A stretch of DNA of 64,000 nt, taken from the NCBI GenBank assembly GCA_963819815.1, contig CAWFXL010000001.1, positions 1,540,642-1,604,641 of the forward strand, written 5' to 3'. Shown here one piece after another: positions 1 through 64,000 of the stretch (position 1 is its first letter; the number at the start of each line of letters is the position of its first letter). The notes beneath the pieces were generated by a model. It saw nothing but the letters and a program-made list of their open reading frames with translations. It was not told where the DNA came from and ran no database searches. A program made the position numbers and the translations under genes. Source of the stretch: an uncultured bacterium (GTDB lineage: Bacteria > Babelota > Babeliae > Babelales > Babelaceae).

Positions 1-741
1 AAGAAGCCCTTTCCCTTCAAAGCCACCAGAGCCGATAGCAATACGAGATTGTTCAATCTGGTAGCGCTCTTTTTTGCTATCACCAGCCCCGAAAAAGACC
101 ATGATACGTGTCTTTTGATATGGCTTAAGAGACTTATATACGATGGGTGCCGTGAGACATAAAAGGAGCAGGACGCCAGCAAAGAACTTTCTGCTCAGCC
201 CGGCTAGCCATAGCAGTATAGCACCTGAAAAAAGGACAATAAGCGATGTTCCTAAGTCTGGTTGCATGCGTATAAGGATAAAGCTGCATCCAAGCACCAT
301 AAGGACGGGAACAAAATTCTGAAACTTAAGGGTACCGACATCCTGCTGCTCTGTAGCGAGGTAATAGGTAACAAAAGCGGGGAAAAAGAGCTTGGCAAGT
401 TCAGCAGGCTGAAACTTTGTAAAGCCCATATTAATCCAGCGCTGTGCTCCCATTCCTATGCTACCTTTTACGATGGTAACTACCAGAAGGATGATAGTGA
501 CAAAATACATAAAGAAGCCGGCACGCTCAAGAGTTCTATAGTCTAATGAGCAGACTACAAGGTAGATGATTATGCCGGTAAGAATGCCAAAAAGCTGCTT
601 CTTAAAATAGAGAGAATAGGGGACCAGCGGCGTGTAGGTAGCACTGAAGACAAAGAGGAGCCCAATGGCAGAGAGGACCAGCATGACAAAAAAGCTAATC
701 CAATCAAAGGAATGCAGATACCTGCGATCAATGAGCCACAT
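1..741 (-). CDS. rodA: Rod shape-determining protein RodA (SEDS/FtsW family), 3' end runs off the window
   Basis: Not in the ORF track. My minus-strand translation from ATG 741 gives MWLIDRRYLHSFDWISFFVMLVLSAIGLLFVFSAT..., and the same frame at the window edge reads ERYQIEQSRIAIGSGGFEGKGLL, the SEDS signature. Confidence 0.9.
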   Translation of the reverse strand, partial: MWLIDRRYLHSFDWISFFVMLVLSAIGLLFVFSATYTPLVPYSLYFKKQLFGILTGIIIYLVVCSLDYRTLERAGFFMYFVTIILLVVTIVKGSIGMGAQRWINMGFTKFQPAELAKLFFPAFVTYYLATEQQDVGTLKFQNFVPVLMVLGCSFILIRMQPDLGTSLIVLFSGAILLWLAGLSRKFFAGVLLLLCLTAPIVYKSLKPYQKTRIMVFFGAGDSKKERYQIEQSRIAIGSGGFEGKGLL

Positions 742-774
742 AGCCTGTACGTTTAGTAGGGTAGATGAAGAATA

Positions 775-850
775 TGGTCGGGGCGGCCAGACTCGAACTG
801 ACAACCCCTCGCTCCCAAAGCGAGTGCGCTACCAATTGCGCCACGCCCCG
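775..850 (-). tRNA. tRNA-Pro (TGG)
   Basis: Reverse complement CGGGGCG...CTCGC-TTTGGGA-GCGAG...TTCGAGT...CGCCCCGACCA folds as a cloverleaf with encoded CCA. Confidence 0.97.
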
Positions 851-924
851 ACATGTGATCCTTAGTCTATACTAAAATTGAGAAGGTACTCAATCTTTTT
901 TAGTATGATGTCAAAAAAAAAGCT

Positions 925-1001
925 TGGGGTGAATGGTGGGACTCGAACCCACGGCCACCAGAGCCACAATCTGGTGCTCTACCAACTGAGCTACATTCAC
1001 C
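925..1001 (-). tRNA. tRNA-His (GTG) with encoded G-1
   Basis: Reverse complement G-GTGAATG...CCAGA-TTGTGGC-TCTGG...TTCGAGT...CATTCAC-C-CCA. Confidence 0.97.
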
Positions 1002-1160
1002 ATGCATTATTCAAGTATACGCAAGTTCTAAAAAACAATCAAAAAAGGGTCAATTCAGTTATAAAATAATACCTTTAAGGATTTAATTTTTTATAGTATA
1101 CTGTATGGTTGGTGACTAGGATACACAAAGATATCCTCTATTTTGAGAAGAATCAAGCAC

Positions 1161-3716
1161 ATGACAAAGAAAACAAATCATTGGATCAAGGTTGTAGGTG
1201 CTCGGGAACACAATCTTAAGAATATTTCGATCGATATTCCTAAAGACTCATTAACGGTTATTACCGGGCCTTCAGGGTCAGGGAAAAGCTCTCTAGCACT
1301 TGATATCCTCTATACTGAAGGCAAAAGAAGATACATAGAATCATTGTCTTCCTATGCACGACAGTTTCTTGGATTGCCTAAGAAGCCTGATGTTGATCGT
1401 ATCGATGGACTTTGCCCTGCTATAGCTATAGATCAGAAGACGGTGGGTCATAACCCCCGTTCAACGGTAGGGACTATTACAGAGATTTATGATTATTTGC
1501 GAGTGCTCTTTGCACGCATTGGCTTCCTCGCATGCCCTGACTGCCAGATTCCCATAGCAGCAACCCAACCGGATAAGATTGCCGATTTATTGCATAAGCA
1601 GCTTAAAGGTCAGACTGTACTGATAGCGGCTCCTATAGCCATGTATAAGAAGGGCGAGTTTGTTAATGAGCTTGATAAGCTATTTACTGCAGGGTATTAC
1701 CGCTTTATTATTGACGGTAAGCAGTACCATTTTAAGCGGCTTGAAGACATCTATATGTTAAAGCTCAAAAAAAGTGAGCGACATACGATCGATCTGCTCT
1801 TAGATTCGGTTGATGTAGCTACGGAGGATATTTCTCGGTTACAGGAATCTATTGAGCGTGCATTCTCCCTTGCTGGAGGTATGTGTAAGGTGATAGTTGG
1901 AGAGGAAGAGCATATGTATGCGGCAGCACGCATGTGCTTACGCTGTGCGTATTCATTTCCCGAGCTTGAGCCTCGCCTTTTTTCTTTCAATTCCCCAATA
2001 GGGGCCTGTAAGCGATGCCATGGCCTTGGTAGTTTCTATGAAAGCTATGAGCATGAGGATGAAGAGGGTGAATCGTATAAACATGTAGTTTGCTCAAGCT
2101 GTGAAGGTAGGCGGTTACATAAGGCGGCATTAGCCGTTAAAGTTGGTGGAAAGAACATCTATGAGCTGGGAGAGCTTTCTATCAGAGATCTTCTAGAGTT
2201 CTTTGCCAAGCTTGAGCTTGATGAAGAGCAAACGATCCTTTCAGAAAGGCTTAATCAAGAAATATCCTCCCGATTGACCTTTTTATGCGATGTAGGACTT
2301 GAGTATCTGTCATTAAATCGGACGTCAAGAACGTTATCGGGCGGAGAAGGACAACGTATTCGGTTGGCTACCCAAATAGGATCAGCCTTAAGTGGCGTGC
2401 TTTATATTCTGGATGAGCCAAGTGTTGGACTGCATCAGCGTGATAATGATCGCCTTATTAAGACGCTTCATAAGTTACGAGATTTGGGGAACACGATTTT
2501 AGTGGTTGAGCATGATACCGATACGATGATGAGCTCAGATTATATTATAGATATGGGCCCTGCAGCAGGAATCTTCGGGGGATCGGTGGTTGCCGTAGGA
2601 ACTCCTCAAGAGATCGCAGCGAATCCTCTTTCACTAACTGGTGATTATTTAAGTGGTCGACGTGGTATACATGCCGCGAAAACAGTACGTGAGCCTAAAG
2701 GATATTTAGTGCTGAGTGATGTTTCTACCCATAACTTGAAACATATAACCGTTAAGTTCCCCCTCGGGGTACTATGCGGGATCTCAGGAGTTTCGGGTTC
2801 TGGTAAGAGTACGCTTATTATGGAAGAGCTGGTACCAGCTGTAGCTCGATCATTGACCCGTTCTTCAACGGCAGTTCCTGAATGGATGAAGGAGATGTTT
2901 GCAGGAAAAAATAAACTTGAAGGTGTCGAAGCTCTTGAAAATTTGGTGGTTATCGACCAAGCCCCTATCGGACGAAGCTCCCGGTCAACGCCAGCAACAT
3001 ACCTTGGCTTATTCGATGAGGTGAGGTCATTGTTTGCTTCACTCCCTGAAAGTACTATTCGTGGGTATAAAGTAGGCAGATTTAGTTTTAACGTTCCTGA
3101 AGGGCGCTGTTCCCACTGTAAAGGGGATGGTATTGTGACCGTCTCTATGCACTTTTTAGCCGACGTTACCTTGACCTGTAGCGTCTGTAAGGGTACACGG
3201 TATAATTCTCAAACCCGAGAAATTCTTTTTAAAGGGAAAAACATAGCGGAAGTCCTTTCAATGACTGCGGGTGAAGCGGTTGAGTTCTTCCAAGCGCATA
3301 AGCGGCTTCATAAGAAGTTACAGCTTTTGTGTGAGGTTGGTCTTGATTACCTTCAGCTAGGGCAATCTTCAACAACATTGTCAGGAGGAGAAGCACAGCG
3401 CATTAAGCTGGCAAGTGAGCTTGCTAAAAGGGGTACAAAGACGCTCTATGTGCTTGATGAACCAACAACAGGACTTCATGCAAGTGATATTGAGAAACTA
3501 CTGAAAGTACTGCAAAATCTTGTTGATAAGGGAAACTCTCTTCTTGTGATAGAACATAATCTTGATGTTCTTAAAACGGTTGACTATATCATAGATATGG
3601 GACCAGAGGGTGGCGATAAAGGCGGCCTAGTGGTTGCAGAAGGCGCACCTTTGGATGTTGCTCAGAATCCAAAAAGTCATACGGGTAGATATTTAAAGAA
3701 GATTCTTGAAAGATGA
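1161..3716 (+). CDS. uvrA: Excinuclease ABC subunit A (short form lacking the insertion domain)
   Basis: GAREHNLKN, two Walker A motifs (GPSGSGKS, GVSGSGKS), two LSGGE signatures and Zn-finger CxxC pairs. ATG 1161 preferred over TTG 1143. Confidence 0.97.
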   Translation: MTKKTNHWIKVVGAREHNLKNISIDIPKDSLTVITGPSGSGKSSLALDILYTEGKRRYIESLSSYARQFLGLPKKPDVDRIDGLCPAIAIDQKTVGHNPRSTVGTITEIYDYLRVLFARIGFLACPDCQIPIAATQPDKIADLLHKQLKGQTVLIAAPIAMYKKGEFVNELDKLFTAGYYRFIIDGKQYHFKRLEDIYMLKLKKSERHTIDLLLDSVDVATEDISRLQESIERAFSLAGGMCKVIVGEEEHMYAAARMCLRCAYSFPELEPRLFSFNSPIGACKRCHGLGSFYESYEHEDEEGESYKHVVCSSCEGRRLHKAALAVKVGGKNIYELGELSIRDLLEFFAKLELDEEQTILSERLNQEISSRLTFLCDVGLEYLSLNRTSRTLSGGEGQRIRLATQIGSALSGVLYILDEPSVGLHQRDNDRLIKTLHKLRDLGNTILVVEHDTDTMMSSDYIIDMGPAAGIFGGSVVAVGTPQEIAANPLSLTGDYLSGRRGIHAAKTVREPKGYLVLSDVSTHNLKHITVKFPLGVLCGISGVSGSGKSTLIMEELVPAVARSLTRSSTAVPEWMKEMFAGKNKLEGVEALENLVVIDQAPIGRSSRSTPATYLGLFDEVRSLFASLPESTIRGYKVGRFSFNVPEGRCSHCKGDGIVTVSMHFLADVTLTCSVCKGTRYNSQTREILFKGKNIAEVLSMTAGEAVEFFQAHKRLHKKLQLLCEVGLDYLQLGQSSTTLSGGEAQRIKLASELAKRGTKTLYVLDEPTTGLHASDIEKLLKVLQNLVDKGNSLLVIEHNLDVLKTVDYIIDMGPEGGDKGGLVVAEGAPLDVAQNPKSHTGRYLKKILER

Positions 3717-3826
3717 TGGCAGCGAGCCATTTGCATCATTGGGTCTCTTTGAGTAGACTATAAAAATAGATAAGGCATTTTAAGAAGGAATGTCTCGTGA
3801 ATCGTATTTTAGTCAAGGAATATACT

Positions 3827-4945
3827 ATGAAAAAAATTATACTGTGTATGCTTGTAGGTGCAGGAGCTTTCTGTAGCGCGTCTCAGAAAGAAGAATTTAA
3901 TCTGCTTGCTGTACCTCAGCTTAAATCTGAAAATGTGGTTGCTTTTAAAGAATCCCTGGCAAGTCAAATGAGCAGGGTGCGTATGACGAAGTACGTGGTC
4001 TATGGAGCATTGGCATTCGGGACTTTTGAGATGATTCGACGATCATTCTTTTCAGAAGATACGAGTCCCGTTACTCAAAAAGATCATGCTGAGCTTGCTA
4101 AAAAAGTTGGTGATGTAGAGAAGTTTAAGGGGCGTATAGATGCCTTAGAAAGAAATGCACATATACCTGGAATCCAAACCCAGTGGCTTCCTTGGATTAC
4201 TGATAAAGTAACATCTGCAGGGCAAAAAGTTGGAGAATGGCTTCCCTCAATTGTTAAGGCCTATTTGTACTCACAAGCTGGATCCATAGTGCTACGCCAT
4301 GTACCTCAGATTGATGGGTATATTGCTCTTAACCCAACGATTAATTGGTGTATGCTCAGCGGAACACCGTTCATTGATGCAATCGGAAGTTTTATGGGCT
4401 GGTTCCAAGCACTGCAATTAGAGCCGGGCAAGTACCTTGATCCACATAATCCTGAAGCTCCTCTTAAGAATCTTGATAAAAGAAGTCTTGCGATCTCTTG
4501 CCATGACTTAGTCTCTGCGATGGAGCAGGTACTTGGATACATGGACTATGTTACCGAAAGCCTTAATCCCAAAGATGAAAAATATCTCATACAGAAGAGC
4601 CGTGCTGAAATATGCAGAGAAACGATAGCCACTGAAATGAAGGCCTTCATCGTTATGATGAATGCGTTCTTACAGGAAGAGTCTATAACAGCTGAGATCT
4701 TTGATGGTATGATGAGCTTCTGGCATGCTAAGATGTTCTTAATTGTTCAGCAGCTTGAAAACTTTGAGCCGGTGACCATCGCCGCAGGGTTTAAGGAACG
4801 AGATGGCAAAGGTAATTTTAATCTCATTAAGAAGTACCTTCTTCCTAATTTGGAGAGAAAGCCTGAACCAGCTCCAACCGTAGGACCATTGCAACAATTG
4901 GGTGGTGATATCATTGGACAGGTTGCCCAGACAGTCTTTTCCTAA
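3827..4945 (+). CDS. Hypothetical exported or membrane protein
   Basis: Long ORF with AAGGA upstream of ATG 3827 and signal-peptide-like MKKIILCMLVGAGAFCSA. No family recognised. Confidence 0.75.
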   Translation: MKKIILCMLVGAGAFCSASQKEEFNLLAVPQLKSENVVAFKESLASQMSRVRMTKYVVYGALAFGTFEMIRRSFFSEDTSPVTQKDHAELAKKVGDVEKFKGRIDALERNAHIPGIQTQWLPWITDKVTSAGQKVGEWLPSIVKAYLYSQAGSIVLRHVPQIDGYIALNPTINWCMLSGTPFIDAIGSFMGWFQALQLEPGKYLDPHNPEAPLKNLDKRSLAISCHDLVSAMEQVLGYMDYVTESLNPKDEKYLIQKSRAEICRETIATEMKAFIVMMNAFLQEESITAEIFDGMMSFWHAKMFLIVQQLENFEPVTIAAGFKERDGKGNFNLIKKYLLPNLERKPEPAPTVGPLQQLGGDIIGQVAQTVFS

Positions 4946-4958
4946 ATAGAGCTACAAA

Positions 4959-4997
4959 AAACTCCCCCTTGCCTGGTCAACGGGTAAGGGGGAGTTT
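4959..4997 (+). terminator. Hairpin, putative intrinsic terminator
   Basis: AAACTCCCCCTT...AAGGGGGAGTTT inverted repeat just after the stop. Confidence 0.65.
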
Positions 4998-5129
4998 GCA
5001 TTTGATGTTCCCCCCATGCTTTTACGCGCTAATAGACTAAAGATAAGCTCCTCCACTTGACGGGAACTGTGATATTTTATATACTAAAAAATACATTTAG
5101 AAAATCGTTAATATGATAATTGGAGTCCT

Positions 5130-5966
5130 ATGAAATTTCTAAGAATGGCACTTTTTGCTGCACTCCTGAGTTCAGGAAGTTTGGTTTCACTGTATGGTAT
5201 GTTCCCGCAATTTAATATCGCGATCATTAATTCTTTATGCGTGCCCTTGGAGGTTAATTATTGTATTACAGGTAACCAGAAGATATCTCGAGTTATTGTT
5301 CCGGGGCAAGTTAAAATAATAGGGTCTGAGGATATTATTATGCCAGATTCGATGATTGCTTTTTCTGGATATGGTGTGGTGAACGGCTATCTCGTTAATA
5401 CTACCGAATTATTCCACAATGTGCTACGCGCTACATGGGAGAGTCTACAACCAATTAAGGGAGACCCTTTAATTATTACCGTTTCTTCAAAGGGGTTACT
5501 TGCTCCAAGTGAAGTTACTTTTGAGTTTTCAAAGAACCTACCTGGTGCAATAAGGGAAAGCTATGATAATATTGTCAAATCAGGAAAAGGCAAACCGCTG
5601 GCAGCATTTGTACCTCTTAGCCGCTACGATTTAGTGGAAGCATTAACTTTGAAGCAGCTTTTAAGGATCAGGCACAGTAACCAATTGAATACAGTACTTG
5701 TTCCTGCGCGTTGGTGGGAATGGAATTCTACAACTGGAGAAGATGCATTTAGATATATTTTAGGTCTTAATAAAGATTATAGAGAGGCTGATGTCAAAAG
5801 AGCCTATAGCGATATTGAAACCGAATGGGATACGGGTAATATCATAGGTCATGAGGCGCAAGGCTACGCTACAACTGTCATATCGGTTGCAAAGCAAGCA
5901 CATGATCTGTTGCTAGAAAGCCTTAAAGACAGGGGACTTATGGATGAGTGGCAGCTCCTTCGATAA
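5130..5966 (+). CDS. Exported hypothetical protein with C-terminal degenerate J-domain-like region
   Basis: GGAG RBS and signal peptide. The C-terminal FRYILGL..YREADVKRAY...W resembles DnaJ helices I-II but has no HPD. Confidence 0.7.
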   Translation: MKFLRMALFAALLSSGSLVSLYGMFPQFNIAIINSLCVPLEVNYCITGNQKISRVIVPGQVKIIGSEDIIMPDSMIAFSGYGVVNGYLVNTTELFHNVLRATWESLQPIKGDPLIITVSSKGLLAPSEVTFEFSKNLPGAIRESYDNIVKSGKGKPLAAFVPLSRYDLVEALTLKQLLRIRHSNQLNTVLVPARWWEWNSTTGEDAFRYILGLNKDYREADVKRAYSDIETEWDTGNIIGHEAQGYATTVISVAKQAHDLLLESLKDRGLMDEWQLLR

Positions 5967-6119
5967 GAGGGCTGCAGATAGAACTTAGAAAACTCACCTC
6001 TTTTTTCTCAGATCCCACGTCCCGAGTATGCTCATTGTTACGATGTTAAAAGATGCGATTTTTTTGAAGGTGCGGTAGACTGAGTTGGGTAACTTTCTCA
6101 CCCTAGTGCGGGAGATCCC

Positions 6120-8756
6120 ATGTCTGAAAAGCCGCTCACTCCTTTAATGCAGCAGTACTTTTCTTTGAAGGCTGCCTATCCTGATACCATCTTGCTCTTT
6201 CAAGTGGGAGACTTTTATGAGCTCTTTTTTGAAGATGCTCAAGTAGCTGCGTCTATTTTAGGTATCGCGCTTACCAAACGTGGATCTCATGGGGGTGAAC
6301 CGATACCTTTATGCGGAGTTCCCTTGCACGTTCGTGATCATTATCTGACGAAGTTAGTTAAAGCGGGCTTTAAGGTTGCGCTCTGTGACCAACTTGAAGA
6401 GCCGCGCCCAGGAAAATTAGTGGAGCGTGGTATTACCGCTGTGCTTACTCCAGGGACGCTCACTGACTCAAAACTGCTCGAAGAAAAGTCAGCGTCCTAT
6501 TTAGCGGTATTCTATGCGACTGAGAACTCATGGACCTTTCTCTGTGCTGAGCTTCTGACGGGACAGCTTTTTGTGACCCTTTTTTCTGAACGTACATTGA
6601 CCGCTTTAGAGGCTGAGCTTACCCGGTTTATGCCCGACGAGATGGTAGTCTTAAAAACGAAAGCTCCGAGTCCCTATGTGACCTTTTTCCAGCGACAGGG
6701 TGTGGTGGTCTCTGTGCAGGAAGCTCCCACGCCACAGGAGCAGTTTGATGCACAGGCATGGGTAGCACAACGACTCGCCGAGCCGATATCCTCTGAAAGC
6801 TTTCAGGGTGCTATAGAGCTTTTATACACCTATTTAAAAAGGACACATGAGCAGGGACTCAATGAACTAAAGCAGCTCTCATTCTACCGACCTGAGGATT
6901 ATTTACTGATTGATGCAGCAACGCAAAGGAACCTTGAGCTTGTAAAAAACAACCAAGATGGATCTTTAAAGCATACTCTTTTTTCGGTGCTCGATAAGGC
7001 AGTAACACCTATGGGTTCGCGCATGCTTAAGAAGTGGATACTTCGCCCCTTGATAAACAAAAAACATATTGAAGAGCGTCAGGATGCAGTTGAGCTGTTG
7101 GTAAAAGATCATTCATTTAAAACAGCACTCAGAACATCTTGTAAGTCCCTTGGAGATCTTGAGCGTATTATTGGTCGTATTGCGCTTCGACGGGCACATC
7201 TTCACGATTATCAAGCACTCTATGCCGCATTAACCATAGTTCCAACTATTCGGCAGCTGTTAGCAACGAAGATCTCAGAAAGTAACGTAAGCTTACTCAA
7301 GTCTTTAACGAGCCAAATTGGTGATTATGCAGCGGTTACGGCCTTGTTAGCAGATTCTATTAACGATGATACCTCAAGTGAGTGGCTTATTAAAAAAGGG
7401 TATAATGCTGAGCTTGATCGCTTACGTATGTTAGTTGAGCAGGGAGCTCAGGCAGTAGCAGCCTTTGAACAGCGGGAGCAGGAGCGAACAGGCATAACCT
7501 CTTTGAAAGTAAAATATAATCAGGTACATGGGTATGGTATTGAAGTTACCAAACCAAATCTTCATCTTGTTCCAAGCGGGTATCTCAGGATCCAGACTCT
7601 TGCAAATCGTGAGCGGTTTACGACACAGGAGCTCAAAGACCTTGAGTATGATCTAAAAAGGGCACGTGCAGATATAGCACAGGTAGAGAAAGATCTATAT
7701 GAATCGGTAAAGCAGCAGATTGAGCACCACATTCCTGCATTGAAAAAGGGTGTCTATGCACTTGCCTATGCCGATTGCCTGGAAGCTCTTGCCGAGGTTG
7801 CCTATGGAATGAGCTATGTTAAACCTGTCATGCTTACTGAACAAACCATTAGCATTAAAGACGGAAGGCATCCAGTCGTAGAAAGTCGTATACAAGAGCG
7901 CTTTATTCCCAACAGTGTCGAATTGACAGATGAGGCTTCTTTATGGATTATTACCGGTCCCAATATGGGAGGTAAGTCGACGTTTCTTAGACAAGTCGCT
8001 TTAATCTGTATTATGGCTCAGATAGGATCATTTGTACCGGCAGCTGAGGCGCATCTTGGTATTGTTGATAGAGTATTTACGCGTATTGGAGCTTCAGATA
8101 ATGTTGCTGAAGGCAAAAGTACCTTTCTTGTTGAGATGGAAGAAACGGCCCTTATTTGTAAACAGGCTACTCAGAAAAGCTTGGTTATCTTAGATGAAGT
8201 AGGCAGAGGCACGAGTACGTTTGACGGGTTAGCGATAGCACAGGCAGTTGTTGAGCATCTCTATGCGACCATACAGGCCCGCTGTCTATTTGCGACCCAT
8301 TACCATGAGCTGACCGTGTTATGTACCGCGATGCCCGGAATTAAGCCCTATTATGCGGCAAGTATGAAAGCTGATCAGACCATGGTACTTCTTCATAAAA
8401 TTTTGCCGGGAGTGGCTGATGGAAGTTTTGGATTAGAAGCAGCAGCGCTTGCTCAGGTGCCTCCAAGTATTGTGGCACGTGCGCGTGACATCGTTGCCGA
8501 GCTTACTCTCTTAGAAGGAACACGGACGCATGCTGTACCTCATACAGATGTCGGCGGCACTGTTGGAGGAGAGACTCAACATCTTAAGGCTCTGCAATTA
8601 CGCAACCAAGAACTTGAGGCCTATGTGGTGCATCTTGATAAAGAGCGAGAAAAAGGGCAGTATATTGCGGCACAGCTTGCGCAGCTCGATTATGATAACC
8701 TTAGTCCAAAGCAGGCGCTCGACCTACTGTGGCAGCTTAAACAGAGGAATCTATGA
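6120..8756 (+). CDS. mutS: DNA mismatch repair protein MutS
   Basis: TPLMQQY, GDFYELF, GPNMGGKST, STFLVEM, DEVGRGTST, FATHYHEL. Confidence 0.98.
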   Translation: MSEKPLTPLMQQYFSLKAAYPDTILLFQVGDFYELFFEDAQVAASILGIALTKRGSHGGEPIPLCGVPLHVRDHYLTKLVKAGFKVALCDQLEEPRPGKLVERGITAVLTPGTLTDSKLLEEKSASYLAVFYATENSWTFLCAELLTGQLFVTLFSERTLTALEAELTRFMPDEMVVLKTKAPSPYVTFFQRQGVVVSVQEAPTPQEQFDAQAWVAQRLAEPISSESFQGAIELLYTYLKRTHEQGLNELKQLSFYRPEDYLLIDAATQRNLELVKNNQDGSLKHTLFSVLDKAVTPMGSRMLKKWILRPLINKKHIEERQDAVELLVKDHSFKTALRTSCKSLGDLERIIGRIALRRAHLHDYQALYAALTIVPTIRQLLATKISESNVSLLKSLTSQIGDYAAVTALLADSINDDTSSEWLIKKGYNAELDRLRMLVEQGAQAVAAFEQREQERTGITSLKVKYNQVHGYGIEVTKPNLHLVPSGYLRIQTLANRERFTTQELKDLEYDLKRARADIAQVEKDLYESVKQQIEHHIPALKKGVYALAYADCLEALAEVAYGMSYVKPVMLTEQTISIKDGRHPVVESRIQERFIPNSVELTDEASLWIITGPNMGGKSTFLRQVALICIMAQIGSFVPAAEAHLGIVDRVFTRIGASDNVAEGKSTFLVEMEETALICKQATQKSLVILDEVGRGTSTFDGLAIAQAVVEHLYATIQARCLFATHYHELTVLCTAMPGIKPYYAASMKADQTMVLLHKILPGVADGSFGLEAAALAQVPPSIVARARDIVAELTLLEGTRTHAVPHTDVGGTVGGETQHLKALQLRNQELEAYVVHLDKEREKGQYIAAQLAQLDYDNLSPKQALDLLWQLKQRNL

Positions 8757-9514
8757 TATTCAAGTATCCGATCAAAAGAACTTTCAAAGTGTGTTGCTAT
8801 GCTCTTATGGTGCTCTGTGTGAGTGGCATGATACCTACTGAAGCACGCAAAAGTAAGAGCCTCCCCAGTGGTACGATTGTGATCGATCCGGGTCATGGAG
8901 GACCCTATATCGGATCTGCAAGTCCGTCACAGCAGGTGATTGAAAAACATGCTGTACTTGAGTTAGCATTGCTCCTTGCTGATCGGTTGCGAGCGAAGGG
9001 CTTTACGGTAGTGCTTACCCGTACAGGAGATTATGCACTCGACCCTCGAGACTTGATCAATGATTTGAAAATGAGGGCGTATGTAGCTCGCGAGGTGAAA
9101 GCTGATATTTTAGTGTCGCTCCATTTAAACTCTTCGCCGAATGAAAAGATTCGGGGCTATGAAGTATATGTCCCTTACGAAGATAAGTTCCCCCTAAAGT
9201 CCTATGCGTTAGCGAGTGCTATCCATTATGACTTGAGCCATGAGGTAAAGCCTGAATTTGGTGGTGGTACTCTTGGGAACGTTAATACTATTGATTTGGG
9301 TATTCGTGCTTCAAAATTTAACGTGCTCGTACACTCAGTATGTCCTTCGGTGCTTGTTGAACTTGCCTACCTCTCTCATAAGGAGACGGAAAAACAGCTT
9401 CTTACCAAAGCATATAAAGACACCCTAGTTGATGCTCTTTATTTAGGAATACAACGCTATTTTGTTCATGCAAAGACGTCTATACATACAATCAAAGCGC
9501 TACCAACTCTTTAA
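8753..9514 (+). CDS. N-acetylmuramoyl-L-alanine amidase (Amidase_3, AmiA/AmiC type)
   Basis: IDPGHGG, E..L, SLHLN and PSVLVELAYLS Zn-amidase motifs. N-terminal hydrophobic segment. ATGA overlap with mutS. Confidence 0.92.
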   Translation: MIFKYPIKRTFKVCCYALMVLCVSGMIPTEARKSKSLPSGTIVIDPGHGGPYIGSASPSQQVIEKHAVLELALLLADRLRAKGFTVVLTRTGDYALDPRDLINDLKMRAYVAREVKADILVSLHLNSSPNEKIRGYEVYVPYEDKFPLKSYALASAIHYDLSHEVKPEFGGGTLGNVNTIDLGIRASKFNVLVHSVCPSVLVELAYLSHKETEKQLLTKAYKDTLVDALYLGIQRYFVHAKTSIHTIKALPTL

Positions 9515-10735
9515 AACTCTTCCCTTTTTAAGCTGAGTCAGCAGCGTGCTTGGATAAAAGAAGCTGAGGATCGTTTTGTACGAGTGTCCTTGGAGATCCA
9601 TCGCATAGGCTCCCCATTGACAGAGCCCAATATGATGGCCGTAGCCCTTGCCCTTCATTTGGAGCATGTGTGTATGCGGAATTATTTCACAACAGGCGCT
9701 TCGCATATGCTTATAGAAGAGCATTCTAAAATCATGAGCCATCATGCGAAATGTTTTGTTTTCAGTGTCGGTTATCAGAATATTCTGGGCAATGCCTGCA
9801 AGATCGAAGCCATCGATTGCTACTGATGCAACACCCTTAAGCTCGGGGAATTCTTTTTTTAGGGGGCCTTCTACTTCAGCAAAGGGTAGTGCATTTTCCC
9901 ATCTGAAGTATTTATTGTCTTTGCAATGGGTGCATGCATAGGTTCTTTTGAGATAGGGAGCTAGCTCAAACACATCAGTTTTCTTTTCCCCCGGGATGAC
10001 TCCACCACAGACAGCACTAAACATGGCAAGGATAGGTTTCCTGTTATGAGTGATGATGAGGCCTTTTGTTGCATCAATTATTCTTTTAAGACTGACTCCT
10101 GATTCATAGCCTCTATAGACTTGGTCTTCTACGCCTGAGTATAGGTCAAAAGGATAGGGCCAGTCTCTTCCAAGTGCTCTTTTATCTGATACACGCGCTA
10201 CAGCATAGGTTCTGCAGGCAATACACATGGCTTTTTGCACTTCATCGGGCCAGCTTGGGACCCCTTCATAGGGAAGTACACATTCAATATAGGGTTCAAG
10301 TCCTACGTGGTTCACAAGGTAGGTAGCATCAGACGTTCTTTCAAGAGAAACTATTCCCGGATAGCCGATGCCATTACATTGAAGGACCCCACTTCTTGGG
10401 AGAAAAAAGAGCTGAGATCGATCGATCTTTTTGGTGTTGTAGTATAAGGAGGTGCCTTCTGAAGAGAGTTCGAGTACCTTATCATCAAGAGGTCTTGTAC
10501 GACCTGTGATAGGATCATAGAGGGAAATGCCGCCTTCGCATGAAATCTTCCAGTGCACGTTTGAAGGGAGACTTTCGCAAAGAAGAATTCGAACAGGGTG
10601 TTCAAGAGCAAGCTTTTTGTATAAGGATGCATGTTTCTGCAGAGGGAAATAAGCGTGAGCTGTTTGTGGGAGACACATCATGTCAGAGGTCATGAAGCTT
10701 ATCATCGCGAAAATATATACGTACGTACCATTCAT
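9500..10735 (-). CDS. SpoIID/LytB-family lytic transglycosylase, paralogue 1
   Basis: LVNHVGLEPYIECVLPYE (catalytic Glu), KAMCIACRTYA, DQVYRG, GYGHHIGLCQWGA, ILSFFYP. Confidence 0.9.
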   Translation of the reverse strand: MNGTYVYIFAMISFMTSDMMCLPQTAHAYFPLQKHASLYKKLALEHPVRILLCESLPSNVHWKISCEGGISLYDPITGRTRPLDDKVLELSSEGTSLYYNTKKIDRSQLFFLPRSGVLQCNGIGYPGIVSLERTSDATYLVNHVGLEPYIECVLPYEGVPSWPDEVQKAMCIACRTYAVARVSDKRALGRDWPYPFDLYSGVEDQVYRGYESGVSLKRIIDATKGLIITHNRKPILAMFSAVCGGVIPGEKKTDVFELAPYLKRTYACTHCKDNKYFRWENALPFAEVEGPLKKEFPELKGVASVAIDGFDLAGIAQNILITDTENKTFRMMAHDFRMLFYKHMRSACCEIIPHTHMLQMKGKGYGHHIGLCQWGAYAMDLQGHSYKTILSFFYPSTLLTQLKKGRVLKSW

Positions 10736-11039
10736 GGTTATTTCCTTCAAAATACTATCTTAGCTCTCTCGGTTTTCATAAGTTAGTTTTTTTAAAGAGC
10801 TTTGCACGTACTCTACTGCGAGGGCCCACAAATGTCAAAGGGAGGTGTCAGCCGTTACGCATGAATAGAGAACATTCACCGACTTACTAGCTGCAGATTC
10901 GCTTCATGCAGAGCTTCCTTGGAAAGGGCAATGGGATGGAGGTGATTTTGGACGTATCAAATTTCTTTTATGGTTGGATATTCATTTTTTTCAAACTCTG
11001 TGGTGTACGTCGCTTTTTTTGAATTGCCTTTCATGAAGA

Positions 11040-11059
11040 AGGGGCGCCTAAGCGCCCCT
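11040..11059 (-). terminator. Terminator hairpin of array unit 1 (AGGGGCG-loop-CGCCCCT)
   Basis: GC hairpin followed on the minus strand by a T-rich tract. Homologous hairpins lie at about 12058, 13078, 14111, 15142, 16145 and 17321. Confidence 0.7.
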
Positions 11060-11089
11060 ATAAATACTTATCAAAATACGATTATGATC

Positions 11090-11860
11090 CTATACAGGTT
11101 CGATAAATATGGTGTTGCTCTGTAAAGCGCAGCTACAATATTTGTTAAATATATAGGCTTTCAGTGCATTCGCTATTCCCTGAGGAAATGGAAATTGGAT
11201 GGAGAAACTACTTTCATCATCTGACGGAGTACAATCACCGTGAACGTTTATAAAAGCTGTAAATGTAGTGGTGCTTCGGAAAGCCGAAAATGTCTGCTGA
11301 AAGGGAGTTTTAGACACTTCTTTGAAGGTAGCTGTACTAACTTCAGGTGTGGGTACAATTGCAAACTCAACGGGACCAGTATTTGTGGGGCTGCCACCTG
11401 GATTAACCACATCTAATGTGATGCATCCTTTCCCACCGCCAAGTGGCAATGAAGTAATGGTCATGCTTATTGTCTGGTTTGGGTTAGCTTCAGTAAAAGC
11501 CACTTCATATTCTATCCCTGGTGTGCCGCTAGAATCGGTTACAGTTAAATTAAATGAAACACTATCACCTCCTGCATTTGTAGGTACATCGGTAAAGTTC
11601 GCTGTTACTCCAGTTTGGGGTGCTAAATCTGTGACAGGCGTGCCGTTGGCATTGGTTATATTATAGGTATATTGACCTGAAGAAGTAGGTATACCACCAG
11701 AGGCAGTTACTGATATATTTGCTGTTGGTACTAGAGCGTCCGGATTACTACACCCATTAGGACTGATAGTTATATTTTGGATAAATAGCGGCTGAGGACC
11801 GGTCGTTTGAGCAGCTATGCTGATAGGCATTGCGAGTAAGGTGAGTAAGAGTTTCTTCAT
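11090..11860 (-). CDS. Exported SprB-repeat-like beta-sandwich protein with KYCxC tail, array unit 1
   Basis: Signal peptide MKKLLLTLLAMPISIAA, SprB-like C...ISVTASGG.P...YTY...LTVTDS, tail NALKAYIFNKYCSC. Confidence 0.85.
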   Translation of the reverse strand: MKKLLLTLLAMPISIAAQTTGPQPLFIQNITISPNGCSNPDALVPTANISVTASGGIPTSSGQYTYNITNANGTPVTDLAPQTGVTANFTDVPTNAGGDSVSFNLTVTDSSGTPGIEYEVAFTEANPNQTISMTITSLPLGGGKGCITLDVVNPGGSPTNTGPVEFAIVPTPEVSTATFKEVSKTPFQQTFSAFRSTTTFTAFINVHGDCTPSDDESSFSIQFPFPQGIANALKAYIFNKYCSCALQSNTIFIEPV

Positions 11861-11914
11861 ACACTTCCTTTGAGTGAAATTATGGATTTTGATACATATT
11901 AATGCGTGTAAACT

Positions 11915-11944
11915 AACTTACCATAGGTATTTTTTGAAAAGCAA
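11915..11944 (-). promoter_or_regulatory. Putative sigma70-type promoter repeated upstream of array genes
   Basis: Minus strand TTGCTT-N18-TAAGTT with TG upstream of the -10. Conserved upstream of units 1-4 and recognisable upstream of units 5-7. Confidence 0.55.
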
Positions 11945-12112
11945 CAATTTGTCCCTTAAGCTATCAGCCTTTCGTTGTATGAATCTCCCAAATATGTAAA
12001 TCCTATTCCTAGGCTTGTTATTGATGCAATAGATGCTGGTGTCCTCTCTCAGGGAAAGAGGGGCGCTATAAGCACCCCTCCTAACAGATTCAAAAGTTAC
12101 ATTAAGCGTGCG

Positions 12113-12877
12113 CTAGGCAGCTGTAGGTGTTACTACCTTAACCGTACCGCTCTGTAAGGTGCAGCTGCAATATTTGTTAAAAACATAGGCCTTCAATGCA
12201 TTAGATAGTCCTTGCGGAAACGGAAAATTGATTTTGAAGTCAGAAAAATCATGAGGGCAATCACCTATAACAGTAACTTCAGCAGTGAGCTCTGTGCTCC
12301 CTGGGGTTGGGAAAGCAGAAAACGTCTGTTGGAAAGGCTCTTTGGTTATTGGTGTAGAAGCAGGTTCATCTTCGGTCGATGGGAAAATTGCAAAATGAAC
12401 TTCGCCGGTACCTGTTGTGTTGCCAGCAGGATTAGTAACGAGTAAGGTAATGCAACCTGGACCAGAACCAAGAGGTAATGAGGTAATAGTCATACTAACT
12501 GATTTTGTGCCAGATTCAGTAAAAGTCACTTCATATTCTACTGGTGAGCCACTGTTTGAAGAATCGGTTACGGTTAAATTATAACTTGTACTGGTATCAT
12601 CAAGACCTGTAGCGACGTCAGTAAAGTTCGCTGTTACTCCAGTTTGGGGTGAGCCTGTGACAGCTGTGCCGCCGAGAGTAGCTAAATTATAGGTATATTG
12701 ACCTTTAGAATCAGGAGTTCCACCTGTGGCGGTCACTGATATATTTGCAGTTGGTGTACCAGTTGCTGGACACCCATTAGGACTGATAGTTATATTTTGG
12801 ATAAATAACGGCTGAGGACCTACTTGGGCCCCAAGGCTAATATGCATTGCTAGTAATGTGAGTAAGAGTTTTTTCAT
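12113..12877 (-). CDS. Exported SprB-repeat-like protein with KYCxC tail, array unit 2
   Basis: Start set at the AAAGGA-preceded ATG (MKKLLLTLL). Tail SNALKAYVFNKYCSC. Confidence 0.85.
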   Translation of the reverse strand: MKKLLLTLLAMHISLGAQVGPQPLFIQNITISPNGCPATGTPTANISVTATGGTPDSKGQYTYNLATLGGTAVTGSPQTGVTANFTDVATGLDDTSTSYNLTVTDSSNSGSPVEYEVTFTESGTKSVSMTITSLPLGSGPGCITLLVTNPAGNTTGTGEVHFAIFPSTEDEPASTPITKEPFQQTFSAFPTPGSTELTAEVTVIGDCPHDFSDFKINFPFPQGLSNALKAYVFNKYCSCTLQSGTVKVVTPTAA

Positions 12878-13131
12878 ATACTTCCTTTGAGTACGATGGT
12901 GGGTTGTTTGATAGTTAGTAACGCTTTCACAGTAACTTACCATAGACATTTTTAAGAAAGCAACAATTTGTCATTTAAGATGGCAGGTTTTTGTTGTATG
13001 AATTAGCCACAGCTGCAAACCATTTTCCTAGGCTTGTGATTGACACAATGTATGCCGGTGTTCTTTCGCATGCAAAGAGGGGCGCTTATAGCGCCCCTCC
13101 TGACAGATTCAAAAATTACATTAAGCGTGCA

Positions 13132-13911
13132 CTAAACTGTAGGTGTTACTACCTTGACCGTACTGCTCTGCAAGGTGCAGCTACAATATTTGTTAAAAAC
13201 ATAGGCCTTCAATGCATTAGATAGTCCTTGCGGAAATGGAAATACGATTTTGAAGTCAGAGCCGCCAACAATATCTTCACAATCACCGACAACGGTAACT
13301 TCAGCCGTAAGTTCTGTGTTCCCTGGGGTTGGGAAAGCAGAAAACGTCTGTTGGAAAGGCTCTTTGGTTACTATTGCAGGAGTGGGTTCATCTTCGGTTG
13401 ATGGGAAAATTGCAAATTGAACGTCACCGGTACCCGTTGTGTCGCCTGCAGGGTTAGTAACGAGTAAGGTAATGCAGCCTGCATCACTGCCAAGTGGCAA
13501 TGAATTAATGGTCATGCTTACTGATTTTGTTGCGGATTGGTTAAAAGTCACTTCATATTCTACTGGCGAGCCACTGTTTGAAGAGTCGGTTACGGTTACA
13601 TTATAATTTATCGAAGCTCCTAATTTACCAGTAGGGACATCAACAAAGTTCGCTGTTACGGCAGTTTGAGATGGGAAATCTGCAACAGGCGTACCGTTGA
13701 GATTGGTTAAAGTATAGGTATATTGACCTGAAGAATTAGGAGTACCACCTGAAGCGGTTACCGATATAGTTGATCCGGAGAATGGATTTATTTCTCCATC
13801 AAAACACCCATTCGGGCTGAAAGTTATATTTTGGATGAACAACGGCTGAGGACCCACTTGTGCAGCAAGACTGATGGGCATTACGAGTAATGTGAGTAAG
13901 AGTTTCTTCAT
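13132..13911 (-). CDS. Exported SprB-repeat-like protein with KYCxC tail, array unit 3
   Basis: Paralogue of units 1-2. Tail SNALKAYVFNKYCSC. Confidence 0.85.
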   Translation of the reverse strand: MKKLLLTLLVMPISLAAQVGPQPLFIQNITFSPNGCFDGEINPFSGSTISVTASGGTPNSSGQYTYTLTNLNGTPVADFPSQTAVTANFVDVPTGKLGASINYNVTVTDSSNSGSPVEYEVTFNQSATKSVSMTINSLPLGSDAGCITLLVTNPAGDTTGTGDVQFAIFPSTEDEPTPAIVTKEPFQQTFSAFPTPGNTELTAEVTVVGDCEDIVGGSDFKIVFPFPQGLSNALKAYVFNKYCSCTLQSSTVKVVTPTV

Positions 13912-14164
13912 ACACTTCCTTTGAGTGAAATTGTGGATTCTGATACATATATTAACGTGTCTAAACTAACTTACCATAGACATTTTTTGAAAAGCAACAA
14001 TTTGTCCTTTAAGATATCTGGTTATCATTTTATGAATTACCCACAACTGCGAACGATTCTCCAGGCTTGTTATTGGTGCACTATTAGTAGTGCATTTTTC
14101 TCATGCAAAAAGGGGCGCCGAAGCGCCCCTTTACTATCAAAAGAAATTAAATTATGCAGATGCA

Positions 14165-14944
14165 CTAGGCTGTAGGTGTTACTACCTTAACGGTACTGCT
14201 CTGTAATGTGCAGTTGCAATATTTGTTAAAAATATAAGCCTTCAGTGCATTAGATAATCCTTGAGGAAATGGAAATACGATTTTGAAGTCAGCGACGCCA
14301 TCGCCATTGTCACAATCACCGTCAATCGTAACTTCAGCGGTGAGCTCTGTGCTCCCTGGGGTTGGGAAAGCAGAAAACGTCTGTTGGAAAGGGACCTCGG
14401 TTAATGTCGTAGGAGTAGGCTCGTCCTCAGTAGATGGAAAAATTGCGAATTGAACTGGGTTAGGATTCGTTGTGTTGCCTGCAGGGTTAATAACGAGTAA
14501 GGTAATGCAGCCTGCACCACTGCCAAGTGGCAATGAATTAATGGTCATGCTTACTGATTTTGTTGCGGATTGATTAAAAGTCACTTCATATTCTACTGGC
14601 GCGCCACTGTTTGAAGAGTCGGTTACGGTTAAATTATAACTTGTAGGGTCTTCGTTAATAGCTGTAGGGACATCAATAAAGTTTGCTGTTACTCCAGTTT
14701 GGGGCGAGCCCGTGACAGCATCGCCACTCAGGTCAGCTAAGTTATAGGTATATTGACCTTTAGAATCAGGAGTTCCACCTGTGGCGGTTACCGATATAGT
14801 TGATGCGGGGTGTGGATTTGTAGTTGCATTAAAACACCCATTAGGACTGATAGTTATATTTTGGATAAACAACGGCTGAGGACCCGTCGTCTGAGCAACA
14901 ATGCTGATAGGCATTGCGAGTAATGTGAGTAAGAGTTTCTTCAT
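14165..14944 (-). CDS. Exported SprB-repeat-like protein with KYCxC tail, array unit 4
   Basis: Start at the RBS-preceded ATG 14944. Tail SNALKAYIFNKYCNC. Confidence 0.85.
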   Translation of the reverse strand: MKKLLLTLLAMPISIVAQTTGPQPLFIQNITISPNGCFNATTNPHPASTISVTATGGTPDSKGQYTYNLADLSGDAVTGSPQTGVTANFIDVPTAINEDPTSYNLTVTDSSNSGAPVEYEVTFNQSATKSVSMTINSLPLGSGAGCITLLVINPAGNTTNPNPVQFAIFPSTEDEPTPTTLTEVPFQQTFSAFPTPGSTELTAEVTIDGDCDNGDGVADFKIVFPFPQGLSNALKAYIFNKYCNCTLQSSTVKVVTPTA

Positions 14945-15196
14945 ACACTTCCTTTGAGTGAAATTGTGGATTTTGAACATATATTAACGCGTTTAAACTA
15001 ACTTACCATAGACATTTTTTCAAAAGCAACAATTTGTCCTTTAAGATATCAGATTTTTGTTGTATGAATCGCTCACAGCTGCAAACCATTTCCCTGGGCT
15101 TGTGATTGGTCAATATATGCAGCGGTCCTGTCTCATGCAAAGAGGGGCGCTTATAGCGCCCCTCCTAACAGATTCAAAAATTACATTAAGTGTGCA

Positions 15197-15967
15197 CTAG
15201 GCTGTAGGTGTTACTACCTTGACCGTACTGCTCTGCAAGGTGCAGCTGCAATATTTGTTAAAAATATAGGCTTTCAGTGCATTCGATAGTCCCTGAGGAA
15301 AGGGAAATACGATTTTATAGTCAGCAATTCCATCTTCGTCCGTACAATCGCCGTGAACCGTAACTTCAGCCGTAAGTTCTGTGCTCCCCGGAGTTGGGAA
15401 GGCAGAAAAGATTTGCTGGAAAGGCGCTTTGGTCAGTGTTGTAGGAGTAGGCTCGTCATCGGTAGATGGGAAAATTGCAAAGTCAACTGTGCCAGTACCC
15501 GTAGTATTGCCTGCAGGATTAGTAACGAGTAAGGTAATGCAGCCTGCACCACTGCCAAGTGGCAATGAAGTAATGGTCATGCTTATTGTCTGGTTTGAGT
15601 TAGCTTCACCAAGAGTCACCTCATATTCTACTGGTGACCCAGTGCTTGAAGAATCGGTTACGGTTACATTAAAACTTCTGGAGTCCCCGTCATTATCTAA
15701 AGGGAGATCAGTAAAGTTTGCCGTTACAGCAGTTTGGGGCTCTGGAGCAAATGGGCCATCCAGTTCAACTAACGTATAGGTATATTGCCCTGAAGAACTA
15801 GGAGTACCACCTGAGGCGGTCACTGATATATTTGCCGTTGGTGTACCAGTTGTAAGACACCCATTAGGACTGATAGTTATATTTTGGATAAACAGCGGCT
15901 GAGGACCCGTCGTCTGAGCAACAATGCTGATAGGCATTGCCAGTAATGTGAGTAAGAGTTTCTTCAT
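15197..15967 (-). CDS. Exported SprB-repeat-like protein with KYCxC tail, array unit 5
   Basis: Start at the RBS-preceded ATG 15967. Tail SNALKAYIFNKYCSC. Confidence 0.85.
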   Translation of the reverse strand: MKKLLLTLLAMPISIVAQTTGPQPLFIQNITISPNGCLTTGTPTANISVTASGGTPSSSGQYTYTLVELDGPFAPEPQTAVTANFTDLPLDNDGDSRSFNVTVTDSSSTGSPVEYEVTLGEANSNQTISMTITSLPLGSGAGCITLLVTNPAGNTTGTGTVDFAIFPSTDDEPTPTTLTKAPFQQIFSAFPTPGSTELTAEVTVHGDCTDEDGIADYKIVFPFPQGLSNALKAYIFNKYCSCTLQSSTVKVVTPTA

Positions 15968-16206
15968 TAACTTCCTTTGAGTAAAATTGTGGATTTTGAA
16001 CATATATTAACGCGTCTATGGTAACTTTACCATAAGTGTTTTTAAAAAAGCAATCTTTTTTAACCTTTTGTTTGTGATTTCTTTTCTACAACCTCCCTCA
16101 TATTCTTGAACTATTAAGATAATTTATATAGTTGCTAACCCAAAAGGGGCGCTTAAGCGCCCCCTACTTTTCAAAAATTAAATATGAATCCAAGCATACC
16201 AGTATT

Positions 16207-16926
16207 TCAGGATACCGGTATTGTATTACTGCTTAGATTGCAATTGCAATATTTGTTAAAAATGTACGCTTTCAAATCATTAGCATTTCCTTGCGGAAAA
16301 GGGAATTGTATTTCAAAGAAGCTTGTTTCGTTAGGAGCGCAGTCATTCTGGACTTCAACTACTGCTGTAAGTGTCGATGTTCCGGGAGTGCGGAATGCAG
16401 CAAATTGTTGAGTGAATGGAGCAGGTATTTCTTTCCCATTTTGTGTGGCAATTACTTGAGAGGACCCAATGCCAACTATGGCCGAACCAGTTAGCTTTCC
16501 TCCGGGTCCGAAGACTTGCAAGGATATGCATCCTGGTGCATTGCCAAGTGGTAATGAAATTATATTCATGGCTATTTGCAGAGTTTGAGAAACAGGAAGC
16601 ACGAGCATAGTTGTTACAGTATTATTCGCTGAATCTGTTACTTGCAACGTTGTAGGCTCTTCTACAGGAACGTTTGCAAAACTGGCAGTTGGCACCGTTA
16701 ATGGAGAACCACCGAAGGGTTTGTTTTCTACGAGTAATGTATACGTATAGGGAGGTTGACCACCTGCAGCCGTTGCTAAGATGTTTGCCGTCGCTGCAAT
16801 TCCTGGATTGGGATTGGCACACCCTTGAGGATTGATGGTAATATTTGAGAAATATAATGGTTGCGGACCCGACAGAGCAGCAAGGCTAGCAGGGAGCATA
16901 AGTAATGTAAGTAAAAGTTTCTTCAT
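16207..16926 (-). CDS. Exported SprB-repeat-like protein with KYCxC tail, array unit 6 (second subfamily)
   Basis: ATAAGGQPPYTYTL motif. Tail ANDLKAYIFNKYCNC. Confidence 0.85.
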   Translation of the reverse strand: MKKLLLTLLMLPASLAALSGPQPLYFSNITINPQGCANPNPGIAATANILATAAGGQPPYTYTLLVENKPFGGSPLTVPTASFANVPVEEPTTLQVTDSANNTVTTMLVLPVSQTLQIAMNIISLPLGNAPGCISLQVFGPGGKLTGSAIVGIGSSQVIATQNGKEIPAPFTQQFAAFRTPGTSTLTAVVEVQNDCAPNETSFFEIQFPFPQGNANDLKAYIFNKYCNCNLSSNTIPVS

Positions 16927-17094
16927 GAGTTTCCTTTTTGGTAAAATATGTTTGGCATGTAATACGCGTCATAAGCTAAATTACCATAAGCCTTTTTAAA
17001 AAAGCAACGATTTGCCTTTTTTTTTTACGAGCATTCTGTTGAAAGACTCAAAGCACATTTCGGTATGACCAGTGATAATACTAGATTTCTTGCT

Positions 17095-17240
17095 AACACG
17101 AGGGACGCTAAAAATCCCTACCTATCTAAAAAAATATGATTAATCTATAGATGCTGAACACCTGACGATAAGTTGTATGGTAATTCTGTAAGGTGCTACC
17201 ATACCACTTGTTACCTATATAAGCCTTCTGGGGCACAAGG
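17095..17240 (-). pseudogene. Decayed 3' remnant of an eighth array unit
   Basis: Minus strand reads PQKAYIGNKWYGSTLQN (compare ALKAYIFNKYCSCTLQS), followed by the degenerate terminator AGGGACGCT..ATCCCT. Confidence 0.6.
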
Positions 17241-17320
17241 AATGACTTTTGATTTTTCGTTCGTAATTTCTTTTTTAACCGCCATTGCACTCTTGAACTA
17301 GTAAGAGAGTTTCATAGAGT

Positions 17321-17360
17321 TGCGTAGCATAGGGGCGCTTAAACGCCCCTATGCTACGCA
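17321..17360 (-). terminator. Extended terminator hairpin of array unit 7
   Basis: TGCGTAGCATAGGGGCG-cttaaa-CGCCCCTATGCTACGCA, a perfect 17-bp stem. Confidence 0.75.
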
Positions 17361-17392
17361 GAAAGAATGTAATGCAAGCAGGCGCAGTACTT

Positions 17393-18112
17393 TTAGGATA
17401 CTGGTATTGTGTTTTTGCTTAGAGCACAGCTGCAATATTTGTTAAAGACGTATGCTTTTAAGGCATTAGAGATTCCTTGGGGAAAAGGAAATGTGATACT
17501 AAAAACGCTACTTGAACCAGTTGTGCAATCATTTTCGACTATTACTACTGCTGTAAGTGTCGATGTCCCTGGCGTTCTGAATGCGGCAAATTGCTGAATA
17601 AAAGGCGCGGGGAATAATTTCGCATTCGTTTCGGCAATTGGCAAAGAAGATCCAATGCCAACAAAAGCTGAGCCAGTAAGTTTTCCTCCAGGTCCGACAA
17701 CTTGCAAGGTAAAGCAGCCTGGAGCATTGCCAAGTGGCAATGAGGTAATATTCATGCTTACTTGCAGAGTTTGAGAAGTAGGAAGTGTAATGGTATTGGT
17801 TACAGAATTATTTGCAGAATCTGTTACCGTCAAAATCACAAGCGAGTTAACGGGGATACCGGCAAAATTTGCAGTTGCCGTTGTTAACGGAGAACCACCG
17901 AAAGGCTTGCCTTCTACGAGTAATGTGTACGTATAGGGAGGTTGCCCACCTGCAGCCGTTGCTAAGATATTTGCCGTTGGTGCAAGTGCCGGGTTGGGAT
18001 TGGTGCATCCTTGGGGGTTGATGGTAAGATTTGAAATATATAAGGGTTGAGGACCTGCCAGAGCAGCAAGGCTCATAGGCATGATGAGTAATGTGAGCAA
18101 AAGCTTCTTCAT
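17393..18112 (-). CDS. Exported SprB-repeat-like protein with KYCxC tail, array unit 7 (second subfamily)
   Basis: Close paralogue of unit 6. Tail SNALKAYVFNKYCSC. Confidence 0.85.
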   Translation of the reverse strand: MKKLLLTLLIMPMSLAALAGPQPLYISNLTINPQGCTNPNPALAPTANILATAAGGQPPYTYTLLVEGKPFGGSPLTTATANFAGIPVNSLVILTVTDSANNSVTNTITLPTSQTLQVSMNITSLPLGNAPGCFTLQVVGPGGKLTGSAFVGIGSSLPIAETNAKLFPAPFIQQFAAFRTPGTSTLTAVVIVENDCTTGSSSVFSITFPFPQGISNALKAYVFNKYCSCALSKNTIPVS

Positions 18113-18198
18113 GAGCATCCTTTTTAGTAAAAACGTTTTTTAACAGAGAATAACTCGTTTAACCAAACTACCATAAGCATTTTTACAAAGACAAGACT

Positions 18199-19401
18199 TT
18201 ATCTCTTATGTGTTACTGTACCTAAACTCTCGTAGGCCGCGAGGCTCGTCTCTGGATAGTAAAACTCTAGAATCTCCTGATGCGAGTAGCCCAGGTTTGC
18301 CATCACATAAGCTCCCCATTGGCATAACCCTATATGATGCCCATGACCTTTTCCATGTGCGTTAAGGATGCCATTCTGTGTAGAAATGCTGCAGCAGAGG
18401 CTCCGTATTTTAGGGAACAGCATTCTAAAGTCATGTGCACACATGAGGACGGTCTTTTTTGAACCGGTAAGCACTAGTTGTTGAGCAATACCCGCTTGAT
18501 CAAATGACTTGATATGGATCTCTTTGAGCTGTCCAAGCGCCGGAAAAACTTTTTGCAAAGGACCTTCAAGCTCTTTGAGCGTATAGGTTGTTTTCCAGGT
18601 ATACAAGGGTTGGTCTTTGCAGTGAGTACAGGCATAGGGCCTTTTTAAATAGGGAGCTTTTGTGTAGATCGATGATTTTTTTTCGGCAGGGATGATGCCG
18701 CCACATACGGCGCTATACATAGCAAGAATTGGCTTTCCGTCTTGCGTGATAATAATACCCTTGGTTTCATCTACGATTTTTTTAAGAGATGTTTTACATG
18801 CCTGGCCACGATAGACTTGGTCAAGTACGGTATTCTTGAGGTCGTAGGGCAGTGAGTCATTTCGTTCTGATTGAATTTTGTAGACAGCATAGGTCCGACA
18901 GGCTATGCAGAGTGCTTTCTGCACCACATCGGGCCAACTTGGAATACTCTCGTAAGGAAGTACTGCAGCAATATAGTCTTCAAGGCCGATATGGTTTACT
19001 AGAGAAGCTCTTCCCTCATGATCATGGAGTGCACATGTTCCCTCATAGGGTATCGATTCAAAACTAATGAGTCCCTTACTCGGAATAAGGAAAAGCTGCT
19101 CACAGGGATATCGTTTTCCATTGGCGATAAAAGCTCCCGACGTACGAGTTACCAGAAGCTCTTTGTCATGTATGCGCTGTACCATCTTTGTGTGTGGATT
19201 ATAGAGAAAGAATCCATGAGGGCTTGAAAAGGTCCAAGCGATTTCTCCAGAAGGCTTCTCTTGTAAAAGTACGCGTACCGGGTTGTCTAGATGCATCTTT
19301 TCAAGAGCCGATGCTCGAGTGCTTTTTTCTAGCGCATTTGTAGTTGTATATGAAATGGTCAGTAAAAGCAGGCATGCAATGTGAGCATGTGATAGCTTCA
19401 T
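18199..19401 (-). CDS. SpoIID/LytB-family lytic transglycosylase, paralogue 2
   Basis: LVNHIGLEDYIAAVLPYE, KALCIACRTYA, DQVYRG, GHGHHIGLCQWGA, signal peptide. Confidence 0.9.
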   Translation of the reverse strand: MKLSHAHIACLLLLTISYTTTNALEKSTRASALEKMHLDNPVRVLLQEKPSGEIAWTFSSPHGFFLYNPHTKMVQRIHDKELLVTRTSGAFIANGKRYPCEQLFLIPSKGLISFESIPYEGTCALHDHEGRASLVNHIGLEDYIAAVLPYESIPSWPDVVQKALCIACRTYAVYKIQSERNDSLPYDLKNTVLDQVYRGQACKTSLKKIVDETKGIIITQDGKPILAMYSAVCGGIIPAEKKSSIYTKAPYLKRPYACTHCKDQPLYTWKTTYTLKELEGPLQKVFPALGQLKEIHIKSFDQAGIAQQLVLTGSKKTVLMCAHDFRMLFPKIRSLCCSISTQNGILNAHGKGHGHHIGLCQWGAYVMANLGYSHQEILEFYYPETSLAAYESLGTVTHKR

Positions 19402-19840
19402 AGTCTCTCCCCCCCAGAAGTACCTATGATGTTCGTTTGCATCGGCCTTCTACAAGCCGATGATTTTGAGAAAGCAGAAGCAGCAAGTGCCCTGTGACGA
19501 ACGTATGCTGTTTCTGCTTTCGTCCCCAGCTACGAGCATACTACGAGGAGGCTTTAAAATTCAATACTTTTAGAGATTGTTTTTTTTAATCAAGCGATAA
19601 ATAATTAAAAATGAAATTGAAAAAGTTCGTCAAGGTACGATGTGCCGTACTGATTATTTAAGGAGTTGAGCACCATCTGCTTCTGCAAAAAAGTCTTACT
19701 TTCACGTGCTTCTTGGGTTTATTGGTATTGCGGATATGAGTGCAACTTGAGTGATGTTTCAAGGTAAGACGGCAAAAGAATGCAGGTGAGAGACCAGAAG
19801 GTTGATCGTCTTCAAAGTAGATGTTGTTTGCGGATATGAG

Positions 19841-20308
19841 TTAGCGAATTTCAACCGGGCTTTTCCACCCGATTTCTCCAAAACGGGTGCCTTGTAGCGC
19901 ATGAGCTATAGCCACTTTGACAAAGGGCAGAGTTTCCTCAGGTAAGTTGGAGAGTGGAAAGAAGCCAAGATCTTTGTGCTTATGCGGCTCATTATTGGTA
20001 ATTTCTCCTTCCCAGCGGGTAGCAATGAAATAGAAGTCTATACAGTCTGTACCGCGACCGATAATGTGAGCATCCATGACACAACCAAACGTGAGCCATT
20101 CTGGTCGTACAGTAATATTTGCTTCTTCGTGCGCTTCTCGGATTACCGCATCAACGATGCTCTCATTATCATCTACGCACCCAGCCACCGGGGCAAAGTA
20201 GCCATCTGCCCAGCCTGTGCTGTGCCGTTTTAAAAGGAGAACATGGTTATCCTTAAGGAGGATAAGACTTACGGTTGCTTCTTTGCGGTGTGTTGATCGA
20301 ATTGCCAT
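19841..20308 (-). CDS. NUDIX hydrolase
   Basis: Nudix box G..DDNESIVDAVIREAHEEANI. GGAGG RBS before ATG 20308. Confidence 0.9.
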   Translation of the reverse strand: MAIRSTHRKEATVSLILLKDNHVLLLKRHSTGWADGYFAPVAGCVDDNESIVDAVIREAHEEANITVRPEWLTFGCVMDAHIIGRGTDCIDFYFIATRWEGEITNNEPHKHKDLGFFPLSNLPEETLPFVKVAIAHALQGTRFGEIGWKSPVEIR

Positions 20309-20321
20309 GCTTTTTCCTCCG

Positions 20322-21971
20322 TTACATTTTTTCAGGAGCACTGATTCCCAATAAATCGAAGCATGTTTTGAGGGTATGCTCAACAAGTTCAATAAGTATG
20401 AGACGTGCTCTGCTTTGTGCGACCTGATCGGTATCGATTACTTTGTTATGGGTGTAGTAGGCATGGAATGCCTGCGCAAGTTCTATCGTATAGTAAGCTA
20501 GCTGATGAGTTTGATAACTCTGCTGGATGCTTTCAAGGTGCTCCTTGAGTGATGCGATTTTCTTAAGAAGGAGCTGATCTGCAGGTTGAAGATTGTGTAT
20601 ATCTTCCGCTGATAGCTTATGGAATAGCTCGTGCTGGAGTGCTTTTTCACGGATGCTTTTTATTCGAACATAGGCATATTGTATATAATAGACCGGATTT
20701 TCATCGGTGTGCTTGAGTGCTAAATCAAGATCAAAATCAAGATGGGCATCCGCTTTTTTATGCAGATAAAAAAAGCGTGCAACGTCAGTTCCTACTGTTT
20801 TAATAATATCTTCAAGGTTGACTATACGCCCTGCTCGTTTAGAGAGCTTCAGTGCGAGCCCGCTTTCTTTGACGGTTACTAATTGGTACAAGATCACATC
20901 TAATCGTTTTGGATCATAGCCAAGGACCTGCATAACCACTTTAAGTCTCGTAACATAGCTATGATGATCTTGCCCAAGCACGAAGATAAGATGATCAAAT
21001 CCTCGAGCCACTTTGTCTTGTACATAGGCAATATCGGCAGCAATGTAGGTGAGCTCGCCCGTCTTTTTTCTGACCACACGATCTTTATCATCACCAAAAG
21101 TAGTTGATCGTAACCAGACGGTACCATCTTCTGTATAGAGGTACCCTGATGAGGTAAGCTGCTCAAGAACCTGATCTATGGCGCCGGTATCATGAAGAGT
21201 TTTTTCTGAAAACCATATATCGAAGGTAATACCATACTCAGCAAGGGTAGTAGTAATATTTTTAAGAAGATGCTCTTTTGCATAGGAGCTAAAAAACTCA
21301 TCAGTCTTTGAGAGAAGCTCAGTTCCATACGTATCATAACACTCTTGTGCTAATGCCACTAAATATTCTCCTTGATAGCCATCTTCAGGAACTGCCATGT
21401 CATAGCCTGATACTTGCATGCAGCGTGCTTTAAATGAGAGACCAAGTTTGTGTATCTGGGCACCCGCATCGTTGACATAAAACTCTTTAACTACGGTGTG
21501 GCCAAGAAATGAGAGAATTCGTGAAAGGACATCACCAATGATGCCGCCGCGTCCATGCCCCACATGTAAAGGACCGGTAGGGTTAGCACTGACAAACTCA
21601 ACGGAGTAGGACTGCTTAGGAGCTGGATTGCGAGAAAAAAAGAGTGCTCTGTCTTCATACAGCTCTGTTGCGAGCTTCTTGAAAGCCTCTGGTGAAAGAA
21701 AGATATTCAAAAAGCCAGGACCTGCTATGTCTGCCCGCTCGATGTACGGATGTTTGAGTGCAGTGAGAATCTTTTGAGCAACAGCGCGAGGATTTTCGCC
21801 AAGCTCTTTGGCTATGATTAGAGCAGCATTTGAACTCAGGTCACCAAATTCAGACTTCTGCTTATCGGTATTAATCGTGAGCTGAGCTTTTTTAATGAGT
21901 TGAGCCTGGCTGCTAAAAAGGCTCTGTAGCGTATCGTGTAGGTGTTGACCGATCGTTTCGATGACATTCAT
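20322..21971 (-). CDS. argS: Arginyl-tRNA synthetase
   Basis: FGDLSSN, AGPGFLNI, EFVSANPTGPLHVGHGR, KLSKRAG, YIQYAYVRI, LGISAPEKM. Confidence 0.98.
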   Translation of the reverse strand: MNVIETIGQHLHDTLQSLFSSQAQLIKKAQLTINTDKQKSEFGDLSSNAALIIAKELGENPRAVAQKILTALKHPYIERADIAGPGFLNIFLSPEAFKKLATELYEDRALFFSRNPAPKQSYSVEFVSANPTGPLHVGHGRGGIIGDVLSRILSFLGHTVVKEFYVNDAGAQIHKLGLSFKARCMQVSGYDMAVPEDGYQGEYLVALAQECYDTYGTELLSKTDEFFSSYAKEHLLKNITTTLAEYGITFDIWFSEKTLHDTGAIDQVLEQLTSSGYLYTEDGTVWLRSTTFGDDKDRVVRKKTGELTYIAADIAYVQDKVARGFDHLIFVLGQDHHSYVTRLKVVMQVLGYDPKRLDVILYQLVTVKESGLALKLSKRAGRIVNLEDIIKTVGTDVARFFYLHKKADAHLDFDLDLALKHTDENPVYYIQYAYVRIKSIREKALQHELFHKLSAEDIHNLQPADQLLLKKIASLKEHLESIQQSYQTHQLAYYTIELAQAFHAYYTHNKVIDTDQVAQSRARLILIELVEHTLKTCFDLLGISAPEKM

Positions 21972-22136
21972 AGCATTTTCCTTTTGAATGGTACCTCTTA
22001 AGTGTATCGGTATTTATGCACTGGAGCAAGTGAACGTCTCTTTAAAACTTGGCTCATGCTCTTGTGTATGGTACAGTAGCGTACCATCTATGATGCTCAC
22101 GTGTGCATGCAAAGGGATGGTTAGAGAAGGTGCGGC

Positions 22137-24617
22137 ATGAACTCACAATCATTATCATTTACGAATAAACCTACGCAACAGCTTGAGAAAGAGTTAGCAA
22201 CCTCCTCGGTACAAGGACTCTCACAGAAGCAGGTTGACGCACTTAAAAAAACAGTTGGGCTCAATGTTCTTGCAACGAGACAACTTAAGTGGCCTACGTT
22301 ATTGCTCCGCCAATTTACTTCAATGTTTATTCTGCTGCTCATAGCATCGGCCATAGCCCTATTTTTCCTTGAAAGCAAAATTAACGCCCTGATTATCCTT
22401 GGCATCGTACTCGTAAATGGGCTCCTCACCTTTTTTCAAGAGTATAGGGCTTCGCGAGCACTTGAGCTGCTTAAACAACATTTACAACTTATTTGCCCTA
22501 CTATTCGTGATGGAGAGGTGCATCTTATCCCTCATGATGCCTTATTACCGGGCGATCTTGTTATCCTTGAGCAGGGTAACTACGTACCTGCAGATGTGAG
22601 GATTATCTCTGGAAAGCTGCGCATTGATGAATCCTTACTTACCGGTGAGTCTACTCATAGTGAAAAAACGAGTGAGGTACTTCCAGCCGTTGCAAAAGAT
22701 ATTTACGAAGCGCGCAATATCGCCTTTTTCGGTACGATTATTGCCCAAGGCACTGCTCGCGGTATCGTGATTGAAACAGGTCCCCAGACTATATTTGGCG
22801 AGGTTAGCAGAGAAACCCTTGAGAATTTCCAGCAAAGCGGCTTTCAAGAGCGGCTCAATTCGTTGAGTCGATTTCTCTTAATTGTTGTGGGCTTAACACT
22901 TCCGTGCGTAATCTTTTCTCATCTCCTGGTAAAAGGGTGGGATACCGATCTTCTTGAGTTATTTATCTTCGCTATCGCCTTGGTTATTGGATTGACTCCT
23001 GAAATGTTACCGACGGTAACTACCTTTGCTCTTTCAAAAGGAGCAGTATTATTGGCTCAGCATAATGTCATTGTAAAAAGACTCTCAGCTATTGAAGATA
23101 TAGGAAGCATTACGATGCTTCTTACCGATAAAACGGGTACCCTGACAGAAAATAAACTTGCCGTTGCCTCATGGTATGAACAGCCTGGAGTACCCTTACG
23201 CCAATTTGCCCAGCTGATCTCTCGCCATCCTTTAACTGATGCCTTTGACCATGCGACCTTGTTGGCACTTGCATCTGCCGAGAAAGATACAGGACAGTAC
23301 AAGGTGCTCGATGAGCAACCTTTTGATCCTGAAAAAAGAACGAGTGCGCTGCTCGTTGAACAAAAGGGCGTTACTACGCTTATCGTGAGGGGCACGGTTG
23401 AAGAGACCTGTCCTCAGGACATTACTCCTGAAGCACAATCTTGGATAGCAACCCAAACGTCTCAAGGTAACCGAATACTTGCCTTTGGCTATAGAGAGCA
23501 GGCAAAAGTACTTGCTGACAGGCCGCTCAAATTAGCCGGCTTTATTGCCTATACAGATCCCATAAAAACGACTGCAGCCCCAGCACTTATGAAAGCCCGT
23601 AAATTAGGCATAGGCATTAAGGTGGTTACGGGAGATAGCAAAGAAGTAGGTGGTTATGTTGCGAAGATGATCGGTCTTTCAGATACGTTAGATTGTGCCA
23701 TCTCAGGAGCTGAATTTGAGGAGCTTTCTGATGAGCAGAAAAAAGAGGCCTTGGGGCGCTATGTGGTGTTTGCGCGCTTTTTACCAGCACAAAAGTATGA
23801 ACTTGTGGAACTCTTTCGTAAACAATATACCGTGGGGTTTTTAGGGGATGGTATCAATGATGCACCTGCACTCAAGGCTGCTCATGTGGGTATTGTCGTA
23901 CAAACAGGAAGTGATCTTGCAAAAGATGCTGCTGATATTATTATGTTACGAAAGAGCCTCTTTGATGTGGTGTATGGTATTGGGATTGGACGTAATATCT
24001 TTGCTAATACCATAAAATATATTACCACTTCGATCTCTTCCAACTTTGGAAACTTTTATTCACTTGCCATAGCTTCGCTCTTTTTAGATTTCTTACCACT
24101 TCTTCCACGACAAATTCTTTTGGTGAACATGCTCTCAGACTTTCCTATGGTGGCTATTGCGAGTGATACGGTAGATTTTGAGGAATTAAACCATCCGCCA
24201 CGATTTGTCATGAAAGATATTGCCTTAAGCTCTATCATATTTGGCCTGACCGGCTCACTCTTTGATTTTATATTCTTTTCTTTCTTTTATACCTTTCCAG
24301 CTGCCCGTCTGCAAACTGCTTGGTTCATTGAGAGTATCCTCACGGAAATTGTCATTATCTACTCGTTACGTACACGGCTTCCTTTTTATAAAGCGCGACG
24401 TCCTTCAGGTGTTCTCATATCACTGAGCCTCTTAGTTGTGTTCATTACAATAGCCTTACCGATGCTTCCCATCGGCAGGTTTTTCCATTTTGCCCAACCT
24501 CCGCTACGGGATATTCTCGTGATTGGGGGGGTAGTACTCGGTTATTTCCTTGCAAATGATGCGATAAAATTAGCTTACTATAGGACCATCCAGGCAGTCT
24601 ATCCATCCAAGAGCTGA
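22137..24617 (+). CDS. mgtA: P-type ATPase, Mg2+-transporting type
   Basis: TGES, GLTPEMLP, DKTGTLT, GDGINDAPAL, SSNFGN and WFIES are MgtA/B-type motifs. Confidence 0.85.
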   Translation: MNSQSLSFTNKPTQQLEKELATSSVQGLSQKQVDALKKTVGLNVLATRQLKWPTLLLRQFTSMFILLLIASAIALFFLESKINALIILGIVLVNGLLTFFQEYRASRALELLKQHLQLICPTIRDGEVHLIPHDALLPGDLVILEQGNYVPADVRIISGKLRIDESLLTGESTHSEKTSEVLPAVAKDIYEARNIAFFGTIIAQGTARGIVIETGPQTIFGEVSRETLENFQQSGFQERLNSLSRFLLIVVGLTLPCVIFSHLLVKGWDTDLLELFIFAIALVIGLTPEMLPTVTTFALSKGAVLLAQHNVIVKRLSAIEDIGSITMLLTDKTGTLTENKLAVASWYEQPGVPLRQFAQLISRHPLTDAFDHATLLALASAEKDTGQYKVLDEQPFDPEKRTSALLVEQKGVTTLIVRGTVEETCPQDITPEAQSWIATQTSQGNRILAFGYREQAKVLADRPLKLAGFIAYTDPIKTTAAPALMKARKLGIGIKVVTGDSKEVGGYVAKMIGLSDTLDCAISGAEFEELSDEQKKEALGRYVVFARFLPAQKYELVELFRKQYTVGFLGDGINDAPALKAAHVGIVVQTGSDLAKDAADIIMLRKSLFDVVYGIGIGRNIFANTIKYITTSISSNFGNFYSLAIASLFLDFLPLLPRQILLVNMLSDFPMVAIASDTVDFEELNHPPRFVMKDIALSSIIFGLTGSLFDFIFFSFFYTFPAARLQTAWFIESILTEIVIIYSLRTRLPFYKARRPSGVLISLSLLVVFITIALPMLPIGRFFHFAQPPLRDILVIGGVVLGYFLANDAIKLAYYRTIQAVYPSKS

Positions 24618-24643
24618 GAAGAGTCTATTGGTACGGTTTATTT

Positions 24644-26086
24644 CTAAATTCTTTTAAAGAGGTCTTTTAACGTAACAACACCCGTGATCATTTTTTCGCT
24701 ATAGATATTCTTCTTAACACCGCTAGCGCTAACCATAGCAAGAAATAGTTGTTTTTTAGAACCGGTTTGCTGCTGAAAGATTTTGAGTACGTTTTCGAGC
24801 TTCTCAGCATAACGCTTATCGATAATAAATGGCTCTTCGGTATATTTTATCTCGCACAGAGTAAGAGCATTGTCAGTTCTATCAATAATTAAATCGACCT
24901 GAGCACCATGCTCATTAACATTTGTTGGTACATAGCGCCACCAACCATAATACAGGGCCGGTTCGATATCGAGTACATCAAGTATAGTATCGATATGCTT
25001 CATACAAACTGCTTCGAAGGCATATCCTGACCAGGCGTAATAAGCTGGCTTTTGACTTTGCTTAAGCCAGTGCTGTGGCACAGCCTTTCTTCGACCATCT
25101 TGCGCGACCCATCTAAGATAAAATAAAGAAAATTCATCAATTACCCGATAGAATTCTCCCTGTTTTTTCTCCCACGAGAGGGCAGGTTCAATAAATCCTG
25201 CAGCACTTAAATCACGCAATCTTTGAGTAAGTCTCCCCCCGCCTCCTTCAGGAGTTTTCGTTTTCTTAGCCAAATCAGCTCTTTCAACGCCATCTTTTTT
25301 TTCAGCCAAAATTTTTATTATTTCCTTGTAGGGTTCAGCATCGTTAAATAATGATTCAAAGAGTTTATCAAACTCTCCTAGCAAGGGAGAGATGGGGTCA
25401 AAGAAAAGTTTCTGAATTGTTTGGTGTGCGCTTTTCCCCCGATCTACATAATTGAGATAATAAGGAACCCCTCCAACAGCCATATAGAGCGATAACACCT
25501 GACTTTCGTTTAACGGCACTCCCTTATTTTCAAGAAACTCTTTGGTTTCAGATAAGCTAAATGGGTTAAGCTTAATCTCTACGGTCGTTCGATTGTGGAG
25601 ACCTCCTGTGTTAAACAAAATTTTTTGTATGATCCAGGATGCGGAAGAGCCGCATACAATTAATATAACATTGTGCATCTTGGACCAATAATGGTTCCAG
25701 TAATAATCTATTTCTTGTATCAGCCGGGATCTTTTTGCTGCTAACCAGGGAAGCTCATCCAAAAAAATGACAACTTTCCCCTCATTCTTAAGAATTTGTT
25801 CGTGTAGAAACCGAAATGCCAGAAACCAGTTAGCTGCAGGGATTAATGGAGCTCGCTCAAAAAAAGTATCCGATAATGCCTGGTAAAAGCCCTCAAGTTG
25901 CCGTTGCATATTTCCATGCTGAAGACCCGTCACCTCAAAGAAACGACACTCCTTTTGGCTAAAGAATTGACGGATAAGAAATGTCTTTCCTATGCGCCGA
26001 CGCCCGTACATCGTAATAAATTGCGCCTTATCCGATTCAAAAGCCTTTTCAAGAAGCTTCCGCTCTTTTTTTCTGCCAACAATCAT
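24644..26086 (-). CDS. Archaeal-type AAA ATPase with wHTH and C-terminal PD-(D/E)xK-like (DUF234-like) domain
   Basis: MIVGR..E, YGRRRIGKT, IFLDELPW, CGSSASW, GGVPYYL, and C-terminal QVDLII...CEIK. Confidence 0.85.
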   Translation of the reverse strand: MIVGRKKERKLLEKAFESDKAQFITMYGRRRIGKTFLIRQFFSQKECRFFEVTGLQHGNMQRQLEGFYQALSDTFFERAPLIPAANWFLAFRFLHEQILKNEGKVVIFLDELPWLAAKRSRLIQEIDYYWNHYWSKMHNVILIVCGSSASWIIQKILFNTGGLHNRTTVEIKLNPFSLSETKEFLENKGVPLNESQVLSLYMAVGGVPYYLNYVDRGKSAHQTIQKLFFDPISPLLGEFDKLFESLFNDAEPYKEIIKILAEKKDGVERADLAKKTKTPEGGGGRLTQRLRDLSAAGFIEPALSWEKKQGEFYRVIDEFSLFYLRWVAQDGRRKAVPQHWLKQSQKPAYYAWSGYAFEAVCMKHIDTILDVLDIEPALYYGWWRYVPTNVNEHGAQVDLIIDRTDNALTLCEIKYTEEPFIIDKRYAEKLENVLKIFQQQTGSKKQLFLAMVSASGVKKNIYSEKMITGVVTLKDLFKRI

Positions 26087-26149
26087 TGCACACTCCTCAA
26101 CATGCTCAGTGGTTGAAGGATAAAGAAATCTCAAGGTGTAGTCAAGGGA

Positions 26150-26312
26150 AAACTAGGACAAATATAAAAAATTATAATTGTCCTAGTTTAAAAAATCGTG
26201 AGAAAATAGGGACTTAGATTCTTTATAAATGGCTTACTAGTAAGGGTTTTTAAAGATATGCGATCCGCTCCTCTTTGGGGACAAATATAAAAAATTATAA
26301 TTGTCCTAGTTT
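26150..26312. promoter_or_regulatory. Duplicated palindromic operator-like element
   Basis: AAACTAGGACAA-N16-TTGTCCTAGTTT at 26150-26189. The 34 bp at 26156-26189 are repeated exactly at 26279-26312. Confidence 0.65.
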
Positions 26313-26731
26313 CGAATCGCGTGCTTGTGATTTTTAAATATGCGATCCAAAGTACACATCAGATTTTTCATAGGTGTTATAGGCCCATCTGAAGGGATTT
26401 TTAACATAAGGCTTCGAAGGAGGCTGCAACTCTTTTGGATTGCGGAGGAAGATTAGAATAAGGGATACTTTACGACGATAATTACGCTCATACTGGAGAA
26501 GAAAGACGGTGCTCGCAGGTTTTTTTTATGTGTGTAGTGGGTTTATGGTTGGTAATGAATACCAGCTATAGAGAATGATTTTGCGCGCCAGGAGTAAATC
26601 GCGAATGTGGTTCTTTTTTTTAGTGTCTGTGTTATGATACTAGCCATAGAAGCATCGTGCCAATTGGTAATGGGTACAGCTGTAGTAACAAATACAAACG
26701 ACATAAACTCTGCAAGGCCTTAAGGTTAAAC

Positions 26732-27289
26732 TTGAAGTTAGTCCCAAAATCTTTTTACTTTGTGCGTCATGGCCAAACGGATTGGAACAGAGAGAATCGT
26801 TTACAAGGCCAGATAGATATTCCACTGAACGATACGGGCAGAGCGCAAGCTGAAACATTGCAGCCTTTAGTGACCAAGCTAGATATTACGCATGTGTTTT
26901 ATAGTCCACTTTTACGTGCACAAGAAACTATGCATATTGCTTGTAAAGATTTGAGCGTTCCAAAGGTTGCATTAGAAGAGCTTAAGGAGCGCCATTTTGG
27001 GCAATGGGAGGGGACTGTTTGGGATCAGGACAAAAAAAATATACTGTTTCATCTTGCTGTTCCTGAAAATGGTGAGACATACCCAATCTTTCATGAGCGC
27101 GTGATTGGCGGTGTCAATACTGTACTTGGGAATATTGAAGGTCAAGTGTTGTTTATAGGGCATGGTGGTAGCTTTCGAGCGTTCTGTAGAGCGATTGAGA
27201 CAACCTACGACTCAGCTCACAATTGCGGACTCTTCTATTTTATAGCACCTGGTGAGAATGATGACCAATGGCGCATCATTGAATTGTAA
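26732..27289 (+). CDS. Histidine phosphatase (phosphoglycerate mutase family)
   Basis: FVRHGQTDWN, SPLLRAQET, ERHFGQWEG, IGHGG. Start uncertain (TTG 26732 or GTG 26657). Confidence 0.88.
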   Translation: MKLVPKSFYFVRHGQTDWNRENRLQGQIDIPLNDTGRAQAETLQPLVTKLDITHVFYSPLLRAQETMHIACKDLSVPKVALEELKERHFGQWEGTVWDQDKKNILFHLAVPENGETYPIFHERVIGGVNTVLGNIEGQVLFIGHGGSFRAFCRAIETTYDSAHNCGLFYFIAPGENDDQWRIIEL

Positions 27290-27519
27290 TTATTGGCTTC
27301 TACAGTAAACAGAAGCAGAAGCTCGTATTACTGTAGGACTGAACACCCGTACAAAAGCATTTTTTCACACTCCCTCTGAGCCTTGGGGTCAACTTATAGT
27401 GCCCTGTCGTAGCCTTGCGAGGTAGCCATAGTGCAAAAAGCTGAAAATTTGTTAGAATAGAAGAGCCTATGAGCTCGTTGGAAAGATTATAGAGAGATAG
27501 TGGCAGTGGGAAGAATGCA

Positions 27520-28587
27520 ATGAAAAAAGAATGTGCCGTATTAGTTTCTGGAGGGGTTGATAGCTCTGTTGCTTTACGCTTAGTGCAAGAGCAGGGGTAT
27601 ACTCCTACTGCCTTCTACTTGAAAATCTGGCTTGAAGATGAGCTCTCTCATCTGGGCAGCTGCCCTTGGCAAGAGGATCTTGCTTATGTGGAAGCTGTAT
27701 GTGCCCAGGCAAAGGTTCCTCTACAGGTCATATCTCTTCAAAAAGAATACTGGGATAGGGTTGTTGCGCATACGGTTTCTGAAATTAAGGCGGGACGTAC
27801 CCCCAATCCTGATATTCTTTGTAACCAGCGCGTGAAATTCGGAGCATTTTACGAGTATTTAGATCCGCGCTTTCAATATGTGGCTACGGGCCATTATGCG
27901 CGCGTTATCAGAGACTCTAACCATAGTGAACTTCATACTACTGATGATCCGATAAAAGATCAGACCTATTTTTTATCCCATCTGAGCCAAGCACAGCTAT
28001 CTCGCGTCTTGTTTCCCTTAGGAGACCTTACGAAAGCCTCAGTACGTGAGCTTGCAGCACAGTATGATTTACCGAATAAAGATCGTAAGGATAGTCAGGG
28101 CATCTGCTTTCTTGGCAAGCTCAAGTTTCCCGAGTTTGTGAAACATCATATGGGGGAGCAAGAGGGAGCGTTCATTGAGTTTGAAACTGGTAAGCAGGTA
28201 GGAACGCATAAAGGATTTTGGTTCTATACAATAGGCCAGCGGCAAGGAATGGGTTTAAGTGGTGGACCGTGGTATGTCGTTGCAAAACGTACTGAGGATA
28301 ATATCGTCTACATTTCCCGGGACTACTATACGGACGAAAAAATGCGTGATACATTTGTGCTATCCGGATGTAACTGGATTGCGGGTGCCCCAGAAAAGGC
28401 TACCCTTCGGGTAAAGTTGCGTCATGGGCCACATTTTAATAGCGCGTCACTTGAAAAGTATGGTGATGATTCATACTTGGTGAAGCTCGCAGAACGGGAC
28501 CAAGGTCTTGCTGAAGGGCAATATGCTGTATTTTATGAGGGAACAAAATGTTTAGGTGGAGGAGTTATTAAGCGATATGAAGGCTAA
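27520..28587 (+). CDS. mnmA: tRNA 2-thiouridylase MnmA
   Basis: SGGVDSSV, TPNPDILCN, ATGHYA, KDQTYFL, DSQGICF, YTIGQR. Confidence 0.97.
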   Translation: MKKECAVLVSGGVDSSVALRLVQEQGYTPTAFYLKIWLEDELSHLGSCPWQEDLAYVEAVCAQAKVPLQVISLQKEYWDRVVAHTVSEIKAGRTPNPDILCNQRVKFGAFYEYLDPRFQYVATGHYARVIRDSNHSELHTTDDPIKDQTYFLSHLSQAQLSRVLFPLGDLTKASVRELAAQYDLPNKDRKDSQGICFLGKLKFPEFVKHHMGEQEGAFIEFETGKQVGTHKGFWFYTIGQRQGMGLSGGPWYVVAKRTEDNIVYISRDYYTDEKMRDTFVLSGCNWIAGAPEKATLRVKLRHGPHFNSASLEKYGDDSYLVKLAERDQGLAEGQYAVFYEGTKCLGGGVIKRYEG

Positions 28588-29143
28588 CTTTCTTGTAGGG
28601 ATATCCCTAGCTACATATTTTACACTCTTGCGTCTCTTTTTCATCCCTTGCATGCTTGCAAGTATGATTGGTGGGGCATGGATTATGGCGACCGTATTTT
28701 TCGTATTGGCTTCGATTACGGATGTAGTTGACGGAATACTTGCCCGCGCACTCAATGAGGTTACCTGGTTAGGAACTATACTTGATCCCTTGGTTGATAA
28801 ACTAATGCTTATTACCATCTATGCAGGCCTTGTCTTTGGAAGTTTTATTCCCGTGAGTGTTCCTGTTTGGTTCTTAGCGCTTGTTATAGTTCATGAGATG
28901 CTTCTCATGATCGGTGCTGCATATTGGTCTCTTTTTAGACAGGAGATTGCCATTAGTCCCTCTCGTCTTGCAAAACTTCTTGGCTTTGGGCAGTTTTTGT
29001 TTATTCTTTGGGCACTCTTAGCTGGCTTTACCGGAACTATCTCAACAACGCTGTTCTATCAGGTCCTTATGCTTATTGCGATGGCTCGAATCTGTTTGCT
29101 GATTCAATATGGGATGCTAACCTATAAGCAGGTGGCATCGTGA
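28577..29143 (+). CDS. pgsA: CDP-alcohol phosphatidyltransferase (PgsA-like)
   Basis: TDVVDGILAR...GTILDPLVDK signature and multiple TM segments. Confidence 0.85.
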   Translation: MKANFLVGISLATYFTLLRLFFIPCMLASMIGGAWIMATVFFVLASITDVVDGILARALNEVTWLGTILDPLVDKLMLITIYAGLVFGSFIPVSVPVWFLALVIVHEMLLMIGAAYWSLFRQEIAISPSRLAKLLGFGQFLFILWALLAGFTGTISTTLFYQVLMLIAMARICLLIQYGMLTYKQVAS

Positions 29144-29523
29144 ATCGGCAGACTATCGCTCTTGTCTTCGTATCGTTTCTCCTTTGTGCTTGGTGCTATG
29201 CCAAGAATGTCAATTCTAACAGCTTTATCGTGCACGAAAAACCAGCAGCGCGAAAAAACCGCCAACAAATAAAACAGGAAATTTCTGAATTAATGGGTCA
29301 ACTCGTTGAACAATCAAGTCTTTCACTTGAACGGGAAGCTCAGATCCAGCAACTGTTATGCAAAGAGGTCAGAGCGACCTATGAAGGTGCACAAGAAAGT
29401 AAGCTCAATAAAGGATCTGTGAAAGATCTTGAGCTTCTTCTGCCCGAGCTTCAAAAAGAGCTCAAAAGACGATCAGAACATCTCGCTGCGCAAAATGCAT
29501 TTTTAGCAACTTTAAAGAAATAG
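29140..29523 (+). CDS. Small exported helical hypothetical protein
   Basis: GTGA overlap with pgsA and a signal-peptide-like N-terminus. Confidence 0.7.
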   Translation: MNRQTIALVFVSFLLCAWCYAKNVNSNSFIVHEKPAARKNRQQIKQEISELMGQLVEQSSLSLEREAQIQQLLCKEVRATYEGAQESKLNKGSVKDLELLLPELQKELKRRSEHLAAQNAFLATLKK

Positions 29524-29642
29524 TGCGAATGAATTTTTACCTGAGGTTGCATAGGCTTTCATAGAGTTCCTTTTTTTTCTGAATATGTTTGCTATACTTG
29601 AAAAGAGTTTATTACTACCTCCTAACGATGAAAGGTCCAGCA

Positions 29643-30128
29643 GTGGCTAACTTTAATCGCATTATCATTATCGGTAACCTTACCCGAGATCCAGAACTTA
29701 AAATGCAGCCATCTGGTCAGGGACTCTGTAAATTAGGTATCGCTTCTAATCGTCAGTTCAGAAACAAGGCAACAGGGACGCTTACTCAAGAAGTATGTTT
29801 TGTTGATATTGCTGTGTGGGGACCACAAGCAGAAAGCTGTAAGCAATACCTTCAAAAAGGCCGACCAGTGCTCGTAGAAGGGCGCTTAAAGTTTGAAAGT
29901 TGGAAAGATACTGAGGGAAATACTCGCTCCAAGCATACTATTGTAGCTGAGAGAGTTGTCTTCCTAGGATCTCGACAAGAGTCAGAAGCGGGAGTTCCGT
30001 TTGAAACAGGTGTTACCGCAGCACGTATGGCAGAGCAAGAAGGACCTTCTTCGTATGCTCCTGCTGAAAGTACGAGTGAAGTTAAATTTATGGAAGAAGA
30101 TGCCTTTACGGATGACCTTCCTTTTTAA
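29643..30128 (+). CDS. ssb: Single-stranded DNA-binding protein
   Basis: NRIIIIGNLTRDPE, YLQKGRPVLVEGRL and C-terminal DDLPF. Start probably GTG 29643. Confidence 0.95.
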   Translation: MANFNRIIIIGNLTRDPELKMQPSGQGLCKLGIASNRQFRNKATGTLTQEVCFVDIAVWGPQAESCKQYLQKGRPVLVEGRLKFESWKDTEGNTRSKHTIVAERVVFLGSRQESEAGVPFETGVTAARMAEQEGPSSYAPAESTSEVKFMEEDAFTDDLPF

Positions 30129-30148
30129 CGTATGCACATAAAAAATGA

Positions 30149-30177
30149 GCCTCCCAAGCATTCTGTGCAAGGGAGGC
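30149..30177. terminator. Hairpin between convergent ssb and OMP-like gene
   Basis: GCCTCCC..GCA...TGC..GGGAGGC flanked by A and T tracts. Confidence 0.55.
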
Positions 30178-30193
30178 AATTTTATTCAATGGT

Positions 30194-31414
30194 TCAAAAG
30201 CACCAGTTCACATCAAGGCCTAGATAACCACCGCCTGTGTTTATATTAAAAACTCGAAGCCCCGTCATCTCTACATCATAAAATACGCCAATACGTGCGC
30301 CCGTTTTAGAATTGCAGCGTGTGAGATCATACTCAAATAAGAAATGCACTATGCTCCGCGCCCATTTTTGGAAGCGCTGGTCATTATTTACATGCTCGAG
30401 ATTAAAGTGTGCGCTGTCGCATGGCTCTACGCAATCTGCATTCTTTTGCTCGTAGCTAAAGCCTAACAGAAGTGACATGCCATTGTAAAAGTGATCTGCT
30501 TTTACATAGGTACCCATGCGCCACACCGTACCATACCGCACATCTGCCATGCCTTTACCGAGTACTATAAGACCGGTAGCCGCCTCTTTTTCAGTTCTCA
30601 TGCGGAGATATTCCATTTTCTTAATGAAGAAAAGGGCATCGGCATGATACCCAAACGTAAGCCAATCATAGGCGCCCACTGAGATGTCAAAAGAGAGCGG
30701 GATAGCCCAGTGCCCATTATATCCATAAGGAATTGAAAATAGTTCGCCGGACTTAGCCTTTTTTCCTGTGGGGAACAGGACACCTGTTTTAATGGTGGTA
30801 TCAATAAAGTCCAAATAGCAGGTGTCATCATAACTATAACTCCATCCTAAAAAGAGTGTAGAGTCAGATGCCGCAGCGCCATCAGTACGTTTGAGTGAAA
30901 GGTCAAATTCGTGCAAAAAAGGTGCAAGAAGACTGACGGGTTGTTCCCAGGCAGGTGTATAGTGCTTACAGGGACTCCCATTGGGTGAGTTGGTACTCAC
31001 AAATCCCGAGGGGAAAACTCTCAGGATCACCATAGGAAAATGAAAATGGCCAAAAAATCCCTGGGTAAAGTTTTGGTACAGATTAAAGTCAGCTTCAAAT
31101 ACATCTGCGACCGCCTTAAACTCTATTCTTTGGGGATCACCAGGAAGAATGAGGGGCTTTCCGCTTGCTTCTGAGAGAGCCATAATATTTTCTGAGCCAT
31201 ATAGTGATGTTAGATTGCAGCGGCGCCCGTCGCAATTTCTTCCTCTATGATTGGAACCTCCGAGCAGCTGTATATCAAGTGTAGAGAGCCATGATTTGAC
31301 AAAGCGTGGCTCATCCCAAAAGGAGGAAGTTCTGTAGAAGAAACTCCTGTTAAAGCTTTCCATGGTGCCTGTGAGTGAAAGCAGACCTATGAGAACGTAG
31401 GTATATCTATGCAT
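30194..31414 (-). CDS. Putative outer-membrane beta-barrel protein (same family as 58374/60330/62911)
   Basis: Signal peptide, motif GVLFPTGKK...PYGYNGH shared with the paralogues, and alternating C-terminal strand ending in Phe (LGLDVNWCF). Confidence 0.65.
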   Translation of the reverse strand: MHRYTYVLIGLLSLTGTMESFNRSFFYRTSSFWDEPRFVKSWLSTLDIQLLGGSNHRGRNCDGRRCNLTSLYGSENIMALSEASGKPLILPGDPQRIEFKAVADVFEADFNLYQNFTQGFFGHFHFPMVILRVFPSGFVSTNSPNGSPCKHYTPAWEQPVSLLAPFLHEFDLSLKRTDGAAASDSTLFLGWSYSYDDTCYLDFIDTTIKTGVLFPTGKKAKSGELFSIPYGYNGHWAIPLSFDISVGAYDWLTFGYHADALFFIKKMEYLRMRTEKEAATGLIVLGKGMADVRYGTVWRMGTYVKADHFYNGMSLLLGFSYEQKNADCVEPCDSAHFNLEHVNNDQRFQKWARSIVHFLFEYDLTRCNSKTGARIGVFYDVEMTGLRVFNINTGGGYLGLDVNWCF

Positions 31415-31602
31415 TCGCTTTCCTTAAATGAGCTCAAAATTCTTTATAAAGCATGTATAGATATATATGATTTTGAGAAAAAATGAAGAAAACCCTACTA
31501 AGGAGCTTCTTAAAAAGGGGATGTTTTTCCTAATAAAATCCTGAATGGCAGAATGTTTTAGGAGTTCTGAAGAGATCGGAAAATCATTAACGTCTCTTTT
31601 AG

Positions 31603-32187
31603 TTAATCACTTTCATAATCATCTATGGTTTCATCATAGATTAAAGGAATACGACCATCAAGTTCATTGGGAGTAAATACGTCACCTTGGCTTCGCTCCA
31701 TCAGCTGGTTGGCGATACTATTAGGCTGGTAAGTAATTGATTCATCATAAAATTCACGTATCGCATCACGGATATCTTGGGGAAGACCAACCATAAAGTT
31801 AATGTCGTGACTGATGTACTTGCCAAGGACATACAGCAGATGAGGATCACTGGGGTTTGCAGCCACTACCCACAGCGAATCGCTCCCTTCATCCCGATAA
31901 TACGGTATGAAAAGATGGCGCAACATTATACCGCTTGGAATAAGTCGAAGGAATTGATGATCAAAAAAAGCACCGGTTACATCGAGCTGAGGTACTCCAT
32001 AATATTGTGAGAGGGCTTCAAGAAGATCCTCACGGTCTATGATGCCTGTCTCAAGCAAGAAATCTTCAAATGCAACATCACTTCGGGTATGGAACTCTCT
32101 TTCAAGATTGACCATATCGGCCGGTGTTATGAGCCTGCGGTTTGTAAGAATGGCACTGAGCCCTTCAACAAAATCTTTTTGATCCAT
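31603..32187 (-). CDS. Stand-alone GspE/PilB N-terminal (T2SSE_N/MshEN-like) domain protein
   Basis: FLLETGIIDREDLLEALSQYYGVP..D...LRLIP......FIPY....LWVVAANPSD pattern. No ATPase domain. Confidence 0.75.
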   Translation of the reverse strand: MDQKDFVEGLSAILTNRRLITPADMVNLEREFHTRSDVAFEDFLLETGIIDREDLLEALSQYYGVPQLDVTGAFFDHQFLRLIPSGIMLRHLFIPYYRDEGSDSLWVVAANPSDPHLLYVLGKYISHDINFMVGLPQDIRDAIREFYDESITYQPNSIANQLMERSQGDVFTPNELDGRIPLIYDETIDDYESD

Positions 32188-32393
32188 GTACATCCTCTCA
32201 TTCTTATATCTTTCTATAGTTTCAGCATACTTAAATTTTCGCAGAAAAATCAAGAGTTTGGCGGCATTGTTTTTCAGACTGAATATAAAGGTCCTCTAGC
32301 TGTGGAGTTTTCTCAATTTGCAAATTGGTGCTATACTTATCATCTAGATAAGTCGTTATAAGCTCTGTCTGAGCGTCATGAGTAAGGGTTTCT

Positions 32394-32912
32394 ATGGAAG
32401 ATACTGAAAATAAAGGTCCGCAGGAGAACGTTTCTTCTCAAGATCAACAAAATGGCGATACTACTTTAGTAGCTTGTCGTGCAGAGCTTCTTGAGATGAA
32501 AAACAGATACCTCTATCTTACTGCTGAGTTTGATAATTATAAAAAACGATCCAGTAAAGAACAAGCATCATTAATAGAAATGGCACAGGATCGAGTAATC
32601 ATTGATTTTCTATCAATAGTAGATGATCTTGGACGTGCTTTTGAAGAACTCAAACTTCAGCAGCTTCCTCAAGATGTGGCGACGCATTTTCAAGGCATTT
32701 CGATGATTGTAAAAAACCTTGATGCCCTCCTTAAAAAATATGAGATAGAAGAGATCTCTCATAAAGGGACTTTTGACCCTCAGTTCTTCGAAGCAGTTAT
32801 GCAGCAAGAGTCGCCGGATCATGCTTCGGGTGAGATACTTGCGATTCTTCAGAAAGGATACATGAGGAAAGGCCGCGTACTTCGACCAGCAAAAGTCGCG
32901 GTGGCTTTGTAG
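32394..32912 (+). CDS. grpE: Nucleotide exchange factor GrpE
   Basis: AEFDNYKKR, FDPQFFEAV, QKGY..KGRVLRPAKVAV. Confidence 0.96.
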   Translation: MEDTENKGPQENVSSQDQQNGDTTLVACRAELLEMKNRYLYLTAEFDNYKKRSSKEQASLIEMAQDRVIIDFLSIVDDLGRAFEELKLQQLPQDVATHFQGISMIVKNLDALLKKYEIEEISHKGTFDPQFFEAVMQQESPDHASGEILAILQKGYMRKGRVLRPAKVAVAL

Positions 32913-33033
32913 GTACACCTATAAATTCCATAAGAAATAATATAAATTTTATTACTTATATTGATTTTCTACCTGAAAATATGATAAGGTAAAGGTAAGA
33001 CTATACCTAACTTTATCAACAGGAGAAAAGACT

Positions 33034-33495
33034 ATGAAACATCTCGTAACCGCACTTACAGCAGGTCTTGCCTTAGGGCTCGGTTCATCTGCTTTTGGCG
33101 TGCAAACACATGCAGAACTCATCAAACATAGAGAAGAAGCAGTCCGTGATTGGAAAAGAACTCTCGAATACTTAAAAAAAGGTGGTATGAAAGAGGATGA
33201 TCCAGCCTATAAACGGGTTCACAAGGCTTTTGCATGGAACGAAAGTAATCTTAAGACCCTTCGCTCTGGTAAAGGTAAAACAGGCAAGATAGCCGCTACA
33301 GCTGCAGGGGCAGGTGCCCTTAGTAAACTTGGTGGTCTATTTGGTGGTAGGACTCAAGAAACTGCCAAAGCAAAACCAACAGAGGCAGCAGCTCCGAAAA
33401 GCGCTACCATGGCTAAGAAGAGTCGTCATGTAGAACATAAAAGAAAGGCGAAGAAAGCTCTTCCTCGTCAGCACGTAAAAAAAGCAAAAAAATAA
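33034..33495 (+). CDS. Exported Lys/Ala-rich basic hypothetical protein
   Basis: AGGAG RBS, signal peptide and a strongly basic tail. Confidence 0.75.
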   Translation: MKHLVTALTAGLALGLGSSAFGVQTHAELIKHREEAVRDWKRTLEYLKKGGMKEDDPAYKRVHKAFAWNESNLKTLRSGKGKTGKIAATAAGAGALSKLGGLFGGRTQETAKAKPTEAAAPKSATMAKKSRHVEHKRKAKKALPRQHVKKAKK

Positions 33496-33531
33496 GGTGA
33501 AGAACCTTTAGAAGCGTTTTTTTATACACCT

Positions 33532-33565
33532 AAGGGCCCATGAACATCATGTTCATGGGTCTTTC
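33532..33565 (+). terminator. Intrinsic terminator
   Basis: CCCATGAACAT-C-ATGTTCATGGG stem followed by TCTTTCT. Confidence 0.65.
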
Positions 33566-33778
33566 TATTTGTAGGTGTGCTTTTCTCAGTAGGTATTCTT
33601 TTTTGCCTGTCAGTAGCAACCCATGTCTTAACAGCTTAACGCCCGTAACGGGCCTATCTCGGCTGCTATGAAGTCCAACGTACAATTAAGTGTCAGATGA
33701 AGAAATCTCTTGTTAGGGACGACGTATGGCAGCATTTTGGTGAGGTGAAAGGGGGGAGGTTAATGCTAGGGCGCAAAA

Positions 33779-33808
33779 AAGGCATGAAGAGAAGTCTCTT
33801 CATGCCTT
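33779..33808 (-). terminator. Intrinsic terminator
   Basis: AAGGCATGAAGA...TCTTCATGCCTT stem with a T-tract on the minus strand. Confidence 0.7.
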
Positions 33809-33824
33809 ACTGAGGTTTAATGGC

Positions 33825-34814
33825 TTATGCTGCCGACGTCTCTTCTTCAGGTCGGTTTGCCCGTGCTACTTTTTTAAACGCGGCACTCTGTGCTAATGAC
33901 GCTGCTACAGATGATCCTTGAGGTTTCTTTTGAGCAACGTTCTGTTCTCCTACAGGACGCAAAGTTTTACCTGCTCGAATTGAAGCCAGTAGATCGGAGC
34001 GACCTTCTTGAGGTGCTGGCGTCTCTTCTTCTACTACGATCTTTGGAGCTGGAGGTTTTACGGCAGGTTGTTTTGAAGGCATCGGTGGGGGTACGGGTAT
34101 AGATGTTTTTTGAGCCGGTTGTGCAGCTGCTATAGGTTTTGCAGGGGGTACCGCTGGTACGGGCCTTGCAACGGGTGCTGGGGGCGTAGCAGCTTTTTTA
34201 GGCGCTGGTTGTGCAGCCGGTGCAGGTTTTGCAACAGGTGCTGGAGGTGCCTTTACCGTAATAGCTAATGCAGTGACAGTTCTTGCATTTCTTAATGTAC
34301 TTAAACCGGTATCAGTTTTATCCAATTTCCCTTTAGCGGGACCTGTTTGTGGTCGCAGTATGCCACCTGGGTCAGCAGTGAGGTATCCCGTTTCATCAGC
34401 ATTTAATTTGTAAAGCTTTGTTGGGGTAGTTTCTGTTGAAGCAGGTTCGCTTGTCCATACGAAAATTTCGTAGGGCTTGTCGATAGGTGCTTCAAATGGT
34501 TGAGTTTTTCCAGCTGCCACTTTGGTAATCTCTTTATTATCCTGTGTATAGAAAGACTCATCAGTTTTAATGGCTACCCAAATATCGTTGCCTTTATTCT
34601 TGATTTCGATACTTACAGGAGTAAATTGTTTATCGCCTTTTGCAGCGCCTGGTTTGTATACTTTTGCAGATTCAGTAAGAGTTTTAGCTTGCGTAGCTAG
34701 ATCCTTAGCCTTTAGAGCGGTGTCTTTTACCTGTTTAAATAGATCTCCGATGCCGGCCTGGGCTGATGAGATAGATAGTGCAGCTCCAGCGAGCAGCAAT
34801 ATTAATTTATTCAT
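33825..34814 (-). CDS. Exported proline-rich protein with WH2 actin-binding motif
   Basis: Signal peptide, globular N-domain, Pro/Ala-rich linker and GRSDLLASIRAGKTLRPV. Confidence 0.8.
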   Translation of the reverse strand: MNKLILLLAGAALSISSAQAGIGDLFKQVKDTALKAKDLATQAKTLTESAKVYKPGAAKGDKQFTPVSIEIKNKGNDIWVAIKTDESFYTQDNKEITKVAAGKTQPFEAPIDKPYEIFVWTSEPASTETTPTKLYKLNADETGYLTADPGGILRPQTGPAKGKLDKTDTGLSTLRNARTVTALAITVKAPPAPVAKPAPAAQPAPKKAATPPAPVARPVPAVPPAKPIAAAQPAQKTSIPVPPPMPSKQPAVKPPAPKIVVEEETPAPQEGRSDLLASIRAGKTLRPVGEQNVAQKKPQGSSVAASLAQSAAFKKVARANRPEEETSAA

Positions 34815-34958
34815 AAGAACTCCTTTGAGAGTTTAGTGGATAGTATTACATTCTAGTAATATTATTGCATATTTGAAAACTTTAAGTCAATGATTTTTAA
34901 CATTGTTTTCAATTGGTGTTTGGGTCGGGAGGGGATGGTAGGAATGGAAGAAGATAAA

Positions 34959-35376
34959 CTATTTGGGGTTCAGGCAGGCAGTTAGTGGCCGTAATGCTTC
35001 ACCTGAATTCGCGGTAAGGTATGTAGTTTGTTTGTATGAAGCCTTTAATGCTTCCTTGAAACGGCTTGTCCATATAAGCATTTCATAGGCCTTGTCGATA
35101 GGTGCTGCAAATGGTCGAGTGTTTCAAGGGTAGCAAGCTGTTAATAGAAAGACCATTCGATTAACAGTTACCCAAATAGCTCCACCGTTATTTTTTAGTT
35201 CGGGAGGAGTGTTGACGCTCTTTTTGAATATCAGCCTTGTGTGCTTTTGAAGGGATTACAAGATTTTTTACCTTCTTAGGAGCTTTTTTAACTTTCCTAA
35301 ATGCGTCGCTAATGCCTGCTTGGGCGGATTGGATGGATAATGCAGTAACCATAAACAGTAATACTAAATGTTTCAT
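34959..35376 (-). pseudogene. Frameshifted, truncated paralogue of 33825..34814
   Basis: Signal ALSIQSAQAGI matches ALSISSAQAGI. After a frameshift it reads ELKNNGGAIWV, an in-frame TGA, then TRPFAAPIDKAYEMLIWTS and YLTANSGEALRP, matching EIKNKGNDIWV, TQPFEAPIDKPYEIFVWTS and YLTADPGGILRP. Confidence 0.85.
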
Positions 35377-35513
35377 GAGAACTCCTTTTTTATAGTGTGA
35401 GTTGAGGTCAGGATTTCTTGGCACCTCTTGGGCCCAAGACCACAACTACAAGTATTGCACACTCAAAAACTTTGAGTCAATGGTCTTCATCGCTATTTCT
35501 CAATTAAGGCTCT

Positions 35514-36512
35514 CTACTTTGCAGGTACTACAGTAGGCGCACAATTGCAATATTTGGTGAAGATGTAGTTTGCAATACTATTACTATTAATGGTAGGGGT
35601 GCTCATACATCCTGATGGTGTCAAACCTGAAACAGGGGTAAGCCCTTGCGGCACCTTAAATTTTTGTTGGAGTGCTAGCAAGGTCCCATCTGCAACCATA
35701 TCCGTAATGGCTTGCTGAATATTTGCATAGAGCTGACAGCTGCCTGAAGGGATGGCAATACCAAGTCCCTGAGTAGGATCAGCACCCGCAGTATTCACCG
35801 CATTATTTACTACCACCAAGCCTGATGTACCAGCGACCCCTGCTAGCGGCTCTCCAGCTTGTAACGCTGAAGCAGAAGCACTATTTACAAGTAAGGCACC
35901 AATGTCGAAATGATTTATAAGTGCAAAAAGTGCATCCTCTAAATTAGTTTGTATAACTTTACCCACCTCCAAACTAGGAAAGCCGGCAAGAACGGCATTT
36001 TCATGCGATCCTGGGATTACCCCAACATTTGCAGAAATATCATTCAGTTGACTTAAAATTGTGGCCCGATTGGGATTATCAAGCAAAGGGTCGTTGCTTA
36101 AAAGCACAACACCAAGCTGATCTTCGGAGTATTTAACAAAGGAAACACTGCCTGCAGGTACATCAACTGTAGCTGAAGGAGCTATAGACATCGCAGAAAT
36201 CACAATATCGATCGGGCTGTTTGGCTCAATAAGCGTTGTCAGTAAACTTGTAAAGGGCACTTCTACAAAGCTCACCCCATTGAACCCAAGGCGATGTGCT
36301 ATTTCGCAAGCAACGGCACCATCGTATCCAATAATTAGGCCCTTGTTATTGGTTTCATAAGGAACATTCCCTATAGTTCCATTAAAATCTGAACCGACCA
36401 TAAGTAGCTGGTTACGATTCGCACCACCATTAGATGGTCCTGTTGTATGCACAAGTGTAATGATTCCCAGTGCAGCGAGCACACTGAGCAGGCGTATGGT
36501 TAATTTATTCAT
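35514..36512 (-). CDS. Amino-acid-type solute-binding (SBP_bac_3-like) protein with KYCxC tail
   Basis: LIIGYDGAVACEIAHRLG, VPFTSLLTTL, IDIVISAMSI, IQQAITDMVADGT...KF. C-terminus NSIANYIFTKYCNC. Confidence 0.8.
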   Translation of the reverse strand: MNKLTIRLLSVLAALGIITLVHTTGPSNGGANRNQLLMVGSDFNGTIGNVPYETNNKGLIIGYDGAVACEIAHRLGFNGVSFVEVPFTSLLTTLIEPNSPIDIVISAMSIAPSATVDVPAGSVSFVKYSEDQLGVVLLSNDPLLDNPNRATILSQLNDISANVGVIPGSHENAVLAGFPSLEVGKVIQTNLEDALFALINHFDIGALLVNSASASALQAGEPLAGVAGTSGLVVVNNAVNTAGADPTQGLGIAIPSGSCQLYANIQQAITDMVADGTLLALQQKFKVPQGLTPVSGLTPSGCMSTPTINSNSIANYIFTKYCNCAPTVVPAK

Positions 36513-36956
36513 AAGAAAAACTTCTCCCTTAGTTGATTTGTAGTTAGCTCTTGTCCATCCCGACCTATTGGGGATAGCACGTTAGCTTATTTTCAACATT
36601 CATTGTAGAGCCAATATACTCTTGCCCTTTCTAGGGATATAGCCTCTCTACAACGCTTTCAAGTTCATGTGAGCTGAATTCCTCAGGAGCTTACCATGTC
36701 TTGCAAGCTGTATTCAAGATTTTTGTTTTTTATCCATGACACTCTAGGGAATTTAGCTCCGCTATCAACTTCTTACGAGCTTTGGTGCTATCGCTTTATA
36801 GAGAAGAGATGTTTTTCTTCTTAATATGATATCGGTATGAGCCTGTAACGGCATTACCTCGCGCTCTCTAGAATTAGCAAGAATTGAGACATACTTCCAG
36901 CCTGACATAACGCAGCAGAACAAAAATTCCTCAGCTCGAAAGTTAACTTAAAAACT

Positions 36957-38036
36957 TCACTTCAGCTTTACTACATAATTGAGTATTCCGATTACCGTTT
37001 CTATGAAAATAAGAAGGATAATAAGTACTGAGAGCAGATCTTGGCGTACCATGTTTACCTTATCTTCATACACGGATCGCAAATCAAAAATAATGTCTAA
37101 CTTGCGGTTGATGGCCGCTTGCCAGGTTTTGATATCAAACTGCTCAACAAGATGCTCATAAATAGCTCCATAATATTCTTCACCCGACAGCTTAATAGTA
37201 TTTTCAAGCCTCTCGGTGATGACTGAAATGTCCACTTTCAGTTTACCTAGGGCAGCTATGGGGTCATCCGCAACGCCACTCATGAATGGCAAGAACGAAA
37301 GTAGGGGAACTTTTTCAATGCCCCGTTCATACACGACAATAAGCTGTTGTGAAAGAAGGCGATCAAAGTATTGGAGCTCAAGATGCTGCATATTAGCAAA
37401 CTCAAAGAGATCAAGAATTTCTTCGTAATCTTCGTCATAGATGAACGTAGAATAGGTATCGATTACCAGTAAGTTCCCGCGGTAATATCCTACTGTTGAA
37501 GCGAGAATCTCATTTTTCTGATACTCAGAAAGAGCATCGGTTTCAAATCGGACAATGGATGCTATTGCCCCACCAAAGTCTTCCTTTAATTTTTCAGTAC
37601 CGATATCGGGTAAAGGATTTACCTGAATAAGGACATAGGATTTTCGCAGTTGGAAGAACTTAGGCTGTTTGACTTGGGATTTAATTTTATTATAGATCGC
37701 TCCTGCATCGATAACACTCTGCTCACTAAATTCATCATCGATCTCATCGATCTCCTGCTTAAGCTCATCAAGCGTTTGCGAAAAGGGAATCTTATAGGTG
37801 AGTGTTATCACACCAAAGGCATGAATTTTTACACTCATGATCCGTGAACTAGAATGGGGGTGTGGTAGCTCTACTTCCAAGGGTGTATGGTAGCTCTTAA
37901 AATATTTAGCGAGCTGCAGAGGTCTACGCAAAAGAAGTTGCTTCTCTTTTATTGCTTCAAGGTTAATATCATCACCAATATCATAGGCATGGAAGATGAT
38001 AATATTTCCGGTAAAGATCTGTTTTTCAGCGGTCAT
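36957..38036 (-). CDS. Conserved hypothetical protein with C-terminal TM helix (RMD1/DUF155-like)
   Basis: Long ORF directly downstream of lepA with C-terminal LLSVLIILLIFIE helix. The family assignment is tentative. Confidence 0.6.
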   Translation of the reverse strand: MTAEKQIFTGNIIIFHAYDIGDDINLEAIKEKQLLLRRPLQLAKYFKSYHTPLEVELPHPHSSSRIMSVKIHAFGVITLTYKIPFSQTLDELKQEIDEIDDEFSEQSVIDAGAIYNKIKSQVKQPKFFQLRKSYVLIQVNPLPDIGTEKLKEDFGGAIASIVRFETDALSEYQKNEILASTVGYYRGNLLVIDTYSTFIYDEDYEEILDLFEFANMQHLELQYFDRLLSQQLIVVYERGIEKVPLLSFLPFMSGVADDPIAALGKLKVDISVITERLENTIKLSGEEYYGAIYEHLVEQFDIKTWQAAINRKLDIIFDLRSVYEDKVNMVRQDLLSVLIILLIFIETVIGILNYVVKLK

Positions 38037-38040
38037 CGGT

Positions 38041-39864
38041 TTAATCTTCTTTTTTAAGGATGGTTAAGAATGCTTCATGGGGTACTTCAACATTTCCTAC
38101 TTGCTTCATTTTCTTTTTCCCTTCTTTCTGCTTCTCTAAGAGTTTTCTTTTACGGGTAATATCGCCCCCATAGCATTTAGCGGTAACTTGCTTGCGCAAT
38201 GCAGAGATATTTTCACGCGCGACGACCTTGGCACCAATAGCTGCTTGGATAGCAATTTCAAAGAGCTGACGGGGGATAACTTTGCGGAGCCTCTCGCAGA
38301 GGTCTCTTCCCACCGTTTGAGCATTACTTCTATGTACAATTATGGAGAAGGCATCAACCGGTTTTCCGTTAAGCATGATATCCATTTTAACCAGATCTCC
38401 CTCTTGGTAACCGGCTTCTTCATAGTCTAAGCTTGCGTAGCCGGAGCTTAACGACTTGAGTTGATCATAAAAATCGGTAGCGACCTCATTTAAAGGGAGC
38501 CGATATTTCAAAATAAGCCGGTCTTCAGAAAGGTATTTAAGATCAGTTTGAATTCCCCGCTTATCTTGGCACAGTTTGATAATAGCTCCCAGATACTTAG
38601 AGGGCATAAGAATCGTTGCATCGATGATTGGCTCATAGATTACGTCTATACGTTGTGGCTCAGGAAATTCTGAAGGACTTTCTACATCGATCATCTCATC
38701 TGAGGTAAGCTTTACTTTATAGAGCACGCTTGGTGCGGTAGCAATTACGGTCATGCCATATTCTTGCTCAAGACGCTGCTTAAAGACGTCCATATGAAGG
38801 AGTCCTAAGAATCCACAACGGAAACCAAGGCCTAAAGCAACTGAGCTTTTCTTTTCAACTTTGACACTCGCATCATTGAGAGTGAGCTTTTCAATAGCGG
38901 TTTTAAGCATTTCAAACTCTTCAGCATCAACAGGATAGATACCCGCAAAGACCATAGGTTTTGCTGGCTTAAATCCTGGAAAGGGCACAACTTTTTTCCG
39001 TTGATGAAAAAGTGTATCTCCTACGCGCGCTTCATGTACGGTTTTCATACCGCATACTACATAGCCTACTTGCCCTGCATACAGCGTATTAAAGGGAGTT
39101 TCTGATGGGTACATAAGACCAAGTTCAAGCACTTCATAGGTATTACCCGTTTGTGCCAGACTAATAGTATCTCCTTTTGAGAGTTGACCATTTTTGAGTG
39201 CAATTAAGCAGATAACCCCTTTGTAAGGATCAAACCATGAGTCGAATAATAACGCTTTCAGAGGTTCTATACGATCTCCTACCGGTGCTGGGATTTTTTC
39301 AATAATCGACTGCAAGATAAGATCGATACCGATCCCCGTTTTTGCTGAGGCATGAATGAGCTGAGCAGGATCAAAATCAAATAACTGCTTCATTTCTTTT
39401 CCTACTCGCTCAGGATCAGCATTTGTCATATCTATTTTGTTGAGAATACCAACGATAGCAAGATCCTGTTCAAAGGCTAAATAAAAGTTTGCCATGGTCT
39501 GTGCTTGTACCCCTTGAGCAGCATCAACTAAGAGCAATGCTCCTTGGCAAGCATAGAGTGAGCGGGATACTTCATAGCTAAAGTCAACGTGACCAGGAGT
39601 ATCGATAAGGTTGAGTAGGTATTCTTCGCCTTTGTACTCGTAGATCATAGAAGCTGTCTGGGCTTTTACGGTGATACCACGTTCTTTTTCGACCTGAAGT
39701 TTATCAAGAAACTGCTCATGCTTTTGGCGTGTAGAAAGAGTGCCCGTGACTTCTAAAAGCCGGTCTGCAAGCGTAGACTTGCCATGGTCGATGTGAGCAA
39801 TAATCGAAAAATTACGAATCTTATCGGGTGTAAACTTCTGTAAATCAATTTTTAGAGGATCCAT
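38041..39864 (-). CDS. lepA: Elongation factor 4 (LepA)
   Basis: IRNFSIIAHIDHGKSTLADR, DTPGHVDF, GFLGLLHM, KCYGGDITRKRKLL. Confidence 0.98.
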   Translation of the reverse strand: MDPLKIDLQKFTPDKIRNFSIIAHIDHGKSTLADRLLEVTGTLSTRQKHEQFLDKLQVEKERGITVKAQTASMIYEYKGEEYLLNLIDTPGHVDFSYEVSRSLYACQGALLLVDAAQGVQAQTMANFYLAFEQDLAIVGILNKIDMTNADPERVGKEMKQLFDFDPAQLIHASAKTGIGIDLILQSIIEKIPAPVGDRIEPLKALLFDSWFDPYKGVICLIALKNGQLSKGDTISLAQTGNTYEVLELGLMYPSETPFNTLYAGQVGYVVCGMKTVHEARVGDTLFHQRKKVVPFPGFKPAKPMVFAGIYPVDAEEFEMLKTAIEKLTLNDASVKVEKKSSVALGLGFRCGFLGLLHMDVFKQRLEQEYGMTVIATAPSVLYKVKLTSDEMIDVESPSEFPEPQRIDVIYEPIIDATILMPSKYLGAIIKLCQDKRGIQTDLKYLSEDRLILKYRLPLNEVATDFYDQLKSLSSGYASLDYEEAGYQEGDLVKMDIMLNGKPVDAFSIIVHRSNAQTVGRDLCERLRKVIPRQLFEIAIQAAIGAKVVARENISALRKQVTAKCYGGDITRKRKLLEKQKEGKKKMKQVGNVEVPHEAFLTILKKED

Positions 39865-40040
39865 ACATCCTTACTGTTTCTTTTGAAAATGCCACGCTGA
39901 GCATCTATGCTTACTATAGCATAAACAAGATTTTTGTAAATTCAGCGTAAGGCAGTAGGGTGGGTACTTTTCAAAAAATTGTGGGGAGTGGTTAAAGAAA
40001 GTCTAATGATTCAGTTCATTTCGAAAAAACCTGCAAAATC

Positions 40041-40165
40041 AAGTTTGCGCTGAATATAGGTACATAACCAGCGCGAACGGTAAAAAAAAGAGACTTCGCG
40101 CTGGATATAGGTATATAACCAGCGCGAGGGGACGAAAAAATTAAGTTTGCGCTGGTTATGGTATT
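40041..40165. repeat. 2.5 tandem copies (51-bp period) of a palindromic element
   Basis: GCGCTG starts at 40047, 40098 and 40149. The unit is approximately TTCGCGCTGG-ATATAGGTATATAA-CCAGCGCGAA with A-rich linkers. Confidence 0.8.
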
Positions 40166-40298
40166 TAATCATTTTGTTAAATCCTTGAGAATATCTAGGT
40201 ACATCTCGTACCTTTTTTCCAAGGTTGCGTTTTTGTGCCCCTCTTTTATGCTTACTACTTAGTGAATTTCCGTTTATTTTTTTCCTCAAGGAGGTCCA

Positions 40299-40685
40299 AT
40301 GATTACCAGACTCTCACATATAACGTTATATACAGATGACCAAGATAAAACGATGAAGTTTTATGTTGATAAGCTTGGTTTTAAGGTTCACACAGATTCT
40401 GTGTGGGGTGAAGAGCGCTGGCTAACACTTAGTCCTGCAGGTCAGGATTACTTTGAATTGGTGGTCATGAAGGCGACTGATCCTGCATCAAAGGCGTTCA
40501 TAGGTAAGCAAGTTGCACCGAATATGCCGTTTATGGTTCTTACAACGGATGATTGCAAAGGTGACTATGAAAGACTCAAGGCAGCTGGGGTACAATTTAT
40601 TAAAGAGCCAACCAAGGAAATGTGGGGTACTGAGGCGCTTTTCATGGATCCTAATGGGAATCTCATAGATATAGTTCAAGATTGA
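40299..40685 (+). CDS. VOC/glyoxalase family protein
   Basis: LSHITLYT.DQD...FY...LGF, YERLKAAGV.F..EP...WG...F.DPNGN. AGGAGG RBS. Confidence 0.92.
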   Translation: MITRLSHITLYTDDQDKTMKFYVDKLGFKVHTDSVWGEERWLTLSPAGQDYFELVVMKATDPASKAFIGKQVAPNMPFMVLTTDDCKGDYERLKAAGVQFIKEPTKEMWGTEALFMDPNGNLIDIVQD

Positions 40686-40945
40686 TTTTAAAAAAATAAA
40701 ACTCTCAGGGCTTTATGCTGGTTGCATGGAACCCTGAATTCTTTAGCTCAGCACGTGCTTTTTGGGTGAGCATCAAATCCCGATCAATAAGATAAACTTG
40801 ATCCGACAAGGAGGGCAAGTGAGCTTGTGAACTCACCTTTTTTGACGTATACTTTACCTAATATTTTAGTAGGATCATAAAGCTCAGTATCGATCAAAAA
40901 AACCACCTTGTTTTAGAAAGATAAAGCTGTTCGAAAGTAGGATTC

Positions 40946-43498
40946 ATGGATTCAACGTTTGAAAAAGGTGCGAAGTCTCGAATCAAGCCTGTTCTGATTG
41001 AAGAAGAACTCAAGACCTCCTTCTTAGATTACTCGATGTCGGTGATTATCAGTCGTGCAATTCCCGATGTGCGTGACGGATTAAAACCGGTTCATCGACG
41101 TGTCTTATACACGATGGACCAGTTAGGGTTCACTTATAACAAGGCCTATCATAAGTCTGTACGTGTGGTGGGGGACGTTTTAGGGAAGTACCATCCACAT
41201 GGTGATCAGGCGGTTTATAATACCATGGTGGGCATGGTGCAACCTTTTTCAAAACGCTACCCGCTCTTAGATGGTCAGGGTAACTGGGGTTCTGTTGACG
41301 GGGATAATGCAGCAGCTATGCGTTATACTGAGGTCCGGATGCAGAAGATTGCTCAGGAGATCCTAGCAGACTTAGATAAAGAGACCGTTGATTTTGTACC
41401 GAACTTTGATGAATCTACCGTTGAGCCAGTTATTTTACCAAGTAAGTTACCTAATCTTTTAGTAAACGGGACTGCCGGTATTGCCGTTGGTATGGCCACC
41501 TCAGTGCCGCCCCATAACTTAGGTGAAGTGATCAATGGATGCCTTGCATACTTAGCTGACGAATCAATAGCTGATGAGAAGCTCTTTAAATTAATTCCTG
41601 CGCCAGACTTTCCAACAGGCGGAATTATTTGCGGACGTAATGGTATCATTAAAGCGTATTCTACGGGTCGCGGTAACCTTGTTCTTCGTGGTGTTGTTGA
41701 TGTAGAAGAAACGACAAAGGCTTCAAAACTCATTATTACCGAGCTGCCCTATCAGGTGAACAAATCTGAGCTTATAATCAAGATTGCTGATCTGGTGAAA
41801 GATAAAGTTATTGAAGGTATTTCCAATATTCGCGATGAGTCCGATAAAGACGGTATTCGAGTAGTTATCGACTTAAAGCGTGGCGAAGCACCTACCGTTA
41901 TACTTAACCAGCTCTATAAGCATACGCCATTACAAACAACCGTCGGCATATTAATGCTGGCTCTCTTAGATAATAGGCCGCTCGTATTTACGCTAAGGCA
42001 GCTTATTAAGGAATTCCTTATTCACCGTGAAGTTATTATTACGAAGCGCTGTCAGTTTGAGCTTGCAAAGGCTCAGGCCCGTGAGCATATTTTGCTCGGG
42101 TTCCTAATTGCACTTGATAACATTGATGAAGTGGTCGCCTTGATTAAGGGTTCAGAAACCGGTGAAGAGGCTCTTGATAAACTGCGTGTTCGTTTTGGAC
42201 TTTCGCAAGAGCAGGGTAAAGCTATCTTGGAGATGCGTTTACAGCGTCTTACTGGGCTTGAGCAGAGCAAAATTCGTGAAGAACTTGATGCGATAAAGAT
42301 ACTCATTGCTGGACTACAAGCGATTTTAGCAGATCGTGATTTGTTAAAAGAAGAAATTCGTAAAGAGCTTATAGAAATTCGGGACACCTATGCAGATAAG
42401 CGCAGATCGCGCATTGAAGGTTCAGTAGATATTATTGAAGAAGCAGATCTTGTTCCTGATGAAGAAGTAGTAGTAACTTTAACGAGTAAGGGCTACGTTA
42501 AACGTGTATTACTTGCTACCTATGGTGTCCAGCATCGGGGCGGTAAAGGTAAGATGGGTATGACGGCGCTTGAGGAATCAGATGATATGCTTCAAGACAT
42601 CTTTATTGCCCGTACTCATGATTCTTTATTGTTCTTTACCAATCAGGGGCGTGTCTTTAGTTTGCCGGTATACCAAATTCCTGAAGCATCTCGTATTGCT
42701 AAAGGCAGAGCTTTGGTAAACATTATTGCACTTGGCCAAGATGAAAAAGTTGTGAAGCTTCTCTGTACAAGAGATCTTACCGATGATCGATTCTTAGTTA
42801 TGGTAACTAAGGAAGGAACCATTAAGCGTACCGAAGCTTCAGAGTTCTCAAAAATCCGTAGTACAGGTATTCGTGCTATCAATCTGAAAGAGAAGGATGA
42901 GCTGGTATTCTGTGCCATAAGTTCAGGTAAGGATAACATTGTTATAGCTACAGCTAACGGACAGGGCATTCATTTCCCTGAGCAAGAAGTTCGCTCTATG
43001 GGTAGAACGGCTGCTGGGGTGCGAGGTGTTAATCTTCGTCAAAATGACTTTGTTGTTGGTCTAGAACTGGTACAGCAAGACCAAGATCTTCTCTTTGTGA
43101 CTGAGCATGGATTTGGTAAGCGGGTACGTGTTGCTGACTTTAGAATCACCCACCGCGGAGGTCTTGGAGTGCGCACTATTCCTACTGAAAAACGTAATGG
43201 CCAAGCGATAGGGCTTGCGGTCGTAGATGATGAAAGCAATATTTTGCTTATCGACAACCAAGGTAAGATTATTCGCCTCTCTCCTTCTGAAATTCGTACT
43301 ATGGGTCGCCAAGCTAAGGGTGTTCGGCTTATCCGCCTTGAAGAGGGCAGAACATTAGCTGGAGTGGCAGCATTCACCGGTGACGGTAACGTTGCTGAAA
43401 AAGGTTTGGTGCAGGTAGAATCGGTTGCAGAAGCAGAGGGCAAGGTTTCACCAGGGCCTGAACCGGACGCCACCCATGAGGAAAACTCTGAAGATTAA
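40946..43498 (+). CDS. gyrA: DNA gyrase subunit A
   Basis: DGLKPVHRR, YHPHGD, AAMRYTE and the GyrA-box QHRGGKG in the C-terminal pinwheel. Confidence 0.98.
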   Translation: MDSTFEKGAKSRIKPVLIEEELKTSFLDYSMSVIISRAIPDVRDGLKPVHRRVLYTMDQLGFTYNKAYHKSVRVVGDVLGKYHPHGDQAVYNTMVGMVQPFSKRYPLLDGQGNWGSVDGDNAAAMRYTEVRMQKIAQEILADLDKETVDFVPNFDESTVEPVILPSKLPNLLVNGTAGIAVGMATSVPPHNLGEVINGCLAYLADESIADEKLFKLIPAPDFPTGGIICGRNGIIKAYSTGRGNLVLRGVVDVEETTKASKLIITELPYQVNKSELIIKIADLVKDKVIEGISNIRDESDKDGIRVVIDLKRGEAPTVILNQLYKHTPLQTTVGILMLALLDNRPLVFTLRQLIKEFLIHREVIITKRCQFELAKAQAREHILLGFLIALDNIDEVVALIKGSETGEEALDKLRVRFGLSQEQGKAILEMRLQRLTGLEQSKIREELDAIKILIAGLQAILADRDLLKEEIRKELIEIRDTYADKRRSRIEGSVDIIEEADLVPDEEVVVTLTSKGYVKRVLLATYGVQHRGGKGKMGMTALEESDDMLQDIFIARTHDSLLFFTNQGRVFSLPVYQIPEASRIAKGRALVNIIALGQDEKVVKLLCTRDLTDDRFLVMVTKEGTIKRTEASEFSKIRSTGIRAINLKEKDELVFCAISSGKDNIVIATANGQGIHFPEQEVRSMGRTAAGVRGVNLRQNDFVVGLELVQQDQDLLFVTEHGFGKRVRVADFRITHRGGLGVRTIPTEKRNGQAIGLAVVDDESNILLIDNQGKIIRLSPSEIRTMGRQAKGVRLIRLEEGRTLAGVAAFTGDGNVAEKGLVQVESVAEAEGKVSPGPEPDATHEENSED

Positions 43499-43506
43499 TT
43501 GCTTAA

Positions 43507-43531
43507 AAGGTCGGTTTAATAGGCCGACCTT
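43507..43531 (+). terminator. Hairpin after gyrA
   Basis: AAGGTCGGT...GCCGACCTT inverted repeat. Confidence 0.55.
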
Positions 43532-43781
43532 GAGGCAATTAAGAAATTGCTAATTGTAATGGAATTGCGCAAGAACAGGATGCGGATTGCCATAAAAAGT
43601 GGGTTTTAGAGCTTTCTAGACTTTCAAATGAGAGTGATCCATAGCAACTATTCGTTTGTTTGAAGATTATTATTATTGCAATTTCCTCCAAGGTCGATAG
43701 ACTGAAGAGTGATTAAGAAAAAAGCTGCAAAGTTTTGATATATTTTACGCTAGTGATAGTAAGGTAATTAAGGAGTCCTTG

Positions 43782-44054
43782 ATGGCAGTTCCCAAGAGAA
43801 AGAGAAGTAAGGCTCGCCGAGATAGTAGACATTCGACGAGATTTATAAGACCGCAGGCAATTACTGAATGTGCTAATTGCTCAAAACCATTAAGCCCCCA
43901 TGTTGCATGTGGAGAATGTGGTTTTTATAAAGGTGCTAAGGTACTTCGTACTAAAGTGGAGCGTGTGCTGAAGCGTGGCGAAATTCGTCGCGCAGAAGAG
44001 GCTAAACATGCAGCTTCGGTGCCAACAGAATCAGCTCAAGAAGAAAGTAAGTAA
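43782..44054 (+). CDS. rpmF: 50S ribosomal protein L32 (Zn-ribbon type, C-terminally extended)
   Basis: MAVPKRKRSKARRD, CANC...PHVACGECGFYKG. Confidence 0.93.
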   Translation: MAVPKRKRSKARRDSRHSTRFIRPQAITECANCSKPLSPHVACGECGFYKGAKVLRTKVERVLKRGEIRRAEEAKHAASVPTESAQEESK

Positions 44055-44105
44055 TAAAGAAAGTAGGGCCCGTGTAACCACGGCCCTTTTTAATATGAGG
44101 TAAAG

Positions 44106-44753
44106 ATGATACCTGCAATACAGAATATTATGTCCGACAAGCGCCTTGCATATGGTGCTTGGATTGTTATAGGTCTTGGGGTAGCAGCCGCAGGTATCTA
44201 TGGCTATAGGTGGTATCAAGCTGGCAAAGAACGAGCAGCCTATAAAGAGTTCGTTGAATCTGTTGAAGCCTATGAGCATATTACAACACTTGCAGATGTT
44301 GAAAAAGAGCTGCAAGATAGTGAGCGGGCTTTCCACGTTGGTGCTGAAGCACATCGTTCTTCTGCATTGTACCCATTCTTCTTAGCCTTTGAAGCGGATG
44401 CTCTCATTCGTTTAGGAAATATAGCTCAAGCAGCTGCACTGCTTGATACAGCAGTGAACCATATGGATAAGCAGCATCCATTATATTATTTGTATGCTTT
44501 AAAAGCTGCGCTTGTGAAAATAGATACTCAAGATGCTACCTTAGAAAAAGAGGGTCGAGCTTCGCTTGATTCCCTTGCTTCGATGGAAGCAAATCCGTTA
44601 CAAGATATGGCCCGCTATTATGCTGGCTTAGATGCAGATACCAAAGGTGACCGAGCTCGTGCGGTTTCGTACTATGAAAAGATTATGGCACAGAGCAGCA
44701 AAGATTCTTATTGGTATCAGCTAGCGGATGAAAAAGTAAAAGCTGGTGGTTGA
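44106..44753 (+). CDS. Membrane-anchored TPR-like protein (YfgM-like)
   Basis: N-terminal TM followed by GYRWYQ and TPR-like helical repeats. Confidence 0.65.
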   Translation: MIPAIQNIMSDKRLAYGAWIVIGLGVAAAGIYGYRWYQAGKERAAYKEFVESVEAYEHITTLADVEKELQDSERAFHVGAEAHRSSALYPFFLAFEADALIRLGNIAQAAALLDTAVNHMDKQHPLYYLYALKAALVKIDTQDATLEKEGRASLDSLASMEANPLQDMARYYAGLDADTKGDRARAVSYYEKIMAQSSKDSYWYQLADEKVKAGG

Positions 44754-46171
44754 TGACGGTTCGCGTTCGCTATGCTCCCTCGCCCACGGGACATCTACAT
44801 GTGGGTTCCTTACGGACAGCGCTCTATAATTGGCTGTTTGCAAGACATCATAAAGGAACGTACCTCCTGCGTATTGAAGATACTGACGTGGAGCGATCTC
44901 TTCCTGAATATACCGAGTCCATTCTCAAATCTTTGCATTGGGCCTCCTTAGAGCCTGATGAAGTACCTATGATTCAATCAGATCGACTTGAAGCACATAG
45001 AGAAGTAGCTCAGAAGCTTCTTAGTGAAGGCCGAGCGTACCGCTGTTATTGTACATCTGAAGAGTTAGCACAGCGCATTGGGTTATCTGCTGCTCATGAG
45101 GGCGGCTATGCCAGTTACGATGGCTTCTGTCGAGATAAGAAAGAGCATGAGGCTAAGCCCTATGCGATACGATTTAAAATACCTGAAACGATATCCGTTA
45201 TCGAATTTACTGATCTGATTCGTGGACCAATAAAGTTTATGAAGGATCAGTTGGATGATTTTATTATTGTACGCTCTGATGGGATGCCCATGTATAACTT
45301 TGTGGTTGTCGTTGATGACGCCTATATGAAGATTACGCATGTATTACGTGGTGAAGACCACATCTCTAATACGCCAAAGCAGGTGTTATTATACCAAGCT
45401 TGTGGCTATACGCTTCCTCAGTTTGCTCACTTTTCATTAATATTGGGTTCTGACGGACAACGCCTGAGTAAGCGCCATAGGGCAACCTCAGTTGAGAGCT
45501 ATAAGCAAGAAGGGATCTTAGCCGATGCGCTTTGTAACTATTTAGTGCGCCTTGGCTGGTCACATGGTGACCAAGAGATTTTCACAAGGGAAGAGTTAAT
45601 AAGCTTTTTTGATCTTGATCATATGCATAAGTCCGGAGCTATCTATGATCAGCAAAAACTCGAATGGATGAATGGGGTCTATATCCGTGAACGAAGCAAC
45701 CATGAGTTGTGTATACTGATGGAACGGGATGTAGATCCGAATGTTAAGAACTATTTTACTAATTGGAGCTCAAACACGCTCGAGGCTTTTATAGGCCTGT
45801 ATAAAGAGCGAGTGAAGACGCTGAAAGAGCTCATAGACGAACTACGTGCCCTCCATGAGCGGCCGCGCGAATTTCCTCAAGACATCAATGACTTAGTACA
45901 ACAATCGGTAATAGAACATCTTACTACGGTACGAGAGGCACTTGTGCATCTCGAGGACCATTCGCATGACTCCGTAGATCGTCTTATAAAAAGTATCTGC
46001 ACAGAGAAAGGAATTTCAGTAAAGCAGATCTTTCAGCCCTTACGCATTGCCTTAACCGGCAATACTTCCAGCCCAGGGGTAGCCAAGCTTATTGAGCTTC
46101 TCTCGGTTGAAGAAAGTGTTCAACGGATTGATCACTTTTTGAAGTACTTAAAAAGGAGAATGGAGCACTAA
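44753..46171 (+). CDS. gltX: Glutamyl-tRNA synthetase
   Basis: RYAPSPTGHLHVG, RIEDTD, RGEDHISNT, RLSKR, PLRIALTG. Confidence 0.97.
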   Translation: MTVRVRYAPSPTGHLHVGSLRTALYNWLFARHHKGTYLLRIEDTDVERSLPEYTESILKSLHWASLEPDEVPMIQSDRLEAHREVAQKLLSEGRAYRCYCTSEELAQRIGLSAAHEGGYASYDGFCRDKKEHEAKPYAIRFKIPETISVIEFTDLIRGPIKFMKDQLDDFIIVRSDGMPMYNFVVVVDDAYMKITHVLRGEDHISNTPKQVLLYQACGYTLPQFAHFSLILGSDGQRLSKRHRATSVESYKQEGILADALCNYLVRLGWSHGDQEIFTREELISFFDLDHMHKSGAIYDQQKLEWMNGVYIRERSNHELCILMERDVDPNVKNYFTNWSSNTLEAFIGLYKERVKTLKELIDELRALHERPREFPQDINDLVQQSVIEHLTTVREALVHLEDHSHDSVDRLIKSICTEKGISVKQIFQPLRIALTGNTSSPGVAKLIELLSVEESVQRIDHFLKYLKRRMEH

Positions 46172-46216
46172 CCAATAGACATAAAGGGGTAATTCCCCTT
46201 ATAGGAGGTTTATCTT

Positions 46217-47167
46217 ATGAAAATTGGTATGCTGTTTCCTGGATATCCAAGCCAATATGTTGGAATGGGTAAGGATTTATACGACAACTCAAGAACAATA
46301 CAGGAATATTTTGAGGAAGCCTCAAACTGTTTAGGAGTGAACTTTGTAAAGCTCTGCTTCGCATCGTCTGATGCTGAGATAGCCAAAGTATCAAATGCCT
46401 ATCCAGCCCTCTTTCTAAGTGGGATATCAACTGCTCATATGATTCAAGAAACATTTCCAGACATGCTGATTAGTGCCGTCGCAGGATATGGAGTGGGCGA
46501 GTATAGCGCACTGTATACCGCAAACGCGATAACAGCACCTGATGGACTGTATCTTTTAAGTAAGTTTTCTCAGTTCTATGGTGAACTGCAAGAAGGCTTA
46601 GAGATGAAGACGGTGAGTATTACCGGATTATCAGAGCGTAAGTTTAAGCAGCTTACTGATGAGCATCCCAACGTATTTGTTATCTCATATGATGCAGAAC
46701 GGTACGTGGTATCAGGTTTAGTCGAGCCACTCGATGAGTTTACGAGCGCAGCTAAAGAAGCTGGTGCAGGTAAAGCAAAACGGGTTGATGTGATTGATGG
46801 ATACCATACTTCCTTACTTCAACCAGTACTAGATCAGTTAACTATCTATCTTACGAAGGTAGATTTTACTGCACCTGAGTTTACGGTATATGGCTGTCTT
46901 GATGGCAAGCCTATTGCAAAGGCTCAAAAGGCGCAGGAATCGATTATGCGTCAGATCGTGAAACCAGTTAACTGGAAAATAGTCTTAAAACAGTTTGCAG
47001 AGTATGATATGCTTCTGGTTCCAGGGCCTTCAAAGGCGCTGGTAAAAGAACTTGTATCAGTGTATCCTGATAAAATTATCATGGGTATTGAAACTATGGC
47101 CGATATTAAACTGCTTCAGGCAGTGATAAACGGTGAAGTGGTACCTTCACTTATTGAGATAGGTTAA
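46217..47167 (+). CDS. fabD: FabD (malonyl-CoA:ACP transacylase)-like protein lacking the catalytic Ser
   Basis: LFPG..SQYVGMG, overall FabD layout, QIVKPVNW and position next to acpP. GHSLG is replaced by GYGVG. Confidence 0.8.
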   Translation: MKIGMLFPGYPSQYVGMGKDLYDNSRTIQEYFEEASNCLGVNFVKLCFASSDAEIAKVSNAYPALFLSGISTAHMIQETFPDMLISAVAGYGVGEYSALYTANAITAPDGLYLLSKFSQFYGELQEGLEMKTVSITGLSERKFKQLTDEHPNVFVISYDAERYVVSGLVEPLDEFTSAAKEAGAGKAKRVDVIDGYHTSLLQPVLDQLTIYLTKVDFTAPEFTVYGCLDGKPIAKAQKAQESIMRQIVKPVNWKIVLKQFAEYDMLLVPGPSKALVKELVSVYPDKIIMGIETMADIKLLQAVINGEVVPSLIEIG

Positions 47168-47182
47168 TAAGGAGATGACACA

Positions 47183-47425
47183 GTGCAGCGTGCAGATATA
47201 TATGCAAAAGTGGTAGGCATCATTGCTCACATTCTCAAAGTAAGCAATGATACTATCAAAGAAGAATCGACACTTGAAAGTCTCGGTGCCGATTCTTTAA
47301 ACCGTGTGGAATTCGTCATGGAACTCGAGGAAGCATTCGGCCTCGAAATCAAAGATGAAGATGCTGAAAAGCTTTCTACCGTCAAAGACGCGGTAGACTA
47401 TATTCAGCAGCACACTCACTCATAA
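47183..47425 (+). CDS. acpP: Acyl carrier protein
   Basis: LGADSL phosphopantetheine site and MELEEAFGLEI.DEDAEKL.TV.DAVDYI. AGGAG RBS before GTG. Confidence 0.95.
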   Translation: MQRADIYAKVVGIIAHILKVSNDTIKEESTLESLGADSLNRVEFVMELEEAFGLEIKDEDAEKLSTVKDAVDYIQQHTHS

Positions 47426-47440
47426 TAATGACAGTAACCA

Positions 47441-47470
47441 AACAGGGCCACGATACAAAGTGGCCCTGTT
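47441..47470 (+). terminator. Intrinsic terminator after acpP
   Basis: AACAGGGCCAC...GTGGCCCTGTT followed by ATTCTTTT. Confidence 0.7.
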
Positions 47471-47686
47471 ATTCTTTTAAAAAGGCCTCTAAAATCACCC
47501 ACATTGCATTTTGTTGAGAGCCATAAGGGGATTGATCTACACGTTAATAAAACGTGCCCCCAGGTTCTTGCTGAACGGCTTTTTTTGCTAACAGCTAAGC
47601 GTAGATATGCGCTTACTAGATGTCTACAAGAATCAAAAGAAAAAGGGCTCTTTTTGATAGAAGACCAACGTGTGCGTTCTAGGTCT

Positions 47687-48832
47687 TTAAGCTGCGTGAG
47701 CTGTTTTTGGTGACCGCAATATATGTGGCTTTTGGTACAACAATACGGAGGCACCCACAACAACAGCAAGGGCTAAGACCTCGATGAATCGGGATGAACC
47801 CTTTTTGTCGAAATCGGTTGATTTGGCGGTAGCGCTATTGATTTCCGGTTTTGGTACTGGCTTATCGCTTTGGAGTGTAGCTACTGGGGTTGGACTTGGG
47901 GTTATCATGAATCCAAAACCTTCATCCAGATCAAAGCTTCGGGTTCTCAAAGACGTTGAATCTACATCATCTTCTTGTAGCTCTGGGTTATCGCCTCGGG
48001 GCATATCTACCGGGGTAGGGGTTATTGATTCAGTATCTTCATCTACATTAAAGCCTTGGATTGTCAAAAACGTTGGATCTTCCTCATTTTGAGTTCTGGC
48101 TGTGCTATTATTTGACCAACAACCAAAAATAGTAGGCCAAGTAAAATGAGGACAATCGGGCGGCATAAACATTGACGCTGTTGAACTGGCCTCGGCATGT
48201 AAGAATGATGCCATTGAGCTAGCCTCAGTACGTAAGAAGCTCCAAGCGTTTGAGAAAACTTGCCGTAAAGATCTTGATACAGATATTTCATTTGAGAAGA
48301 TTTGGTAACCTACGTCAGCTGGCGAAAAACGTGCAGAGTCACTGGCAAAACCAAATGAGGCTGGTGTTATTACAAGCGCTGGAGTGGTATTCCCTAGGCC
48401 AGCGTAGAAACTATCTCGGAAGTGGCTGGACCTGTCAACATCGTGAAGGCGATTCATCCTACTCATTAGATCCTGCTGTAGAAGCTGCAAGGTTTCATAG
48501 CTCATTGCATCGTCTGAACCATATCTGGTGCCTGGTCGATCTGATGCGGCTGCTCTTTTAGTTTCATCAATTTTGCGACAAAAAGGGCAGCTGAAATAAT
48601 CTTTCGTTGCTCTATCCCAACACTCTGAACAAATTGCTTTGTTTTTACAGCAGGGAGTAGTAAAATCAGCTTTTTTGTCTACGCATATTGTACAGACATT
48701 ATCTTCTTTTGCTTGAGGAGCTGTCTCTGACTCAGTTGTCTGTTCATTGTTAGTATCTGGTTGAGCAGCATAAAGTGGACATCCTAAAGCTAGGATGACT
48801 GTTCCAAGACACAGTGTATACACAAATTTCAT
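47687..48832 (-). CDS. Signal-peptide, C-terminally anchored protein with RING-like Zn finger
   Basis: GGAGG before ATG 48832. CTIC..PCC..CSEC..CPFCRK and C-terminal TM LALAVVVGAS. Confidence 0.8.
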   Translation of the reverse strand: MKFVYTLCLGTVILALGCPLYAAQPDTNNEQTTESETAPQAKEDNVCTICVDKKADFTTPCCKNKAICSECWDRATKDYFSCPFCRKIDETKRAAASDRPGTRYGSDDAMSYETLQLLQQDLMSRMNRLHDVDRSSHFRDSFYAGLGNTTPALVITPASFGFASDSARFSPADVGYQIFSNEISVSRSLRQVFSNAWSFLRTEASSMASFLHAEASSTASMFMPPDCPHFTWPTIFGCWSNNSTARTQNEEDPTFLTIQGFNVDEDTESITPTPVDMPRGDNPELQEDDVDSTSLRTRSFDLDEGFGFMITPSPTPVATLQSDKPVPKPEINSATAKSTDFDKKGSSRFIEVLALAVVVGASVLLYQKPHILRSPKTAHAA

Positions 48833-49200
48833 ACTAATCCTCCACAAGGATTCTATGTTTTTATACGATTTAGTGTAGCATATGCTTACCAAAAGTCCTA
48901 GAGCCCCTGCTTCTCTAGAACTAGACGGCATTGGCTAATCATAAAGAGTCTTCATAATCGCACCACCCATCAAACCAGATGACATCATATGATTTATGAA
49001 TCGCTGGTGCTGACCGCTTCCTTTGAGAGGGTGATGAGTCTATATCTGAACGAAACATGAGCCTAGGCTGTTTCTGAACGCCTTTTTTGCAGCATCTGAT
49101 AAGCTATTGGTATGTATGCCACTAGGTGACTATGATTTGAAGCATTGAATCAAAAGAATAGGGGCCCAATGCTGGACCCCTACGTACAAATTCTAGGTCT

Positions 49201-64000: not shown

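Follow-up and report, generated by a model that had tools for sequence, protein, structure and literature searches.

The stretch of DNA analysed here, hereafter the window, comprises 64,000 nucleotides (G000:C1:1540642-1604641) of a Dependentiae genome, G000, assembled to 1.64 Mb in two contigs, C1 and C2. On its reverse strand at 35514..36512, the ORF and its translation define P0001, an exported SBP_bac_3-like protein (SBP) of 332 aa that carries the C-terminal tail under study. P0001 scores 41.2 bits against PF00497 (SBP_bac_3; E 1.7e-10), above the gathering cut-off of 26.4, and no ABC permease gene was found in its neighbourhood. Its C-terminus reads SNSIANYIFTKYCNCAPTVVPAK. In the translation, the tail module occupies residues 302–332 (35517..35609, reverse strand) and runs from an upstream Cys302 through a linker to the helix motif N-S-I-A-N-Y-I-F-T-K-Y-C322, followed by C324 and the stub APTVVPAK. 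The AF2 model of P0001 (mean pLDDT 78) has a confident SBP body, and places a helix at 312–317 and a strand at 327–330 in the tail; given the tail pLDDT of 37–58, this segment is not confidently packed on the body. The interval from which the tail was first noted, 35514-35590, corresponds to the P0001 stop codon plus tail.

Also on the reverse strand, ORFs and translations reveal a tandem array of seven SprB-like exported proteins at 11090..18118 (11090-11860, 12113-12949, 13132-13911, 14165-14980, 15197-16003, 16207-16926 and 17393-18118; 239–278 aa as listed). All seven C-termini follow the pattern FPFPQG-x-(S/A)N(A/D)LKAY(I/V)FNKYC(S/N)C with 10–15 residues to come, and each mature array protein has 5 Cys. 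The SprB repeat model PF13573 gives at best 20.2 bits for a protein of the window, below its cut-off of 28, and 94 bits for the tail-bearing relative P0009. For the product of 13132-13911, AF2 predicts two beta-sandwich domains (mean pLDDT 85.8) and a tail helix at 233–243 (pLDDT 84–88), and a Foldseek search with the array-protein model returned FN3/Ig tandems at TM 0.43 or less. Because P0001 belongs with SBP_bac_3 and the array proteins consist of two beta-sandwiches, the two kinds of passenger are unrelated folds, as an earlier sequence-only reading of this DNA had held. That reading also assigned signal peptides to all eight proteins, and Sec-type N-termini are indeed seen on inspection of each. 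The last ORF of the window (62911..63996, forward strand) is the 5′ part of a gene for a Cys-rich putative outer-membrane protein (OMP) that continues past the end of C1; its product is 45–53% identical to the operonic OMPs of genomes G026, G028, G030 and G031, which are discussed below.

The tails of the SBP and the SprB-like proteins in the window conform to N-x-[IL]-x-x-[YF]-I-F-x-K-Y-C-x-C plus 8–15 residues. Their relatedness, claimed in the sequence-only reading as a common KYCxC ending, was borne out by profile–profile alignment: hhalign matched 15 SBP tails to 19 SprB-like tails over 19 columns with a probability of 97.6% and P 2.7e-12, a generous value because the tail segments had been pre-cut by regex. 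With an HMM built from one family only, the tails of the other family were the best foreign matches among 27,129 six-frame ORFs (E 0.013–0.42). Judged by these comparisons, the SBP and SprB-like tails are homologous, their similarity going beyond chance. Nucleotide identity between the tails of the two families is 48–57%; the tails are therefore not recent DNA copies, and we rejected a recent DNA transfer between the families. The core consensus is an N-capped helix, N-x-[IL]-x-x-[YFA]-I-[FIL]-x-K-[YF]-C, flanked by a Cys 12–40 residues upstream with a linker, a second Cys 1–3 residues on, and a short Val/Ile/Thr/Pro stub. The segment had been described as an amphipathic helix without a transmembrane segment. 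The helix is predicted by the AF2 models and a transmembrane segment is indeed lacking, but the amphipathy did not hold, as the helical hydrophobic moment is low (0.05–0.33), leaving an amphipathic membrane-binding helix unsupported. Taken together with the survey below, these features describe a mobile module, some 30–45 residues long, that in one Dependentiae clade has become attached to Sec-exported proteins with five or more different folds.

A search of all six-frame ORFs of G000 with the tail HMM gave 19 matches at E 3.8e-6 or better: 12 full-length SprB-like proteins and two fragments, together with four full-length SBP-like proteins and one fragment. Every one of the 19 ends 6–19 residues ahead of the stop codon. 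A mini-ORF of 41 codons, consisting of a signal peptide and the motif only, matched at E 0.079 and is conserved in G027 with three substitutions. The carriers in G000 are thus limited to two families and this one mini-ORF. Among the SBPs, the paralogue C1_1504114 has a lipobox (LLGC) and a single-Cys tail, KYCPQ, without the second tail Cys. An internal copy of the motif was also seen in a 709-aa beta-helix protein (E 0.17).

Across 261 Dependentiae genomes, a 20-column tail profile found matches at E 1e-3 or better in G000, in seven other genomes of the same genus and in G019; one further match at this threshold, in G171, turned out to be MreB. Weaker matches that looked genuine on inspection came from G013, G005, G029 and G224, and G033 has an SBP with a diverged tail. 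The range is narrow, one genus and a few relatives among the 261 genomes, in agreement with the lineage-specific signal that had been proposed. Outside the Dependentiae, scanning 185,579 species genomes with a narrow pattern of the G000 type yielded nothing credible: three of 153 pattern matches were confirmed, two of them in one Dependentiae MAG, and the third, a 40-codon frame in a Flavobacteriales MAG, was judged a chance match.

A 47-column profile run against 1.84 billion representative proteins gave 34 matches at E 1e-3 or better, two of which were Cys-less repeat proteins and judged false, leaving 32 true carriers. A signal-peptide-like N-terminus is present in 31/32, the exception being a truncated gene call. 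The motif K-[YF]-C occurs in 31/32 carriers, with a second Cys within 1–3 residues in 29/32 (C-x1-C in 22, C-x2-C in five and C-x3-C in two) and a Cys 12–40 residues upstream in 28/32. The expected C-terminal bias is evident, in that the last motif Cys lies 3–21 residues from the end in 30/32; the exceptions P0018 and P0037 have 120–144 residues after the motif, so the tail is not strictly terminal. The passengers comprise about 16 SBP_bac_3 proteins, about 13 SprB-like proteins, one three-repeat SprB, one Ig protein (P0007, Big_7) and one lactonase-type propeller (P0012). The genome scans add a protein with five DUF11 domains in G019, which matches Chlam_OMP6 at 6.7e-10, and a second propeller, P0013, in G005. 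Diversity of folds, a point on which the sequence-only reading depended, is therefore found across genomes, where P0007, P0012, P0013 and the G019 protein take the tail beyond the two families, but not within G000.

Curated models do not account for the tail, as had been anticipated for the T9SS CTD and the CTERM signals. Pfam and NCBIfam models searched with 22 tails gave no CTERM or other match at E 10 or better, and four whole tail proteins had no match among the Pfam/NCBIfam CTERM models. Against PDB sequences the tail profile reached only E 0.88 or worse, and the best scores with the tail in the ESM Atlas (0.82) were uninformative. In the literature on the Dependentiae/TM6 surface, C-terminal signals, SprB and Cys-rich OMPs, we found no account of such a tail. 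It is a real, undescribed and lineage-restricted C-terminal module.

The T9SS CTD, a beta-sandwich of about 70–80 residues carried by the SprB of Bacteroidota, resembles the tail in being a C-terminal element common to SprB-repeat and other surface proteins. No tail protein matched TIGR04183 (Por_Secre_tail); TIGR04183 and SprA_N were also not found in the G000 genome, an absence that is weakly shown because control genomes were silent too. The closest described class is that of the Cys-containing tripartite CTERM signals (10.1101/2023.06.07.544157). Three parts define such signals: a motif, then a transmembrane helix, then an Arg cluster. In MYXO-CTERM, two Cys frequently stand near each other without being adjacent (GCGC), and the partner enzymes are of the CPBP type (10.1101/2023.06.07.544157). 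The tail has a motif (K-[YF]-C in 31/32), but mixed Thr/Ser/Val/Pro residues follow it in place of a hydrophobic transmembrane segment, the tail proteins of G032 stop at ...KYCSNC, and the tails have no basic, Arg-rich cluster at the C-terminus. Lacking both transmembrane segment and Arg cluster, the tail is not a tripartite CTERM signal. It shares with the MYXO-CTERM type a short C-terminal tag whose Cys is almost invariant and frequently has another Cys nearby, on unrelated exported folds in a bounded lineage. It differs in the missing transmembrane helix and Arg cluster, in the conserved 12-residue helix ahead of the Cys, in having no match among curated models, and in that the CPBP enzyme does not strictly co-occur. 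In the taxonomic family, CPBP (PF02517) is present in 10/13 tail-bearing genomes versus 4/28 others; G000 has two such genes, and none was found in the tail-bearing genomes G028 (97% complete), G026 and G005. The proposal of a sorting or anchoring signal hence stands in part: the tail is portable and near-terminal on exported proteins, but does not have the sorting-signal architecture of motif, transmembrane segment and basic cluster. The G019 protein is the sole tail carrier with a basic stretch at its end.

Clustering the neighbours of tail genes brought out one recurrent neighbour, a family of Cys-rich putative OMPs that begin with a signal peptide, carry C-x3-C-like repeats in a run at the N-terminus and end in ...GKATISF. 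The assignment as OMP has a thin basis, consisting of the signal peptide, the C-terminal ...ISF and weak PF13557 matches in 3/50 members; the OMP profile had no match in the PDB, and Pfam had none to the OMP at E 0.001 or better. We rejected the wider family as a clade-specific partner, as it is found in 260/261 Dependentiae genomes, and for the same reason only one OMP subfamily, of 510–550 aa, tracks the tail. Genes for tail-SBPs lie 13–50 bp downstream of a member of this subfamily. In G028, G030, G031 and G034, the tail-SBP gene follows the OMP on the same strand after 24–30 bp, and in G026 after about 200 bp. G030 has a second, paralogous OMP/SBP_bac_3 pair with a gap of 13 bp, a pair in another genus (G013), again with an SBP_bac_3 partner, has a gap of 25 bp, and the OMP–tail-SBP arrangement recurs in both of the two metagenome contigs retrieved. 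The operonic OMP of G034 is a pseudogene with 16 stops, and its SBP is intact.

In G000 the reverse complement of the C2 end opens with GKWGISW-stop, the last seven codons of an OMP of this type, and is followed by two tail-SBP genes (C2 38485-39456 and 37398-38402). Read from these contig ends together with the truncated OMP gene of the window, which is the orthologue of the operonic OMPs, the OMP–tail-SBP arrangement spans the C1/C2 assembly gap. P0001 is a dispersed paralogue of these operon-linked tail-SBPs. A second OMP-subfamily paralogue in G000 lies 1.4 kb from an SprB-like tail gene, so that two of 12 tail loci are no more than 2 kb away from one of the two OMP-subfamily genes (permutation P 0.004); the other ten, including the seven-gene array and P0001, are more than 26 kb from any OMP-subfamily gene.

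At E 1e-50 or better, 13/13 tail-bearing genomes of the taxonomic family have the OMP subfamily, versus 4/28 others. This contrast overstates independence, since these are related genomes and unequal thresholds were used to call them tail-positive. When genomes G001–G005 of genus g2 were re-searched, the subfamily was found only in G005 (9e-55 versus 1e-15 to 1e-20), and credible tail proteins in this genus were likewise seen only in G005, 3.3 kb from its OMP gene. G006 had no OMP-subfamily match at E 1e-50. In an HMM test of 13 further OMP loci, at least 5 bits were reached by 2/23 adjacent genes and by 1/50 others, a difference that is not significant (Fisher p 0.23, Mann-Whitney p 0.34). 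Visual inspection of these loci picked out tail look-alikes in G024, G013 and G022 and in the FAD/BBE protein of G005; they are leads only, and those beside the OMP genes of G022 have no Cys. Overall, the strongest genomic tie of the tail is to one OMP subfamily.

The cysteines of the carriers show a marked parity. Once the Cys of the signal peptide are set aside by eye, the number of Cys is odd in 33 of the 34 full-length proteins whose tail has two Cys; many of the 34 are paralogues, and the support therefore amounts to about ten independent lineages. The exception is the tail-SBP of G030, with 8 Cys. In the two proteins whose tail has one Cys, namely P0013 and the lipobox SBP C1_1504114, the count is even. 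An odd parity implies one unpaired thiol. The invariant Cys of the SBP alignment are C69, C259, C302 and C322, whereas C324 varies. In a 3-Cys SprB-like variant, C36 and C200 have been lost jointly, implying that C140 is the partner of one tail Cys. On the simplest interpretation of these patterns, a disulfide inside the protein would staple the first motif Cys, and the second would have no partner. As the spacing to the second Cys varies, an exposed thiol fits better than a metal site. G000 has a VKOR (E 9.5e-25), and neither DsbA nor DsbB was detected in it. The OMP subfamily also tends to odd Cys counts, which occur in 28/36 members with totals of 10–29 (binomial p 0.0012); the other 8/36 have even counts.

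The tail occurs on secreted proteins whose folds are unrelated, fits no described sorting signal, and is encoded by genes that accompany a Cys-rich OMP subfamily; its probable function is therefore to attach cargo proteins to the cell envelope. Beyond this, our preferred but tentative reading, to which we give somewhat less than an even chance, is that the tail is a docking and disulfide-tethering tag. The first motif Cys would be disulfide-stapled to a Cys of the same protein and the second tail Cys left unpaired, the helix would dock the cargo on the OMP or on its Cys-rich N-terminal extension, and the free thiol could then form an intermolecular disulfide in a VKOR-oxidised periplasm. The tail would in that case be an envelope-retention or tethering tag rather than a cleaved sorting signal, and might hold binding and adhesin-like proteins on a disulfide-linked envelope akin to the chlamydial outer-membrane complex. 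Of the three mechanisms put forward in the sequence-only reading, disulfide tethering is the one that would have backing, of an indirect kind, in the Cys parity and in the linkage to the Cys-rich OMP. Speaking against the reading are the ten tail loci of G000 that are remote from any OMP-subfamily gene, the OMP pseudogene beside an intact SBP in G034, the non-significant HMM test, the even Cys counts of 8/36 OMPs and of one tail-SBP of G030, and the Cys-less look-alikes of G022. More doubtfully, the tail and the OMP subfamily may together form an undescribed covalent docking system, by which any Sec-exported protein could be disulfide-plugged onto an outer-membrane partner.

The OMP–cargo operons and the co-occurrence of subfamily and tail would be equally expected if the tail were an export signal and the adjoining OMP a dedicated outer-membrane translocon that takes the cargo to the surface, in the manner of Slam or two-partner systems. 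SprB-like, Ig, propeller and DUF11 cargo is typical of surface proteins, and the position of the motif near the C-terminus in 30/32 carriers would suit such a role. We consider this unlikely, since most tail genes have no adjoining OMP gene, the OMP has no similarity to known translocators (Pfam at E 0.001 or better, and PDB), P0018 and P0037 continue for 120–144 residues beyond the motif, and the odd Cys parity is given no role. That parity (33/34) finds a ready place if the tail is a disulfide oligomerisation module, whose free Cys would join tail proteins to each other, in a lattice or in homo- or hetero-dimers, and leave the OMP uninvolved. Twelve paralogues with a near-identical tail in G000, and a helix that is hydrophobic on several faces and so suggestive of burial, are consistent with this, but the operon linkage, the co-occurrence with the OMP subfamily and the odd parity of the OMP itself would go unexplained, and we rate oligomerisation as slightly less probable than export by a translocon.

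A Cys-modified sorting signal like MYXO-CTERM, in which the Cys is lipidated and the stub cut by an Rce1-like CPBP protease, would agree with the GCGC-type Cys and the CPBP pairing described for MYXO-CTERM (10.1101/2023.06.07.544157), and the two CPBP genes of G000 and the 10/13 versus 4/28 distribution in the family point the same way. It is improbable all the same: there is no transmembrane segment or Arg cluster, the 3–21 trailing residues are too little hydrophobic, the NCBIfam CTERM models give no match, an intramembrane protease would have no access to a soluble tail, and G028, G026 and G005 bear tails with no CPBP found. Nor do we put much weight on a purely structural role, which we hold to have only a slight chance of being correct: the tail would be a cap at the C-terminus, a helix stapled by a disulfide and spread through domain shuffling, and would serve no common sorting or anchoring purpose. 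The confident tail helix of the SprB-like model (pLDDT 84–88) fits a purely structural cap too and to that extent counts against the tether; the apparent pairing of the first motif Cys inside the same protein and the confinement of the tail to two families in G000 also accord with a cap. On the other hand, the tail of the SBP model is unpacked on the body (pLDDT 37–58), and a cap would lead one to expect neither five folds nor a signal-peptide-plus-motif mini-ORF conserved in G027, neither a conserved unpaired Cys nor the tracking of one OMP subfamily.

Short C-terminal tags on unrelated exported proteins have repeatedly been the way into new envelope machinery, among it the sortases, exosortases, rhombosortases, T9SS and myxosortases. 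The tag described here departs from the pattern of motif, membrane helix and basic cluster, and its apparently unpaired Cys and tie to an OMP subfamily point to another principle of attachment. It offers a first handle on how the surface is built in the uncultured, host-dependent Dependentiae, and bears on why these bacteria encode orphan SBPs beside an OMP gene. If the covalent docking system named above as the more doubtful reading is true, it would amount to a modular, disulfide-built surface or periplasmic layer in which binding proteins are coupled directly to an outer-membrane channel.

The docking and disulfide-tether reading has a parallel in the disulfide-cross-linked outer-membrane complex of chlamydiae, formed by MOMP, OmcA and OmcB. 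Both cases involve bacteria of obligate intracellular type, Cys-rich OMPs, a DUF11/OmcB-like protein and a proposed network of inter-protein disulfides. They differ in that no sequence relation to MOMP can be detected in the OMP family of Dependentiae, and the cross-links here are proposed ones; the chlamydial complex is not known to have a modular tethering tag. A second parallel is provided by anchored or surface-exposed SBPs, such as lipoprotein SBPs and the chlamydial ArtJ, which are SBP_bac_3 proteins kept at the envelope and not free, as the tail-SBPs would be. The anchor proposed for the tail-SBPs is unlike theirs, namely a helix-and-Cys tag at the C-terminus in combination with an OMP gene, and such an arrangement has not been described. 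The paralogue C1_1504114, with its N-terminal lipobox LLGC, resembles the lipoprotein SBPs.

The window encodes three Cys-rich secreted proteins (58374-60284, 60330-62282 and 62911-63996) with 18-27 Cys residues each, for none of which a Pfam match was found. Their family is present in all but one of the 261 Dependentiae genomes (260 of 261), each of which encodes several paralogues, and is probably the principal outer-membrane protein family of the phylum. The gene at 62911-63996, coding for a Cys-rich putative outer-membrane protein (OMP), is interrupted by the end of contig C1, and the end of the second contig of the same genome (G000:C2:37398-39507, reverse complement) opens with the last seven OMP codons and two genes for tail-bearing SBP_bac_3 proteins (tail-SBPs). 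The 3' ends of C1 and C2, the latter taken as its reverse complement, appear to be neighbours. The tail-SBP representatives P0017, P0018, P0032 and P0039 and the OMP-subfamily representatives P0061, P0050, P0067 and P0086 are encoded on contigs that match in length and have overlapping sources, which suggests additional OMP-SBP pairs; on one such contig, of 2655 bp, the pair was confirmed. In another Dependentiae genome (locus L085, G005:C1:823000-840000), three genes, an autotransporter gene among them, lie near an OMP-subfamily gene. Of the other two, one encodes a secreted FAD_binding_4/BBE oxidase that ends with a tail look-alike (..IQQKYCPRFIPI), and the other a second propeller with Cys as its final residue.

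Within the tail itself, the aromatic residue preceding I-F is Tyr in the tails of G000 and its relative G027 and Phe in those of G026 and G028, in SBP and SprB-like proteins alike; this switch may reflect co-variation with a common partner, or plain lineage drift. Some tail-SBPs (metagenome proteins P0018 and P0037) continue beyond KYCPC with a charged, low-complexity extension of 120-144 residues. Downstream of the OMP gene in G029, the product of a gene at L126:3781-4311 (177 aa, without a Pfam match) resembles the extended tail-SBPs, by eye, in its signal peptide and its charged C-terminal part. A 41-codon ORF (G000:C1:1414112-1414363; L033:305-361) encodes nothing beyond a signal peptide and the tail motif, here with a single Cys. 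Its counterpart on G027:C2 (L041:462-518) is conserved, differing by three amino-acid changes, and the ORF could encode a free tail peptide or be a gene remnant.

Elsewhere in the window, two SpoIID-domain paralogues (9500-10750 and 18199-19401) flank the seven-gene SprB-like array (11090-18118, minus strand), one on each side, and positions 8753-9514 hold an Amidase_3 gene. The protein encoded at 47687-48931 (414 aa, 13 Cys residues) gives weak RING-finger matches, to zf-C3HC4_3 and Prok-RING_4, each below cut-off. Two proteins with signal-peptide-like N-termini (33825-34814 and 49201-51390) carry a WH2 actin-binding motif of the eukaryotic type, for which the PF02205 match narrowly exceeds its cut-off, and are possible host-directed effectors.
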